Assembly (NCBI GenBank): GCA_019244185.1
Contig: JAFATB010000006.1
Coordinates: forward strand, 32,001-96,000
Direction of reading: 5' to 3'
DNA: 64,000 bases
From: Acidobacteriota bacterium
GTDB lineage: Bacteria; Acidobacteriota; Thermoanaerobaculia; Gp7-AA8
A program made the position numbers and the translations under genes. This document shows positions 1 to 64,000 of the stretch, piece after piece. Numbering within the stretch: position 1 is the stretch's first letter; every line of letters begins with the position of its first letter. Under the pieces are notes generated by a model. That model saw nothing but the letters and a program-made list of their open reading frames with translations. It made no database searches and had not been told where the DNA came from.

Positions 1-832
1 GGCCGTGACCGCTGCCGCTCTGATAGTCGCCGACGCGCTTCATCGTCTCGAGATACGGGTTGTCGCTGCGCCAGTGCAGTGCGTTCGGCAGCAGCAGCGC
101 GAGCGCGATGCCGGCGCCGCTGCAGACGACGAGTGCGAAGAGGCGCCGCCACATGCGGCCTTCGCGGCGCAGCGCGGGCGCGAACACGATCGCCGCGAAG
201 AGCACGACCGACACGATGCCGAATGCGAGCAACGCCGCGCGCGAGCGCGTGAGGACGAGCGTCGCCAGCACGAGCGCGCTTCCGATCGCCGGCCAGCGCA
301 CGCGTCGCGCGCGCATCGTCACGAGCAGCAGCGCGGGCCAGCCGAATGCCGCCGCGTGCGCGACGAAGTTGCGGTTGCCGAGCGTGCCGCCCGGCGCGCG
401 GTTCTCGGAGAAGATCGTGAGGTCGAGGCCGTACGTCTGCAGCAGCGACGTGATCGCGATGAGCACCGTCGCCCACGCCACCGCGGTGACGAGGCCGCGG
501 TCGCGTCCCTGCTCGCGCAGCGCACGCGCCGTCCAGAAGACGACGAGCGACGACGCGCTGATCGCGAGCGCGCGTTCCGCCGCCCAGCGGTTCGTCGCGA
601 AAAGCGCGGAGAGCGCGGACAGGCCGAGGTACGCGGCGAGGAAGCGATCGGTGCGCGACCACGACATGCGGCCGAGCGCGCGCCACGCGCCGATGCCCGC
701 GAGCAGCGCCGTCGCGTGCAACACGAGCTCCTTCGGCACGAAGAAGCGATCGAGCTCGAACGCGTTCAGCGTCGCCACCGCAATCACGATCGCGAGCGCG
801 CCGAGTTGCAGCACGCGTCGAGCGAAGCCCAT
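1..832 (-). CDS. O-antigen ligase (Wzy_C/WaaL)-like integral membrane protein, 3'-truncated by the window edge
   Basis: Not in the ORF track because it is open at the edge. Manual translation from ATG 832 gives MGFARRVLQLGALAIVIAVA..., many hydrophobic segments, a GTLGNRNFVAH loop and an LTRSRAA motif typical of this family. TATCAT lies 7 nt upstream of the ATG. Confidence 0.65.
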   Translation of the reverse strand, partial: MGFARRVLQLGALAIVIAVATLNAFELDRFFVPKELVLHATALLAGIGAWRALGRMSWSRTDRFLAAYLGLSALSALFATNRWAAERALAISASSLVVFWTARALREQGRDRGLVTAVAWATVLIAITSLLQTYGLDLTIFSENRAPGGTLGNRNFVAHAAAFGWPALLLVTMRARRVRWPAIGSALVLATLVLTRSRAALLAFGIVSVVLFAAIVFAPALRREGRMWRRLFALVVCSGAGIALALLLPNALHWRSDNPYLETMKRVGDYQSGSGHG

Positions 833-859
833 CGGCGCGATGATACGGTAACGCGACCG

Positions 860-1048
860 ATGACCGCATTCGTCTCCGTCTCCTGCCCGTACTGCGGCGA
901 GCCCGCGGAGCTCGACGTCGACGATGACGGCGCGAGCCGCCAGTCGTACATTCAGGACTGCCCGGTGTGCTGCCAGCCGTGGCAGGTCGAAGTCACGCGC
1001 GACCGCGACGGCGACTGGAGCGCCACGCTCCGAACGGGCGACGAGTAA
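860..1048 (+). CDS. CPXCG-motif small cysteine-rich zinc-ribbon protein (62 aa)
   Basis: C-terminal part of ORF 5..1048, from ATG 860: MTAFVSVSCPYCGE...YIQDCPVCCQP, the two CPxC(G) motifs of this family. Confidence 0.85.
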   Translation: MTAFVSVSCPYCGEPAELDVDDDGASRQSYIQDCPVCCQPWQVEVTRDRDGDWSATLRTGDE

Positions 1049-1067
1049 CGCTATCGATCGCGCTATG

Positions 1068-1589
1068 TCAGCGATCCCGATAGAACAGATCGACCACGAT
1101 CTCCGGCCGGCGATGCCCGAGCTGCTCGCCGGTGTAGCGCGCGTCGTACTGCATCCCGAGCCGCGCGGCGACGCGCTTCGACGCCTCGTTCGGCGGATCG
1201 ATGATCGCCACGACGCGCGGATGCGCGAGCGTCTCCAGCACGTGCTGCATCGCCGCCGCGCCCGCCTCGGTCGCGTAGCCGCGTCCCCAGACTTCGCGCG
1301 AGAAGATCCAGCCGATCTCGTACCTGCCGGTCGTGCCGAGGGGCTGCGTGCCGCTGATGCCGACGAGGCGGTTCGTCGACTTCTCGATCACCGCGCCCAT
1401 GCAGACGTCGAGCTCTGCCATCTGCCGCTCGTGCCGCGCGAAGAACTCATCCGTCTCCGCTTGCGTGTACGGCAACCCGCCGTGCACGTAGCGCATGACT
1501 TCGGGATCTTCGGTGAGCGCCTGAAATTGCGGGCGGTCTTCGGCGGTCCAGGGGCGGATGACGAGGCGTTCGGTCTCCAGTCGGAACAT
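1068..1589 (-). CDS. GNAT N-acetyltransferase, RimJ/RimL type
   Basis: LETERLVIRP start, EIGW, WGRGYATEA acetyl-CoA motif, NEASKRVAARLGM. Confidence 0.9.
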   Translation of the reverse strand: MFRLETERLVIRPWTAEDRPQFQALTEDPEVMRYVHGGLPYTQAETDEFFARHERQMAELDVCMGAVIEKSTNRLVGISGTQPLGTTGRYEIGWIFSREVWGRGYATEAGAAAMQHVLETLAHPRVVAIIDPPNEASKRVAARLGMQYDARYTGEQLGHRRPEIVVDLFYRDR

Positions 1590-1618
1590 GGGGCGAGAGA
1601 ATACCGTTCTATGAGCGC

Positions 1619-2347
1619 TTGAGCGACAACACGCAAATCGAATGGACGGACGCGACGTGGAATCCGCTGCGCGGCTGTACGAAGATCAGCCCTGGCTGCA
1701 CGCATTGCTATGCCGAGACGTTCGCCGAGCGCTTCCGTGGCGTGCCCAACCATCCGTACGAACAGGGCTTCGATTTGCGCCTCGTGCCGGAGAAGCTCTC
1801 CGCGCCGCTCGAGTGGCGCCGTCCGCGCCGCATCTTCGTCAACTCGATGAGCGACCTCTTCCACGAGGACGCGCCGGCGGAGTACATCGCCCGCGTCTGC
1901 GACACGATGCGCGCCGCCGACTGGCACACGTACCAGGTGCTGACCAAGCGCGCCGATCGCCTGCACGCGATGCTCAATGGTCCACTGGTTGACCATGCCC
2001 GGCTGCCGCACATCTGGTGGGGCGTGAGCGTCGAGAACCGCAAGTACGGACTGCCGCGCATCGACCTGCTGCGCGACACGCCCGCCGCGGTACGCTTCCT
2101 TTCCGTCGAGCCGCTCCTCGAAGACCTCGGCACCGTCGATCTCACCGGCATCCACTGGGTCATCGCCGGCGGCGAATCGGGACATCGCGCGCGGCCGCTC
2201 GATCCGGAGTGGGTGCGCTCGCTGCGCGATCAATGCGCCGCGGCGGGCGTCGCGTTCTTCTTCAAGCAATGGGGCGGACGGCAGAAGAAGAAAAACGGCC
2301 GCGTGCTCGACGGCCGGACGTGGGACGAGATTCCTTCGTTCAACTAG
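1619..2347 (+). CDS. DUF5131 / phage Gp37-Gp68 family three-Cys (radical SAM-like) protein
   Basis: IEWTDATWNP, GCTKISPGCTHCYAE, IFVNSMSDLFH, YQVLTKR, FLSVEPLL, WVIAGGESG, FFFKQWGG are all family signatures. TTG start. Confidence 0.9.
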   Translation: MSDNTQIEWTDATWNPLRGCTKISPGCTHCYAETFAERFRGVPNHPYEQGFDLRLVPEKLSAPLEWRRPRRIFVNSMSDLFHEDAPAEYIARVCDTMRAADWHTYQVLTKRADRLHAMLNGPLVDHARLPHIWWGVSVENRKYGLPRIDLLRDTPAAVRFLSVEPLLEDLGTVDLTGIHWVIAGGESGHRARPLDPEWVRSLRDQCAAAGVAFFFKQWGGRQKKKNGRVLDGRTWDEIPSFN

Positions 2348-2784
2348 AGGTGCCGGATGGTGATCCCGCCCCATTTCGCGGCGAGATACTCCGCCGCGAT
2401 GCGGCGATGGCAATGTTCCGGCGTGGCCTCGCTGCAGAGCAGTACCGAGCGCACGTCGAAGAGCGAGCGCGGAAGCTCCTTCTCCACTTTCCGCTCGCGC
2501 AACAGCGCCGCATACGCCTGCTCGTAATCCGCCCACGTGAGCTTTCCCGCGCGATACGCCTCGAAGTCTTCCTGACGCGGCGTGAGCAGCAGCTCGTGCA
2601 CGTACTCCGCGTCCACGATCTCGCGCAGGAAGAACTCGAGGTCGTGCTTCTTCGTGAAGCCCGCCAGCTGCGAGACGTTGTTGAGGCGGACGTCGATCAG
2701 GCGTTGGACCTTCGCGCGTCGCAGCGCGCCGAAGAAATCGGCGGCGCTCTTCTTCGTGAAGCCGATCGTGCAGAGCTCGATCAC
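2344..2784 (-). CDS. DUF488 domain protein
   Basis: TIGFTKKSA, LIDVRLNN.SQLAGF, LLCSEATPEHCHRR. Convergent 4-bp overlap with the DUF5131 gene. Confidence 0.85.
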   Translation of the reverse strand: MIELCTIGFTKKSAADFFGALRRAKVQRLIDVRLNNVSQLAGFTKKHDLEFFLREIVDAEYVHELLLTPRQEDFEAYRAGKLTWADYEQAYAALLRERKVEKELPRSLFDVRSVLLCSEATPEHCHRRIAAEYLAAKWGGITIRHL

Positions 2785-2801
2785 GCCCGTAGAATAGCCG
2801 C

Positions 2802-3368
2802 ATGGGGCAGAAATCGAAGGAAGTCGACGCGTACATCGCGAATGCCGCGCCGTTCGCGCGACCGATCCTCGAGCGCATCCGCCGCGCGTTTCACGAAGCC
2901 GATCCCGACCTCGTCGAAACGATCAAGTGGCGCAATCCAACCTTCGAGCACGACGGCATCCTCGGCGCGATGTCGGCGCACAAGCAGCACGTGAACTGGG
3001 GCTTCTGGCTCGAGCTCGCGAACGAGGGGCTCACGCGCGTGCACGACGTCTCCGAGCTGCCGTCGGAAGAAGAGATCGTCGCGCGCGTGAAGAACGCGAT
3101 GAAGCTGCGCGCGTCGGGCGCGAAGCTGCAGCGCGCGCCGCGCAAGGAAGCCGCGCCGGTCGACGTCCCCGACGATCTCGCCGCCGCGCTGAAGAAACAC
3201 GCCAAGGCGCGCGCGACGTTCGAACAGTTTCCGCCGAGTCACCGCCGCGAGTACATCCAGTGGATCACCGAGGCGAAGCAGGCCGCGACGCGGGAAAAAA
3301 GGATCGCCACCACGCTGGAATGGCTCGCGGAAGGAAAGCCGCGGAACTGGAAGTACATGAAGAAATAG
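2802..3368 (+). CDS. YdeI/OmpD-associated family protein (DUF1801 + OmdA)
   Basis: VDAYIANAAPFARPIL...ETIKW N-terminus; VPDDLAAAL...PPSHRREYIQWITEAKQAATREKRI C-terminus. Confidence 0.85.
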   Translation: MGQKSKEVDAYIANAAPFARPILERIRRAFHEADPDLVETIKWRNPTFEHDGILGAMSAHKQHVNWGFWLELANEGLTRVHDVSELPSEEEIVARVKNAMKLRASGAKLQRAPRKEAAPVDVPDDLAAALKKHAKARATFEQFPPSHRREYIQWITEAKQAATREKRIATTLEWLAEGKPRNWKYMKK

Positions 3369-3376
3369 CGCGGCAA

Positions 3377-4144
3377 TTACGGCTCGTCGAGAAACGAGAG
3401 GATGATCGGATTCACCCACTCCGGCCGCTCGCCGAACGTGTTGTGTCCGGTCTTCGGCAGGATGCAGAGGCGCGCGTCCGGCAGCGCGCGGTAGAGCGCG
3501 ATCGTGTGATCCATCAGGATCTCGTCGTGATCGCCGGCCAGGACGAGCACGGAGCGATGGAGGCCGTGCAGCAGTTCGGGACTCAGCTCCGCCGGCGTCG
3601 GCGACGTCAGCCAGAGATGATTGAGTTTCGCGTCGAGCGAGAGCTGCGCGGCGCCGGTCGTGCGCGCCTCCTTCTCGCGCATCTCCGCGAGATCGGGCAG
3701 GCCTTCGGGTGAGAAGTTCGCGCCGCTGACGATGAGGCGGCGCACGAGATCGGGACGGCGGATGCCGAGGATCAGCGCCACGATGCCGCCGTCGCTCCAG
3801 CCGACCACGTCGACGTTCTTCAGATGCAGTTCGTCGAGCAGCGCCGCGGTGTCGCTCGCCATCGCCGCGTACGACAGCGGACCTGTCGTCGCCGGAGTGT
3901 GACCGTGCCCCACCTGCTCGGGCGCGACGATCGCGTGCGACAGCGCGAAGCGCGACAGCTGATGTGAGAACGAGCCGTCGACGGTGTTGCCGCCGCCGTG
4001 GAGCAGCAGCAGCGGACGTCCGGCGCCGCGCGTCTCGTAGTAGAGCGGATGTCCGTTGACGGTCGTCGTGTGCGAGCGCGCGAAGCAGCCGGTGGCGGCG
4101 AACGCGAGCAGGAAAAAGAAAAAGCGGCGCGTCATGCCGTGCAT
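3377..4144 (-). CDS. alpha/beta fold hydrolase, probably exported
   Basis: Signal-like N-terminus, LLLLHGG, GHGHT, GWSDGG nucleophile elbow, GDHD, TGH. Confidence 0.85.
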   Translation of the reverse strand: MHGMTRRFFFFLLAFAATGCFARSHTTTVNGHPLYYETRGAGRPLLLLHGGGNTVDGSFSHQLSRFALSHAIVAPEQVGHGHTPATTGPLSYAAMASDTAALLDELHLKNVDVVGWSDGGIVALILGIRRPDLVRRLIVSGANFSPEGLPDLAEMREKEARTTGAAQLSLDAKLNHLWLTSPTPAELSPELLHGLHRSVLVLAGDHDEILMDHTIALYRALPDARLCILPKTGHNTFGERPEWVNPIILSFLDEP

Positions 4145-4175
4145 GATGCGCCGCCGGTTGCTGACTCGCGAAGAA

Positions 4176-5198
4176 CTACCGCGAGTTCACGTCGCGGACG
4201 AGCAGGATGCGCTGCGCGAGCGGCAGCGACGAATTCGCGTTCGTCACTTCCACCTCGATCACGTCGCCGCGTTCGAGTCCGCTCAGCGGATACGCGCGGC
4301 CGCTCATCTCGATCTGCGCGTTCGACGGGAACTGGACGGTGATGCTGTTCACGCCCGTGCCCGCGTTCGTGTTGAAGCCGGAGATCCAGTTCGCGGAGTC
4401 GAGCTGGATCGTGCGGCGGCTGAGATCGACCGAGCGCACGGTGCCGCGGATCGTCGAGACGTTGTTGTACGTGCCGTTGTTGCTGGATCCGTTGTTGTAC
4501 GTCCCGTTGTTGTTGCTGCTGATGCTGCGCAGCACGTTGATGTCCTGCGCCGAGTAGCGGCCGTTGCCGAGGTCCGTCGTACGGATGTCGACTTCATCGC
4601 CGCGCTCGAGATCGCTCACGCGGTAGGACTGGTTGTTCCAGTACACCGGCGTGTTCGTGCTGAAGTCGACAAGCACGGTCGAGCCGTAGCCGCGATCCAC
4701 TTCGATGGTCCGGCGGCTCGTGTCGATCGAGCGCACGGTGCCGCGGATGCTCGTGGTGTAGCTGCCGTTCGGATAGTTGCCCGTCGGGTAGCTCGAGCCG
4801 TTGTTGTTCGTCGCGTCGTAGAGCACCGACACCGACTGCGCCACGAGCGTGTTGCCCGACTCGTCGACGCGGACCGAGATCTGATCGCCGCGCTCGAGGT
4901 CCTGCGGACGATACGACTGTCCCTGATAGTCGACCGGCGTATTGGCGTCGTAGTAGACGCGCACGGCGCTGCCGCCGCCGTTCGAGAGCATCGAGGTGTT
5001 GTAGCCGCTGACGTTCGTGAGATAGATCGAGCGGTTGCTGAGATCGACCGAGTCGACCGTGCCGCGGATCTCGTAGTTGCCGTTCGCGCCGTTGCCGCCG
5101 TTGCCGCCGCCGAGGATGTCGCCGATGCCCGACGAGCCGCAGGCGGCGAGCAGGAGGAGCGCTAAACTCGCTGCTGCCAATGATTTGTAGTGTTTCAT
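4176..5198 (-). CDS. Lipoprotein with three DUF5666-like OB-fold repeats
   Basis: Start at ATG 5198 (MKHYKSLAAASLALLLLAAC, lipobox LAAC). Three IRGTVxSxD...LERGDxxxV repeats separated by Asn/Gly-rich linkers. Confidence 0.75.
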   Translation of the reverse strand: MKHYKSLAAASLALLLLAACGSSGIGDILGGGNGGNGANGNYEIRGTVDSVDLSNRSIYLTNVSGYNTSMLSNGGGSAVRVYYDANTPVDYQGQSYRPQDLERGDQISVRVDESGNTLVAQSVSVLYDATNNNGSSYPTGNYPNGSYTTSIRGTVRSIDTSRRTIEVDRGYGSTVLVDFSTNTPVYWNNQSYRVSDLERGDEVDIRTTDLGNGRYSAQDINVLRSISSNNNGTYNNGSSNNGTYNNVSTIRGTVRSVDLSRRTIQLDSANWISGFNTNAGTGVNSITVQFPSNAQIEMSGRAYPLSGLERGDVIEVEVTNANSSLPLAQRILLVRDVNSR

Positions 5199-5292
5199 CG
5201 TACGTAGTCTCCCGCTCCTCGGAAGAGCAGAAAGCGTGCCCTGATTCGCCGGCTTGGGTTGCCAACCGGCCGGTCGGTTTACACTAGCGCGC

Positions 5293-6564
5293 ATGCCGAG
5301 CACCGCCGATCGCGCTCCCGCGTACTCCTGGTACGCGCTCGCCGTCCTCACCACCGTCTACGTCCTCAACTTCCTCGACCGCACGCTCATCTACATCCTC
5401 TTCACGCCGATCAAGGCGGAGATGCATTTCTCCGACGTGCAGCTGGCGCTGCTCGGCGCGACGTCCTTCGCGATTTTCTACACGCTCCTCGGCATTCCGT
5501 TCGGCCGCCTCGCCGACCGCGTTGTGCGCAAGAACCTCATCGCCGTGGGCCTGGCGACGTGGAGCCTTTTTTCCGGACTGACAGGGTTCGCGAACAGCTT
5601 CTGGACATTGTTCCTTTGTCGCGTCATGGTCGGCGTCGGTGAAGCGACGCTCGGTCCCGCGGCGCTCTCGCTCCTCAGCGACTACTTTCCGCCGCGGATG
5701 CGTGCGACCGTGCAGTCGGTGTACTCGTCTGCGATCGCGGTGGGCGGCGGCATCGCGTACTTTTTCGGCGGCGTGATCGCGCAGCGCTTCGGCTGGCGCT
5801 GGGCGTTCTATCTCCTCGGCTTCCCCGGACTCGCGTTGGCGCTGCTGGTCTTCTTCCTGCGCGAGGAGCCGCGCGGCCGCACCGAAACCGTCGCCGCGCG
5901 CTACACCGCAAGCGACTGGCGCGTGCTCTTCCGCTCGCCCGCGCTCTGGTGTCTCTACCTCGGCTACGGATTCTTCTCGCTCGCCTCGAACAACCTCGGC
6001 ATCTGGGTGCCGACGTTCTTCGTGCGCGTGCACCACATGAGCGTCGCGTTCATCGGTCAGGCCGCGGGCATCCTCGCGCTGGTCGTCGGCGTGCCGGTGA
6101 CGATCCTCGGCGGCTATTACTCCGATCGCTTCAGCAGGATGGCCGGCGGCGGACGCATGGCTTTCACCGCGGCGGCGGCGCTCGCGTCGATCCCGCTGTG
6201 GCTCGGGCTCCTGTGGAGCAACAACATGATCCTGCTCGTGCTGCTGAACATGCTGCTGTACGGGCTCGCGCTGATGTGGGTCGCGCCCGCGGCCGCGGAC
6301 ATCCACGACATCGCCGGACCGCACCTGCGCGGCCTCGGCATCGGCATCTTCTTCTCCGCCGCGAACGTGATGGCGTATCTCGTCGGCGCGCCGCTCATCG
6401 GAAAGCTCAACGACACGCTCGGCGTCGCGACGGATCCGGGGCGGATGCGTCTCGCGCTCCTCGTCTGTCCCGTCGCGGCGTTGTGCAGCGCGCTCTTGCT
6501 CTTCCTCGGCAGCCGTGCGCGTTCGGCGAAAGCGCCCGTGCACGACGCACGCGTCGTGGCATAA
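5293..6564 (+). CDS. MFS transporter (spinster-like)
   Basis: About 12 TM segments, NFLDR, GRLADR motif A, GVGEA, SDYFPP. Start set at ATG 5293, 7 nt after TACACT. Confidence 0.9.
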   Translation: MPSTADRAPAYSWYALAVLTTVYVLNFLDRTLIYILFTPIKAEMHFSDVQLALLGATSFAIFYTLLGIPFGRLADRVVRKNLIAVGLATWSLFSGLTGFANSFWTLFLCRVMVGVGEATLGPAALSLLSDYFPPRMRATVQSVYSSAIAVGGGIAYFFGGVIAQRFGWRWAFYLLGFPGLALALLVFFLREEPRGRTETVAARYTASDWRVLFRSPALWCLYLGYGFFSLASNNLGIWVPTFFVRVHHMSVAFIGQAAGILALVVGVPVTILGGYYSDRFSRMAGGGRMAFTAAAALASIPLWLGLLWSNNMILLVLLNMLLYGLALMWVAPAAADIHDIAGPHLRGLGIGIFFSAANVMAYLVGAPLIGKLNDTLGVATDPGRMRLALLVCPVAALCSALLLFLGSRARSAKAPVHDARVVA

Positions 6565-6573
6565 GCTACGGCC

Positions 6574-7062
6574 ATGAACAACCGCGAATACTTTCTCAAG
6601 CGCTGGGACGGCGAGCAGCGCGCATTCTCCGAAGTGCTGCGCGCCGTGCCGAACGATCAGCTGTCGTACACGCCGCACGAGCGGTCGACGAAGGCGGGCG
6701 ACCTCGCCTGGCAGATCGCACTCGAGCAGCGTCTGCTCATCGATCTGCTCGACAAGCAGAAGATGGTGTGGGAGTCGCTGCCGCGGCCGGAATCGATCGA
6801 CGGCATCGTCGCCGCGTACGACGAGGCCACGAACACGCTGCGCGACAAGCTGAAACACTTCGACGATTCGAAGTGGGAACTGCCGGCGAAGTTCATGTTC
6901 GGCGAGCACGTCGCCGGCGAGTCGACCGTGCAGGACTTCGCGTGGGGCTTCCTCTTCGACCTCGTGCATCACCGCGGACAGCTCACGGCGTACTTGCGTC
7001 CGATGGGCGCGAAGGTGCCGTCGATCTACGGTCCGTCCGGGGACTCGGGCGCCGGCAGTTAG
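6574..7062 (+). CDS. DinB/YfiT family protein
   Basis: C-terminal HHRGQLTAYLRPMGAKVPSIYGPS motif. Confidence 0.85.
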   Translation: MNNREYFLKRWDGEQRAFSEVLRAVPNDQLSYTPHERSTKAGDLAWQIALEQRLLIDLLDKQKMVWESLPRPESIDGIVAAYDEATNTLRDKLKHFDDSKWELPAKFMFGEHVAGESTVQDFAWGFLFDLVHHRGQLTAYLRPMGAKVPSIYGPSGDSGAGS

Positions 7063-7084
7063 CCGGCGCCCACGTTTCACGGCC

Positions 7085-7873
7085 TCACTTCATCGCCATC
7101 GACGGATACGAGAGATCCGGGCGATACCAGCCGGAGTGCGTCTCGTATTTGCGCGTGATGGCGAGCGCGCGCATCTGGATGGCGTTGAACGCGTCGCCGA
7201 GAGCGGCGCGGTTGCGCTCGTCCGCGGCCGCGTAATCCGCTTCGCTCTTGCCGCTGACGGCGACGGCGAGGAGCGGCAGATCGTTGCCGGTCTCGCCCAT
7301 GAAGACGTCGAAGCCGTCGGTCATGTTCTTCGCCTTGAACAGCGCCGCGCAGTCGCGCGCGACGGCCGCCGCTTCCTCTTCCTTGCCGGGCATGAGGTAG
7401 TACATCAGCCAGCGGACGTAGCGCTGCTCGTCCGGCTTCACGCGCGGCGTCGCGGGCGTGTACGAAAGATCGGGACGGCGGCGCACCACGAGCTCGCTGT
7501 ACTGCTCGATGGGCGCGGTGCCGCGCGACATGAGCGACTGCCAGCGCTCCTTGCCGACCGAGTCGGCGATCGACTTCCACGCGCCGTCCATCGAGTCGAG
7601 TTTGCTGTACGCGTTCAGCGGCAGGATGTAGAGGTAGTGCAGGTCTTCGGTCGTGTAGACGTGCATGCCGAAGACGTTGGGATCGGCCTTCTTCTCGGTC
7701 AGCGCGGCGAGGATGTCGTGCGTGGCCGCCTCGTACTGCGGAATCATCCCCAGCCGCGGCACCTCCGCGTGAATGAGATAGAGCTGCGGCATCGCCGGTG
7801 GGGTTTGCGTTTGTGCGGTCGCCACGAGCGGACACACCAGGAGCAGCAGTGCTGCGAGCACCAGTCGTTTCAT
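7085..7873 (-). CDS. Secreted hypothetical protein, probably two NIPSNAP-like ferredoxin-fold domains
   Basis: SD AGGAGG, Sec signal ending VATA-Q, two internal repeats each ending RPDLSY. Confidence 0.6.
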   Translation of the reverse strand: MKRLVLAALLLLVCPLVATAQTQTPPAMPQLYLIHAEVPRLGMIPQYEAATHDILAALTEKKADPNVFGMHVYTTEDLHYLYILPLNAYSKLDSMDGAWKSIADSVGKERWQSLMSRGTAPIEQYSELVVRRRPDLSYTPATPRVKPDEQRYVRWLMYYLMPGKEEEAAAVARDCAALFKAKNMTDGFDVFMGETGNDLPLLAVAVSGKSEADYAAADERNRAALGDAFNAIQMRALAITRKYETHSGWYRPDLSYPSMAMK

Positions 7874-7927
7874 TGAGGTTTCCTCCTTCTGATGCCTCGA
7901 TGTACGGGCGCCGATCGCAATCGGATG

Positions 7928-9727
7928 TCAGACGAGTTTCGCTTCGAGCTCCGCCCACCGCGCGTACAGCCGCTCGACCTCCGCGTGCGCCGCCTGCAGC
8001 TCCGCGTAGCGCGTCTGCAGCGCGCCGGCGTCGGCGGCGATCGACGGATCTTCCGCGCGCCGCTGCGCTTCTTCGACGCGCGCTTCGGCGGCGAGCACCG
8101 TTTCCTCCATCGCATCGAACTCGCGCTGTTCGAGGTACGAGAGGCGCTTCGTCTTCGGCGCGGACGGCTTCGGCGCCGCCGTTGACGGTGTTAACGATGC
8201 GGCGGGAGTGTCGCGCTGCGCGGCCTCCCACTGCGGGAAATCGGCGAAGAACTCCGCGTTGCCGCGGCCGTCGAGCGCGAGAAGGCGCGTCGACACGCGG
8301 TCGAGCAAGTAACGGTCGTGCGTCACGAGGACGAGCGCGCCGGGAAAATCGAGCAGCGATTCCTCGAGCACGTCGAGCGTCGGGATGTCGAGATCGTTCG
8401 TCGGCTCGTCCATCACGAGGAGGTCCGCCGGCTGCAGCATCAGTCGCGCGAGCACGATGCGTGCTTTCTCGCCGCCGGAGAGCCGCGACACCGCGGTCTC
8501 GAGCTGCTCGCTGCGAAAGAGAAACCGCTTCGCCCAGCCGGCGACGTGAATGGGTCGGTCGCGATAGATGACCGAGTCGCCTTCCGGTGCGAGCGCGCGT
8601 TTCAGCGTGACATTCGGATCGAGGCTCTCGCGGTTCTGTTCAAAGTACACGACGCGCAGGCCGTCGGCGCGCTCGATGCTGCCCGCGTCGGGCGCGAGCG
8701 TGCCGACGATCATCCGCAGCAGCGTCGTCTTGCCGGAACCGTTCGGGCCGAGGATGCCGAGGCGCGCGCCGGGCGTGAGGAGCAGATCGAGGTTGCGCAC
8801 GATCGGCTGGTCGCCCATCGTCTTCGTGAGCCCGCGCGCGGACCAGAGGCGTTTCGTCTTGCGCTGCGAGGCGGTGAAGTCGATCTCGGTGTTGAACGAC
8901 TGCGCACGGTCGCGCCCTTCGGCCAGCTCGTCGATCAGCTTCTCCGCGTTCTGGATGCGCGCTTTCGCTTTCGTCGTGCGCGCTTTCGCACCGCGGCGCA
9001 GCCACTCCATCTCGCGCCGCACGAGGTTCGCGAGCGTCTCCTGATACGCGGCCTCGTTGCGCAGCACCTCGTCGCGCTTCTCGAGGAGATCGCTGTAGGT
9101 GCCGTCAACCGCGAGCAGGCCGCCGGCGTACGCGCGATTCAGCTCGAGCATCCGCTTGGTCACGTTCTCGAGAAAGTAGCGGTCGTGGCTGACGACGACG
9201 AACGCCTTCGGATCGCTGCCGAGGAGCGATTCGAGCCAGAGGATGGCATCAACGTCGAGATGGTTCGTCGGCTCATCGAGGAGGAGCACGTCCGGCTCGC
9301 GCACGAGCTCGCGCGCGATGGCGAGGCGTTTGCGCCAGCCGCCGGAGAGCGTCTCCGTGCGGATCGCGCGATCGGTGAAACCGGCGCGGCCGAGCGCGAG
9401 CGCGACGCGCGCGAATTTCTCGTGCTCGTCGAGACTCGTGTCCGATGACAGCGCGTCGAGCAGCACGTCTTCCGCGGAACGTCCCGGCGCGAACACCGGA
9501 TCCTGCGGCACGTAGCCGACGCGCACGCCCTTGCGCAGCGCGCGCGTGCCGGAGTCGGCGTCTTCCGCGCCCGCGAGGATCTTCAGCAGCGTCGACTTCC
9601 CCGAGCCGTTCGGGCCGACGAGTCCGACGTGATCGCCTTCGAAGAGCGTGAAGGAGAGATTCTCGAAGAGCGGCCGCGCGCCGTAGGCTTTCGTGAGACC
9701 GTCGGCGGAAAGAAGAACGGGCGGCAT
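7928..9727 (-). CDS. uup: ABC-F family ATPase, Uup-like
   Basis: Start at ATG 9727 (MPPVLLSADGLTKAYG). Two ABC domains (GPNGSGKST / LSGGW / DEPTNHLD and GPNGSGKTT / LSGGE / DEPTNDLD), arm region WLRRGAKARTTK, C-terminal KRLSYLEQRE...LYARWAELE coiled coil. Confidence 0.9.
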   Translation of the reverse strand: MPPVLLSADGLTKAYGARPLFENLSFTLFEGDHVGLVGPNGSGKSTLLKILAGAEDADSGTRALRKGVRVGYVPQDPVFAPGRSAEDVLLDALSSDTSLDEHEKFARVALALGRAGFTDRAIRTETLSGGWRKRLAIARELVREPDVLLLDEPTNHLDVDAILWLESLLGSDPKAFVVVSHDRYFLENVTKRMLELNRAYAGGLLAVDGTYSDLLEKRDEVLRNEAAYQETLANLVRREMEWLRRGAKARTTKAKARIQNAEKLIDELAEGRDRAQSFNTEIDFTASQRKTKRLWSARGLTKTMGDQPIVRNLDLLLTPGARLGILGPNGSGKTTLLRMIVGTLAPDAGSIERADGLRVVYFEQNRESLDPNVTLKRALAPEGDSVIYRDRPIHVAGWAKRFLFRSEQLETAVSRLSGGEKARIVLARLMLQPADLLVMDEPTNDLDIPTLDVLEESLLDFPGALVLVTHDRYLLDRVSTRLLALDGRGNAEFFADFPQWEAAQRDTPAASLTPSTAAPKPSAPKTKRLSYLEQREFDAMEETVLAAEARVEEAQRRAEDPSIAADAGALQTRYAELQAAHAEVERLYARWAELEAKLV

Positions 9728-9781
9728 GGAAGGCGGAAGATACCAGCGAACGAAACCGGCGCAGCCCGTGTTTAGGCGTGC

Positions 9782-10399
9782 ATGAAGAACTCCTGGACCG
9801 GCGGAATGGCCGCCACGCTCGAGGAGAACGGCGAGGCGACTCTGGCCGTGGCGGTGCATCGCTGCGAGCCCGGCGCGCTGGAGCGGCTGATCGACCGCTT
9901 CGAAGGCGCGCTGTACGGCTACGCGTACGGCATCCTGCAGAACACCTTCGACGCGCAGGAAGTCGTACAGGACGCGATGCTGCGCGCGCACCGGGCGCTG
10001 ACGCGGCAATACGACGAGGCGCGCTGCGCGGCGCTGGCGCTCCGGCCGTGGCTGTTCAAGATGGTGCGCAACCTCTGTCTCAACAAGCGCCGCTCGAAAA
10101 CGCGCGCGCTCGAACAGCCGCTCGCGTCGTTCGACGACGACCGCCTCGGGCCGTTCGTCCGCGAGCACGGCTCCGAGCTCGAGCGGCGCGAGGACGCGGA
10201 GCTGCTGCGCGGCGCGATGGCGCGCCTCCCGGTCGAGGCGCGCGAGCTCATCGTGCTGCGATTCATGGAAGAGATGTCGTACGCCGACATCGCGAAGACC
10301 GTCGGAGCGTCCGAAGCGGCGCTGCGCGGCAAGGTGTTCCGCTCGCTCAAGCTCCTGCGGGACGCACTGGAAGAAAAAGGGGTGGCCCATGCGGTGTAG
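9782..10399 (+). CDS. ECF (sigma-70 group 4) RNA polymerase sigma factor
   Basis: Region 2: DAQEVVQDAML...WLFKMVRNLCLNKRR. Region 4: LPVEARELIVLRFMEEMSYADIA...GKVFRSLKLLR. Confidence 0.92.
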   Translation: MKNSWTGGMAATLEENGEATLAVAVHRCEPGALERLIDRFEGALYGYAYGILQNTFDAQEVVQDAMLRAHRALTRQYDEARCAALALRPWLFKMVRNLCLNKRRSKTRALEQPLASFDDDRLGPFVREHGSELERREDAELLRGAMARLPVEARELIVLRFMEEMSYADIAKTVGASEAALRGKVFRSLKLLRDALEEKGVAHAV

Positions 10400-11255
10400 A
10401 TCGGTTCTGACTCGAGTCGATGCGCTGCGCACCGGCGAGCTTCCGCCGGACGAACGCGGCGAAGTGGAGACGCACATGGAGACGTGCCGCAGCTGCAATG
10501 CGTCGGTGCACGACGTCGGTACGCTCGCGCATACCATCAAGGCGATCGCGCCAGCGCCGCCGCGCTCGTGCCGCGACGCGCTCGCGGATTCGTACGATCG
10601 CGTCGGCGAAGTGTGGGTGGCGTTCTCCGACAGCGGCCTGCGCATGCTCCATCGCGGCGGCAGCTTCGAGGAGTTCCGCGCGCTGCACGCCGAGCGCACC
10701 GGACGCACGCTCAAGTCCGCGACGCTTTCCGACAAGCTGCGCAAGCAGGTCGTCGCCGCGACGAGCGGCGAAGGCGTGGACAAGCCGCAGGTCGACTGGC
10801 GCGCGGACGCGACGCCGCTCGAGCGCGCCGTGCTGGAGACGCTGACGCGGATTCCGCGCGGCGAGGTGCGCACGTATGAATGGGTCGCGCGGCAGGTCGG
10901 ACGGCCGCGTGCGACGCGCGCCGTCGGCTCGATCTGCGCGAAGAACTCGGTGCCGTTCGTCGTGCCGTGCCACCGCGTCGTGCCGTCGACCGGCGGCGTC
11001 GGTCAGTACGCGTTCGGCAGCGCGGTGAAGCGCGACCTGCTGCGGCGCGAAGGCGTCGACGTCGACGCGCTCGACTCGCTCGCGAAACAGCGCGTCCGCT
11101 ACATCGGCTCGCGCACCACGAAGATCGTCTGCTTCCCCACGTGCAAAGACGCGCGGCGCATCCGCGAGGACAACCGCGTCCCTTTTCACGCGGCCGGCGA
11201 AGCGCTGGAGAAAGGATTCCGGCCATGTCTGCGATGCAAGCCGTTCGCGGCCTGA
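10389..11255 (+). CDS. Fusion of a zf-HC2/ZAS anti-sigma domain, a methylated-DNA-protein-cysteine methyltransferase (Ogt) and a C-terminal Ada metal-binding domain
   Basis: N-terminus C..GEL....E.HMETCRSC (HxxxCxxC). Middle IPRGEVRTY..VA..VG.P.ATRAVG and the VPCHRVV active site. C-terminus KIVCFPTC...GFRPCLRC with all four Ada Cys. Overlaps the sigma gene by 11 bp. Confidence 0.88.
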   Translation: MRCRSVLTRVDALRTGELPPDERGEVETHMETCRSCNASVHDVGTLAHTIKAIAPAPPRSCRDALADSYDRVGEVWVAFSDSGLRMLHRGGSFEEFRALHAERTGRTLKSATLSDKLRKQVVAATSGEGVDKPQVDWRADATPLERAVLETLTRIPRGEVRTYEWVARQVGRPRATRAVGSICAKNSVPFVVPCHRVVPSTGGVGQYAFGSAVKRDLLRREGVDVDALDSLAKQRVRYIGSRTTKIVCFPTCKDARRIREDNRVPFHAAGEALEKGFRPCLRCKPFAA

Positions 11256-11866
11256 GCGTTCCCGAGATCCACGCGGTGTCGCGGCCCGCGCGCGCCTTCA
11301 CCGGCGACTTCTACTTCACGCACCGCGAAGGCGCGCGCACGTGGTTCGCCCTCGGCGACGTCGCGGGCAAAGGTCTGCCCGCCGCGATCGTGATGGCGAT
11401 GATCCAGGAGGAGCTCGAGCTGCGCATCGCGTCGTGCGCGAGCGCCGCGTGCGATCCGGCGACAACCACGCGCCGCCTCCACGAGTTCCTCGCGCCGCTG
11501 CTCCCGCGCAATCGCTTCGCCACCGCCGTCCTCGGCCATCTCGACGACGACGGCACGCTGACGATCGTGAACGCCGGCCACTGTCCGCCGCTCCTCGCCC
11601 GCGCCGACGGCCGCGTCGAGGAGCTCGGCTCCACCGGCCCGCTCCTCGGCATCCTTCCCTGCCCGCGCTGGAGCTCCGTCAAACGCCGCCTCGAACCCGG
11701 CGACGCGCTCGTGCTCTACAGCGATGGCGTGACCGAGGCCACGATCGATGGCGGCGAGGAGCTCGGGGTGGAGGGTTTGCGCGAGCGCGTCGCGCGTCGC
11801 GAGAACCTGCTCGACGGACTCGACACGCACGACGACGTGACGCTCGTCGTCGTGCGACGGCCGTGA
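11234..11866 (+). CDS. Stand-alone PP2C/SpoIIE-type Ser/Thr phosphatase
   Basis: GDFY, LGDVAGKG, NAGH, LYSDGVTEA, DDVT motifs. Start is ATG 11234 or 11225, overlapping the upstream gene. Confidence 0.85.
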   Translation: MQAVRGLSVPEIHAVSRPARAFTGDFYFTHREGARTWFALGDVAGKGLPAAIVMAMIQEELELRIASCASAACDPATTTRRLHEFLAPLLPRNRFATAVLGHLDDDGTLTIVNAGHCPPLLARADGRVEELGSTGPLLGILPCPRWSSVKRRLEPGDALVLYSDGVTEATIDGGEELGVEGLRERVARRENLLDGLDTHDDVTLVVVRRP

Positions 11867-11869
11867 GCA

Positions 11870-14401
11870 TCAGTCATAGACGAACCGTTCGTCGTCATTC
11901 GGCGTCGCACCCTTACGAACGATGACGGCGAACGGATCGACCTGCGCCAGTCCGCCGGCGAGTTGCCAAAGCGTGATGAAGAAAGCGCGACCCAGTTCCT
12001 CGCGGCGCAGCGGCGTCGCCGCAAGAATGTTGCTCGCTTCAGCCATGAGCTTTCGCTGTTGCACCGCAATGCTCTGAACGGCGTCATCGATCGCGCGGCC
12101 GGAGAGGTTGATCTGACGCATCGACTTCAATTGCCCAAGCATCCGCTCGAACGCTAGAACGACGCGCAGCGCATTGGAGACGGGGAGACGCTGCGCAGCG
12201 CCCACCTGGACCTGCGTTTTCTGATCGTCGGCACGGAAGTTCGCGTTGTCGAAGACGACCGTGGTACCGCCCGGCACCAGTCCAGTCTCACGGACGTGTT
12301 TCCATCGCAGGAACAGCAGTCCGTTGCGATCGCGGATCGTAAAGGGATTCGGCGAATCGGAGAGATATAGCGCGGTCAGGTTCTCGACGAACTGCTCCGA
12401 TGCGGTATCGACGCTTTGATTCAGGATCGTTTCGAGCTCACTTTCGCTGAAATCCAGAACGGCGCTCGCGACGAGATCTCCAAACGGCTGCTTCGATGCC
12501 GCATTGACGACCAGTTCCGTGAGCGCGGTCGTCGGTCCGGCGAGAACGCCCAGTGCGATCATCTGTTTTTCCCAGTCGGAGAGCTGCGTGCGTGTCGGCG
12601 GCGGCGTCCACCGGATGGATGCGTCCAAGCTGACATGGTCGCTGACGCGTGGGTCGCGTAGCTTATCCGCGGACGTGACGACCGCAAGCACACGCGTATC
12701 GGCCAGGAACGTGACGCTGCGCAGCGCACGCCAGCTCTTTGACCACGCTTCGATCGAAGTCCGCACGCCGAGATTGAGATCGCCCGTTGCCGTGACCTCG
12801 TAATCCCAGTCCTGCTGCAACAGTGTGCCGACTCCCGCGTTGAGACCGAACGCGGAGATGTTCAGCGACGTCTCGATACGAAGTCCACCGGAACCGGACC
12901 ACGTGGCGTCGTTCAGCGTGACACCCGCATCACCCTGCCGCGCCAGCGCGAGCGCCTCGGTGAAGTCGCCGTGCACACATTTGCGGAAGGCCGGCAGCGC
13001 AGGATCGATGGACAGATCGAGCGCCGTGGTGCGGGTATCGAAGCGCGATCGTTTATGGGCGAGCTCGATCCCGATCTTCACCTCCGCCGCGGCTTTCACG
13101 GCAGCGTTCACGCGCTCGAGCGCGCGTTGGTATCGGACGACGAGTTCCTTTACCGCATTCAACAGCGGATTGAGGTGGTGCTGGAAGTCATCGACGAGCG
13201 CGCCCGTCCGAGCGTCGATCGCATTCGTCAGCGCTTCTTTCAGTTTCGCCTTGAGATCGACACTTACACCGATCCGCGCGAGCCACTGTTGGAGCTGCGT
13301 GGTGACACTCTGGCTGTTCAGCAAGTGATTGACGGTCGCGGAGAGCTGCTGATCGAACAGCTGGTGCAGATCGCCGAAGGTCGTGAGATCGTTCTCGATC
13401 AGCTTCACGAGCGGAGCGAGCGGTGTGGTGATCTGAGAGACGACCGCGCTCGCAACTTTGTCGATGCCGGTGATTGTGACGCCGACACCGGCTTTCAGCG
13501 CGATGCCACGCGAGGACTCGCGCACTTGTACGAGTCGGACGCGAACACGGTTCGTTCCCTTGTCACGCGTCAGAAGAATGTTGAAGCTGCCGTTCACTTC
13601 CGCGTTGAAGTCGAGCGAAGCGGCAATCTTCGCCTCGGCGGTGATCGGCGCCGCAGCGAGACCGAGGGTCTTTTCGCTGACCTCGCCCGTCATCACGACC
13701 GTCTTTCCGAACGAGAGACCGCCCGACACGGCGATCGAGCCGGTGTTGTGCAGACGCACGACCTGCCCGTCTCGGAGGTGGGCGGCGTCGTACGGCAACT
13801 TGAATGCACGCACGTCATCGATGAGCGCTGTGAGCGCGGAGTCGGAGACCGCGTGCTTGAAGTAGTTGCCAACGGTGACCGACGCGTTCGCGCCGAATGC
13901 CGCCTTTCCGCTGACAACACCAATGGGGAACGACGGCACATTTCCGAGCGCGGAGACGGCGCCGTCGATCACGAACGAAAGGAATGCCTCGCTGTCTTTC
14001 TCGTACGTGATCGCGCCGTCGTCGAACAGATCGCCATCGTCGTCGCCCGCTACGGTCGCGGACGCGTTCGCGCCGAGCTCGATCGCAACGGCGTTGACGT
14101 TCAGCGTGTTGTCCACGGCGACCGGCCAGGAGAGCTTCTGCTTCGCTGCCGCACCAACGTTGCCGAGGAGGAACGTGAGCGCGGTACGGTTGTTTGCAAT
14201 GAAACTCTGAATTTGCTGCGCGTTGAGATTGAGCCGCGCAATCGCATCGGCGACCGGACCCTGCGCATTCGGATTGGCCTGGTAGGCCACCAATGCATCG
14301 AGAATGGCTTGAGGACTGTTCAGCGCCCGCAGTTCGTCCAGCAGTTTCGGGATGTCCTGGAGAAGCTGTACCGCACGGGTTCCTTGCTTGAGGATTTCCA
14401 T
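11870..14401 (-). CDS. Large hypothetical protein (843 aa), no family recognised
   Basis: Long ORF with normal amino-acid composition, SD GGAGG upstream, no signal peptide. More A/T-ending codons than its neighbours. Confidence 0.8.
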   Translation of the reverse strand: MEILKQGTRAVQLLQDIPKLLDELRALNSPQAILDALVAYQANPNAQGPVADAIARLNLNAQQIQSFIANNRTALTFLLGNVGAAAKQKLSWPVAVDNTLNVNAVAIELGANASATVAGDDDGDLFDDGAITYEKDSEAFLSFVIDGAVSALGNVPSFPIGVVSGKAAFGANASVTVGNYFKHAVSDSALTALIDDVRAFKLPYDAAHLRDGQVVRLHNTGSIAVSGGLSFGKTVVMTGEVSEKTLGLAAAPITAEAKIAASLDFNAEVNGSFNILLTRDKGTNRVRVRLVQVRESSRGIALKAGVGVTITGIDKVASAVVSQITTPLAPLVKLIENDLTTFGDLHQLFDQQLSATVNHLLNSQSVTTQLQQWLARIGVSVDLKAKLKEALTNAIDARTGALVDDFQHHLNPLLNAVKELVVRYQRALERVNAAVKAAAEVKIGIELAHKRSRFDTRTTALDLSIDPALPAFRKCVHGDFTEALALARQGDAGVTLNDATWSGSGGLRIETSLNISAFGLNAGVGTLLQQDWDYEVTATGDLNLGVRTSIEAWSKSWRALRSVTFLADTRVLAVVTSADKLRDPRVSDHVSLDASIRWTPPPTRTQLSDWEKQMIALGVLAGPTTALTELVVNAASKQPFGDLVASAVLDFSESELETILNQSVDTASEQFVENLTALYLSDSPNPFTIRDRNGLLFLRWKHVRETGLVPGGTTVVFDNANFRADDQKTQVQVGAAQRLPVSNALRVVLAFERMLGQLKSMRQINLSGRAIDDAVQSIAVQQRKLMAEASNILAATPLRREELGRAFFITLWQLAGGLAQVDPFAVIVRKGATPNDDERFVYD

Positions 14402-14457
14402 CGCAGACCTCCGTAGCGGATGAGAGGGACGCGATGCGTAAGTTCTCTAGCGCAAGT

Positions 14458-15201
14458 TCAAGCGCGCGAACGCAGCCACGCCTTCGCGCGCCACCACACG
14501 CGTGCGAGATCGTCGCGGCGGCGGGCGCCGGCGGTCGGAACGCCGGCGTCGCGGAGCCAGACCACGCGGTTCGCGTCGTCGACGTCGCGGAAGCGCTGCA
14601 CGACTTCGTCGGAGAACTGCGAGCGGTGGCAGGCGACGACGCGCACGAGATCGTTCCACGTCGCGCGCACGTCGACCGCTTCCGCGCGCGGATCGGCGCG
14701 CGTGAAGCGCAGCGGCGCGTGCAGCAGCTCGACGCGCGACTCGACGAGCGTCAGCGGAACCGGCAACGCGAGCCGTTGCACGAGCGTGCCGGTGGCGCGG
14801 TGATCGGCGTGCCACGTACAGCCGTGGTGGCGATTGAACGTCACGATGCGATCGGGGCGCACCTCGTCGACGAGCGCGCGGACGTGCGCGTGCAGCGCCC
14901 GCGTCCCGCCCGCGGCGTGCGACCACGCGCGGAGCACGTCTTCGGGCTCGTCGCCGCTGCCGTCCGGCAGGCGCGCGAAACGAACCTCGCCGCCGAAGAG
15001 CGTGGCCGCGGCGCGCATCTCGTCTTCGCGGATGCGCGCGACCTGCTCGGGATCGATGTTGCCGAGAAGGCCGCGTCCGCGCTCGCCGGAGGTGAGGACG
15101 AGGAAGTGCACGCGCGCGGAGGACTGCAGGACGAGGCGCGCCAGCCACGGCGCGACGAAGAGCTCATCGTCGGGATGGGCGCCGATCCAGAGCAGTTCCA
15201 T
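14458..15201 (-). CDS. PIG-L/LmbE family deacetylase
   Basis: AHPDDE, LTSGE, R..EM..AA, HADH, HRSQ motifs. Confidence 0.88.
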   Translation of the reverse strand: MELLWIGAHPDDELFVAPWLARLVLQSSARVHFLVLTSGERGRGLLGNIDPEQVARIREDEMRAAATLFGGEVRFARLPDGSGDEPEDVLRAWSHAAGGTRALHAHVRALVDEVRPDRIVTFNRHHGCTWHADHRATGTLVQRLALPVPLTLVESRVELLHAPLRFTRADPRAEAVDVRATWNDLVRVVACHRSQFSDEVVQRFRDVDDANRVVWLRDAGVPTAGARRRDDLARVWWRAKAWLRSRA

Positions 15202-15210
15202 CGCGGCAGG

Positions 15211-16095
15211 TCAGCGGATGGTGGCGTTCACGTCGAGCGACGCCGCGACGCTCGAATCCTTCTTCAGCGTGATCTTGAGGGCTTCGTGAAAGGCGCCGGG
15301 CTTCGCGCGCGCGCCGTCGATGGTGATGGTCACGGACTGCTTGCCGTTCGGCGGCACGAGGTCGTTGTATTTATAAAAAAGACAGCGGCACGACGAGCGT
15401 GACAGCGCGATCGTCGCCGGAGCATCGCCGTGGTTCGTGACGACGAACTGCCGCGCGGTGCGCGTGCCTTTGCGCACGATGCCGTAGTCCTGCGATGCCG
15501 GCGTCACGGTGAGCACGTCGGGCGGCGAATTCGGCGTGGCGATCGTGTCGTCGACGGCGCTCGTGCCGCTGGAATCGCTCGCCGTCACCGACGTCGACGT
15601 CCGTTCCGCAACCGGCTGCTCGACGATCGTCGCGGGCGTCGTTTTCTTCTCCGAGCTCGCCCGCCAGATCAGCCAGCCGATGAGCGCGAGCACGACCACC
15701 GCCGCGATGAGGATGCCGACGACGCGCGTCGCCGAACCGCCCGTGTCCGGCGGCGGATCGTAGACGCCGACGCTGCCGGCGGGCGGCTCGGATTCGGGAG
15801 ACGTGGCAAGCGGGCGGAGGCCGGGCTCGGTCTTGAAGCGCGGCTGAGGATTCGCCGGTGGCGCGGCAACAGGCGCCGCCGCGGCGGTCCCGCCTTCGAG
15901 CTCGTCGAGCTTCACGAGCGCCGCGTCGAGGTCGCGGATGAGGCGCTGATATTCGGTGGCGAGATGCTCGGTGGGCGCGTCGGCGGTCATGTTGACCAGC
16001 GCCTCGCGATGGCGGCGGTAACGCTGCCGCAGCAGCTCGAGCTCGCGCGCGCGTTCGCCGCGAGTCGCATTGACGGTGCCGAAATCGTCCGACAT
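15211..16095 (-). CDS. Membrane-anchored protein with a C-terminal DUF1573/Ig-like domain
   Basis: N-terminal coiled coil, Pro-rich linker, one TM helix, DYG...FVVTNHGD...SSCRC...VPPNG domain. Confidence 0.65.
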   Translation of the reverse strand: MSDDFGTVNATRGERARELELLRQRYRRHREALVNMTADAPTEHLATEYQRLIRDLDAALVKLDELEGGTAAAAPVAAPPANPQPRFKTEPGLRPLATSPESEPPAGSVGVYDPPPDTGGSATRVVGILIAAVVVLALIGWLIWRASSEKKTTPATIVEQPVAERTSTSVTASDSSGTSAVDDTIATPNSPPDVLTVTPASQDYGIVRKGTRTARQFVVTNHGDAPATIALSRSSCRCLFYKYNDLVPPNGKQSVTITIDGARAKPGAFHEALKITLKKDSSVAASLDVNATIR

Positions 16096-16727
16096 CAGCG
16101 TTGATCTTTACAAAAAACCAGCTCGGACACCAGACAACAAACCGACGCGATGCCCAGGCCCGCGGTCCAGCCGGCCACGACGTCGGACGCCCAGTGACGA
16201 TCGCGCACCAGCCGATTGATCCCCGCGCCGACCGGAATCACGACGATTCCCGCCAGCGCCGCAGGCGTCAGCAGCTTCTCGCGCACGAGCACGTACGCCG
16301 GCACGAGCAGCTCCGCCGTCGCCGCCATCGCGTGGTCGCTCGGGAACGACGGCTTCGGCCTGCCGTCCTTCGACGTCGGCGCGTACTGCAGCGGCAGCAT
16401 GCGCTCGCACGTCATGCCCGCGGCCTTCACCAGCGCCGGTCCGAGCACGACCGGCAGCCAGGCGCGCGCGCCGCGCCGACACGTCCCGAGCGCGACGAGA
16501 CCGTTCATCGTGAGAAGGAACTCCGTCGCGCTGATGGCTTTGAAGAAGAGCGCGACCGGCGATTCCGGATCGGGATCGCGCGCGAGCACTTCCTCGCGCA
16601 CTTCCTGATCCGTCTCCGCCAGTTCGCGGTTGGCGACCGCGCGGAACATGCGCGCGAGCAGCGCCGACGCACCGAGGGCGGTGAGCGAAAAGAGAGCGAT
16701 ACGCGCGGCAGACTTGCGGCGATCCAT
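16095..16727 (-). CDS. PAP2 family phosphatase
   Basis: SFPSDH and RLVRDRHWASDVVAG motifs with TM segments. Start ATG 16727. Confidence 0.8.
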   Translation of the reverse strand: MDRRKSAARIALFSLTALGASALLARMFRAVANRELAETDQEVREEVLARDPDPESPVALFFKAISATEFLLTMNGLVALGTCRRGARAWLPVVLGPALVKAAGMTCERMLPLQYAPTSKDGRPKPSFPSDHAMAATAELLVPAYVLVREKLLTPAALAGIVVIPVGAGINRLVRDRHWASDVVAGWTAGLGIASVCCLVSELVFCKDQR

Positions 16728-16893
16728 CGCTCGTCCTCCGAGCAAGCGCAATGCCGCAAACCCACCAGAAACCGCACAAGGCGTGCTACACTGCCGTCAG
16801 TCCATCAGACCATTATTGTTTCCATGTTTAGAGACCGCCGGCGGGAGCTCCAGTTCCGCGTGCGCCGTCGTACGCCGGCAAGGGAGACCAATC

Positions 16894-17718
16894 GTGACCA
16901 CGCCTCAATCGCGCATCGCCGACCACGTCCACTCCGCCCTCGACGTCGTCCCGCAAACCCCGATCATCGAGCCGCTGCGCCGCGCCTTCGCCGCGCATGA
17001 AGGCGCGCTGGCCGACATCGAGAACGCGTTCCGCACCTTCACGTCGGCCGCCCCGACTCCCGAGCGCGCACGCTACTTCTTCCACAGCTGGAGCCTCACC
17101 AACCACAGCGCGATGTGCGTCTCCGGCATCGGCAACCGCATCACGCTGCGCCTCCTCGACGAGCGCAACGGCATCGACAAGCCGCGCCTCACCTCCGCCC
17201 TCCTCGCCCTTCACCGCATCTCCGACGAGGACCTCGGCGCCCTCGGCGGCACGCTGCACGCCGATCTGTTCTACGAGATGGCCGACCTCTTCTGCGACGG
17301 CGACGCGTGGATGCGCCGCGGCTTCGCACTCGACAGCGCCCGCGCGTTCAAAGACTACAAGAACCGCACGGGCCTGCGCATGCCGGACCTGATGTTCGGA
17401 CTGCTCTCGACCGTCGCGCACGAGGTCTACACGCACGGCGAAGTGGAGTTCATCCTGCCGCTCTTCCGCGGCCTCGTGCAGCAACACTTCGACATCGATG
17501 AGAAACAGCAGCGCCGCCGCCTAGCCTGGATCAGCGTCCACTGCGGCCCGACCGAGCGCGAGCACTTCCGCCACGCGGTCGAAGCGATCGATCATTACTG
17601 CGCCGCCACGCACACGGACCTCGGCGCCTACGAGCTCGAACAGCTCTTCGGCGAGTACATCGAGAACAAGGCCGCCGTGATGCGCGATCTCTCGCGGCTG
17701 ATGACGACGCTCAACTAG
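16894..17718 (+). CDS. Heme-oxygenase-like diiron oxidase (HDO; PqqC/CADD-like fold)
   Basis: GTG 16894 after SD AGGGAG. Ligand pattern SDEDLG...TLHADLF, AHEVYTH, WISVH...EREH matches the E/H, E, H/E/H set of HDO enzymes. Confidence 0.7.
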   Translation: MTTPQSRIADHVHSALDVVPQTPIIEPLRRAFAAHEGALADIENAFRTFTSAAPTPERARYFFHSWSLTNHSAMCVSGIGNRITLRLLDERNGIDKPRLTSALLALHRISDEDLGALGGTLHADLFYEMADLFCDGDAWMRRGFALDSARAFKDYKNRTGLRMPDLMFGLLSTVAHEVYTHGEVEFILPLFRGLVQQHFDIDEKQQRRRLAWISVHCGPTEREHFRHAVEAIDHYCAATHTDLGAYELEQLFGEYIENKAAVMRDLSRLMTTLN

Positions 17719-17726
17719 CCGCCCGC

Positions 17727-18950
17727 ATGCGTCACCTGCGCGAGCTCGGCACGACGGCGGACGCGTTCCGCGCGCATCGCACGGAGTTCCTCGCCGCGAT
17801 GGCGCGCGCCGCCGGCCGCGCCGTCCCGTGGGGCGATGAGCTGTTCAATCCGTATCCGTTCGCGCTCGACGAGCCGTACGTCGAGCGCCTGATGCGCTTC
17901 GGCCGCGCGGTGCACGCGGGCATCCACGCCGTCGTGCAGAACTTCGCGCGCGACGAGCGCATCCGCGCGCGCTACGCGCTCGACCCGCGCCTCTTGCCGA
18001 TCCTCGAGCGCGCCGCACACGAGCCGTACACGATCGGGATGTTCCGCCCCGATTTCGTGCTCGACGAGGACGGCGACTTCCGCGTCTGCGAGATCAACGC
18101 GCGCTTCTCCGCGAACGGCTACGCGATCAACGACATCATCGACGGCACGCTCGCCGCGCTCACCTATCTTCCGCCGAACGTGCACCGCGTCCCCGGGATG
18201 TCGACGATCCGCGAAACGATGACGCGCGCCTTCCGCGACGAACGCCCCGTCGCGATCGTCCTCCGCAGCGAAAGCGGTAGCGAGATTCACCTCCTGCTCT
18301 CGGAACTCGACACGTACACGATCGCACCCGCGGACCTCGCGCACGACACGCGCAATCCGCACTACGTCCTCGAGCTCGATCGCCTCGAACTGCTCGACCT
18401 CGCGCCGCATGTGCTCGAGCGCATCATCCGCACCGGCTCCCGCAACGACGTGCGCACGCTGATCCTCGTCCACGACAAACGCCTGCTCTCGATCCTCTCC
18501 GATCCCGCGATCATGCGCGATCACGTCGACGCCGATGACTGCGCGCTCCTCGCCCGACACATCATCCCCACCCGCCCCGCCTCCGATCCCGAAGCCCGCG
18601 CCGCCGCACTCGACACGCCCGAGCACTGGGTTCTCAAACCCAGCAGCGGCGGCCGCGGCGTCGATGTCTGGATCGGCTCCGAAACGCCGCGCTCTCAATG
18701 GGAGTCGCGCCTCCACACGCACGATCACACCGACACGCTGCAACGCTTCATCCCCCAACGCCGCTTCACGATCCGCCACCTCGACGGCGACACGCTCCGC
18801 GACAGCGAGATGCACGTGGTCGGCCTCCTCCCCTGTTTCGAAGACCACGTGTTCGGCCCCGGCATCTTCCGCGCCGGCACCGGCAGCGTGATCAACGTCC
18901 ACCAACAACGCGGCGAGGTGCTGCCGTGTGTTGTGGATACCAAGGGCTGA
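17727..18950 (+). CDS. Circularly permuted / glutathione-synthetase-like ATP-grasp ligase
   Basis: FRPDFVLD..G.FRVCEINARF, HDKRLL, WVLKPSSGGRGVDV, LQRFIPQ, INV. Starts 8 bp after the HDO gene. Confidence 0.8.
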   Translation: MRHLRELGTTADAFRAHRTEFLAAMARAAGRAVPWGDELFNPYPFALDEPYVERLMRFGRAVHAGIHAVVQNFARDERIRARYALDPRLLPILERAAHEPYTIGMFRPDFVLDEDGDFRVCEINARFSANGYAINDIIDGTLAALTYLPPNVHRVPGMSTIRETMTRAFRDERPVAIVLRSESGSEIHLLLSELDTYTIAPADLAHDTRNPHYVLELDRLELLDLAPHVLERIIRTGSRNDVRTLILVHDKRLLSILSDPAIMRDHVDADDCALLARHIIPTRPASDPEARAAALDTPEHWVLKPSSGGRGVDVWIGSETPRSQWESRLHTHDHTDTLQRFIPQRRFTIRHLDGDTLRDSEMHVVGLLPCFEDHVFGPGIFRAGTGSVINVHQQRGEVLPCVVDTKG

Positions 18951-19125
18951 CGAGAGGCCTCCGGCGGGCCGGCACGGCCGGCAGCGCTAAGGGCCTAGCC
19001 TAGACGCACGTGCGGTCGCGGTTAACGTTGTTGACGGCAGCCGCACGTGAGTACTGGCTAAGCCCTTAGCGCTGCCGGCCGCGCCGGCCCGCCTGAGGCC
19101 CTTCGTCAGCCCCTGGTATCCACAA
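18931..19125. repeat. Long palindromic REP/MITE-like element, copy 1
   Basis: Left arm ttgtggataccaagggctgacgagaggcctccggcgggccggcacggccggcagcgctaagggc is nearly the exact reverse complement of the right arm ending ...gtcagcccctggtatccacaa. Inner gcacgtgcgg...ccgcacgtg stem. Lies between convergent genes. Confidence 0.92.
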
Positions 19126-20284
19126 TCCGGCGAATCTTGCGCGACGTCGGCGAACGTTCGAGGTCTTCGCTGCGCATGGGGCGGATGTGAAGGAGGAAGT
19201 CGGCGCCGGTGGCGCCGAGGAGCTCGTGGACGCGCGATTCGAGCGCCTGCTGGCGGGTGGCGTCCCAGTTCGCTGGAGGCACGACGCGGATTTCGAGGCG
19301 GTCGCGGAGCGACTCCGCGTCGGACGAGAGGTGCAGCTGATAGTCCGTCATCTCCTCGAACACTGGGGCGACGGCGGGGAGGTTGAAGTAACTGCCGTCG
19401 AGCGTGAACGAATTCGACTCGCGTCCGACGAACTGGAACGTCGCGCGCGTTTCGGATTTTGCGATCCAGCGCACGCGGTCGCCCATGCGGTAGCGGAGCA
19501 CGGGGATGCGGCGGCGGATGAGATTCGTCACCACCATGTCGCCCACGCCGTCGGCGTCAGGATTGAGGATCTCGATGTGCAGCATGCGCGGGTCGTAGTG
19601 GAAGACGTCGGGCGCGTCGTTCGCGCCGCGGTACGCCCACACGCCAGTTTCCGCGGAGCCGTATGCGGAGACGAAGACGTCGGTTTGGAAGGCTTCCGTG
19701 AAGAGCTTGCGCTGCGCGGGGCGGACCGCTTCGCCGGCGGCGAGGATGCGTTTGAGCGGCAAACGCTGGTTCGTGTCGACGAGATGGCGCGCGAGCTGCG
19801 CGAGGCGCCCCGGCTCGCCCATGATCATGTCCGCGTGGAACGCGCGCGCGACCTCGACGGCGACCGCGTCGGTGGCGGTCGATTCCAGCGGCAATGACGT
19901 CGCGCCGATCTGCTCGCAGTAGTCGGTGAAGATCTCCATCGAGCGATACATCATGCGGCCCGCGAACAGATTGAGCGCGATCGCATCCGGCGGAATCACG
20001 CCCGCTTCCGCGAGCATCGGCGCGAAGCGTCTGCGCTGCTCGTGGTTGTCTTCCGTGTCGACGGGGAAGCAGAGATACGACCGCGTGCCGCTGCCGCCCG
20101 AGGGGCTCAGATAGAGGCCGTGCAGGTTCGCGGGATTCGTGTAGAAGGTCTGCAGCGCCGCGTCGAGCGTCTGCTTGTCAAGGAGCGGAACGTCTTCGAA
20201 CTTCGTCGCGGAGAGGTCACGTCCGGCGTACAGCGGATGCACGCGTGCCAGGGAAAGGATTTGTTCGGGGGTCACGCCTTCCAT
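19106..20284 (-). CDS. Adenylate-forming enzyme, phenylacetate-CoA ligase (PaaK/FtsA)-like
   Basis: VPLLDKQ, P-loop SPSGGSGT, AGE, AYGSAETG, VVTNL, RYRMGD, VGR, SRKIRRIVD. Confidence 0.8.
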   Translation of the reverse strand: MEGVTPEQILSLARVHPLYAGRDLSATKFEDVPLLDKQTLDAALQTFYTNPANLHGLYLSPSGGSGTRSYLCFPVDTEDNHEQRRRFAPMLAEAGVIPPDAIALNLFAGRMMYRSMEIFTDYCEQIGATSLPLESTATDAVAVEVARAFHADMIMGEPGRLAQLARHLVDTNQRLPLKRILAAGEAVRPAQRKLFTEAFQTDVFVSAYGSAETGVWAYRGANDAPDVFHYDPRMLHIEILNPDADGVGDMVVTNLIRRRIPVLRYRMGDRVRWIAKSETRATFQFVGRESNSFTLDGSYFNLPAVAPVFEEMTDYQLHLSSDAESLRDRLEIRVVPPANWDATRQQALESRVHELLGATGADFLLHIRPMRSEDLERSPTSRKIRRIVDTRG

Positions 20285-20296
20285 AATGCCACATAA

Positions 20297-21319
20297 CTAT
20301 CGTTGCGCGGCGCGTTTCAGGCCTGAATCCACGATTTCCTGAATCAATTCCGGATACGTTTTTCCCGATTTTTTCGCCGCCGACGCGAACTCCTCGGATC
20401 TCGCGATGTCGGGATTCGGATTCGCCTCGAGGAAGTAGAGCTGCTCGTCCTTGCCGAGGCGATAGTCGATGCGGCTGAAGCCGTCGAGATCGAGGATGCG
20501 CGCGATGGCTTTCGTGTTGTCGATGACGTGCGCGCGCAACGCGTCGGAGAGCTCCGCCGGCACCTGATAGATGCTGTGCTTTCGCTGATACGCGCGGTTG
20601 TGTTTCGCGTTCGCGGTGGCAATGCCGTACGCGCCGCGCGGCAGCTCGCGGAACTGCAGCTCCCACACGGGCAAGACTTCCACGCGCTGATTGCCGAGGA
20701 TGCCGACGTTCAGCTCGCGGCCATCGATGAACTCCTCCGCGATTGCATCGGAGCCATTGCGGCGGTGGATGAACGCCACGCGCTCGCGGAGCTGCGCGTC
20801 GGTGTCGACGACGGACTTTTGCGAGATGCCGAGCGAGGCTTCCTGCACGAGGCTCTTCACGATCAGCGGAAACGGGAGCTCGCGCGGACGGACGACGCGT
20901 TGGTTGCGAGGAAAGACGGCGAAGCGCGGCACGCGGATGCCGTGATACGCGAGGAGCTTCTTCGACATCGCCTTGTCGCGCGCGAGCATGAGACCGCGCG
21001 GACGGCAGCCGGTGTACGGCATCTGCATCAGCTCGAGGTACGCGACGACGTTCCAATCGAGCTCCTGCCGTCCGAGAAACTCTTCCAGCAGGTTCCAGAC
21101 GATGTGCGGGTGCCAGTCGTCGATGAGCGCACGGAGCGGATCGAGTGAGTCGGAGACCGCGACCACGCGCGTCTCGTGGCCGAGCTCGCGCAGCGTCGAC
21201 ACGACGTCGTATTCGGTCTTGCAGTCGTACCACTGTTGTTCGCTGAGACCGTCGAGCGAGTCGGGCGGCACGAGCGACGGGTGCACGAGGACGGCGACGC
21301 GCAGCTTCTTCCGCGTCAT
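20297..21319 (-). CDS. D-Ala-D-Ala ligase-like ATP-grasp protein
   Basis: ATG 21319 overlaps the peptidase stop (ATGA). PYTGC, RDKAMSK, FPLIVK, EASLGI, EEFIDGRE, RIDYR, LEANPNP. Confidence 0.85.
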   Translation of the reverse strand: MTRKKLRVAVLVHPSLVPPDSLDGLSEQQWYDCKTEYDVVSTLRELGHETRVVAVSDSLDPLRALIDDWHPHIVWNLLEEFLGRQELDWNVVAYLELMQMPYTGCRPRGLMLARDKAMSKKLLAYHGIRVPRFAVFPRNQRVVRPRELPFPLIVKSLVQEASLGISQKSVVDTDAQLRERVAFIHRRNGSDAIAEEFIDGRELNVGILGNQRVEVLPVWELQFRELPRGAYGIATANAKHNRAYQRKHSIYQVPAELSDALRAHVIDNTKAIARILDLDGFSRIDYRLGKDEQLYFLEANPNPDIARSEEFASAAKKSGKTYPELIQEIVDSGLKRAAQR

Positions 21320-22341
21320 AGCGCGAACGTGTTGCGCCGGCGGTAGTGCACGTCCATGGTCGTGACGGTGAGCAGGATCGCGAACTCCATCTTCAGGCGG
21401 CTTTCCGGGCCGGCCGCGCGCAGTTTCAATTCGCGGCTTCGGCCGATGAGATCGTGAAAGACCTGCTCGCGAGTGTACTGAAACTCCCCCGTGAAGTTCG
21501 ACACGAGCCCGCGGATCTCCGCGCGGTTGCGGCGCAGAAAACGGGACGCGAGCTCGTGCTGCCGGTCGCGCGGATCGTCGGAGAAGAGTCGTTTGAGGTC
21601 GCCGTCCCACGTCGTCGGGAAGCTGACGTCGTACTGGCTCTGCTTCTTCTCGTAGTACTCACGCAGCGTCATGTCGAGCGTGCCGATCGCCTCGGTCTGC
21701 ACCTTCTTGCGGCGGCGCGGCTTCCGATCGCGCAGCTCGCGGAGCAGCGCGTCGACGAACTCGAGCTTCTCGAGCGCGGGCCAGTCGAAGTACTGCTTCT
21801 GCCACGTCGCCCGTCGCGCGCCGAGGACGACCGCGAACGTTTCCGCGAAATCCTCGTGCGGATGCGCCTGTGCGTAGTAGAGCCGCAGGTGCTGCACGAA
21901 GCGCCGGCTCGCGGGATTGGGGCGGTACTGCTTCGGATACCGCGTGGTCCATTTGCCGAAGAGCGCGCGGACGCGTGCGTCGCGCCCGAGGACGAAGGCG
22001 TTGTCGAGCACGTGCCCCGACTCGTGGCGCAGGATCTTCATCAGTTCGACCTTCGTCCCGCCTTCGACATCGCGCATCTTTTTGCGCTCGAGCTGCATGA
22101 GCCGCGGATGCGCGAGATAGAACGGGATGGCGATGCCGGTCGCGCCGCGCGGGACGAACCATTGCGTCGAGAGCCACGCGTACGGCCGAATGGCGAGATG
22201 CCGCCGCGCCAGCTCGCGATGCAGTTTCTCGATCGCGGGCTCGAGCCACGTGCCTTCGATGCGCAGTCCGAGCTCGCGCAGCCGCACGTCGAGCAGTTCC
22301 TCCTCGCCGAGGGTCTCCCACGCAAAGCGAGGCGCCTCCAT
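21316..22341 (-). CDS. Putative zinc-binding metallopeptidase (zincin)
   Basis: ILRHESGH (HExxH) and YAQAHPHEDFAETFA third-ligand motif. Confidence 0.85.
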   Translation of the reverse strand: MEAPRFAWETLGEEELLDVRLRELGLRIEGTWLEPAIEKLHRELARRHLAIRPYAWLSTQWFVPRGATGIAIPFYLAHPRLMQLERKKMRDVEGGTKVELMKILRHESGHVLDNAFVLGRDARVRALFGKWTTRYPKQYRPNPASRRFVQHLRLYYAQAHPHEDFAETFAVVLGARRATWQKQYFDWPALEKLEFVDALLRELRDRKPRRRKKVQTEAIGTLDMTLREYYEKKQSQYDVSFPTTWDGDLKRLFSDDPRDRQHELASRFLRRNRAEIRGLVSNFTGEFQYTREQVFHDLIGRSRELKLRAAGPESRLKMEFAILLTVTTMDVHYRRRNTFAL

Positions 22342-22370
22342 CCAGCCCGAACAGTTCCAAACCCTTGCCA

Positions 22371-22502
22371 GCCGGCCCGGCCGGCTGCGCTAAGGGCCGA
22401 GCCTATTCGCACGTGCGGCTGCACTGAACGTCATTGAGTGCAGCCGCACGTGCGGATAGGCTATGCCCTAAGCGCCGGCGGCCGCGCCGCCCCGCCGGAG
22501 GC
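22371..22502. repeat. Palindromic element, diverged copy 3, overlapping the 3' end of the DUF3291 gene
   Basis: gccggc..ggccggctgcgctaagggc...cgcacgtgcggctgcact...agtgcagccgcacgtgcg...gccctaagcgc...cccgccggaggc, homologous to copies 1 and 2. Confidence 0.85.
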
Positions 22503-22943
22503 GCTCGCGGTCAGGCTCTTGAACGTAAACGCGAACTCCGTCGCCCCATGCGCCTCGAGATGCGCGAGCCGCTCCTTCGCTTCATCGATGCTCGGGATGT
22601 GACCCGCGGGAACCCACCAGAGCGCGACGGACGCGCCGGCGAACTGGTCGAACCATGAGCGGCGGTCGCGGAGCAGTTCCGCATGGGCGGTGCGGTAGAC
22701 GTACTGCTTCAGCGACTCGATGTCCTTCCATACCGACAGATTGAAGAGGATGCGCTCGTCGTCGTAAGGGCGGAGATACGTCGCATTCCCCTCGCCGGTC
22801 TGGAGGCGCCAGACGAAGCCGGGGCTGCCGTCGGCGAGCGCGTTGATCTCCTCGAGACGCGCGACGAAGCCGGCCATCACCGGCGAGTCGAGCGGCTCCT
22901 TCATGCGCGCGATGTTCACCTGGGCAATGTGCAGCTCGCTCAT
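22461..22943 (-). CDS. DUF3291 domain protein
   Basis: HIAQVNIA, INALADGSPGFVWRLQ, NLSVW, LWWVPAGH.P...EAKERL, FAFTF. The last ~15 codons run into the repeat. Confidence 0.88.
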   Translation of the reverse strand: MSELHIAQVNIARMKEPLDSPVMAGFVARLEEINALADGSPGFVWRLQTGEGNATYLRPYDDERILFNLSVWKDIESLKQYVYRTAHAELLRDRRSWFDQFAGASVALWWVPAGHIPSIDEAKERLAHLEAHGATEFAFTFKSLTASASGGAARPPALRA

Positions 22944-22964
22944 GAATGTATCGTAGCCGCCCAG

Positions 22965-25583
22965 TTAGATCGGTAGCCAGTACGAGAACTTCACCAGGAA
23001 GACATCCTGCGACGGCGCGCCGGGGAGCGCGGAGAGATCGCGGCGGAAGCGGAAGTCGCCGAACGGCACGACGTCGGAACGGTTCTCGTTCCAGACGACG
23101 AAGAGCGCGGAGCCGGGGCGGAACTCCCACCGCACGACGGCGCTCCCGCGCACGCTGCGGAAATTGAAATCGGGATCGCCGAAATCGTACGTCTGCGATG
23201 CGAAGCGCGCGGTGTACGTCGCGTCCGCGGCGTCGTGCAGCGTGTCGACGGGCGAGTAGCGCAGCTCGCGCGCCTCGTCGAGTTGTTTAAAGGAGTGATA
23301 GTCGCCGCTGGCGATGAACGGCTGCACGTACAGCTGCATCGACAGGCGCGCGGTGGCCGTCCAATCGGCGCGGATGCCGACGTCGAGCGTGCGCTGGTCG
23401 AGCGTCGCGAAGAGATACCGGTTGCCGAACGTCGGCGTGTACGACGCGTCGGGAACCGTGGCGACGTACTGCGCGGCATCGCGGCTGCGGTTGAAACCCG
23501 GATCGATGCGCAGGCGCAGCGACGGCGCGGGGCGGTATTGCAGGATGAGGCTCGTGCGGCGGAAGTAGCCGCCGAGTTCATCTTCCGAATCCTCGATGTA
23601 CGGCTCGACCCAGAACTTCTTGCGCGAGTCGTTGCCGGCGCCGACGTAGACGTCGAACTGCTTCGGCCGCACCGCCGCGGGACCGCCGCGGGTGAGCTGC
23701 GCGTCGATGGCGCGCCAGTCGTAGCCGCCGCCGCCATACACGTACCAGTAATTCTTGTGTTCGACGTACCAGTTTCCGTAGAAGCCGTTCGCCGTGTTGT
23801 CGCTGTCGAAGTTCCAGTTCTGGTATTTGCCGATCCACCAGCTCCGCTCGCGCGTGTACTTGCCGACGTCGGTGTTCGTGTACTGCATCACCGCGTGCGT
23901 GGCGATCGTGTCGGTGCGCGGCAGGTAGCCGACGTCGTTGAGCTCGAAGCCGGGCGAGAGCGCCATCACCTGCAGGTTCGGGCGCCAGTGGCCGGTCTGC
24001 TTGCCGATCATCGCGCGTCCGCCGAATCCGGCGAGCGAGGTGCGGTTCGGATCGAGCTCGACGTGACTCGCATCGGGGCGCTGGTAGTAGCGCGCGGGAC
24101 TCTCCTGCGCCAGCGTGATCGCTTCCTTCGAGCCTTCGATGAGCGTCGTGCCGGTGAGCCATTCGAAGAGCCACGACTTGTTCGCGAAGCGCGTGTAGCC
24201 GTCGACGCCGCCGAAGTACGCGTTCGAGCGCAGCGTCGGCTCGAGGTTGTCGGTGAGCCTGCGGTTGACGGACGTGAAGAGGAAGCCGGCACGCGAGTCG
24301 CGGCCGTACTCGCGCGTGGCGCGCGCGACGAGGTAGTTCGTCATCGGCTCGACGGTCGCCTTGCCGATCTGCGCGCCGGTGCGGAACCACGCCTGTTCGC
24401 GGTCGGTGAGCGCCTCGATCGCGCCGACGGTCCAGCCTTTGCCGAGCTTGCCGGTGACCTTCGCGGCGCCGAGGATCGTGGTTTCGCCGGGAGCGTCCGT
24501 CCAGTCGGCGGCGATCGAGCCTTGCGGCGCACGGCCGATGCGGCGCGAGTAGAAGAACGTCGGGAAGTACGTGTTGAAGCCCCAGCGGCTGTTCGCCGGA
24601 CCTTCGCCGAAGTTGAAGATGTTCCCGCCCTCGGTGAAGAACGGCCGCTTCTCCGGGAAGAACGTCTCGAACTGGCTGAGGTTGAGCACCGCGGGATCGA
24701 CCTCGACCTGGCCGAAGTCGGGATTGATCGTGCCCGTGAGCGTGAGGCTGGACGAGAGGCCGTACTTCACGTCGACGCCCGCGTCCATCCGCTGCGAGCT
24801 CGGCGTCACGAACGGATTGTCGTTGCGGCTGGCGAGGTCTTCGCGCGCGACGCCGTACGGCACGACCTCGAACGCGCGCCGCGGCTTAATCCCTTCGATG
24901 CCGGTGAGATCGGCGAAGCGCGAGACGTAGCCGTTGTCGGTTTTCTTCGAGAACACGAGGCGCGAGCCCTCGTGCAGGCGCGCGTTCCAGCGGCCGATGT
25001 TGAAGCCCCAGACGTACGACGGCTGCTCGGGAAAGCGGAGCTGCGAGTACGGGATGCGGATCTCCGCGGTCCACCCTTTCGCGCTCGTCTTCGTCGCCGA
25101 CTCCCACACCGCGTCCCAGCTCGTGTCGTCGTAGATGTCGTTGTACAGGATCATGTCCGCCTGCACGTTCGACGGATTGATCATGAACTTCGCGCCGCTC
25201 AGGCGGTCGTGCTGCGAGTCGATGCCGATGGTGAGGTAGTCGGCGGATTCGAGATCGCTGTCGCGGCGCGCGAGCAGCGGCGTCGGCGGCGCGTCGTCTT
25301 CCATCACCGCGCCGAAGTAGATCGCGTCGTCGTCGTAGACGACCTTCACGCGCGTCTGCCGCGTGGCCGGCTCGCCCTCGTGCGGATCGCGCTGCGTGAA
25401 GCCGGTGATCTCCGGCGCGTTCTGCCACGCGGGATCGGAGAGATCGCCGTCGAGCACCGGCGCCTTCTCCGCGCGCACGGCGCGATACGACGGCCGCGGC
25501 TTCGGCGCGTCCTCCGCGAAAACATTCAGCGCGAGAACCGTGTTGCAGAGTACGAGGCAGAGAACGCGGAGCGATGGTCTCAT
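22965..25583 (-). CDS. Outer-membrane protein with CBM9-like sugar-binding and DUF5916 domains
   Basis: Signal peptide from ATG 25583, PVLDGDLSDPAW, WTAEIRIPYSQLRF, INPDFGQVEVD, FFPEKRPFF.EG, FFYSRRIG, C-terminal FLVKFSYW beta signal. Confidence 0.85.
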   Translation of the reverse strand: MRPSLRVLCLVLCNTVLALNVFAEDAPKPRPSYRAVRAEKAPVLDGDLSDPAWQNAPEITGFTQRDPHEGEPATRQTRVKVVYDDDAIYFGAVMEDDAPPTPLLARRDSDLESADYLTIGIDSQHDRLSGAKFMINPSNVQADMILYNDIYDDTSWDAVWESATKTSAKGWTAEIRIPYSQLRFPEQPSYVWGFNIGRWNARLHEGSRLVFSKKTDNGYVSRFADLTGIEGIKPRRAFEVVPYGVAREDLASRNDNPFVTPSSQRMDAGVDVKYGLSSSLTLTGTINPDFGQVEVDPAVLNLSQFETFFPEKRPFFTEGGNIFNFGEGPANSRWGFNTYFPTFFYSRRIGRAPQGSIAADWTDAPGETTILGAAKVTGKLGKGWTVGAIEALTDREQAWFRTGAQIGKATVEPMTNYLVARATREYGRDSRAGFLFTSVNRRLTDNLEPTLRSNAYFGGVDGYTRFANKSWLFEWLTGTTLIEGSKEAITLAQESPARYYQRPDASHVELDPNRTSLAGFGGRAMIGKQTGHWRPNLQVMALSPGFELNDVGYLPRTDTIATHAVMQYTNTDVGKYTRERSWWIGKYQNWNFDSDNTANGFYGNWYVEHKNYWYVYGGGGYDWRAIDAQLTRGGPAAVRPKQFDVYVGAGNDSRKKFWVEPYIEDSEDELGGYFRRTSLILQYRPAPSLRLRIDPGFNRSRDAAQYVATVPDASYTPTFGNRYLFATLDQRTLDVGIRADWTATARLSMQLYVQPFIASGDYHSFKQLDEARELRYSPVDTLHDAADATYTARFASQTYDFGDPDFNFRSVRGSAVVRWEFRPGSALFVVWNENRSDVVPFGDFRFRRDLSALPGAPSQDVFLVKFSYWLPI

Positions 25584-25657
25584 CGGTTCCTCACGGGCAA
25601 AGGTGATACGTTTCTCCAAGAGACGCCTGGGATGCGAAAAGGTTTGGCAAGCGGCGC

Positions 25658-27313
<1,656 letters not shown>

Positions 27314-27334
27314 GGTAGTCTCTCGCGCCGACGC

Positions 27335-27613
27335 ATGCGACGCCGATCCGCCGCCCTCGTTCTCCTGTTCGCTCTCCTCGCCTGTGGCGCCGAACGCGTC
27401 GACCGCGCGCGCTGGCAGCGCATGTCGCACGACGACCGCGTGCTCTGCGTGAAGTCGCTGATCGGCGCGGAGAAAGTGAAGAACGCGAAAGGCGGCGGCG
27501 GGCGCGTCTACGATCGGCCCGCCGACGAGTACGTGGCGAGGATCGATGCCGCGTACGCGAACGGCGATCGGCGCGACGTCGCGCAAGTCTTCACGGAGGT
27601 CGCATCGCGATGA
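27335..27613 (+). CDS. Small hypothetical lipoprotein
   Basis: MRRRSAALVLLFALLAC lipobox, GAGG SD, ATGA coupling to the next gene. Confidence 0.65.
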   Translation: MRRRSAALVLLFALLACGAERVDRARWQRMSHDDRVLCVKSLIGAEKVKNAKGGGGRVYDRPADEYVARIDAAYANGDRRDVAQVFTEVASR

Positions 27614-28338
27614 AACCGGTGGCACCGCATCCGCCGCTCACGAAGTACTACGGCGATCCGACGGAGCGCGAGCATTACGTGCGCGACATCTTCGATGAGA
27701 CCGCGCCGTGGTACGACTGGGCCACGCGCTTCATGTCGTTCGGCTCGGGACATTGGTACCGCCGCGAGGCGCTCAGGCGCATCGGACTTGCGCCGGGGAT
27801 GAAGCTGCTCGATCTCGCCAGCGGCACCGGCGTCGTCGCGCGCGCGGCCGCGGAAGTCCTCGGCGATCCGCGCGCGATCGTCGAGATGGACGCGAGTCTC
27901 GGCATGCTGCGCTCCGCGAAAACGTCGAGCGTGAAAGTCGAGTCGGCGGCCGAGCGCATCGCCGCGCGCGACGAATCGTTCGACCGCCTGACCATCGGCT
28001 TCGCGCTGCGCCACTTCGCCGATCTCGCCGCCGTCTTCGGCGAATGCCGGCGCGTGCTGCGTCCGGGCGGGCGTCTGCTGATCCTCGAGATCACCGCGCC
28101 CGAAGGCCGAGCATCGCGCGCGATGCTCGGCGTGTACATGGGCGCGATCGTGCCGAACGCGATCCGGCTCCGCACGCGCAGCCGCCGCGCGGCGGAGCTC
28201 TTCCGCTACTACTGGGAAACGACGCGCGACTGCGTGCGCCCCGAAGTCATCCTCGACGCGCTGCGCGAGGCGGGCTTCCGCGACGTGCAGCGCCGCGTCG
28301 AGATGAAGATCTTCAGCGAGTACTCGGCGACGCGGTGA
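27610..28338 (+). CDS. Class I SAM-dependent methyltransferase, UbiE/MenG-like
   Basis: IFDETAPWYD...MSFG...WYR, LLDLASGTG, GFALRH, RVLRPGGRLLILE. Confidence 0.85.
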   Translation: MKPVAPHPPLTKYYGDPTEREHYVRDIFDETAPWYDWATRFMSFGSGHWYRREALRRIGLAPGMKLLDLASGTGVVARAAAEVLGDPRAIVEMDASLGMLRSAKTSSVKVESAAERIAARDESFDRLTIGFALRHFADLAAVFGECRRVLRPGGRLLILEITAPEGRASRAMLGVYMGAIVPNAIRLRTRSRRAAELFRYYWETTRDCVRPEVILDALREAGFRDVQRRVEMKIFSEYSATR

Positions 28339-28621
28339 CCGCGTCCGCGACGAACATCGCGTGCGCGTCGTCGAAGCGCACGTTCGGCGCCGTCGTGAGA
28401 CCCGCGCGCTGCGTGCCGGGCGTCAGGCGGTGCTGCACGAAGTTCTGGAACTGCTCCTGCGACTGCCAGACGTCGAAGACGTGAAAGCCGTCCGCGCCGA
28501 ACCACGCCACGTGCACGAGGCCGCCGTCCGGCTGCTCGTTTTCCCAGTTCACGCTGCGCCGCACTTCCTCGTACTGCTCGCGGCTGACCTCGGGCCAATG
28601 CATCTGCATCACGATCGCCAT
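28313..28621 (-). CDS. Small hypothetical protein (ABM-like ferredoxin fold)
   Basis: SD GGAGG, clean 102-aa ORF with GLVHVAW...VFDVWQSQEQFQNF pattern. Confidence 0.7.
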   Translation of the reverse strand: MAIVMQMHWPEVSREQYEEVRRSVNWENEQPDGGLVHVAWFGADGFHVFDVWQSQEQFQNFVQHRLTPGTQRAGLTTAPNVRFDDAHAMFVADAVTASPSTR

Positions 28622-28684
28622 CGGATTCTTCCTCCGAAGGCGTTCTACGGACGCCGCGCGCGAACGGATGTCCGCGCGCCAGCG

Positions 28685-29062
28685 TCATTCCGCGGCGGCG
28701 GCGGCTTCGGCGGCGCGCAGCTCTTCGAGGCGCGCGATCTGGATGCCGAGGAACTCGCGGAGCGGCTGCTCCTGCTCGGGCGCGAGCGGCAGGAACGAGA
28801 TCGCGGAGCGGAACACGTACTCGGAGCCTTTGTCGTTGCGCCGCACCTGCACGATCGAGCGCAGCACCTCGCACGGGATGTAGATGCCGCCGTAGCTGGG
28901 AAAGACGAGCGTCGCGGCGGCGCCGGCTTTCACCGGCGAGCGGTGGATGACCGCGGCGCCGCTGAGACTCAGATCGATCAGCTCTCCGTTGACGTCGGAA
29001 AGCTGCACCGGAATCGAGGCGGTGGGATACCGCTCCGCGCGGCGACGATCTTTGGCGGCCAT
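28685..29062 (-). CDS. Single-domain PilZ protein
   Basis: RRRAER (RxxxR) and DLSLSG (DxSxxG) c-di-GMP motifs. Confidence 0.8.
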   Translation of the reverse strand: MAAKDRRRAERYPTASIPVQLSDVNGELIDLSLSGAAVIHRSPVKAGAAATLVFPSYGGIYIPCEVLRSIVQVRRNDKGSEYVFRSAISFLPLAPEQEQPLREFLGIQIARLEELRAAEAAAAAE

Positions 29063-29074
29063 CGACGAGCTCGA

Positions 29075-29833
29075 TTATACCGGCCGCAACTCGACGCGCT
29101 CGAGACGCCGCAGCTGCAACCGTTCCGCGGCACTCGCGTTCGCGACCGAGATCTCCACGCAGCCGGTCGAGCCGATGATGAGAAACGCTCCCGGCGCGGC
29201 GTCGCCGTAGTTCGCTTCGATGCGATCGATGCGGACGTCGCGCATGCGCAACGCGAACGGCGCGAACGGCACGCGCGCGCGTTCGAGGTCGGTGATCGCG
29301 TTGCCGAAGCGGTCGATCGCCACGATGGTGCCGCGCGCGAAGTCGCCGGCGTAGTGCGGCGGCTGATAGTCGAGCGTCACGAGACGATCGAGCGGCGGAC
29401 CGAGCTCCGCGAGCGCGGTGCCGTTCGCGAGCGCGGCCGCAACCGGCGCGAAGCGATCGCGCCCGTGAAAGGTCGTGCTGCCGCCGGGAAGAAACAGCTT
29501 CTCGTTCGTCACCGCATGCGCGCGCGTGCCGTGCCAGACGAACGTGAGCAGGCCGTTGTCGGGCGCGAGAAACGTGCGGCCGTCTTCTTCGAGCGCGACG
29601 ATCTGACGCGACGTCCCGACGCCGGGATCGACGACCGCGACGAAGATCGTGCCCGTGGGCCAGTACGGAGCGACGCTGCGCAGGAACCACGCGCCGCCGA
29701 GGATGTCGAAAGGTGGGAGGTCGTGCGCGAGATCGTGAACGGGTGCGGTGGTGCGCGACGCGAAGACGCCCTTCATCGCAGCAACGTACGGATCGCGCGT
29801 GCCGAAGTCGGTCAGCAGAGCGATGCGGCGCAT
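29075..29833 (-). CDS. SAM hydroxide adenosyltransferase (DUF62; chlorinase/fluorinase family)
   Basis: ALLTDFG, AMKGV, VVDPGVGTSR, APDNGLL, TFHGRDRFAP, IDRFGN. Start ATG 29833. Confidence 0.9.
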   Translation of the reverse strand: MRRIALLTDFGTRDPYVAAMKGVFASRTTAPVHDLAHDLPPFDILGGAWFLRSVAPYWPTGTIFVAVVDPGVGTSRQIVALEEDGRTFLAPDNGLLTFVWHGTRAHAVTNEKLFLPGGSTTFHGRDRFAPVAAALANGTALAELGPPLDRLVTLDYQPPHYAGDFARGTIVAIDRFGNAITDLERARVPFAPFALRMRDVRIDRIEANYGDAAPGAFLIIGSTGCVEISVANASAAERLQLRRLERVELRPV

Positions 29834-29854
29834 CGCGGCACTATACTCGCCGCC

Positions 29855-30538
29855 GTGCTCGCGAACGCGTTCCCGACCGTTCCGCCGCCGGCGCAGCGGC
29901 TGCTCGTTTTCGCGCGCCTGCCGCTGCACGGAACGGTCAAAACGCGCCTCGCCGCGGAGCTCGGCCACGACCGCGCGCTCGAACTGTACGAGGCGATGCT
30001 GCGCGACCTGCTGACATCGATCGGCGCGCCAACGCGCGAGACCGAGATCGAGTGCCTCTGGCCGCCCACGCCGCACGCGAACGGCGCGCTGCTGCGCCGC
30101 GCGTTCGCGGATCACGCCGTGGCCATGCAGACCGGCGCGGACCTCGGCGTGCGGTTGTCGATGGCGTTCTCCGAGCGCTTCTTCTTTCACCGCACGCGCA
30201 AGATCATCGCCATCGGCGCGGACGATCCGACGCTGCCGCGCGCGCTCATCGATCACGCCTTCGCGCTGCTCGACTCGTGCGACTACACGCTCGGACCCGC
30301 GACCGACGGCGGCTACTACCTCATCGGCTGCCGCGCCGCGTCGTTCGATCCGCGCGTCTTCGAAGACATCGATTGGGGGACGCCGTCGGTTTACGCGACG
30401 ACGCGCGCGCGCATCGCGGAGCTGAACTGTTCCGTCGCCGTGCTGCCCGAGCGTTACGACATCGACGTCGCCGCCGATCTCGAACGCTTCGCGGGCGAAG
30501 AACACGACGGCGAGCTGGGGAGACTGCTGCGCTCATGA
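29855..30538 (+). CDS. TIGR04282/DUF2064 family glycosyltransferase-like (CofC-like) protein
   Basis: FARLP..GTVKTRL, QTGADLG.R, IGADDP, LGPATDGGYYLIG, IDWGT, YDIDVAADL. GTG 29855. Confidence 0.85.
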   Translation: MLANAFPTVPPPAQRLLVFARLPLHGTVKTRLAAELGHDRALELYEAMLRDLLTSIGAPTRETEIECLWPPTPHANGALLRRAFADHAVAMQTGADLGVRLSMAFSERFFFHRTRKIIAIGADDPTLPRALIDHAFALLDSCDYTLGPATDGGYYLIGCRAASFDPRVFEDIDWGTPSVYATTRARIAELNCSVAVLPERYDIDVAADLERFAGEEHDGELGRLLRS

Positions 30539-32043
30539 AGATCCTCACCGCGGACGAGATGCGCAACATCGACCGCCGCGCGACGGAACGCTTCGGCGTG
30601 CCGTCGATCGTGCTGATGGAGAACGCCGCCATCGCCGTCGTCGACGCGCTCTTCGAACATTACGCATCGGCGGAACGCGTGGCGCTCGTCTGCGGCACCG
30701 GCGCGAACGGCGGCGACGGATTCGCGGTCGCGCGGCATCTCGAGAACCGCGGCGTCGTGCCGGTGGTCGTGATCGTCGGCGACCGCACGCGCATCGCCGG
30801 CGACGCGCGGACGAACCTCGACATCTGCGAGCGCCTCGGCATCCCGATCTTCGCGATCGCGGACGAAGCGGACATCGAGACCGAGCTCGCGCACGTCGCC
30901 GACTGCGACGTCCTCGTCGACGCGCTCTTCGGCACCGGCCTCAATCGTCCGCCGGCCGGCGTGCACGCGGGCGTCATCCGCGCGCTCGCGGAGCTGCGCA
31001 TCCCGGTGCTCGCGATCGATCTGCCGAGCGGCCTCGATGCGTCGTCGCCCGCGCCGTTCGAGCCGTGCGTGCAGGCCGAGGTGACGGTCACGTTCGCGGC
31101 GCCGAAGCTCTGCCACGTCTTCGAGCCAGCCGCGCTCTACTGCGGCGAGGTGATCGTCGCCGACATCGCCATTCCGAACATCGCCGTCGACGAGGAGAAC
31201 GTCGCGCTCGCGCTCATCACGCCGCGCGATCTGCAGCCGCTCGTCGAGCCGCGCCTCGCCGCGACGCATAAGGGCACGTACGGCCACGCCGGCATCATCG
31301 CCGGCTCGCCCGGCCGCAGCGGCGCCGCCGTGCTCGCCGCGCGCGGCGCGATCCGCATTGGCGCGGGACTCGTCACGGTGATGACCGACGCGCAGACCGC
31401 GACGCTGGTGAACGCGGGTTCGATCGAGTCGATGACCGACGCGCGCGGCGACCTCGCCGCGTTCCTCGAGCGCAAGGACGCGATCCTCATCGGTCCCGGA
31501 CTCGCGGACGACGAGACCTCATACGCGGACATCCGCGCGACCGTCGCCGCCATCGAGCTGCCGCTCGTCATCGACGCGTCCGCGCTGAACGCGTTTGCAT
31601 TACGCGCGAACGAGCTCAATCCGCGTGGACTGCCGCGCGTCCTCACGCCGCATCCCGGCGAGCTCGCGCGCCTCACCGGCGGCGACACCGCGACCATCAA
31701 CGCGAACCGCATCGCATCCGCGCGCGCGGCCGCGCGCGCGACGAATTGCGTGGTCGTGCTGAAAGGACATCAGACGCTCGTCGCGGAGCCCGACGGGCAA
31801 GTGCACGCCAATCCGACCGGCAATCCCGGCATGGCCAGCGGCGGCATGGGCGACGTCCTCGGCGGCGTCATCGCGGCATTGCTCGCGCGCGGCGCCGATC
31901 CGGTCGATGCGGCGTGCGCCGGCGTGTACCTGCACGGACTCGCGGGCGATCTCGCGAAAGAGGAGATCGGCGACACCGGCCTCGCGGCTCTCGATGTCGC
32001 CGATCGGATTCCGAAGGCGATTCAGCGCGCGCGCAGTTTCTGA
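30535..32043 (+). CDS. nnr: Bifunctional NAD(P)H-hydrate epimerase/dehydratase
   Basis: LMENA, GANGGDG, DALFGTG, DLPSG, HKGTYG, IGPGL, LTPHPGE, LKG, GNPGMASGGMGDVL. Confidence 0.94.
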   Translation: MKILTADEMRNIDRRATERFGVPSIVLMENAAIAVVDALFEHYASAERVALVCGTGANGGDGFAVARHLENRGVVPVVVIVGDRTRIAGDARTNLDICERLGIPIFAIADEADIETELAHVADCDVLVDALFGTGLNRPPAGVHAGVIRALAELRIPVLAIDLPSGLDASSPAPFEPCVQAEVTVTFAAPKLCHVFEPAALYCGEVIVADIAIPNIAVDEENVALALITPRDLQPLVEPRLAATHKGTYGHAGIIAGSPGRSGAAVLAARGAIRIGAGLVTVMTDAQTATLVNAGSIESMTDARGDLAAFLERKDAILIGPGLADDETSYADIRATVAAIELPLVIDASALNAFALRANELNPRGLPRVLTPHPGELARLTGGDTATINANRIASARAAARATNCVVVLKGHQTLVAEPDGQVHANPTGNPGMASGGMGDVLGGVIAALLARGADPVDAACAGVYLHGLAGDLAKEEIGDTGLAALDVADRIPKAIQRARSF

Positions 32044-32978
32044 AGCTGCTTCACGACGTCGCGGAACCGCTGTCCCGAGAACTCCGCCGCCGGCGCCGCC
32101 GCCGCGTTGGGCGCCTGCCACGCGCCCGCCGCATCCGCGGGAGCGGACAGCGCGAGGCGCGGCGTCGAGCTCGCGGCGATCGCATGCGCGCCCGCTTTCG
32201 GATACATCTGCGCGATGAACTTCTTGTCGCCTGCCGACAGATCGGTGTTGTTCGGCGTGGCCTTGCCGCCGATGATCAGCGACGCATCGAAGTGATACAG
32301 CATGATCGACTTCGCATCGAACTCCGTCGCGTTCAGCTGATTGATGCTGTATTTCTGAATGATGTTGAAGTCGATGGTCTGCTTGTCCCAGTTGTTCGGC
32401 GGTCCGCTGAACGCGGCGTAGACGCGCGGCAGATTCCACTTGATGCCGCCCTTCGGATTCTGATGCTCGTGAATCGCGCCGAGGGCGTGGCCGAATTCGT
32501 GGACGACGACGCGGCGCCATTCGACGTCGTCGGTGTCGTCGCGCAGCCAGCCGAAGTTCATCGTCGGCTGCGTCTTCGGGAACGACCCGGTCTGCAGGCA
32601 GTCGACGCCGACCGCGGACCAGGAGCCGGACTGGCGGAAGGAGATGCGGATCTCCGCGGTGGCGCCGCCGTTGAAGTCGAAGGTGACGTTCGCGAACTGC
32701 GACCATTCGTTCGCGAAGCGCTGCACCTGCTTCTTCTGCGTCACGCTCCCGTCGAGAAACTTCACTTTCAGCTTGCGGCCGTTGCTCCATTTCTTCTGCG
32801 TGACGAGCGCCATCCGGAACGGGTGCAGCACCTCGCCGGGACGCAGCACGATCGGCGGCGGCTCGTTGGCGGGGTTCTCGTTCATCGCGAGCACCGCCGC
32901 ATCCATCGCGTGATGCGGCTGCACCACGCGGTCCACGCACATCCTCATGTCATTGAAGTCGGGACTCCTGCGCGCCAT
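32022..32978 (-). CDS. Astacin/tolloid-like (metzincin) zinc metalloprotease
   Basis: EIRISF..GSWSAVG, HEFGHALGAIHEHQ zinc motif, SIMLY Met-turn. SD AAGGAG. No signal peptide. Confidence 0.88.
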   Translation of the reverse strand: MARRSPDFNDMRMCVDRVVQPHHAMDAAVLAMNENPANEPPPIVLRPGEVLHPFRMALVTQKKWSNGRKLKVKFLDGSVTQKKQVQRFANEWSQFANVTFDFNGGATAEIRISFRQSGSWSAVGVDCLQTGSFPKTQPTMNFGWLRDDTDDVEWRRVVVHEFGHALGAIHEHQNPKGGIKWNLPRVYAAFSGPPNNWDKQTIDFNIIQKYSINQLNATEFDAKSIMLYHFDASLIIGGKATPNNTDLSAGDKKFIAQMYPKAGAHAIAASSTPRLALSAPADAAGAWQAPNAAAAPAAEFSGQRFRDVVKQLQKLRAR

Positions 32979-33031
32979 ATTGATCTCCTTATGGTTTGAA
33001 GGAGACCATTCTGCGCCTAAAATCGCCGGCC

Positions 33032-33487
33032 GTGCGATTCATCTGCGCCACCGAAGCGGAAACGGAAGCAGCCGGCCGGCAGCTCGCCCGCGGCTTTGCA
33101 CCCGATGCCACCGTGCACCTCGTCGGCGACCTCGGCGCGGGCAAGACCTTCCTCGCGCGCGCCATCGCCGCCGAGCTCGGCGCCGATCCCGCCGACGTCG
33201 CGTCGCCGTCGTTCGCCATCGTCCACGAATACCCTCGCGCAGGCGCGCCGCCGATCGTGCACATCGACGGCTATCGGTTGTCGGAGAACCGCCGCGAATG
33301 GCTGGAGATCGGCATCCCGGAACTGCTCTCCGGCCCCGGCGTGAAGCTGATCGAATGGCCGAAGCGCGCGTTCACGGAGTTCGAGAGCGCGCACGTCGAG
33401 ATCGCGATCACAGTGCGCGACGACGGCGCGCGCGTCATCGACGTCCGCGACGACGGCGCGCGCGTCATCGACATCACGCCGGCGTAG
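33032..33487 (+). CDS. tsaE: tRNA threonylcarbamoyladenosine biosynthesis ATPase
   Basis: GDLGAGKT, VASPSFAIVHEY, HIDGYRL, IEWP. Start is GTG 33032 (or TTG 32996). Confidence 0.92.
   Translation: MRFICATEAETEAAGRQLARGFAPDATVHLVGDLGAGKTFLARAIAAELGADPADVASPSFAIVHEYPRAGAPPIVHIDGYRLSENRREWLEIGIPELLSGPGVKLIEWPKRAFTEFESAHVEIAITVRDDGARVIDVRDDGARVIDITPA
33413..33472 (+). repeat. 30-bp in-frame tandem duplication in tsaE (VRDDGARVID x2)
   Basis: gtgcgcgacgacggcgcgcgcgtcatcgac followed by gtccgcgacgacggcgcgcgcgtcatcgac, one mismatch. Confidence 0.95.
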
Positions 33488-33493
33488 CTTCGC

Positions 33494-34360
33494 TCAGCGG
33501 TAATCGCGCGACAGCGACGCCACCGCGGTCGGCTCCGGCGAGAGCGGACGCAGCGGACGGCGGCCTTCGTTGCCGGAGCGGTCGAGCGGATGCCCTTCGA
33601 CGTCGTACTTGCCGTAGACCTCGCCCGTTTGCGTGTCGTAGACCCACAGGCCGAGGAGCTGCGCGTCGATGGCGTACTGGAACGTCTCCTGTTCCGTCGG
33701 CGAGTCGATGGTCGCGTCTTTCCAGTTGAAGCCGGTCACATCGTGGAGATCGGCGCGCGTCTCGGCGGTCATCCGCTGCGGCACGCTTTCCGGTCCGAGC
33801 GTCGCGACGGCGAGGACGCCGAGGCGGTCTTTCACCGCGCGCGCGTTCTCGACCGGCACCGCGACCTTCAGCGCGACGATGCCAAAGTCCTGATCGGGCA
33901 GGATCAGTCCCCACTCGTGCCACGTCGACGACTGCACGGTCACCGTCGCACCGAACGCGTTGCTGGCCTGATGCGTGCCGTCGACCTTGCCGGTGCGCTG
34001 CAGCACGAGCAGTCCGCCATCCGCGGACTCGCGGCCGCGATGCACGAAATCGAAGTAGAGGTTGATCGTGAATTTGCCGGTGTCGGCGTCGTAGTTCACC
34101 GGGCCGATCGGTGCCGCGTTGAACGCGTAGACGCCGTGCGGCACCTTGTTCTTGCGCGCTTCCCACTGCGCCGTCGTTTCGTATTCGTCTTTCGGCGGAA
34201 TCGACAGCACGCGATACACGGCCTGGAAGTCGGCGGGCTTGAAGCCGGCCGGCAGCGAAGTCACGGAAGGATCGAACTCGGCCGCGCCTTTGTCGGCCGC
34301 GGCAGGTTGCGCGGCGAGCGGCAGCACGAGGAACGCGAAGACTGCAATCGCCTTCTTCAT
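33494..34360 (-). CDS. Secreted hypothetical protein
   Basis: [17 protein letters not shown] signal peptide, [13 protein letters not shown] motif, GGAG SD. Confidence 0.75.
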
Positions 34361-34388
34361 GCTCCCCGGAGATTACAATCCGCGCGCC

Positions 34389-36674
34389 ATGGAGATTACG
34401 CCGCAAGTCATCGCCGCTCACGGCCTCACGACCGACGAATACGAGCGCATCCTCCAGATCCTCGGCCGCGCCCCGAACTACACCGAGCTCGGCATCTTCT
34501 CGGTGATGTGGTCGGAGCACTGCTCGTACAAATCGAGCCGCGTGCATCTGCGCAACTTCCCGACCAGCGGCGCGCGCGTCGTGCAAGGCCCCGGCGAGAA
34601 CGCGGGCGTCATCGACATCGGCGACGGCTGGGTGGCGGCGTTCAAGATGGAGTCGCACAACCATCCGTCGTACATCGAGCCGTATCAGGGCGCGGCCACG
34701 GGCGTCGGCGGCATCCTGCGCGACATCTTCACGATGGGCGCGCGTCCGATCGCGTGTCTCGATTCGCTGCGCTTCGGCGAGCTCGACGCGCCGCGCATGA
34801 AGTACCTCGTCGACGGCGTCGTGCGCGGCATCGCCGGCTACGGCAACTGCATCGGCATCCCCACCATCGGCGGCGAGACGTCGTTCCACGCGTCGTACAA
34901 CGGCAACATCCTCGTCAACGTGTTCGCCCTCGGCGTCACGAAGCGCGAGAAGATCTTCAAAGGCACCGCGAGCGGCGTCGGCAACCCGGTCATCTACGTC
35001 GGCTCGAAGACGGGACGCGACGGCATTCATGGCGCGACCATGGCGTCCGCTGAATTCGACGAGGCGTCCGAAGAGAAACGCCCGACCGTGCAGGTCGGCG
35101 ATCCGTTCACGGAGAAACTGCTGCTCGAGGCGTGCCTCGAGATCATGGACTCCGACGCGGACGCTGATTGCGCAGTAGTGGGAATCCAGGACATGGGCGC
35201 CGCGGGCCTGACGTCGTCATCGTTCGAGATGGCGGGCCGCGCCGGCACCGGCATCCGCATGGAGCTCGATCGCGTGCCGGTGCGCGAGAGCGGCATGACG
35301 CCGTACGAGATCATGCTCAGCGAATCGCAGGAGCGGATGCTCATCGTCGCGAAGCAGGGACGCGAGGCCGACGTCATCCGCACGTTCGAGAAGTGGGATC
35401 TCAACGCCGCCGTCGTCGGCACGGTCACGGATGACGGTTTCGTGCGGCTCATCTGGCGCGGCGAGGAAGTCGCGGCGATCCCCGTCGAGCCGATTTCGAC
35501 GGAGGCGCCGGTGTACGAGCGTCCCGTCGCAAAGCCGCAGTTGCCGATCGAAACGATCTTTCCGCGCGAGCGCGTGGCCGACGGCGATCTCACGGACACG
35601 CTGCTGCGTCTCGTCGCATCGCCGAATCTCTGTTCGAAGCACTGGCTCTTCGAGCAGTACGACACGACCGTGCGCACGAACACGATCGCCGGCCCCGAGG
35701 CGCGCGACGCGGCGATCGTGCGCATCAAGGAGACCGGACGCGCGCTGGCGATGACGTCCGACGTCAATCCGATGTACTGCTTCCTCGATCCGTACGAGGG
35801 CGGCAAGCAAGCCGTCGCGGAAGCGGCGCGCAACGTCGCGGTGTCGGGCGCGCAGCCGGTGGCGATCACGGATTGCCTGAACTTCGGCTCGCCGGAGCGC
35901 GCGGAGATCATGGGGCAGTTCGCGGAATGCATCCGCGGCATCAGCGACGCGTGCCGCGCGCTCGACACGCCGGTCGTCTCCGGCAACGTGTCCTTCTACA
36001 ACGAGACCGAGGGACGCGCGATCCATCCGACGCCGACGGTGGGCATGGTGGGCATTCTCGAGTCGGACCGCGGCGGCTGCGGCCTCGCCTTCGCGGACGC
36101 CGGTCTCGATGTGATTCTCCTCGGCAGCACGCGCGACGAACTCGGCGGCTCCGAATGGCAGCAGATGTTCGCCGGCGATGCGCGCGCGCTGCCGCCGCGC
36201 GTCGATCTCGATGCGGAGAAGGCGCTCATCGCGCTCGTGCTCGAACTGCACGCGACGCAGACGCTCCGCGCCGCGCACGACCTCGCGAATGGCGGCCTCG
36301 CGGTGGCGCTCGGCGAGATGTCGTCGCGCGGCATCGGCTGTCACGTCGACCTCGGCGCGCACGCCAACGACCTCGACGCGGTCGCGCTGCTCTTCAGCGA
36401 GTCGCAGGCGCGCGCGGTCGTCGCGTGTCAGCCCGCCGATCGCCAGCGCGTGCTCGACGCCGCCGCGAAACACGGCGTCGCCGCGCAGCGCATCGGCCAC
36501 ACCGCGTTCGGTACGTTCCTCATCGAGCGCAACGGCGTGCCGCTCGTCCGCGTGGCGGCGCAGGAGCTCGCGCGCGTCTGCCGCTCCTCCTTCGCCCTGC
36601 TCCTCGGCGGCGACACGATCGACGGCGTGCTGCGCGGCGCGGGCGAGGAAGCGCTGGATGTCATCGCACACTGA
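34389..36674 (+). CDS. purL: Phosphoribosylformylglycinamidine synthase subunit PurL
   Basis: [59 protein letters not shown]. Confidence 0.97.
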
Positions 36675-36719
36675 CGCGCCGCACCGCACAGAATCCTGTG
36701 CATCGGCTACCATCGCGTC

Positions 36720-36926
36720 ATGCAGACCCTCGATCCCGACGCGCGCGTGGCGCAAATCACGTTCAACGAGACGTTGCAGGCCGAAATCCGGTTCACGGAC
36801 GGCCGCGAAGTCGTGTGGAGCGGACCGCTCGCCGCAGAGCTCCGAGAGTCGGTGCAAGCCGCCGTGCGGCGCGGCTTCGCGCGGCGCAGGCCCGGCAGCT
36901 CGGGTCCGAACTCGATCGCGAACTGA
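36720..36926 (+). CDS. Small hypothetical protein (68 aa)
   Basis: Fills the intergenic gap with GC-typical codons. TACCAT lies 6 nt before the ATG. Confidence 0.55.
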   Translation: MQTLDPDARVAQITFNETLQAEIRFTDGREVVWSGPLAAELRESVQAAVRRGFARRRPGSSGPNSIAN

Positions 36927-36992
36927 GTACAGCGCCCCGGAAGAACGTGTCCGCCTCTTCGCGCGGCGGCGAGAGCGCCGTGCGGAAGTGAG

Positions 36993-38177
36993 CTACGAGA
37001 TCGCGGGTCGCACGACGCCGCGGCATTCGCCGAAGCCGATGCGCGCGTGGCCTTCGCGCTCGCAGTAGCCGCGCAGGATCACTTCGTCGCCGTCCTCGAG
37101 GAACTTGCGCGTCTCGCCGTCCGGCAGCGCGAGCGGCTCGGTGCCGCGCCACGTCAGCTCGAGCAGGCAGCCGCGCGAATCCTTCGCCGTGCCGGAGATC
37201 GTGCCGCTGCCGAGGAGATCGCCGGGGCGAAGGTTGCAGCCGTTGGAGGTGTGATGCGCGACGAGCTGCGCGACCGTCCAGTAGAGATCGCGCGCGTTGC
37301 CGCGGCTGATGCGCACCGGCTCGGACATCTTCGCGCTGCGCAGCCACACTTCCACCGTGACGTCGAACGCGACGGAATCCTGTAAGTAAGGAAGCGGCTG
37401 CGGATCGCCGTCCGGACGTTTTTCCGGAGAGACGCGAAACGGCTCGAGCGCGTCGAGCGTGACGATCCACGGCGAGATCGTCGTGGCGAAATTCTTCGCC
37501 AGGAACGGGCCGAGCGGCTGGTACTCCCACGTCTGGATGTCGCGTGCCGACCAGTCGTTGAGCAGACAAAAACCGAAGACGTGGTCGAGCGCGCGGTCGA
37601 TTGCGATCGGCTCGCCGAGCGCATTGCCGGCGCCGATGAACGCGCCGAGCTCGAGCTCGTAGTCGAGGCGCTTCGATGGACCGAACAGCGGCGCCGCATT
37701 CGCGTCGTCGCGCGTCTGCCCGCGCGGGCGGCGGACGTCGGTACCGCTGACGACGATCGACGAGGAGCGGCCGTGGTAGCCGATCGGAATCCACTTGTAG
37801 TTCGGCAGCAACGGATTGTCGGGGCGGAACATCGAGCCGACGTTCGTCGCGTGATGCACGCTCGCGTAAAAGTCGGTGTAGTCGCCGACGCGCGCGGGAA
37901 GCAGCAGCCGCGCGTCTTTCATCGGCACGAGGTGCTCGTCCGCGGTGCCGCGCGTCAGCAGCTCCTGCACGCGCTCGCGCACGGCGCGCGCGGCGGGACG
38001 GCCTTTCGCCATGAGCGCGTTGAGGTCGGGCTCGCGCAACGCGGGCTCGTCGATGAGACCGGCGCGCGCGCAGGCGTGGAGGTCGAGGACGTCGTCGCCG
38101 AACGCGGTGACGATGTGCGCCTCTCCGTCGCGCTGCATGACGCCGAAGGGGAGGTTTTCGATCGGAAAGTCGTTCAC
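36993..38177 (-). CDS. fahA: Fumarylacetoacetase
   Basis: FPIENLPFG, GDYTDFY, PIGYHGRSSS, LDYELE, NDWSARDIQ.WEY.PLGPF, GSGTISG, FLEDGD. GTGA coupling. Confidence 0.95.
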   Translation of the reverse strand: MNDFPIENLPFGVMQRDGEAHIVTAFGDDVLDLHACARAGLIDEPALREPDLNALMAKGRPAARAVRERVQELLTRGTADEHLVPMKDARLLLPARVGDYTDFYASVHHATNVGSMFRPDNPLLPNYKWIPIGYHGRSSSIVVSGTDVRRPRGQTRDDANAAPLFGPSKRLDYELELGAFIGAGNALGEPIAIDRALDHVFGFCLLNDWSARDIQTWEYQPLGPFLAKNFATTISPWIVTLDALEPFRVSPEKRPDGDPQPLPYLQDSVAFDVTVEVWLRSAKMSEPVRISRGNARDLYWTVAQLVAHHTSNGCNLRPGDLLGSGTISGTAKDSRGCLLELTWRGTEPLALPDGETRKFLEDGDEVILRGYCEREGHARIGFGECRGVVRPAIS

Positions 38178-38917
38178 AGCCACCCGAGCTCCTCGAGGTC
38201 GGCGAGCGGTTCTTCGAACGAGCACGAGCCGAACGAGATCGCGAACTCGCGGCGCGTGCGTTCGAGCTCCGCGAGGCTGACCTGCGCGTCGCGCCACGAC
38301 GCGCCGTCGTCGTCGAACGCAAACGCGTGCGGATCTTCCTCGCGCAGGATCTCGTCCGCGCGGTCGAGTATCGCCGCGGCGAGGAAGACGTTCACGAAGC
38401 CGTGCATCGTGCCGGTTGGCGCGTGCGGCTCGTACGTCAGCGCCTTGATGCAGCGCACCGGATGATGCAGGCCCGCCGTCGCCTTGAACGCGACGCCCGC
38501 GCGCTTACACGCGCGCAGAAACGCGGCCACGGAATCGGGCGCGGGGAACGCGTCGGCGCTGATGCCGCCGGTGCGGATCTTCGCACGCAGACCGTGCTCT
38601 GCGATCGCGTCGAGCAGCGCGACGTCGGCGATCTCGACGTAGACCGTTCGTCCGTTCGCCTCGCCTGCGATGCGCTCGACATCCTCGCGCGTCGACGCCT
38701 TGATCTCGTCGATGCCGAGGACGCTCAGCGGAAAGTCGGACGGCACCTCGTGCGCGCGATCCTGCGGCACGACGAACTTGCCGAGGGCGAACGCGAACTC
38801 GCCTTCGCGGTAGCGCGCGTAGTTGCGCACCGCGTCCTGCATCGACAGGCCCGCGGGCGGAAAGAGGCCCGCGTAGTCGATGAGCTGATCGAGAAAGATG
38901 CGCAGCGACGGCTTCAT
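38174..38917 (-). CDS. Conserved hypothetical protein between hmgA and fahA
   Basis: [41 protein letters not shown]. Coupled to both neighbours by 4-bp overlaps. Confidence 0.8.
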
Positions 38918-40197
38918 TCGTTCGTGAAGTGCTTTTGGAGGCCGTTCCAGCAGCGCCAGTAATCGCGTTGCAGGAGCGGCGTTTCGAGCGCGAACTTGGT
39001 CGGTCGCAAGATGAACCGCGTCTCGAACATGAAGGCGAGCGTGTCGCCGAGGTAGCGCGGCTCGAGCTTCGCGGTGGAGGCGGTCTCGAACGTCTGCGCG
39101 TCGGGGCCGTGGCCGGACATGCAGTTGTGCAGGCTGCCGCCGCCGGGCGCGAAGCCTTCCGCCTTGGCGTCGTACACGCCGTAGATCAGGCCCATGAACT
39201 CGTTCATCACATTGCGATGAAAGTACGGCGGGCGGAACGTGTTCTCCGCCACCATCCAGCGCGGCGGAAAGATGACGAAGTCGCAGTTCGCGGTGCCGGC
39301 GATCTCGCTGGGCGAGGTCAGCACGGTGAAGATCGACGGATCGGGATGATCGAACGAGACCGTGTTGATGACGTTGAACTGTGCGAGGTCGTACTTGTAC
39401 GGCGCGTAGTTGCCGTGCCACGCGACGACGTCGAGCGGCGAGTGATCGATCTTCGCCGACCAGAGCGCGGCGCCGAATTTCGCGACGAGCTCGAAGTCGC
39501 CGTCGACGTCTTCGAACGCGGCGACCGGCGTCAGAAAATCGCGCGGATTCGCGAGACCGTTCGAGCCGATGGGCCCGAGATCGGGGAGACGGAACGGCTG
39601 CCCGAAGTTCTCGCAGACATAGCCGCGCGCGTCGCCGTCGTTCAGCGCGACGCGGAACTTCGTGCCGCGCGGGATGACCGCGATCTCGCCCGGCTTCACC
39701 TCGATGATGCCGAGCTCCGTGCCGAGGGTGAGCGCGCCCTGCTGCGGCACGAGCAGCAGCTCGCCGTCGGCGTCGTAGAAGAAGCGCCCTTCCATCGAGC
39801 GATTCGCCGCGTAGAGATGAATGCCGACGCCGGCGTTCGCGAACGAGTCGCCGTTGCCCGCGATGGTCACGAGCCCGTCGATGAAGTCCGTGGGCTCGTC
39901 GGGAATCGTCAGCGGATCCCAGCGCAGCTGATTCGGCGGCGTGGGGACTTCGTCGAACGGCGAGCCGCGCAAAAGCCGCATCGCGCGCGGCGCGAACGGC
40001 TCGTGCAGCACGCTCGGGCGGATGCGATACAACCACGAGCGGCGCTGCATCGGCCGCGGCACCGTGAACGGCGACCCGGAAAACTGCTCCGCGTACAGCC
40101 CCCGCCCCACCCGCTGCGGCGAGTTCCCCCGCGCCGGCAGCACACCCGCAATCGCCTCGGACGCGAACTCGTTCCCGAACCCGGATTGATCGTGCAC
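38914..40197 (-). CDS. hmgA: Homogentisate 1,2-dioxygenase
   Basis: [72 protein letters not shown]. Start GTG 40197 is approximate. Confidence 0.96.
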
Positions 40198-40246
40198 GGC
40201 ACGCGTGTTTATCACAGGTGCGGCAACAGCGTTACACTCGGACGTG

Positions 40247-40525
40247 ATGACGACCATCCAGCTTTCCGACCTCGACCCCGCCACCGCCGAGAAGGTGCGC
40301 AACGGCGAGACCATCGAGGTCCGCGACGGCGAGAAGACCGTCGCGCGCGTCGTCCCCGCGCACGACCAGGCGATCGAGGAGCGCATCGACGAGCTCGTGC
40401 GGCAGGGAAAGGCGCGGCGGGGGACGGGGACGCTGCCGGACTGGTTCTTCACGGAACGCCCGCCGAAGTTCGAGGGCAGCGTGCTCGAACAGTTGCTCGC
40501 CGACCGTCGGAAAAACGACTGGTGA
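40247..40525 (+). CDS. Type II antitoxin (Phd/YefM-like, VapB)
   Basis: [22 protein letters not shown] Phd-like motif. GTGA-coupled to the PIN gene. Confidence 0.75.
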
Positions 40526-40932
40526 GGTTCTGGGATTCGTCTGCCCTCGTGCCGCTCGTGTCGGATGAAGATTCGACCGACGCGCTCACCGCGCTGGCTG
40601 CATCCGATCGAGGCATGCTGGTTTCGTCCATCACGCCGGTGGAGGTGCTGAGCGCAATCTGGCGAAAGGCGCGCACGATCCGTGACGAACGCGTACGCGC
40701 ACGAAGCCATGCACGCCTCGCGGCGCTTCAGGCGCAGTGGGTCGTCGTCAGCGCGGTCGAGGATGTCATCGCAGACGCACTCGACGTCGTCGCACGTCAC
40801 GGCCTGCGCGGCGCGGACGCCATCCAACTGGCGTCCGCTCGCTTCACGCGTAACGAGGCGCTGCCGTTCGTCACGCTCGACCACGACCTCCGCCGCGCCG
40901 CTCGCGCTGAAGGCTTCCCTACCCTTCCCTGA
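40522..40932 (+). CDS. vapC: PIN-domain toxin, VapC family
   Basis: [41 protein letters not shown] acidic PIN motifs. Confidence 0.88.
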
Positions 40933-40973
40933 CCGAATTTCCGTGTCATCATCGCCGTTGTAGACGGTTCCTC

Positions 40974-42365
40974 ATGTTCGACAAGCTCCACGAAGAGTGC
41001 GGTGTCTTCGGCGTCCTCGGCCGCGCGGACGCGGCGAACCTCGTGTACCTCGGCCTGTACGCGCTGCAGCATCGCGGGCAGGAGAGTGCCGGGATCGCGT
41101 CGGTCTCCGACGGGCGCATCCTTTCGGAGAAGGAGATGGGCTACGTCGCCGACGTGTTCTCGCACGAACGGCTCGCGCGCCTGCCCGGCGATACCGCCAT
41201 CGGACACGTGCGCTACTCCACCGCCGGCGGCTCGATGCTCTGCAACGCGCAGCCGATCGTCGCGTCGACGAGCAAAGGCCCCATCGCCGTCGCGCACAAC
41301 GGCAATCTCGTGAACGGCAACGAGCTGCGCAAACAACTCGAAGCCGAAGGCGCGATCTTCAACTCGACCGCCGACAGCGAGGTGATCGTGCACCTCATCG
41401 CGCGTTCGAAGGAGCCCGACCTCGAACGCGCATTCATCGATGCGCTCTCCCGCGTCGAAGGCGCGTACGCGATCGCGCTGCTCGCTCCGGGAAAGATCTT
41501 CGCCGCGCGCGATCCTTACGGCTTCCGGCCGCTCGTCATCGGCAAACTCGACGACGCGTACACGATCTCGTCGGAGACCTGCGCATTCGATCTCATCGGC
41601 GCGGAAACCATCCGCGAGCTGGGCGCGGGCGAGCTCGTCGCCATCGAACATCGCGGCACGATCCCCGCCCTGCGCGTCGTCCGCGAGGCCCGCGCGAATC
41701 GCGAGGCGCGCTGCATCTTCGAACACGTGTACTTTGCGCGCCCCGACTCGGTCGTCTTCGGCAACAACGTCGCCGAGGTCCGCCAGCGCTTCGGCGCCCA
41801 ACTCGCGCGCGAACACCCCATCGACGCCGACATGGTGGTCCCCGTTCCCGACTCCGGCGTCTTCGCCGCACTCGGCTACGCGCTTGAATCCGGCATCCCG
41901 TTCCAGTACGGCCTCGTGCGCAATCACTACGTCGGCCGCACGTTCATCGAGCCGAAACAGTCGATCCGCAATTTCGGCGTGAAGGTGAAACTGAATCCGG
42001 TCCGCGAGCTCGTGAAAGGCAAACGCATCGTGCTGATCGACGACTCGATCGTGCGCGGCACCACGTCGAAGAAAATCGTCCGCATGCTCAAGCAAGCCGG
42101 CGCGGCGGAGGTGCACATGCGCATCTCTTCCCCACCCACCGCCTGGCCCTGCTACTACGGGATCGATACGCCCGAACGCCGCGATCTCATCGGCAGCTCG
42201 CACACGGACGACGAGATCCGCGCGTTCATCGAAGCCGACTCGCTCGGCTACCTCAGCGTCGACGGAATGCTGCAAGCCGTCCAACGCGACAACGACGATC
42301 CCGCCAAACTCTACTGCACCGCCTGCTTCAGCGGCGCGTATCCCGTCGCGGCTGCGTCGGCGTAG
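40974..42365 (+). CDS. purF: Amidophosphoribosyltransferase
   Basis: EECGVFG (Ntn Cys), LQHRGQESAG, GHVRYST, HNGNL, CIFEHVYFARPDS, DDSIVRGTT. Confidence 0.97.
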   Translation: MFDKLHEECGVFGVLGRADAANLVYLGLYALQHRGQESAGIASVSDGRILSEKEMGYVADVFSHERLARLPGDTAIGHVRYSTAGGSMLCNAQPIVASTSKGPIAVAHNGNLVNGNELRKQLEAEGAIFNSTADSEVIVHLIARSKEPDLERAFIDALSRVEGAYAIALLAPGKIFAARDPYGFRPLVIGKLDDAYTISSETCAFDLIGAETIRELGAGELVAIEHRGTIPALRVVREARANREARCIFEHVYFARPDSVVFGNNVAEVRQRFGAQLAREHPIDADMVVPVPDSGVFAALGYALESGIPFQYGLVRNHYVGRTFIEPKQSIRNFGVKVKLNPVRELVKGKRIVLIDDSIVRGTTSKKIVRMLKQAGAAEVHMRISSPPTAWPCYYGIDTPERRDLIGSSHTDDEIRAFIEADSLGYLSVDGMLQAVQRDNDDPAKLYCTACFSGAYPVAAASA

Positions 42366-42541
42366 GGAACGACCGAAGGGCCTCCGGCGGGCCGGCGCGG
42401 CCGGCTGCGCTAAGGGCCTAGCCTAGACGCACGTGCGGTCGCGGTTAACGACGTTGACGGCAGCCGCACGTGCGTACTGGCTAAGCCCTTAGCGCTGCCG
42501 GCCGCGCCGGCCCGCCGGAGGCCCTTCGGTCGTTCCCTACG
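42361..42541. repeat. Long palindromic element, copy 2
   Basis: cgtagggaacgaccgaagggcctccggcgggccggcgcggccggc ... gccggccgcgccggcccgccggaggcccttcggtcgttccctacg, near-perfect inverted arms. Core nearly identical to copy 1. Lies between convergent purF and GGDEF-EAL genes. Confidence 0.93.
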
Positions 42542-45500
42542 TCAACGCGTCGCAATCAGCGGCCGCTCGAACAGGTGGCGGGTGAGCTCTTCGGCGCTGA
42601 CCGGTTTGCTGAAGTAGAAGCCTTGCGCCTCGTCGCAGTTCTTGGTGCGGAGGATGGCCAGTTGCTCGGCGGTCTCGACGCCTTCGGCGACGACGCGGAG
42701 GCGGAGGCTGCGGGCCATGCCGATGACGGCGGAGACGATGGCGGCGTCGCCTTCGCTCGTCGCGAGATCGTTCACGAACGCACGGTCGATCTTCACGGCG
42801 GTGATCGGAAAGCGCTTCAGGTAATTGAGCGACGAATAGCCCATCCCGAAATCGTCGATCGAGATCCCGGTGCCGATCTCGCGGAGTGCGCGGAGGATCT
42901 CCACGGTCACGTCCGCGTTCTGCATCGCCGTCGTCTCCGTGATCTCGAACTCCAGCGCGGACGGCGCGAGGCCGCTGTCGCTGAGAGCGCGCTGCACCAT
43001 CTCCACGAGGTCGTGCTGCTGGAACTGGCGCGCGGAGAGATTCACCGCCACGCGCATCGGTCCGACGCCGCGGTCGTGCCAGTCCTTCATCTGATGGCAT
43101 GCGGTGCGGAGCACCCACTCGCCGAGCGGCACGATCAGTCGCGACTCCTCGGCGATCGGGATGAACTCCGCGGGGCTCACGATGCCGCGCTCCGGATCGT
43201 TCCAGCGGACCAGCGCCTCGACGCCGATCGTGCGGCCGGTGACGAGGCTGATCTGCGGCTGATACGCGAGCATCAGCTGCTCGTCGCGCAGCGCCGTGCG
43301 CAGGCGCGTCTCGAGCGATAGCCGATCGAGCGCGCGCGTCTTCATCTCGTCGGTGCAGAGCTGGTACGTGTTGCGGCCCGCTTCCTTCGCGCGGTACATC
43401 GCGCTGTCCGCGTTGCGCAGCAGCGACTCCGGATCGGCGCCGTCGTTCGGATAGAGCGCGATGCCGACGCTCGCCGTGACCACGATCGGCATCCCGGCGA
43501 TGGTCAGCGGCACCTGCACCGCCTCCAGGATTTTCTGCGCGACGCCCACTGCATCCTCGGGGTGGCGCAGTTCGGAGAGGATGATCGTGAACTCGTCGCC
43601 GCCGAGGCGTGCGACCGTGTCGTCCTCGCGCACGCATTCGCGGAGCCGGCGCGCCATCTCGAGCAGCAGTTCGTCGCCGGCGGTGTGGCCGAGCGTGTCG
43701 TTGATCGTCTTGAAGTGATCGACGTCGATGAACATCACCGCGACCGCTTTCCCGCCGCGCTTCGCGCGCGAGAGGCTGTGACGCAGGCGATCGGTGAACA
43801 GCTTGCGGTTCGGCAGGTGCGTGAGCACGTCGTGGTACGCGTGGAACTCGATCTGCTCTTCCGCGCGCTTGCGGTCGCTGATGTCGACGACCGTCGCGTG
43901 AATCACGCCGGTGAGCGTGTCGCCGACGAGCACGAGATTCTGCAGCACCCACAGGCGATCCTGATCGGATCTGCGCAGCTCGACCTCGACGCTGTTCAGC
44001 GTGCCGACGCCGGCGAGCAGCGACGTCAGCTCGTCGCATTCGCTCGCGTTGGCGTAGAGGGAAGCGGTGCGGCGGCCGACGAGCTCCTGCCGGCTGTAGC
44101 CGAGGAGCGCGGCGAACGTCGCGTTGCAGTCGACGATCTCGCCGTTGATGCGGCTGACGCACACGCCCGCGGCGTTCTGTTCGAACAGCAGCCGGTAGCG
44201 GATCTCCGACTCGCGCAACGCGGCTTCGGCGACGAAGCGCGCGGTCACATCGCGGAAGCTCCAGACGCGGATGTTCGTCAGCTCTTCGACGTGGCGCCCG
44301 ATCGAATAGCGTTCGAAGCGGCGGCCGTCCGTGAGCTCGAGCAGATCGAAGCTCTCCGCTTCCGGCTGCGACAGCAGCGACTCGACCGTATGCTGAAACT
44401 CCTCGGGTTGCGCGAGCTGTGCGAGGACGTACTGCAGCGCGCGGCGGTCGTCGCCGCTGTCCATCACCAGCTGCGGGATACGCCACATCTCGACGAAGCG
44501 CTGGTTGTACGACACGATGCGCCCGCCTTCGCCGATGACCAGGATGCCGTCCGCGGTCGAGTCGAGCGTCGACTGCAGGAGCGTGACTGCTTGTAAGACT
44601 TCGCGCTCGGCGCGTTTGCGGTCGCGGATGTCGCGGCCGATGATCACCGCGCCGGCGGATTCACCATCTGCAATGACCGGCGCGATCGACAGCGTGAGAT
44701 CGACGCGCTCGCCGTTCTGCGCGGCGAACACGTACTCGTCGTTGCGCAGCGAGCGGCGGCCGAGTTTCGACGAGAGCTCGCCGTCCTGCGCGAGCAGATC
44801 GTCGATGCGGCGTCCCGCGAGCTCCTCTTCGCTGCAGCCGAGGAGCGTCGCCGCGGCGCGGTTCGCGAATTCGATGCGTCCTTCGCGGTCGCAGACGAAC
44901 AGCGCGTCCGCCATCGTGCCGATGATCTCCGGCGCGGCGAGCGACGGCGTGAGCGCGATGAGGCCGTAGCGTTGGATCGCGCGGATCGCCACGACGACGA
45001 AACCGAAGATCGCGGCGAAGCCGAACGGATACGCGGCGAGGCCGAACTTCGGCAGATAGTCGACGCAGCCGAAGTACGCGATGCCGAACGCGAGGAGCAG
45101 CTGGCGGATGCGCTGCCGTTCCTCGCCGCGCGCCGCGGGATACGCGCGCGCGAACTCGACGAACGCGGCGATGAGGTAGCCGAAGAAGAACAGCAGGAAC
45201 GCGATGCCGACGTCGACGCGGTAGCGCGGGTAATAGCCCCACCAATAGAGCTGCACGCGCGGGATGAGGCGGTCGCTGGTCACGGCGATCGCGCTGAAGA
45301 ACGCGGCGATGCTCCACGCGGCGACGTGCGCGAGACGGCGGCGGCGTTCGATTCGCAGGAGCTCGACGGTGAACCAGTAGATCGCCGGCGCGATGAACGG
45401 CACGCCGAGGTACGCGCGGCGCGCCCAGCGCAGCGCGTGGCCCGCGTCGCGCGACGCGTACATCATCGTGAACGCCGTCATCCAGACCGCGACCACGCCC

Positions 45501-45643
45501 GCCATCACGAAGAATGCGGAGCTGACGTTCGACGGACGGCGGAAGAGCACGCGCACGCCGAAGGCGAGCATCACCAGCGCGGTGAGCGCGACGGGCACAG
45601 CCGATGTCGTGACTGCATACGCGCCGAAGCTGAGCGCGGCCAT
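42542..45643 (-). CDS. Membrane-bound diguanylate cyclase/phosphodiesterase (7TM-PAS-PAS-PAS-GGDEF-EAL)
   Basis: N-terminal multi-TM domain, three PAS segments (ending RDIRDRK, RDVTAR, DISDRK), RLGGDEF, VEALVRW, IDDFGMGYSSL, AEGVE. Confidence 0.92.
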   Translation of the reverse strand: MAALSFGAYAVTTSAVPVALTALVMLAFGVRVLFRRPSNVSSAFFVMAGVVAVWMTAFTMMYASRDAGHALRWARRAYLGVPFIAPAIYWFTVELLRIERRRRLAHVAAWSIAAFFSAIAVTSDRLIPRVQLYWWGYYPRYRVDVGIAFLLFFFGYLIAAFVEFARAYPAARGEERQRIRQLLLAFGIAYFGCVDYLPKFGLAAYPFGFAAIFGFVVVAIRAIQRYGLIALTPSLAAPEIIGTMADALFVCDREGRIEFANRAAATLLGCSEEELAGRRIDDLLAQDGELSSKLGRRSLRNDEYVFAAQNGERVDLTLSIAPVIADGESAGAVIIGRDIRDRKRAEREVLQAVTLLQSTLDSTADGILVIGEGGRIVSYNQRFVEMWRIPQLVMDSGDDRRALQYVLAQLAQPEEFQHTVESLLSQPEAESFDLLELTDGRRFERYSIGRHVEELTNIRVWSFRDVTARFVAEAALRESEIRYRLLFEQNAAGVCVSRINGEIVDCNATFAALLGYSRQELVGRRTASLYANASECDELTSLLAGVGTLNSVEVELRRSDQDRLWVLQNLVLVGDTLTGVIHATVVDISDRKRAEEQIEFHAYHDVLTHLPNRKLFTDRLRHSLSRAKRGGKAVAVMFIDVDHFKTINDTLGHTAGDELLLEMARRLRECVREDDTVARLGGDEFTIILSELRHPEDAVGVAQKILEAVQVPLTIAGMPIVVTASVGIALYPNDGADPESLLRNADSAMYRAKEAGRNTYQLCTDEMKTRALDRLSLETRLRTALRDEQLMLAYQPQISLVTGRTIGVEALVRWNDPERGIVSPAEFIPIAEESRLIVPLGEWVLRTACHQMKDWHDRGVGPMRVAVNLSARQFQQHDLVEMVQRALSDSGLAPSALEFEITETTAMQNADVTVEILRALREIGTGISIDDFGMGYSSLNYLKRFPITAVKIDRAFVNDLATSEGDAAIVSAVIGMARSLRLRVVAEGVETAEQLAILRTKNCDEAQGFYFSKPVSAEELTRHLFERPLIATR

Positions 45644-45732
45644 GGATCTCCTGGTACGGCTTGCCTGCTGGGAAAAGAGAGCGATTCATTCTAGGGCCAG
45701 GGACGCGCGCGCGTGCATGCGAAGATGGCGGC

Positions 45733-46803
45733 GTGCAGGCCGAGGTCGTCATCGCGGGTGCGGGCGTGGTGGGCGTGAGCATCGCGTATCACCTCGCGCG
45801 GCGCGGCGTGCGGGACGTGCTCGTGCTCGAACGCGCGACCGATTTCGGCGCGGGCAGCACGGCCAAAGCGACCGGCGGCTTTCGCGCGCAGTTCGACAAC
45901 GAGATCGAGGTGCGGATGTCGCTGCTCGCGCGCGAGAAGCTCCGCGCGTTCGCGGAGGAGACCGGCGTCGACTCGGGCTATCGACCGCACGGCTATCTCT
46001 TTCTCGCGTGCAACGACGCCGAGCTGACGATGCTGCGGAACGCGCAGCGCGTGCAGCACGCATGCGGTCTCGCGGAAGCGCGCATGGTCGATGCGGACGA
46101 GGCGCGCGCGCTCAGTCCCGCGATCGGCGATGCGAGCGTGATCGGCGGCGCGTTCTGTCCGACGGACGGTTTTCTGCGGCCGTTGAACGTGTTGCGCGGC
46201 TACGCGGAAGCGGCGCGGCGGCTCGGCGTGCGGTTCGCGTTCGACGTCGAGTTGCGCGACTGGCGCACGAACGGCGCCCGCGTCGTGGCGGCGGAGACGT
46301 CGCAGGGCGTCGTGCACGGAAATGTGTTCATCAACGCGCGCGGCGCGTGGGCGGGCGCGCCGGTGGTGCCGCTGCGGCGGAACGTCGCGGCGACGGTGCC
46401 GACGGATGTCTTCGATGAATCGCTGCCGATGACGATCTGGTCGGGCGACTGGTTTCATCTGCGCGTGCGCGACGGACGCGTGCTGCTGCTTTGGCCGGAC
46501 GATCCGCCGGTCGATGACGACGCGTGGCTCGCGGCGGTGCTGCGCAAGACGCGCGAGCGCGTGCCGCGGCTCGCGAACATCGCCATCGGCGAACGCTGGT
46601 CCGGCCTCTACGAGATGTCTCCCGACGAGCACGCGCTCCTCGGCCGCTCCGCGGACTTCGAGAATCTCTACGTCGCCATCGGCTCGTCGGGCCACGGCGT
46701 GATGCACGCGCCGGCGACGGGCCAGCTGCTCGCGGAGCTCATTGTCGACGGCGCCACGTCATTCGACATCACCGCGCTCTCGCCGTCGCGCTTCACCGGA
46801 TGA
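45733..46803 (+). CDS. FAD-dependent oxidoreductase, sarcosine oxidase beta / DAO family
   Basis: VIAGAGVVG.SIAYHL, GSTAKATGG.RAQF, WSGLYEMSPD, SGHGVMHAPATG. Confidence 0.88.
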   Translation: MQAEVVIAGAGVVGVSIAYHLARRGVRDVLVLERATDFGAGSTAKATGGFRAQFDNEIEVRMSLLAREKLRAFAEETGVDSGYRPHGYLFLACNDAELTMLRNAQRVQHACGLAEARMVDADEARALSPAIGDASVIGGAFCPTDGFLRPLNVLRGYAEAARRLGVRFAFDVELRDWRTNGARVVAAETSQGVVHGNVFINARGAWAGAPVVPLRRNVAATVPTDVFDESLPMTIWSGDWFHLRVRDGRVLLLWPDDPPVDDDAWLAAVLRKTRERVPRLANIAIGERWSGLYEMSPDEHALLGRSADFENLYVAIGSSGHGVMHAPATGQLLAELIVDGATSFDITALSPSRFTG

Positions 46804-47536
46804 GGATCGCGCAGCACGTGACGCCGCCCTCGGCTTTCGCGAGCTCGTCCGCGTCGACCGCGCGCACGTCGATGCCGCGCGCTTCGAGCTTCGCGCGCGT
46901 CTTCGGGAACGCCGTCGGGTAGATGACGGCGTCGCCGGCGAGCAGCGCGTTCGCGGCGAACGGCTCCTCCGCGTCGATGAGGCCGAAGCCCGCGAACGGC
47001 GCGACGTCGATGCACGAGCGATCGACGAGCAGCGTGTTTGGTCCGACGCGCGTGATCGCGGTCTTGAGATGCAGGCAGCCGTGCAGCGGAACGCCGATGA
47101 CTTCGCGGTGCGTCCGTTCGCGCAGCTGCGCGAGCGCGGTCTCGTTCGTCCGGTGCGACAGTCCGACGAAGATGCGGTCGTCGAGAAGGAGCACGTCGCC
47201 GCCGTCGATCGTGGCCGGCGCCTCGATCCACGCGAGCGGACGGTAGCGCGCGAGCACGGGCGCGATCGCGTGCACCTCGTCGCGGCGCGACTCCGCACCG
47301 GGGCGCATGATGACCGCGACGTCGTCGAGCACGACGGCGGTGTCCTCGACGAAGACGCAGTCGGGGAACGCCTCGTCGCCAGGAAGCTCGACGAGCTCGA
47401 AGCCGAGCGACGCGAGAATGTCAAGATATTGACGATGTTGCGCGACGGCACGCGCGTAGTCGATCGGCGTGCGCGCGATGTGCGTGACTTCCGCGCGGTC
47501 GATCGACGGGCTCACCTCGCGCGTCACGGCGATCAC
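46793..47536 (-). CDS. ddaH: Dimethylarginine dimethylaminohydrolase (amidinotransferase superfamily)
   Basis: QHRQY, FPDCVFVEDTA, PGAESRRDE, IDGGDV, LHLKT, KAEGGVTCC. GTG 47536. Confidence 0.88.
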   Translation of the reverse strand: MIAVTREVSPSIDRAEVTHIARTPIDYARAVAQHRQYLDILASLGFELVELPGDEAFPDCVFVEDTAVVLDDVAVIMRPGAESRRDEVHAIAPVLARYRPLAWIEAPATIDGGDVLLLDDRIFVGLSHRTNETALAQLRERTHREVIGVPLHGCLHLKTAITRVGPNTLLVDRSCIDVAPFAGFGLIDAEEPFAANALLAGDAVIYPTAFPKTRAKLEARGIDVRAVDADELAKAEGGVTCCAILIR

Positions 47537-48159
47537 GACGCCGCCTCCACGATCGCCTCGCGGATGAGCTGCGCGTGCGCGACGAGGCCGTGGTCGCCTT
47601 CCTCGATCTCGACGAAGCGCGAGCCGGGCGCGAGTCGTCCCGAGAGCTCCCACTCGCGCCAGCGTTCGGCGACGAGGTCGAACGGCACCGTCTCGTCGTT
47701 GCGTCCCATCACCACCGTCACAGGTGACGGCGGCGGCTCTTCGTCGATGTGCAGGCTCGCCATTTGTTCGAAAAAGGCGCGATGAATCGGCGCGTCGGCG
47801 TTGCGCGCGTAGTTGAAGACGATCACCGGATCGCCGGCCGGCAGCTTCGTCTGCCAGCGCTCCGCGATGCCGAGCGCCGGCGCGATGAGCACGAGCGGCA
47901 CGGCCAGACCCGCGCGCGCGACCGCCAGCGCGACGAGCGCGCCCAGCGAACTGCCGACGACCGCGCGCGGCGGCGTGCGGCGCGCGTGTTCGAGCGCGCG
48001 GGCGACGACCGCGTCGAAGTCGAGCTGCTCGAACGACGGCACGTTGAGATCGGGCGTGTCGAGCGTGATGCCGAACGGCTCGAGCAGCGGCCGCAGCGCC
48101 ACGATTTTCGCGCTCGCCGGCGACGACGCGAACCCGTGGAAGTAGAGAACGGACTTCAC
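47533..48159 (-). CDS. YqiA/YcfP family esterase
   Basis: LYFHGFASSP.S.K, VVGSSLG, GRNDETV, GDH. Confidence 0.85.
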   Translation of the reverse strand: MKSVLYFHGFASSPASAKIVALRPLLEPFGITLDTPDLNVPSFEQLDFDAVVARALEHARRTPPRAVVGSSLGALVALAVARAGLAVPLVLIAPALGIAERWQTKLPAGDPVIVFNYARNADAPIHRAFFEQMASLHIDEEPPPSPVTVVMGRNDETVPFDLVAERWREWELSGRLAPGSRFVEIEEGDHGLVAHAQLIREAIVEAAS

Positions 48160-48225
48160 CACCGCGGCGCATTGTAGTGCGGGCAACGTTGTTGCTGACC
48201 TTCGCGAGCCGAGGGGGGAACTGCC

Positions 48226-48771
48226 ATGAAGAAGCTCCTGACGGCGACCGCGATCCTGCTGCTCTTCGCGTGCGGCAAGAAAGCCGACGAGACCCGCGTA
48301 TCCGACACGAGCGACACCGGCGTGACCACCGGAACGAACGCCACGGCGCCCGCCAGTCCGGCCGAGGTCAGCACCGTCATGCCGACCGACACGGGATCGA
48401 TCGACGGCTCGCCGCAGCCGACCGGCACCAGCGCCACCAACATCCCGGCGAACGCGACCGCCACGCCACCCGCCGGCAACACGAACACCGCGACGCCGAA
48501 CACGAATGCGAATCCGCCCGCGGACGCCGCGCCCGCGCCGACGAATCAGATCGCGGACGGGCAGTCGATCTATCGCGGCAACTGCGAGAGCTGCCACGGC
48601 GCGGACGGCAAGAAGTCCGCGGGCGGCAAGACGCTCGTCTCCGCCGCGACGCAGGCGAAATCGTCCGCGACGCTCGTCCACGACCTCAGCACCGACGCCG
48701 CGCACAAGAGCTTCCGCCTCGGCGCCGCGCAGCTCGAATCGGTGGTTGCATACGTCAAAGCGCTGAAGTAG
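48226..48771 (+). CDS. Lipoprotein monoheme c-type cytochrome with a Thr/Pro-rich linker
   Basis: Lipobox LFAC, long T/P/A/N linker, GQSIY..NCESCHGADG. Confidence 0.85.
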   Translation: MKKLLTATAILLLFACGKKADETRVSDTSDTGVTTGTNATAPASPAEVSTVMPTDTGSIDGSPQPTGTSATNIPANATATPPAGNTNTATPNTNANPPADAAPAPTNQIADGQSIYRGNCESCHGADGKKSAGGKTLVSAATQAKSSATLVHDLSTDAAHKSFRLGAAQLESVVAYVKALK

Positions 48772-48833
48772 CCAAGCGTTCACAGTCCGCCGCCGAGCCC
48801 GCTCTATGATTCCTCCAACAGGAGGAGTCATTT

Positions 48834-49961
48834 ATGCGTCATTCCATCATTGCGTCTGCGCTTGCGCTGCTGCTCGTCCCCGCGGCGTTCGCGCAGCAGA
48901 TCACGCTGCCGCCGAGCGGCGGCAATCAGCGCTCGCACGTGTCGCAGTCGATCGGGCTGGTCACGGTAAGCATCGACTACAGCAGTCCGCACGTCGTGCG
49001 CGGCATCGACCGCCGCGGCCACATCTGGGGCGAGCTCGTTCCCTACGGCCTCACGAACCTCGGCTTCGGCACCTGCACCGAATGCCCGTGGCGCGCGGGC
49101 GCGAACGAGAACACCGTCTTCACGACCTCGCACGACATCAAGGTCGAAGGGCAGCCGCTCCCCGCCGGCAGCTACGGCCTCAGCGTGATCACCGCCGCGA
49201 ACGACGACTGGACGGTGATCTTCTCGAAGAACTCCACCTCGTGGGGCAGCTTCTACTACGACCCGAAGGACGACGCGCTGCGCGTGAAGGTGAAGCCGTC
49301 GAAGAGCGAGTACAACGAGTACCTCACGTACGAGTTCACCGACCGCGAGCAGGAGCGCGCGACCGTCGCGCTCAAGTGGGAAGACATCCAGCTGCCGCTG
49401 CGCATCACGGTCGACAACATGACCGATCTGTACATGGCTTCGATCCGCAACGAGCTGCGGAACGCGAAGGGCTTCTCGTCGCAGGCGTGGGTCGAGGGGG
49501 CGCAATACGCGCTGCAGAACGGCCGCAATGCCGAGGCGCTGGAGTGGGCCAATGCCGCGGTGAACGCGACGTTCATCGGCCAGGAGAACTTCACCACGCT
49601 CTCGACGCTGGCGATGGCGCAGGAAGCGAACGGCAAGATCGCCGAGGCGAAGGCCACGCGCGAGAAGGCGTTCGCGCATCCGACCGCCACGGCGCTCGAT
49701 CTGCATCAGTACGCGCGGCAGCTGCTGGCGAAGGGCGACAAGGCGGAGGCGCTGCGCGTGTGGGAGCTCAACGCGAAGCTGCATCCGAACGTCTGGCCGG
49801 TCAACGTCGGCCTCGCGCGCGGCTACAGCGCGGTGGGACGCTACAAGGACGCGCTGAAGTACGCGAAGCTCGCGCTTGCGCAGGCGCCGGACGGCGTCAA
49901 CAAGCACATGCTCGAGGACGCGGTGAAGGCGCTCGAGGCGGGCAAGGACATGAACTCGTAG
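48834..49961 (+). CDS. DUF2911 domain + TPR secreted protein
   Basis: Signal AFA-Q, IWGELVPYG, WRAGANENT, LPAGSY, WG.F.YDPKDDALR, helical TPR-like C-terminus. Confidence 0.85.
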   Translation: MRHSIIASALALLLVPAAFAQQITLPPSGGNQRSHVSQSIGLVTVSIDYSSPHVVRGIDRRGHIWGELVPYGLTNLGFGTCTECPWRAGANENTVFTTSHDIKVEGQPLPAGSYGLSVITAANDDWTVIFSKNSTSWGSFYYDPKDDALRVKVKPSKSEYNEYLTYEFTDREQERATVALKWEDIQLPLRITVDNMTDLYMASIRNELRNAKGFSSQAWVEGAQYALQNGRNAEALEWANAAVNATFIGQENFTTLSTLAMAQEANGKIAEAKATREKAFAHPTATALDLHQYARQLLAKGDKAEALRVWELNAKLHPNVWPVNVGLARGYSAVGRYKDALKYAKLALAQAPDGVNKHMLEDAVKALEAGKDMNS

Positions 49962-49969
49962 TCCACGTG

Positions 49970-50001
49970 CAACGGCGCGACGCGCACGCGTCGCGCCGTT
50001 G
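49970..50001. terminator. GC-rich hairpin between convergent genes, probable terminator
   Basis: caacggcgcgacgcg-ca-cgcgtcgcgccgttg perfect inverted repeat. Confidence 0.65.
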
Positions 50002-50007
50002 TTTGCA

Positions 50008-50958
50008 TCAGACCTGCGGCCGCAGCGGAATCTTCGGCGTCGCGTCCACCTGCGGTTTGATCACGCCCATCGCCAGCTGCAGCATCGACGTGACGTCCGA
50101 GACGTTCGCCGGCACGACCAGCGACGTGCCGCTCTTGGCGAGCTGGCCGAATTCCTTGATGTACTGCTCGGCGAGCCGCAGTTGCATCGCCTCGTGGCCG
50201 CCCGGAATCTTGATCGTCTCCGCCACGAGTCGGATGCCTTCCGCGGTGGCCGTGGCGATCGCCTGAATGGCGGAGGCCTGTCCTTCGGCCTCGTTGATCT
50301 GCTGCTGCTTCTTCGCTTCCGACGCTTTGATGACCTGCTGCTTCTGTCCCTCGGCCGTGTTGATCGCCGCGTCGCGCTCGCCTTCCGACTGCAGGATGGT
50401 CGCGCGCTTCTCGCGCTCGGCGCGCATCTGCTTCTCCATCGCCGCGAGCACGTCCTGCGGCGGCGTGATGTTCTTGATCTCGTAGCGCAGCACCTTCACG
50501 CCCCACGCCTCGGATGCCTTGTCGACTTCCTGCACGACCTGCGCGTTGATGTTCGTGCGCTCCTCGAAGGTCTTGTCGAGATCGATCTTGCCGATCTCGC
50601 TGCGGAGGTTCGTCTGCGCGAGCTGCGAGATCGCGTACGTGTAGTCGCTGATGCCGTACGACGCGCGCTCGGGATTGAGGATCTTGAAGTACAGCACGCC
50701 GTCGACCGCGACCTGCACGTTGTCCTTGGTGATGCAGACCTGCTCGGGAACGTCGAGCGCGATTTCTTTCAGCGAGTGCTTGTAGCGGACCGTGTCGAGA
50801 AACGGCCAGAGGATGTGCAGGCCGGCGTCGAGCGTCTGATAGAACTTGCCGAGGCGCTCCACGACCCAGGCCTGCTGCTGCGGAACGACGCGGACGATTT
50901 TCGAGATGACGATCATCGCGAAGATCGCGACGACGGCGGCGACGATGAGATTGCCCAT
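50008..50958 (-). CDS. SPFH/band-7 (paraslipin, QmcA-like) protein
   Basis: VVERLGK, CITKDNV, AQTNLRSEIG, WGVKVLRYEIK, MEKQMRAERE, INEAEG. Confidence 0.92.
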   Translation of the reverse strand: MGNLIVAAVVAIFAMIVISKIVRVVPQQQAWVVERLGKFYQTLDAGLHILWPFLDTVRYKHSLKEIALDVPEQVCITKDNVQVAVDGVLYFKILNPERASYGISDYTYAISQLAQTNLRSEIGKIDLDKTFEERTNINAQVVQEVDKASEAWGVKVLRYEIKNITPPQDVLAAMEKQMRAEREKRATILQSEGERDAAINTAEGQKQQVIKASEAKKQQQINEAEGQASAIQAIATATAEGIRLVAETIKIPGGHEAMQLRLAEQYIKEFGQLAKSGTSLVVPANVSDVTSMLQLAMGVIKPQVDATPKIPLRPQV

Positions 50959-50999
50959 GGTTTTCCTCGTGACGGTGATGGAACGTTAACGGCGTTGAC

Positions 51000-51425
51000 T
51001 CAGGCGACGCGGACGTGAAGGACCAGCCCTTCGACGTGCGTCACCACGCAGCGCTGGCCGCGGGCCAGCGATGTTTCCCCGATGTTGCGCGCGCTCCAGG
51101 TCGTGCCGCGCATCTCTGCTTTACCGATCGACGCGGGCGCGATGTCGTCCAGCGCGATGGCCTGCTCGCCGACGAGCGTGTCGACGACGCGCGTCTCGTT
51201 CAGCCGCAGCCGGCGCACGACGTACGGCCGCACGAAGAAAAACGCGGCGAGCGACACGCCGGTGAAGACGAGCAGCTCTCCCCACAACGGCAGGTGCACG
51301 CCAACGGCGACCAGCACCGCGACGACGAACGCGCCGACGGCGAAGAAGGCGATGTGCATCGTCGTCGACGCCATCTCGACGGCCAGCAGCACGAAGCCGA
51401 TGAGCACCCAGATCCACCACGCCAT
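51000..51425 (-). CDS. NfeD family membrane protein (SPFH partner)
   Basis: MAWWIW, three TM segments, LVGE, GTTWSAR, VEGLVLHV. Confidence 0.88.
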   Translation of the reverse strand: MAWWIWVLIGFVLLAVEMASTTMHIAFFAVGAFVVAVLVAVGVHLPLWGELLVFTGVSLAAFFFVRPYVVRRLRLNETRVVDTLVGEQAIALDDIAPASIGKAEMRGTTWSARNIGETSLARGQRCVVTHVEGLVLHVRVA

Positions 51426-51492
51426 GTGCGGTGAAAGGAGGGTAGCAGAAGTACGAAATGCGCGCCGGGCGTGCGGTACAGTAACGCGCCGT

Positions 51493-52059
51493 ATGAGCAA
51501 GAAAGCCGCGAAGAACGCGTTGTCGTCGAAACAACAGGACGAGCTCCTCGAGACCCTCAAAGCGCGTTTCGAGAAACACGGCAAGCGCCACAAAGGCATC
51601 GAGTGGTCCGACGTGCAGAAGAAGCTCGAGAAGCAGCCTGAGAAGCTGTCGGTGCTGCACGAGATGGAGTGCACCGGCGGCGAGCCGGACGTCGTCGGTC
51701 ACGACGGCGGCACGTTCGTGTTCTACGACTGCTCCGCCGAGAGTCCCGCGGGACGCAGAAGTCTCTGCTACGACCGCGAGGCGCTCGACGCGCGGAAAGA
51801 GAATCGTCCCGAAGGCAGCGCGGCCGACATGGCCGCCGAGATCGGCATCGAGTTGCTGACGGAAACGCAGTATCGCGAGCTGCAGAAGCTCGGTGCGTTC
51901 GATCTCAAGACGTCGAGCTGGATCGAGACGCCTGCCGCGATCCGCAAGCTCGGCGGCGCGCTGTTCTGCGATCGGCGCTACGACACCGTCTTCACGTATC
52001 ACAACGGCGCGCAGTCGTATTACGCGGCGCGCGGCTTCCGCGGCTCGCTCAGAGTCTGA
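51493..52059 (+). CDS. DUF4256 domain protein
   Basis: ME.TGGEPDVV, DCSAESPAGRRSLCYD, DLKTSSW, YHNGAQSYY.ARGFRG. Confidence 0.85.
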   Translation: MSKKAAKNALSSKQQDELLETLKARFEKHGKRHKGIEWSDVQKKLEKQPEKLSVLHEMECTGGEPDVVGHDGGTFVFYDCSAESPAGRRSLCYDREALDARKENRPEGSAADMAAEIGIELLTETQYRELQKLGAFDLKTSSWIETPAAIRKLGGALFCDRRYDTVFTYHNGAQSYYAARGFRGSLRV

Positions 52060-52063
52060 AGCG

Positions 52064-52492
52064 TTAGTCGATCCCGACCAGCTCCAGCTCGAACGTGAGG
52101 TTCTTCCCCGCCAACGGATGGTTCGCGTCGAGCGTCACGGACGCGTCGTCGAGCGCGGTGACCTGCACGGCGGCGCTGCTGCCGTCGGGAAATCCGACCT
52201 GCAGCATGTCGCCCGTTTCGATCTCGGTGTCGGCCGGCATCTGGTCGCGGCCGACCTTGAACACGAGCTCCTCGCGGCGGTTGCCGTACGCGTTGTCCGC
52301 GGGAATGGTCTCGGTCTTCTTCTCGCCGGTCGACATCCCTTCGATCGCATTCTCGAAGCCGGGGATCACTTCGCCCGCGCCGAGGGTGAAGGTCAGCGGA
52401 TCGCTGCCGGCGGAGGAGTCGAACTCCGTGCCGTCGTCGAGAGTGCCGCGGTAGTGAACGTGAACGACATCGCCGCGCTTGGCTGTAGACAT
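52064..52492 (-). CDS. FKBP-type peptidyl-prolyl isomerase (SlyD/FkpB-like, no His tail)
   Basis: VHYRGTLDDGTEFDSS, VIPGFE, AYG, DANHPLAGKNLTF. Confidence 0.92.
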   Translation of the reverse strand: MSTAKRGDVVHVHYRGTLDDGTEFDSSAGSDPLTFTLGAGEVIPGFENAIEGMSTGEKKTETIPADNAYGNRREELVFKVGRDQMPADTEIETGDMLQVGFPDGSSAAVQVTALDDASVTLDANHPLAGKNLTFELELVGID

Positions 52493-52533
52493 GGCGGTGG
52501 ACGATGCGACTCTCGGGCCATTCCGCGCAAGCG

Positions 52534-53211
52534 TCACGGCTCGTAACGGCGGGTCGGCACGCCTTCGCTTTTGCGGATCGAAAGCTCGGCCAGCATCTGC
52601 GTCAGCCGCTTCCCTTCCGCCGTCGTCGACTCCCACGTGCGGCAGAGCACGTCCACCTGCAGCGGATCGATCTCCGCGGACACCGTGAAGCCGTTCGCGG
52701 GCTGCTCGATGCGGATGGTCTCCGTCTTCCGCCACGTGCCGTCGATGAACTCGCAGCGGCGATAGAGCTCGCCCTTGCCCGGCTGGTACATGTACGCGGC
52801 GAGCGGCGGGATGCCGCGCGCATTCGCCTTCTGCTCGTCGAGCGCGCGGATGATGCGCTCGGCGATGAGCTCGCGCAGCGCGCGCCGCGAGTCGCCGATC
52901 TCGCTCATGATCCGCACGCCGGAGTGATAGATGCTCGTCGCTCCCATCGTCTTCGCGAGACGCCACAGCGTCGAGCGCACCACGTTGCAGACCAGCTCGA
53001 CGTCGCGGCCCTGCCAGTCGATGACGAGAGGCTGCGTGAGGCCGGGCGCGATGCGGCCCTCGTGCGCGAGGAGAAAGCCCGTGACCGACACCTCGAGCAC
53101 GTGCACGCGCACGTCGCCGAACCGCGCCGGCAGAGACTGATCGAGCTTCACTCTCCCGTAGCGGCGGCGTTCGGATCTGACGTTTGCCTGCAACCGCGCC
53201 AAGGGTGCCAT
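52534..53211 (-). CDS. PilZ domain protein with a C-terminal extension
   Basis: ERRRYGR and EVSVTG PilZ-like motifs in the C-terminal 225 aa of ORF 52534..55584. Start is approximate. Confidence 0.65.
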   Translation of the reverse strand: MAPLARLQANVRSERRRYGRVKLDQSLPARFGDVRVHVLEVSVTGFLLAHEGRIAPGLTQPLVIDWQGRDVELVCNVVRSTLWRLAKTMGATSIYHSGVRIMSEIGDSRRALRELIAERIIRALDEQKANARGIPPLAAYMYQPGKGELYRRCEFIDGTWRKTETIRIEQPANGFTVSAEIDPLQVDVLCRTWESTTAEGKRLTQMLAELSIRKSEGVPTRRYEP

Positions 53212-53247
53212 CAAGCGCCGTCCGCGAGGCGATGTCAAGCGTGCCTC

Positions 53248-53253
53248 TATAAT
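53248..53253 (+). promoter_or_regulatory. Consensus -10 box (TATAAT) upstream of the MCP gene
   Basis: Perfect TATAAT 12 nt before ATG 53266 in a short divergent intergenic region. Confidence 0.5.
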
Positions 53254-53265
53254 CGCGACATCCCT

Positions 53266-55755
53266 ATGTCTTTCAGTCGCCGGTACCTGCTCTGGCTTCT
53301 CGCGCCGCCGCTCGCGATCAGCGTGCCGCCCGCGCTGCTCTTCCTCACGCAGGTGGTGCAGCTCTCGACGGCGCATCTCTTCGGCCTCGTCGCGCTGCTC
53401 GCGGTGATGTATGCCTTCGGCTGCGTCGTCTTCACCCTCGGCGTGCGCCCGTATGCCGAGGCCGTCGAGGCCGCGCTGAACGGCCGCGGCGATCTCTCGC
53501 GCGCGATGTCGGCGTGTCTCGATCGCACGAAAGCGCTCTCGCTCGCGCTCTGGGCCGGCGGCGCGTTTCTCTTCGCGCTCGTCGCGTCGCTGCTCTTCAT
53601 CCGCACGCTCAACGGCTTCGCGCATTTCGCCGTCGCGGGACTGATCTCCGCGTTCGCCTCGATCGTCTGGGGCTACGCGATGGGCAAGCATCAGCTGCTG
53701 CGCGCCGCCGCCGGCAAGCGCGTGCACTACACCGGCTCCGGCATCACCCTCGGCAAGAAGATCGCCATCGTCTTCATCGGCTCGCTCAGCGTCTCCGCGC
53801 TGGCGCTGATCCTTCTCATCTCGACGCGCGTCTCGCAGACGCTCGAGCGGCTGGCGATCGATTCGTCGGCGGATCGCTTCCAGCGCGTGATGGACAACGC
53901 CAACGTGCTCGCGAAGGTCGACGCGTCGGCGCTCGACACGATGCGCATCTACATCCCGTCGGACTACTCGCTGCACCTCATCGATCCGCACGGGCACGTC
54001 ACCGACACGAAAGACGCGCTGACGCCGGAGGAGATCGCGGCCATGCGCGCGATCCGCAACGGCGACAGCAACGCGTACGTGAGTCCGCACGTGAGCCGCT
54101 TCGCGCAGCTGCGCGACGGCTCGATCCTCGCGCTGTCGATCCCGTGGACGCAGTACAAGAACATCCCCGCGCAGATCACGTTCTACACGCTCGTCGTGGT
54201 GCTGCTGACCACGGCCGTGTTCAGCGCGGCGACGGTGATTCTCTCGCGCGACGCCACCATGCCGCTCAACGCGCTGCGCGAGCTCGCGCGCGAGATGGCG
54301 CAGGGCAACTTCGACGTCGCGCCGCAAGTCTTCTCCGACGACGAGATCGGCCAGCTCGCCGACAGCTTCGGCGAAACGCGCGCGAATCTGCGGCGGCTCC
54401 TCGGGCGCGTCGGCGGCAGCGGCTCGACGATCACCGACGGCGTGCGCGTCATCACCGGCGGCACGGAGATGCTCCTCGCGCGCTCGCGCAACCAGAGCGA
54501 GCTGACCGAGAGCTCGTCGATGGCGGTCGAGAACGTGCGCGCCGGCGTGCGCAGCGTGCTCGCCGCCGCCGACACCGTTTCCGGACTCACGCAGGACGCG
54601 TCGAGCCGCGCGCTGGAACTGCAGGCGTCCGCCGAGGAAGTCGCGCGGAGCATGGACTACCTGTTTCAGTCGGTGGAGAAGACGTCGTCGTCGACGACGG
54701 AGATGAACGCGTCGATGAACGAGATGTCGCAGCGGACGGAAGTCCTGGCCGGCATCGGCGACGAAGTGCTCTCGTTCGTCGCGCAGATGGAGTCGACCGC
54801 GGGCGAGCTGCTGTCGTCCTCGCAGGCCACCGCGGAGATCGCGCAGCAGGTACGCGAGGACGCGCGCGGCGGCGGCGAAGCGGTGAACCGCACGGTCGAA
54901 GGCATCAACGCGACGCACGAGCTGACGATGAGCACCGCGCGCACGATCGACGAGTTGCAGCGCAGCGTCGGCGAGATCAGCCAGATCCTGACGGTCATCG
55001 AGGAGGTCGCGAACCGCACGAACCTGCTCTCGCTGAACGCCGCCATCATCGCCGCGCAGGCGGGCGAGCAGGGCGCCGGCTTCACCGTCGTCGCCGACGA
55101 GATCCGCGAGCTCGCCGAGCGCACGCGCGGCTCGACGAAAGAGATCGGCACGATCATCAAGGCCGTGCAGAGCGGCTCGCGCCAGGCCGTCGCCAAGATG
55201 CACGAGGGCGTGGCGAAAGTGACGGGCAACGTGCAGCTCGCGCAGGACGCCGCGCAGTCGCTCTCGAAGATCGTCGAGAGCGCGAGCCGCTCGTACGACA
55301 TGGCCACGCGCATCTCGCGCGCGCTCGGCGAGCAGTCGCAGGCCAGCCGCCGGCTGCACGAGGTCACCTCGCGCATGTCCGATCACATCTCCGAGATCAA
55401 CCGCGCCACGCGCGAACAGGCGCGCGGTACGCAGCTGATGACCGAAGAATCCGAGCGCGTGCGCGACATCGCCGCGCAGGTCAAGAACGCGACGGCGGAA
55501 CAATCGACGGCCGGCCGCGGCATCACGTCGGCGCTCGAAAAGATCGCCGAAGACGCGCGCGCGATGCGCAACCTCCTCGAGCATCAGCTGCAGGAGACCG
55601 ACCGCATCGCCGACGCCTCACGGGAGATGCTCGACATCGCGCAGAAGAACGACGCCGTCGCGCGCGAGTTCACGACGACTGTTCAGAACCTCGTGCGCAG
55701 CGGCCGCGAGTTCGAGAGCGAAGTGACGCGCTTCAAGTTCAGCGCGGACGCGTAG
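53266..55755 (+). CDS. Methyl-accepting chemotaxis protein
   Basis: Multiple TM helices, HAMP (DEIGQLA), hairpin tip RTNLLSLNAAIIAAQAGEQGAGFTVVADEIRELAERT. Confidence 0.93.
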   Translation: MSFSRRYLLWLLAPPLAISVPPALLFLTQVVQLSTAHLFGLVALLAVMYAFGCVVFTLGVRPYAEAVEAALNGRGDLSRAMSACLDRTKALSLALWAGGAFLFALVASLLFIRTLNGFAHFAVAGLISAFASIVWGYAMGKHQLLRAAAGKRVHYTGSGITLGKKIAIVFIGSLSVSALALILLISTRVSQTLERLAIDSSADRFQRVMDNANVLAKVDASALDTMRIYIPSDYSLHLIDPHGHVTDTKDALTPEEIAAMRAIRNGDSNAYVSPHVSRFAQLRDGSILALSIPWTQYKNIPAQITFYTLVVVLLTTAVFSAATVILSRDATMPLNALRELAREMAQGNFDVAPQVFSDDEIGQLADSFGETRANLRRLLGRVGGSGSTITDGVRVITGGTEMLLARSRNQSELTESSSMAVENVRAGVRSVLAAADTVSGLTQDASSRALELQASAEEVARSMDYLFQSVEKTSSSTTEMNASMNEMSQRTEVLAGIGDEVLSFVAQMESTAGELLSSSQATAEIAQQVREDARGGGEAVNRTVEGINATHELTMSTARTIDELQRSVGEISQILTVIEEVANRTNLLSLNAAIIAAQAGEQGAGFTVVADEIRELAERTRGSTKEIGTIIKAVQSGSRQAVAKMHEGVAKVTGNVQLAQDAAQSLSKIVESASRSYDMATRISRALGEQSQASRRLHEVTSRMSDHISEINRATREQARGTQLMTEESERVRDIAAQVKNATAEQSTAGRGITSALEKIAEDARAMRNLLEHQLQETDRIADASREMLDIAQKNDAVAREFTTTVQNLVRSGREFESEVTRFKFSADA

Positions 55756-55764
55756 GACTCACGG

Positions 55765-56808
55765 TCACGCCGGGCAGCGCTCGCACAAGGGCAAGCGTTC
55801 GTGCTTCCGCAGCAGCCGGCGGAACGCGCGGAACTTCGCGCCGTTCCACACTTCCTCGAACGGCCGCTCGAAGACGTTGCCCATGTCGAGCGTGAGGCAC
55901 GGATACAAACGGCCGCGCGGATCGACGAACGCGTACGACGAGATGAGCGTGCAAGGCCGCGCCGTCTTCCGCTGAAACTCCGGATCGCGGTAGAACTCGA
56001 TCATCTCCTCGACGGGCAGCGGCGGATGAAACTCGAGTCGATACGGATACTGCGTCGACGCGAGCGCGCGCAGCTCGCGCTCGAGCACGGTCACGTCGAC
56101 GTTCGGCATCTCGTCGCTGCAGTAGGTGTCGACGTCGGAGCGGAAGAACGTCGTGTCGCCGGTCGCGCGCGCGATCAGTTCTTCCGAGACCGGCCGCTGC
56201 GCCGTGCGCAGCCAGATCTGATGCTGCAGTCGAAACGTGTCGATGCGCCACGCGCGCAGCTCCTCGGCCCACGCCGTCAGCGACGCGTACGTCCCCTCGT
56301 AGACGGTCGAATAGATCTCGATCTGCGGCGTCTTCGAGCCGAGCCGCTCGCGCGCCTCGTGGATCTCGCGCACGACCTGCGCGCAGAGCTCGAACGTGCC
56401 GTTGCCGCGGAAGCGGTCGTTCGCCGACGGCGGATCGACCGACAGGCCGACGGCGAGGAGGCCGCTGCGCACGAGCTCTTCCGCGCGTCCCACGAGGCGC
56501 GTGCCGTTCGTCACCACCGTGATCGGCAGCCCGCGCGACACCGCCGCGGCGAAGATGCGCGGCCACTCCGGATGCAGGAACGGCTCGCCGCCGAAGAAGC
56601 GGATCATCGGCTTGAACGACGCGATCGACTCGATGAACGCGAGCGCCTTCTCCGTGTTCATCACCGCGCTCGGCCGCAGCGTCTCCATGTCCGTCGTGAT
56701 CGGACAGTACGTGCAGCGCAGATTGCACGCGTCGGTGAGGAGCATGTCCAGCCCCCATGGCAGCGGTGCGTAGCCGCTGATGCGGTGAAGGCCCGACGTG
56801 TATTGCAT
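55765..56808 (-). CDS. Radical SAM protein with a SPASM/twitch domain
   Basis: CNLRCTYC, FGGEPF, TNG, LSVD; C-terminal CTL...GRLYPC...MGNV...VWNG...CERC. Confidence 0.9.
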   Translation of the reverse strand: MQYTSGLHRISGYAPLPWGLDMLLTDACNLRCTYCPITTDMETLRPSAVMNTEKALAFIESIASFKPMIRFFGGEPFLHPEWPRIFAAAVSRGLPITVVTNGTRLVGRAEELVRSGLLAVGLSVDPPSANDRFRGNGTFELCAQVVREIHEARERLGSKTPQIEIYSTVYEGTYASLTAWAEELRAWRIDTFRLQHQIWLRTAQRPVSEELIARATGDTTFFRSDVDTYCSDEMPNVDVTVLERELRALASTQYPYRLEFHPPLPVEEMIEFYRDPEFQRKTARPCTLISSYAFVDPRGRLYPCLTLDMGNVFERPFEEVWNGAKFRAFRRLLRKHERLPLCERCPA

Positions 56809-56885
56809 GGCCCGTGGTACGGAGACAACGGACGGCGTGTCTACGCCGCCCGTGCGTGTTCACAACACGGACACGCGACGCGCGC

Positions 56886-58454
56886 TCACACCGCGCACAG
56901 CCACACCGCGTCGCCCACTTCGATGCGGAACTCCGGCGCGACGTTGCGCAGCACGGCGCCCCCACGCTCGACGGCGAGCACGATGCGCGCGTCCTGCAGC
57001 GCGAGATCGCCGGCGGTGCGTCCCGCGCACGACGCGCCGTCGACGCGGAAGATGCGGCGGTGCTCTTCGCGGACGCGCGCCTCGCGCCCGAGGAGGCGGG
57101 CGGAGAGCATCTCGCCGGAGACGTCGGAGATCGAGAGCGCGTAGTCGGCGCCGGCGCGGTGAATGTTCTCGACGTTCCGCGCGTGATTCACGCGGGCGAT
57201 GATCGGCACGTCACCGGCGAGATCGCGCGCGATGACCGTGGCGAAGAGCGTGGAGTCGTCGCTGTCGAGCGCGAGGATGAGACCGCGCGAGGTCGCGAAG
57301 CCCGCGCGCGCGAGGACGTACGTATCGAGCACGTCACCCGCGACGTCGACGTTCGCGCCCGCGCGCTGTTCGATGACGCGCACTTCCTCGCCGACATCGG
57401 TGAGCAGCTCGTGGACTTTGCGTCCAACTTCGCCGAAGCCGCCGATGAGGAACGGACCGCTATTGCGCAGCAGCGGCGTGCCGAGCATCGCCGCGGTCTG
57501 CTCCAGCGCGTCCGCGTCGCCCACGAGCTCGACGACCGCGTTCGGCTCGAGCACGGTGTTGCCGTGACAGCGCGTGTGCAATCGCGACCGCGACCACAGG
57601 CCGACCACCACCGCCGGCAGCTTCGCCTCCGCCAGCGTTTTCCCCGCGAGCGGACTCGCGGGCGGCACGCGCAGTTCGCGGCGCTCGAGTCCTTCGAGCC
57701 GATCGATGCCCGGCAGGCGCGGGCTGATGCGATCGCTCGCATGCGCCGCGAGCGCCGCGGCGACGATGTGCCGCGGCGTGTACGCGGCCGTCGCGCCGGC
57801 AAGCTCCATCGGCTTGCGATGCGATGGATCTTCGACGAACGCGAGGATCTCTTTCGTGAAGCCCATCTGCCGCGCGCGCAGGATCAGCGCCGCGTTTTCC
57901 TGATCGCGTCCGTTGGCGACGATCGCGCGCGCGTCGCCGAGGCGGCAGATGTCGAGCAGGTCTTCCTCGGTGCGGCTGAAGACGACCGGCTGTCCGCGCT
58001 CCATCATCGCGCGCGCCTGCGGCTCGTCGAGCTCGACGACGAGCGACGCCACGTTCTTCGCCGCGAGCCGCAGCAGCAGCGTCTCGACGGTCGGTCCGAA
58101 ACGGAAGACGATCACGTGGTCTTCGAGATCGTCGCGCGCGACGCGCGGCACGCGTTCTTCAAAGCGTTCTTCGAGGAACGGCACGAGGAAGATCGGAATG
58201 ACGAGGAAGAACAGAAACACGCCGGCGAACTGCACGACCACGACGAGCAGCACCATTGCCGGATGCTTCCACTTCGCGTCCGCGCCGTAGCCGGTCGTGC
58301 TCAGCGTCTCCGCCGACCATTCGAACGAGTCCCAGAACGAGCGCGGCTTCCCTTCGAGGCGCGCCATGCCGAGCTGGTACAGCAGCGCGGTGAGCACGAG
58401 AAACGCCGTGAGCGCGGCGACGAGCGCGAGCAGGCGTCGGGAAGAGCGCTGCAT
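56886..58454 (-). CDS. Potassium channel-like protein (2TM pore + tandem TrkA/RCK domains)
   Basis: Filter LSTTGYG between two TM helices, two RCK N domains (GFGEVG) and RCK C domains. Start ATG 58454. Confidence 0.85.
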   Translation of the reverse strand: MQRSSRRLLALVAALTAFLVLTALLYQLGMARLEGKPRSFWDSFEWSAETLSTTGYGADAKWKHPAMVLLVVVVQFAGVFLFFLVIPIFLVPFLEERFEERVPRVARDDLEDHVIVFRFGPTVETLLLRLAAKNVASLVVELDEPQARAMMERGQPVVFSRTEEDLLDICRLGDARAIVANGRDQENAALILRARQMGFTKEILAFVEDPSHRKPMELAGATAAYTPRHIVAAALAAHASDRISPRLPGIDRLEGLERRELRVPPASPLAGKTLAEAKLPAVVVGLWSRSRLHTRCHGNTVLEPNAVVELVGDADALEQTAAMLGTPLLRNSGPFLIGGFGEVGRKVHELLTDVGEEVRVIEQRAGANVDVAGDVLDTYVLARAGFATSRGLILALDSDDSTLFATVIARDLAGDVPIIARVNHARNVENIHRAGADYALSISDVSGEMLSARLLGREARVREEHRRIFRVDGASCAGRTAGDLALQDARIVLAVERGGAVLRNVAPEFRIEVGDAVWLCAV

Positions 58455-58470
58455 GGGAGGATAGTACGCG

Positions 58471-59274
58471 ATGCATCTGCTCTGCTCCGTGCGCACGTGT
58501 CACCAGCCCCTTGCCTTGCGCGAGCGGATCTACGTCTGTGCGAACGGCCACGCGTTCGACGTCGCACGCAGCGGCTACGTGAATCTGCTGCAGCCGCAGG
58601 ACCGCCGCTCGCATGCACCGGGCGACACGCCGCAGGCCGTCACCGCGCGCCGCCGTTTTCTCGAACGCGGCTTCGCCGCGCCGCTCGTCGACGCGATCGT
58701 CGCTGCGCTGCCGCTGCGTTCCGGCGACACGCTCCTCGATGCCGGCTGCGGCGAAGGCCATCACCTCGGCGCGTTCCGCCGTGCCTACGCGATCGAAGGC
58801 CACGGCGTCGACATCTCCGTTCCAGCCATCGAGCTCGCAGCGAAGCGCTATCGCGACTGCACGTGGGTCGTCGCGAACGCGGACCGCTTCCTGCCGTACG
58901 CCGACGCGTCGTTCCACGCGGTCGCATCGATCACCGCGCGCCTCAGTCCCGAAGAGTTCCGCCGCGTGCTCGCGCCCGGCGGCGCGTTGCTCGTCGTGCT
59001 GCCCGGCGCCGACGATCTCATCGAGCTGCGCGCCGCGGTCCTCGGCGAGCGCGTCGAACGCGACCGCACGCAACGCACGATCGAACAGTTCGCGCCGCTC
59101 TTCACGCTCGAACGCCACGCGCGCATCGAGCATCACGCGGAGCTCGATCGCGACGCGATCGCCGACGTGATGTCGTCGTCGTATCGCGGATTGCGTGCGC
59201 GCGAGCGCGAGAAACTCGATACGCTGCGCGCGATGAACGTGACCCTCAGCCGCGACCTGCTGCTCTTCCGATGA
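58471..59274 (+). CDS. rlmA: 23S rRNA m1G745/m1G748 methyltransferase, RlmA-like
   Basis: Zinc finger C....C...CANGH.FD.ARSGYVNLL, PGD, ARRRFL, LDAGCGEG, GVDIS. Confidence 0.8.
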   Translation: MHLLCSVRTCHQPLALRERIYVCANGHAFDVARSGYVNLLQPQDRRSHAPGDTPQAVTARRRFLERGFAAPLVDAIVAALPLRSGDTLLDAGCGEGHHLGAFRRAYAIEGHGVDISVPAIELAAKRYRDCTWVVANADRFLPYADASFHAVASITARLSPEEFRRVLAPGGALLVVLPGADDLIELRAAVLGERVERDRTQRTIEQFAPLFTLERHARIEHHAELDRDAIADVMSSSYRGLRAREREKLDTLRAMNVTLSRDLLLFR

Positions 59275-59531
59275 GCGAACGGTGGATGACCGCGATCGGA
59301 CTCGCGGCGGCGATCGGGACGACCGGCGCGTGGCTGCCGCAAGTCTGGCAGACGCTGAAGACGCGCAGCGCCGCCGATTTCTCGTGGCACTACCTGCGCC
59401 TCTTCGCGACCGGCGTCTTTCTGTGGCTCGTCTACGGCGTGCTGCGCCGCGACATCGCGATCATGGTGGCGAACGCGGTGACGTTCCTGCTCGTGCTCGC
59501 GGTGGTGTTCGTGAAGTGGCGGGGACGGTAG
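59271..59531 (+). CDS. SemiSWEET (PQ-loop) transporter
   Basis: TTGAWLPQV..TLKTRSA.DFS, LWLVYG, AN.VT. ATGA-coupled to the rlmA-like gene. Confidence 0.85.
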   Translation: MSERWMTAIGLAAAIGTTGAWLPQVWQTLKTRSAADFSWHYLRLFATGVFLWLVYGVLRRDIAIMVANAVTFLLVLAVVFVKWRGR

Positions 59532-59538
59532 GAAGTGC

Positions 59539-59567
59539 GGTCCGCCGCGCGTTTGACGCGGCGGACC
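59539..59567. terminator. Hairpin between convergent genes, probable terminator
   Basis: ggtccgccgcg-cgtttga-cgcggcggacc. Confidence 0.65.
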
Positions 59568-59576
59568 TGACACGAA

Positions 59577-60707
59577 CTAGTCAAACTTGATGGGCCGCAC
59601 GTAATGGCACGTGTAGCCGCCCGGATGCTTGATCAGGTAATCCTGGTGGTACTCCTCGGCCGTCCAGAACGCTTTCGCCGGAACGATCTCGGTGACGATG
59701 GGACGCTTCCACGCGCCCGACTTCTCCACCTTCGCCTTCACCTGCTCCGCGACCCGGCGCTGCTCGTCGTTGTGGTAGAAGATCGCCGAGCGATACGACG
59801 TGCCGACGTCGTTCCCCTGCCGGTTGAGCGTCGTCGGATCGTGCATCTTGAAGAAGAACTCGAGGATCTGCGCGTACGAGATCTTCGCCGGATCGAACGT
59901 CAGCTCGACGGCTTCCGCGTGTCCCTCGTGATGCTCGTACGTCGCGTGCTCGACGTTGCCGCCGGTGTAGCCGACGACGACGTGCGTCACGCCGGGAAGC
60001 TTGCGCAGCAGGTCTTCCATCCCCCAGAAGCAGCCGCCGGCGAGCGTGGCCGTCTGCAGGTGCGACGCGTCGGTGTGCGCGCTGCCCGTCACGTGCGTGT
60101 TGCTGACCGGCTTGATCTCGTTGTTGTGCGTGCTCTTGCCGAAGAGCGACGCGTAGCGGCCGTAGCCTTCCGCCTCGAGCCGATCGGCGGGGATGAAGCG
60201 GAGCGACGCCGAGTTCATGCAATAGCGGAGGCCGGTCGGCGCGGGACCGTCGTCGAAGACGTGCCCGAGGTGCGAGTCGGCGTGCTTCGAGCGGACCTCG
60301 GTGCGCGCCATGAAGAGTTTGCGATCCGTCTTCGTGGTGACGTTCTCGGGCGCGAGCGGCTTGGTGAAGCTCGGCCAGCCGGTGCCGGAATCGAACTTAT
60401 CGAGCGACGAGAACAGCGGCTCGCCGGAGACGACGTCGACGTAGATGCCCGGCTGGTGATTGTTCCAATACTCGTTGCGGAAGGCCGGCTCGGTGCCTTC
60501 GTGCTGCGTGACCTCGTACTGGAGCGGCGTCAGCTTCTGGCGCAGCTCGGCGTCGGCCGGTTTGGTGAAGTTGTCAGGCGACTGCGACATGGATCGAGTT
60601 CCTCCTTTGGATGCGTTCGCGGGGAGCGGCGCGGACTGCGATTGGGCGCAGCCGAAAAGGAGCACTACGAGAAACGAAACGACCTGGATGTGACGACGAT
60701 GGACCAC
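59577..60707 (-). CDS. msrAB: Bifunctional methionine sulfoxide reductase MsrB-MsrA with a lipoprotein-type signal
   Basis: MsrB: [26 protein letters not shown]. MsrA: [31 protein letters not shown]-terminal LLFGC. Confidence 0.93.
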
Positions 60708-60825
60708 CGCGTGCCTCCTTGCACCGATTGAAACGAACGGGTTGGGTTCGAATATTCGATGTCGGAGGCGCGCGGCGGTTTCTCGTCAGGCGTTACGTCT
60801 CGGTCAACGCTGACAACCGTGCAGG

Positions 60826-61614
60826 TCAGCGCCGGCGCCAGTCGCGGTCCCAGTTGCTGCCGCCGCGGTTCCAGTCGTCGCGCGAGCCCTGCCGGTCGCG
60901 ATCCCAGCCGCGGTCCGAGCCGTAGCGATCGGAGCCGTGGAGCTGGTCGCGATCGTTCGGGATCACGAAGCCGCCGCGGTCATAGTCGGAGCTGCCGCGC
61001 GACTCGCGATCGCGATCCCAGCCGCGGTCGCTGCTGTTGTAGCCGCCACCGTTGCCGCGATCGTAGTTGTTGTTGCCGTAGTTGCTGTTGCCGTAGTTGC
61101 TGTTGCTGCCGTAGCCGCCGCGGTCGTAGTTGCCTCCGCCGTAGTTGCCGCCGCTGTAATTGCGGTCGCGGTCGCGATCCCAGCCACCGCGGTCGGAGCC
61201 GCCGAAGCCGTAGCCGCGATCGGAGCTGCTGCCGCGGTCGTAACCGCCGCCGCTGTAGCCACCGCCGCTGAAACGGTCGTTGAAGTTGCGGTCGTTGAAG
61301 TTACGGTCGTTAAAGTTGCGGTCGTTGTAGTTCCCGCGATCGAAGTCGCGTCCGCCGAAGTCGCGCTCGTTACCGCGGTCCCAGTTGCGGTTGAAGTCGC
61401 GTCCGTCGCCGCTCCAACTGTTGCCGGACGGCTCGCGGTCGAAGTTTCGTTCGAAACGGTCGGGGTTGAAACGGTAGGCGAAGCGGCCATCGCGCGCACC
61501 ATGACGGTACGCATCGGACTGCCAGCGGTCGCCTGCATTACGGTCGGGATCCGGCATCTCGTGCTCGGGATCGTACGACCCGATGTAGCGTTCTCGGTCA
61601 CGTGGTTTCCACAT
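60826..61614 (-). CDS. Low-complexity Gly/Arg/Asp/Asn/Tyr-rich, probably disordered protein (262 aa)
   Basis: SD AAGGAGG before ATG 61614. Repeats of DRNFN, GGNY, DRGWDRDR. Confidence 0.7.
   Translation of the reverse strand: MWKPRDRERYIGSYDPEHEMPDPDRNAGDRWQSDAYRHGARDGRFAYRFNPDRFERNFDREPSGNSWSGDGRDFNRNWDRGNERDFGGRDFDRGNYNDRNFNDRNFNDRNFNDRFSGGGYSGGGYDRGSSSDRGYGFGGSDRGGWDRDRDRNYSGGNYGGGNYDRGGYGSNSNYGNSNYGNNNYDRGNGGGYNSSDRGWDRDRESRGSSDYDRGGFVIPNDRDQLHGSDRYGSDRGWDRDRQGSRDDWNRGGSNWDRDWRRR
61274..61333 (-). repeat. Four 15-bp coding tandem repeats (N[F/Y]NDR)
   Basis: cggtcgttgaagttg / cggtcgttgaagtta / cggtcgttaaagttg / cggtcgttgtagttc. Confidence 0.85.
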
Positions 61615-61721
61615 GAGCAAAGATCCTCCTTCGCCCGTTTTGTAGTGCAACAAACGCGCGAGTTTCACGCGCCGCAGAGGCCGCCGAATAGCTCTGACAC
61701 GCGCTTTGTTTTGCTCGTCTC

Positions 61722-62888
61722 ATGAAGAAGAAACGCATCCGCGAGATCGCGCTCGCGTCGCAGACGCGCATCGTGCTCACCGCCGCGATCTGGCTCTCGC
61801 TCTTCGCCTACGCGGGACGTCCGCTGCTGGCGGGCGCCGCCGCGGCCGGCATCGCGCCCGCCGTCGCGTGGATCGCCCTCGTCGCGCTCTCCGCGCTCGG
61901 CATTCTGCCGATGCTCTTCCGCCGCTCCGAAACGCTCGCACAGCGCACGCTGGTGCACTGGACCGGCTACGCGACGCTGGCGATCTTCTCGACGCTCCTC
62001 GTGCTCGTCGCGCTCACCGACGCCGCGCGCGTCCTCTACTGGCTCGCGCGCTGGCTGTTCGCCGCGCAAACCTGGCCGCTCGTCGACGCGCGCGCTCTCA
62101 GCCTCGGCATCCTCGCCGCCGCCCTCGCGCTCACGCTCGTCGGGCTCGTGCAGGCGCGCTGTCCGCGCGTGCGCCACGTCGCCGTCCGCATCGACGAGCT
62201 GCCGCCGGAGCTCGACGGCTACCGCATCGTGCAGTGGAGCGACGTGCACGTCGGCCCGACCATCCAGCGCCGCTTCGTCGAGTCACTCGTCGAGCGCACG
62301 AACGCGCTCGCACCCGACGCCGTCGCCATCACCGGCGATCTCGTCGACGGCTTACTCGACGAATTGCGCGAACAAGTGCAGCCGATGCGCGACCTTCGCG
62401 CGCGCGACGGCGTCTTCTACGTCACCGGCAACCATGAGTACTACTGGCGCGCGAGCGAATGGATCCCCGCGCTCGAGTCCCTCGGGCTGCAGTTTCTGAA
62501 GAACGATCACCGCGTCATCACGCGCGGCGACGCGAAGCTCGTCATCGCCGGCGTCACCGATCCGATGGGCCGCTACACGCACAAACAGGATCCCGACCGC
62601 GCGCTCGCGTCCGCGCCGCGCGACGCCGTGAAAGTGCTCCTCTCCCATCGGCCGCAGACCGCCGAAGCCGCGAACCGCCTCGGCGCGCATCTGCAGCTCT
62701 CCGGACATACGCACGGCGGTCAGTTTTTCCCGTTCAACCTGATCATCAAGCGCTTCCAGCCGATCGTCGCCGGCCTACATCGCGTGGGCGGGCTGTGGCT
62801 GTACGTGAACCGCGGCACCGGCTACTGGGGTCCGCCCTCGCGCCTCGCCGTCGGCGGCGAGATCACGGTGATCCAGCTGACGCGCTGA
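61722..62888 (+). CDS. Membrane-anchored metallophosphoesterase (YkuE/YaeI-like)
   Basis: Four TM segments, SDVHVG, TGDLVDG, GNHE, LSHRP, SGHTHGGQ, VNRGTGYWGPP.R. Confidence 0.92.
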   Translation: MKKKRIREIALASQTRIVLTAAIWLSLFAYAGRPLLAGAAAAGIAPAVAWIALVALSALGILPMLFRRSETLAQRTLVHWTGYATLAIFSTLLVLVALTDAARVLYWLARWLFAAQTWPLVDARALSLGILAAALALTLVGLVQARCPRVRHVAVRIDELPPELDGYRIVQWSDVHVGPTIQRRFVESLVERTNALAPDAVAITGDLVDGLLDELREQVQPMRDLRARDGVFYVTGNHEYYWRASEWIPALESLGLQFLKNDHRVITRGDAKLVIAGVTDPMGRYTHKQDPDRALASAPRDAVKVLLSHRPQTAEAANRLGAHLQLSGHTHGGQFFPFNLIIKRFQPIVAGLHRVGGLWLYVNRGTGYWGPPSRLAVGGEITVIQLTR

Positions 62889-64000
62889 CGGCGCGGCGCC
62901 GATCGCCGCGAACGCGGCCCAACGGCGCGGATCGCGCGTCGACGCCGCACGCAACGCCGCGAGCTGCGCCGCGCGCAACGCTTCCGGCGCCGACGCTCCG
63001 CGCGCGAGCTGCGCGTGCAGCGCGCGCATGAGCGGTGCGACCTCATCGTCCGCGACGTCCCACAACGTGCCGACGATCTCCGGCACGCCCGCGACGAGGA
63101 ACGCGTGCGACAGACTCGTCACGCCTTCGATGGCGATGTCGCGCCCGCGCAGCGTGCCGCATGCCGCGAGCACGACGACGCGCGTCGCATCGAAATGCAT
63201 CCGCCCGATCTGCCGCGCCGTCAGATCGCCGCCCGTTTGCGGCGTGGCCGCGCAGATGAGCGCCGAACTGCCCGGCTCGTTCGGCCGCACGACCGCGTGA
63301 CCCGCGTAATGCACGATCGCATACGCCGGCGCGACGCCGAGGAAGCGCTCCGCGGTCGCATTGCCGCGCGTGAGGACATCGGCTTTGGGATACCGCCGCG
63401 CGACGAGGCGCGCCTCGATTTCCGCGTTCTCGAGCGGCGCCAGATTGGGATAGCGATCGACCGGCGCGGCGGGATTCGCGAACACGAGCGCGTTCCGCGG
63501 CGCACTCGCGTCGCGCGCGTTTGCACGATCGAGCGCGACCGCGTATACCGCCGCACTCGGCGCGCTCGTCAGCGTGTAGCGCTCGACGAGATACACGCGC
63601 GTCGCCGCGTCGTACAACGCCGCGAACGGCACGCGCTGCAGCGCGTCACCGGCGATCGTGACGAGTGTCGACGCGCCGGCGAGATCCGACGCGATCGGCG
63701 CGACGAGCCACTGATGCAGCCGCGCACCGGATGTTTGCGGATCGCCGCTGTTCGGCCGCGATGCGAGCGACTCGACGAACGCGTCCGCCGCACGCATGAG
63801 CTCCGCGCGCGACACCGGCATGGTCCGCAACACCAGGCGTTCGCGCGTCACGACGAAGATCGCCAGCCGGTCGCGCAGCGCGCAGTACTCGACGAGCGCC
63901 GTCGACGGTTCGAGTTGCGCGCGGATGTCCGCGAGCGGCGGCAGCGCGGTCGCTCGTTCGCCTTCGATCTCTTCGAACACCGTGCGCGCGCGTCCGCGCT
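62775..64000 (-). CDS. CHAT (caspase-like) domain protein, 5'-truncated by the window edge
   Basis: LQRVPFAAL, APSA, L.NA..EA, HYAGHA and VVLAACGT (His/Cys dyad), VGTLWDVAD, ALRAAQL, WAAF. Confidence 0.88.
   Translation of the reverse strand, partial: RGRARTVFEEIEGERATALPPLADIRAQLEPSTALVEYCALRDRLAIFVVTRERLVLRTMPVSRAELMRAADAFVESLASRPNSGDPQTSGARLHQWLVAPIASDLAGASTLVTIAGDALQRVPFAALYDAATRVYLVERYTLTSAPSAAVYAVALDRANARDASAPRNALVFANPAAPVDRYPNLAPLENAEIEARLVARRYPKADVLTRGNATAERFLGVAPAYAIVHYAGHAVVRPNEPGSSALICAATPQTGGDLTARQIGRMHFDATRVVVLAACGTLRGRDIAIEGVTSLSHAFLVAGVPEIVGTLWDVADDEVAPLMRALHAQLARGASAPEALRAAQLAALRAASTRDPRRWAAFAAIGAAPSARQLDHRDLAADGEARGRTPVAGAAVHVQPQPAHAM

Follow-up and report, generated by a model that had tools for sequence, protein, structure and literature searches.

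An ECF sigma factor operon encoding a zinc anti-sigma, alkyltransferase and Ada fusion: a candidate alkylation-damage circuit

Gene order and domain content of the operon

Three overlapping genes lie on the plus strand at positions 9782-11866 of the window, that is, the whole 64-kb stretch of DNA that was analysed, and encode an ECF sigma factor of 205 aa, a soluble fusion protein of 288 aa and a phosphatase of 213 aa formed by a PP2C domain only. The features of the region are as follows.

9747..9772, plus strand: ECF-type promoter CGAACG-N15-GTGTT, matched exactly in the window, with 9 nt between GTGTT and the sigma ATG
9782..10399, plus strand: ECF (group IV) sigma factor, 205 aa, from Pfam, TIGR02937 and N-terminal conservation
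10389..11255, plus strand: fusion gene, 288 aa
10389..10583, plus strand: zinc anti-sigma (ZAS) domain, fusion residues 1-65, from zf-HC2; ligands C3, H29, C33 and C36; three helices and an extended segment in the AF2 model
10584..11060, plus strand: two-domain O6-alkylguanine-DNA alkyltransferase (Ogt), fusion residues 66-224, from DNA_binding_1, TIGR00589 and Foldseek; predicted acceptor C194 in PCHR
11094..11252, plus strand: Ada-type Cys4 zinc domain, fusion residues 236-288, from Ada_Zn_binding, phmmer and Foldseek; no AraC HTH after it
11225..11866, plus strand: PP2C (SpoIIE/RsbU-type) phosphatase without a sensor domain, 213 aa, from the SpoIIE match; within ORF 10880..11866

The sigma and fusion genes overlap by 11 nt, and the fusion and PP2C genes by 31 nt given a PP2C start at 11225. 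This ATG, or alternatively the one at 11234, was read from the sequence as the PP2C start because homologues keep residues from about position 12-14 on. The ORF coordinates, together with a top Kyte-Doolittle 19-residue mean of 0.78 in the fusion, bear out the initial annotation, which had described three overlapping co-oriented genes and a second protein lacking a transmembrane helix. Neither a sigma70-type promoter nor an intrinsic terminator was found in 9500-12300.

The sigma factor harbors regions 2 and 4 only (Sigma70_r2, 1.3e-11 at residues 36-108; Sigma70_r4_2, 7.8e-11 at 140-192) and no region 3 in about 200 aa, which is the composition of ECF (group IV) factors, and it scores 81.8 bits against TIGR02937, whose cut-off is 42.9. 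Its N-terminus, MKNSWTGGE, is conserved in at least 30 loci, confirming the start codon, and two residues of this stretch, Ser4 and Thr6, are conserved in the clade of loci whose fusions carry the zinc motif (hereafter ZAS-type loci).

The fusion begins with a zf-HC2 match at residues 3-36 (28.5 bits, cut-off 22.2), in which the HxxxCxxC motif of ZAS domains is read as H29-METC33-RSC36, with C3 as the upstream ligand. These four ligands are invariant in 23 close homologues and in 34 locus-derived ZAS-type homologues, as are the PCHR and Ada cysteine motifs of the domains that follow. The AF2 model of the ZAS domain has helices at residues 3-14, 20-32 and 34-53 and then an extended segment, whereas the textbook ASD is a four-helix domain.

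The alkyltransferase part matches DNA_binding_1 (3.2e-28 at residues 144-223) and TIGR00589 (88.4 bits, cut-off 46.4), and Foldseek aligns it to 1sfe with a TMt of 0.75 over 168 columns (E 4.3e-10), as is proper to the two-domain Ogt/AGT fold. Its active site, P193-C194-H195-R196, is intact together with the catalytic network: Y163, R177, N186, C194, H195, R196, Y207 and E221 are invariant across 101 sequences from several phyla. All eight are identical in the alignment to human AGT, and six of the eight in that to E. coli Ada-C, the exceptions being N186, which is aligned to K, and E221. The C-terminal domain matches Ada_Zn_binding at residues 238-285 (7.9e-12, 45.5 bits against a cut-off of 23) over profile positions 18-64 of 65. 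Profile positions 1-17 are unmatched, in which it differs from the E. coli Ada domain, and AF2 gives a pLDDT of about 97 over residues 236-288. phmmer aligns residues 240-286 to residues 30-75 of N-Ada (1adn, 7.5e-7), and Foldseek aligns 70 columns to 1u8b at 37% identity. The four cysteines of the Cys4 site (C248-FPT-C252 and RP-C280-LR-C283) are invariant in the 101 sequences; C248 corresponds to Ada Cys38, the methyl acceptor, and C252, C280 and C283 to the remaining ligands. The Ogt and Ada active sites are intact, and alkyl transfer to C194 and C248 is the predicted activity of the protein.

The AF2 monomer built on the 101-sequence alignment has a pLDDT of 93.9 and a pTM of 0.76; it replaced a model from the 23 close homologues, which was set aside at a pLDDT of 65.7. 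The three-domain architecture was seen in all of at least 120 homologues among the matches listed, and since all three domains (zf-HC2, DNA_binding_1 and Ada_Zn_binding) also score above their Pfam gathering thresholds in the HMM scan, it is beyond chance. The original reading of the protein as a ZAS domain joined to an alkyltransferase and an Ada domain is thus upheld.

Linkage to the sigma factor, promoter and PP2C gene

The best 80 related loci comprise 36 ZAS-type and 44 distant non-ZAS loci and are distributed over at least five phyla (Acidobacteriota, Gemmatimonadota, Chloroflexota, Actinomycetota and Dormibacterota). In all 80, tblastn (or, for L079, ORF reading) places an ECF gene directly upstream of the fusion on the same strand. 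Among the 81 upstream ORFs of these loci and the window, Pfam finds Sigma70_r4_2 in 80 and Sigma70_r2 in 78, at least three of them having entered the scan incomplete (L014 and L033 cut at a contig start, L076 from the tblastn match onward only). The overlap of 11 nt between sigma and fusion genes recurs in 36 of 36 ZAS-type loci, all of which also keep the complete N-terminus of the fusion, while a 4-nt overlap is found in 37 of 43 non-ZAS loci. The fusion therefore adjoins a presumably cognate ECF gene, as ZAS proteins do, in the window and in all 80 loci. In the 44 distant loci, sigma linkage and Ogt-Ada are retained, and the N-terminus is a short peptide without any Cys/His zinc motif; when this peptide is compared with the ASD by hhalign, only residues 41-65 are aligned, in a weak match (probability 33.6%, P 4.4e-4). 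The ZAS ligands being missing there, the conserved candidate sensor that all loci share is Ogt/Ada and not the ZAS zinc site.

In the complex model, residues 1-72 of the fusion lie between sigma regions 2 and 4, with contacts on residues 33-70 and 157-192 of the sigma factor, respectively. Three runs give an ipSAE of 0.73, 0.72 and 0.73, compared with 0.00 for the best of three controls, with a partner pLDDT of 83-84 and at least 90% of contacts shared between runs; in the calibration, 116 of 157 solved complexes came up to this mark, as did 2 of 215 mismatched pairs. Because the model resembles solved ECF/anti-sigma (ZAS) complexes, this pass may partly be a product of that likeness. The adjacency in 80 of 80 loci, the overlap in 36 of 36 and the modelled complex together make it very probable that the adjacent ECF sigma has the fusion as its cognate anti-sigma factor, which agrees with the role first proposed for it.

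Of 35 assessable loci, 34 have the motif CGAACG-N15-GTGTT-N9-ATG ahead of sigma. It was present upstream of sigma in all 31 regions used for building the motif, and the resulting PWM also recovers it in L011, L034 and L036, which lie outside that set. As GTGTT ends only 9 nt from the sigma ATG, a leaderless or near-leaderless mRNA is implied. The exact pattern, with up to one mismatch allowed, would be expected to occur 2.16 times by chance per 64 kb, so the weight of the promoter rests on its conservation and fixed position rather than on the single match in the window. It occurs once per locus, always before sigma, and pattern and PWM searches gave no second copy in the 64-kb window and 348 kb of loci. 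In the 44 distant loci, GAAC..GT motifs of the window type are found only as scattered matches far from the start. Regarding the genes around the module, neither the window nor the loci showed a gene of the alkA, alkB or aidB type. Among 61 downstream ORFs (what was left of those called in 68 loci once seven of more than about 1,300 aa had been taken out before the scan), there was no conserved partner; the commonest family was EamA, in 7 of 61, and one AlkZ-like and one Ogt protein were found. Therefore, the module appears self-contained.

The third gene product carries a SpoIIE domain at residues 36-212 (4.2e-39), in which the metal-binding motifs GDFY, GDVAGKG, SDG and DDVT are visible, and its closest solved relative is Rv1364c (2.3e-11). 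Its gene follows that of the fusion, frequently with an overlap, at 29 of the 33 ZAS-type (close) loci that could be assessed, but at none of the 44 distant ones, and is therefore accessory, an add-on of the Thermoanaerobaculia clade. Of the three-gene set that the initial annotation had put forward, the pair of ECF sigma and fusion is conserved, with linkage in 80 of 80 loci, and the PP2C gene is so in most ZAS-type loci only. The suggestion that the phosphatase could add a partner-switching layer finds no support: such a layer consists of a PP2C, a STAS protein and a serine-kinase anti-sigma, and among the 55 window ORFs scanned (a heuristic ORF list) only the PP2C is present, with no STAS and no RsbW/HATPase-type kinase; it is also missing at 4 of 33 close loci (L024, L031, L035 and L036). 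The conserved PP2C hints at a phosphorylation input outside the alkylation model.

Relation to known systems

E. coli Ada resembles the fusion in uniting within a single polypeptide a Cys4 methylphosphotriester-type zinc domain with an O6-alkylguanine alkyltransferase, and in a logic that for the fusion is a proposed one, namely that the suicide repair protein is also the damage sensor and regulates itself positively (PMC6818145). The order of domains in E. coli Ada is Ada-Zn, AraC HTH, alkyltransferase; in the fusion it is reversed, with Ogt preceding Ada-Zn, and no HTH_AraC or HTH_18 match was obtained, both as had been noted at the outset. The fusion also scores 99.2 bits against the Ada equivalog NF011964, well below the cut-off of 345, while classic Ada architectures do occur among the representatives (P0224, P0231 and P0261). 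The output would likewise differ, being direct promoter binding in E. coli Ada and sequestration of an ECF sigma by the ZAS domain in the proposal for the fusion.

Class I ZAS/ECF pairs include RsrA-SigR, ChrR-SigE and RslA-SigL. The operon shares with such pairs the HxxxCxxC motif with an upstream ligand, a gene overlapping the 3' end of the ECF gene, a putatively autoregulated promoter of the GAAC...GT type and the modelled sandwich between regions 2 and 4. It differs from them in that the sensor/output part of the fusion is a soluble suicide DNA-repair pair instead of a transmembrane/periplasmic, cupin or stand-alone redox module, as well as in the three clear helices of its modelled ASD.

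The closest catalogued relatives are the groups ECF122 and ECF203, in which an O6-methylguanine methyltransferase is conserved at position +1, accompanied in ECF203 by Ada_Zn_binding (Casas-Pastor et al. 2021, PMC7826278). Both are described there as restricted to Actinobacteria, with 'no putative AS factors' and no characterised members, and in a review the mechanism of ECF122 is given as unknown and ECF203 is placed under TetR transcriptional control (PMC8999054). The window also has the methyltransferase at +1, and exactly that layout occurs in Actinomycetota among the 44 distant loci. However, the window is Acidobacteriota-like, its nearest named relatives being Thermoanaerobaculia, and encodes a recognisable ZAS domain as well as a PP2C. 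The ECF122 promoter, CTCAC/CGTCTAC, also contrasts with CGAACG-N15-GTGTT; it is absent from the window, and CTCAC..CGTC was found in none of the 44 distant loci. The window is thus set apart from both groups by phylum, and from ECF122 also by promoter. No description of a ZAS-Ogt-Ada fusion was found in the literature searched, so that the earlier statement that no characterised system is known to have this architecture stands for the fusion itself, but it needs to be narrowed for the linkage of ECF with Ogt(-Ada_Zn), which has been described before, in the actinobacterial groups ECF122 and ECF203 (PMC7826278); the operon is a variant of it with a ZAS domain. With the RsbU/SpoIIE phosphatases and M. 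tuberculosis Rv1364c, finally, the third gene product shares the PP2C fold family, but it has no N-terminal sensor, and STAS and RsbW are missing from the operon as well as from the 55 scanned ORFs of the window.

Proposed circuit and competing explanations

What was obtained directly is the identity of the domains, active sites that are intact, a strict linkage to sigma, a conserved promoter and a modelled interface. These results are compatible with an alkylation-damage circuit that is complete in itself and whose suicide DNA-repair protein also acts as the anti-sigma factor, a reading to which we give even chances. The model proposes that, at rest, the N-terminal ZAS domain actually binds the co-translated ECF sigma and holds it between regions 2 and 4. 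With alkylation as the presumed trigger, the Ogt domain would take alkyl groups from O6-alkylguanine onto C194, and the Ada zinc domain would take methyl groups from methylphosphotriesters onto C248, either of which would leave the protein irreversibly alkylated. The alkylated fusion would be destabilised or altered in conformation and probably degraded, proteolysis being the presumed route by which sigma is no longer held. Free sigma would then transcribe its own leaderless operon from CGAACG-N15-GTGTT, along with the members of a putative wider alkylation regulon, so that the consumed repair protein is replaced, and once damage is cleared, fresh fusion would re-sequester sigma. Alkylation is reported to destabilise AGTs by perturbing the interface of their N- and C-domains, leading to degradation in vivo (PMC4605297), and E. 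coli Ada is described as repair protein, damage sensor and autoinducer at once, its methylated form activating its own gene (PMC6818145). The idea of the initial annotation that the repair enzyme is the sensor is backed indirectly, by this destabilisation, by the invariance of the Ogt residues and the four Ada cysteines in 101 sequences, and by the dispensability of the ZAS ligands.

A broader version, which we put forward tentatively and with somewhat less than even confidence, is that of a widespread adaptive response in at least five phyla that is free of an Ada regulator, in which each repair event irreversibly consumes one anti-sigma and frees one sigma for renewed transcription of the leaderless operon. 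This would make it a stoichiometric damage counter and a replenishment homeostat, and would also account for ECF122 and ECF203, 'orphan' groups in which the Ogt-Ada partner would have kept only a short ASD remnant. If true, it would provide a mechanism for two ECF groups listed without a regulator, a new kind of ECF input, namely the covalent and irreversible consumption of an anti-sigma by its own enzymatic reaction, and a second, independent adaptive response to alkylation, which would draw on Ada and Ogt for sensing, as the known one does, but connect them with a sigma factor in place of the AraC HTH. The architecture suggests that consumption of the repair protein is the signal for making more of it, and such a switch, compact, orthogonal and proportional to damage dose, could be of use in synthetic biology.

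Many ZAS domains are not redox sensors, and it is rather unlikely that the ZAS domain is itself the sensor here, in the manner of RsrA, with oxidants or soft electrophiles hitting the Zn-thiolates to free sigma, and Ogt/Ada as cargo that supplies repair capacity in step with sigma. The Cys...HxxxCxxC pattern with Cys at its first position is also that of RsrA, a redox sensor, and sensing could thus fall to the zinc site in the ZAS-type clade, where the four ligands are invariant in 34 sequences. The match to TIGR03988 antisig_RsrA points the same way but is weak, at 19.2 bits against a cut-off of 62.5, and since all 44 distant loci keep sigma linkage and Ogt-Ada without a Cys/His zinc motif, a ZAS switch cannot be the common mechanism. 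Methylated E. coli Ada contacts sigma70 region 4, and the fusion could by analogy act positively, staying on region 4 once methylated and helping to bring the holoenzyme to sites of damage or to its targets on the DNA as a co-activator, not an inhibitor. The modelled interface does take in region 4 (157-192), and activation of its own gene by methylated Ada offers a precedent (PMC6818145). However, the ASD also covers region 2 (33-70) in the model, which is the classic inhibitory sandwich, Pfam detects no AraC domain or other sequence-specific HTH, and the NF011964 score is far from that of a true Ada, so that this role is quite improbable.

A third possibility takes the PP2C as its starting point: an unlinked Ser/Thr kinase and the operon phosphatase would set the state of sigma or fusion, and alkylation would be irrelevant to signalling. 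Phosphorylation is known to control ECF factors such as ECF43 (PMC8999054), the PP2C has its metal-binding motifs and accompanies most ZAS-type loci, and Ser4 and Thr6 of sigma are conserved in the same clade. We nevertheless consider the chance to be slim, as the phosphatase is missing at four close loci and all distant ones, two of the former (L024 and L031) retain the sigma N-terminal motif though no PP2C adjoins, and the 55 window ORFs scanned include no kinase, STAS or RsbW protein. Least credible of all, indeed far-fetched, is that the fusion is a repair enzyme only, its ZAS-like N-terminus being a structural or vestigial zinc finger and its adjacency to sigma a matter of co-expression. 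Against it stand the invariance of the ZAS ligands and of the 11-nt overlap, the full-length N-terminus conserved in 36 of 36 ZAS-type loci, and the complex model with its clear margin over the controls. What speaks for it is the public annotation, which describes the fusion homologues as plain methyltransferases, and the public gene call for the fusion of the window (P0001), which begins at M30; this start is an annotation pitfall, as it leaves out the ZAS motif and so conceals the anti-sigma part of the protein.

Operon and domain composition

Three overlapping open reading frames (ORFs) share one direction within 9782-11866 (+), and the operon is genuine and was correctly described in the initial annotation. 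It encodes an ECF sigma factor, a fusion of zinc anti-sigma (ZAS), Ogt alkyltransferase and Ada zinc domains, and a PP2C protein.

Features of the operon
9747-9772, +, ECF-type promoter CGAACG-N15-GTGTT (window site)
9782..10399, +, ECF sigma factor, 205 aa (Pfam Sigma70_r2 1.3e-11, Sigma70_r4_2 7.8e-11)
10389..11255, +, fusion, 288 aa (three Pfam families, all above gathering scores)
start ATG 11225 or 11234, +, PP2C/SpoIIE domain protein, 213 aa (domain 36-212, 4.2e-39)

The sigma factor scores 81.8 bits against TIGR02937 (cut-off 42.9). The composition first read for the fusion was borne out by Pfam, with zf-HC2 matching residues 3-36 (28.5 bits, gathering score 22.2), DNA_binding_1 residues 144-223 (3.2e-28) and Ada_Zn_binding residues 238-285 (7.9e-12, profile positions 18-64 of 65), and every motif named for it is present: the ZAS ligands, C3 followed by H29xxxC33xxC36, the Ogt active site P193-C194-H195-R196, and the Ada cysteines C248xxxC252 and C280xxC283. 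It likewise contains no transmembrane segment, the top Kyte-Doolittle 19-mer mean being 0.78. All close homologues compared (23/23, 67-88% identity) keep the four ZAS ligands, the Cys of PCHR and every one of the four Ada Cys. In phmmer alignments, human AGT shares Y163, R177 (the Arg finger), N186, C194, H195, R196, Y207 and E221 with the fusion, and E. coli Ada-C (1sfe) keeps six of these eight catalytic residues, with K opposite N186 and E221 non-identical. Residues 30-75 of N-Ada (1adn) align with fusion residues 240-286, which places C248 at the position of Ada Cys38, the methylphosphotriester acceptor. In the AlphaFold2 model (101-sequence alignment; pLDDT 93.9, pTM 0.76), three N-terminal helices (3-14, 20-32 and 34-53) are followed by a linker modelled with less confidence (mean pLDDT 68 in block 51-60), then by an Ogt of two domains, and a small zinc-domain fold forms the C-terminus; Foldseek matches the model to 1sfe (E 4.3e-10, TMt 0.75) and to the methylated N-Ada/DNA complex 1u8b (70 columns, 37% identity).

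A word-indexed protein search with the fusion gave 2480 matches, the best 120 of which are all 259-294 aa long and carry PF01035 and PF02805; the named proteins among them come from Thermoanaerobaculia MAGs and are annotated merely as 'methyltransferase'. The public gene call for the fusion itself (P0001, 259 aa) begins at M30, dropping residues 1-29 (window 10389..10475) with C3 and the ZAS His. The conserved form is 287-294 aa, so this public start is a pitfall that hides the anti-sigma domain.

Coupling of the fusion to the sigma factor

A genome-contig profile search with a 12-sequence alignment as query returned at least 600 stretches and at least 590 relatives, of which the best 80 (L001-L080) were analysed. 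The fusion match is full-length in L001-L036, the ZAS-type loci, which are mostly from Thermoanaerobaculia or other Acidobacteriota, apart from one Longimicrobiales, one Candidatus Dormibacteria and one 'uncultured bacterium' record. It begins only at about residue 40-72 in the distant L037-L080, from Chloroflexota, Actinomycetota (Pseudonocardia, Nonomuraea, Rubrobacter, Actinomycetospora), Dormibacterota, Limnocylindrales and one Terriglobales record.

With the window sigma as tblastn query, 79 of these 80 loci give a same-strand match immediately before the fusion homologue; the last, L079, has an upstream ORF (5339..5899) that can be read as an ECF sigma factor. Conservation of the pair, which the initial annotation proposed to survey, thus extends to 80/80. 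Pfam detects Sigma70_r4_2 in 80 and Sigma70_r2 in 78 of the 81 upstream ORFs (window included), at least three of which were scanned as partials (L014 and L033, cut at the contig start, and L076, taken from the tblastn match only). The sigma gene runs exactly 11 nt into the fusion gene in the window and in 36/36 ZAS-type loci; among the 43 non-ZAS loci with a placeable start, 37 show a 4-nt overlap, and L076 has no start codon near the sigma stop. Because the loci were picked for their likeness to the fusion rather than to the sigma factor, so strict a coupling across phyla is strong evidence of a functional pair, even though related genomes are non-independent samples.

Complex prediction, run three times with sigma and fusion residues 1-72 (34 alignment rows each), gave scores of 0.73, 0.72 and 0.73, with a partner pLDDT of 83-84 and contact agreement between runs of at least 90%; the best of three controls scored 0.00. 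The calibration mark for this score is reached by 116/157 solved complexes and 2/215 mismatched pairs, counts that carry over approximately to custom alignments. The predicted interface joins sigma residues 33-70 (region 2), 120-146 and 157-192 (region 4) to fusion residues 3-17 and 35-65. The modelled arrangement matches the textbook class I anti-sigma sandwich, and resemblance to solved complexes may account for part of the pass; the prediction supports binding rather than proving it, and the fusion is very probably the cognate anti-sigma factor of the adjoining sigma.

Two Nonomuraea loci (L059 1670-2364, L070 1714-2408) carry a second ECF gene about 3.7 kb upstream of the Ogt-linked one, followed by an ORF weakly similar to fusion residues 1-68 (ZAS-like anti-sigma). 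The sigma homologue of L011 has an in-frame stop near codon 9 (2115-2141), likely a sequencing error given the very low coverage of that contig.

Promoter region and PP2C gene

CGAACG-N15-GTGTT precedes the sigma gene in 31/31 regions (window and 30 loci), with 9 nt between GTGTT and the start codon in 28 of them, a short fixed distance that suggests a leaderless or near-leaderless sigma mRNA. A position weight matrix built from the 31 regions also recovers it in three loci left out of the building (L011, L034 and L036) and finds precisely one site per locus; L035 has a version with one mismatch, and L014 and L033, which end before the upstream sequence, were not assessable. No other site reached threshold in the 64-kb window or 348 kb of loci, and 20 shuffles of the window gave 0-1 matches. 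Such a pattern is expected of an autoregulated ECF operon, and no wider regulon was seen in this DNA.

About 55 nt separate the sigma ATG from the start of a divergent ABC-F ATPase gene, 7928..9730 (-), which leaves the promoter in a very short intergenic region; this neighbour is common only to L001-L009 and L011. Further upstream lies a DinB/YfiT-family protein, 6574..7062 (+). The sigma N-terminus MKNSWTGGE (residues 1-9, 9782..9808) is near-invariant in the Thermoanaerobaculia clade and missing in L034-L036. It is mostly found together with the PP2C gene (in L024 and L031 it is present although no PP2C adjoins), and could be a phosphosite, a degron or a leaderless-translation constraint.

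Metal-binding motifs can be read in the PP2C, which among solved structures is closest to M. tuberculosis Rv1364c (2.3e-11). A homologue lies just downstream in 29 of the 33 assessable ZAS-type loci (L011, L028 and L034 end too early), these positives including two cut at the contig end (L006, L025), a fragment (L019) and a short one (L032). None was found within 3.5 kb or more in L024, L031, L035 and L036, nor in any of the 44 distant loci. No STAS protein or RsbW-type kinase occurs among the 55 window ORFs scanned (a heuristic list). The PP2C is thus an accessory specific to this clade, and the partner-switching layer proposed for it finds no support. An 843-aa ORF, 11870..14401 (-), runs towards the PP2C gene and ends 3 nt from its stop, in the lowest-GC block of the window (0.619, against 0.64-0.71 in other blocks); it has no Pfam family and no tblastn match within the 80 loci.

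Known systems and the candidate signal

An exhaustive search of representative proteins gave 33711 matches at E <= 1e-3 and 98 at E <= 1e-30. Among 80 of the 150 representatives listed that were scanned with Pfam, 15 have zf-HC2 at E <= 0.01, four of them combining ZAS and Ogt but no Ada domain; three have the classic Ada composition (Ada_Zn, AraC HTH, Ogt), and most others are Ogt+Ada_Zn behind a 20-50-aa non-ZAS extension. Two odd architectures may be assembly or gene-call artefacts: P0206 (287 aa), with a Sigma70_r2 fragment joined to Ogt and Ada_Zn, and P0256 (453 aa), with a SAM-methyltransferase domain in that place. An ECF gene followed by a protein of 20-50-aa non-ZAS peptide, Ogt and Ada_Zn defines a large sister family in Actinomycetota, Chloroflexota and Dormibacterota (for example L048 5974-6720 and L079 5896-6678). 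This family, L037-L080, probably has the layout of the actinobacterial groups ECF122 and ECF203, the former reportedly first defined by Huang et al. in 2015.

ECF-Ogt linkage is already on record for Actinobacteria in the classification of Casas-Pastor et al. (PMC7826278), whose ECF122 entry gives a '6-O-methylguanine DNA methyltransferase ... in position +1' and 'no putative AS factors', and which for ECF203 adds Ada_Zn_binding to the methyltransferase; its main text says that ECF203, a group without characterised members, 'lacks any obvious regulator'. In a 2022 review, ECF122 is placed under unknown mechanism (PMC8999054). A literature search of limited coverage found no published ZAS-Ogt-Ada fusion and no Ogt/Ada proposed as an anti-sigma factor. 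What is catalogued is the gene linkage; the record does not extend to the probable anti-sigma role of the repair protein, to its ZAS form, to the promoter or to the spread across phyla.

E. coli Ada is a suicide repair protein that is also the damage sensor, with positive autoregulation (PMC6818145), and the circuit proposed here would follow the same logic. The fusion, however, lacks the AraC HTH, has the reverse domain order and scores 99 bits against NF011964 (Ada; cut-off 345), so that, judged by sequence, it is not an Ada-type regulator; its build is that of ECF/ZAS pairs, with a new sensor module.

An alignment of 101 family members, with ZAS and non-ZAS proteins together, has its invariant columns at the catalytic residues of Ogt and the four Cys of the Ada domain. 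The non-ZAS N-peptides contain no zinc ligands and share the motif L..LA.L...AP..L..RV, which hhalign sets weakly on residues 41-65 of the anti-sigma domain (probability 33.6%, P 4.4e-4), a segment that in the complex model contacts region 2 of sigma and some of region 4; such a peptide could be a minimal remnant that binds sigma. Sigma linkage, the Ogt active-site Cys and the Ada Cys are common to the whole family, which makes the repair domains a better candidate for a shared signal input than the ZAS zinc site. Alkyltransferases lose stability once their active-site Cys is alkylated, through a disturbed N/C-domain interface, and alkylated forms undergo degradation in vivo (PMC4605297). In the fusion, the anti-sigma segment is joined directly to the Ogt N-domain. 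Together with the shared reactive Cys, this makes release by alkylation the most economical mechanism: alkylation would destabilise the fusion or lead to its proteolysis, the sigma factor would be released, and the operon would be re-synthesised. Beyond the intact active sites each step is inferred, and alkylation of the fusion's own repair cysteines, the best-supported releasing signal, is given an even chance of being the true one.
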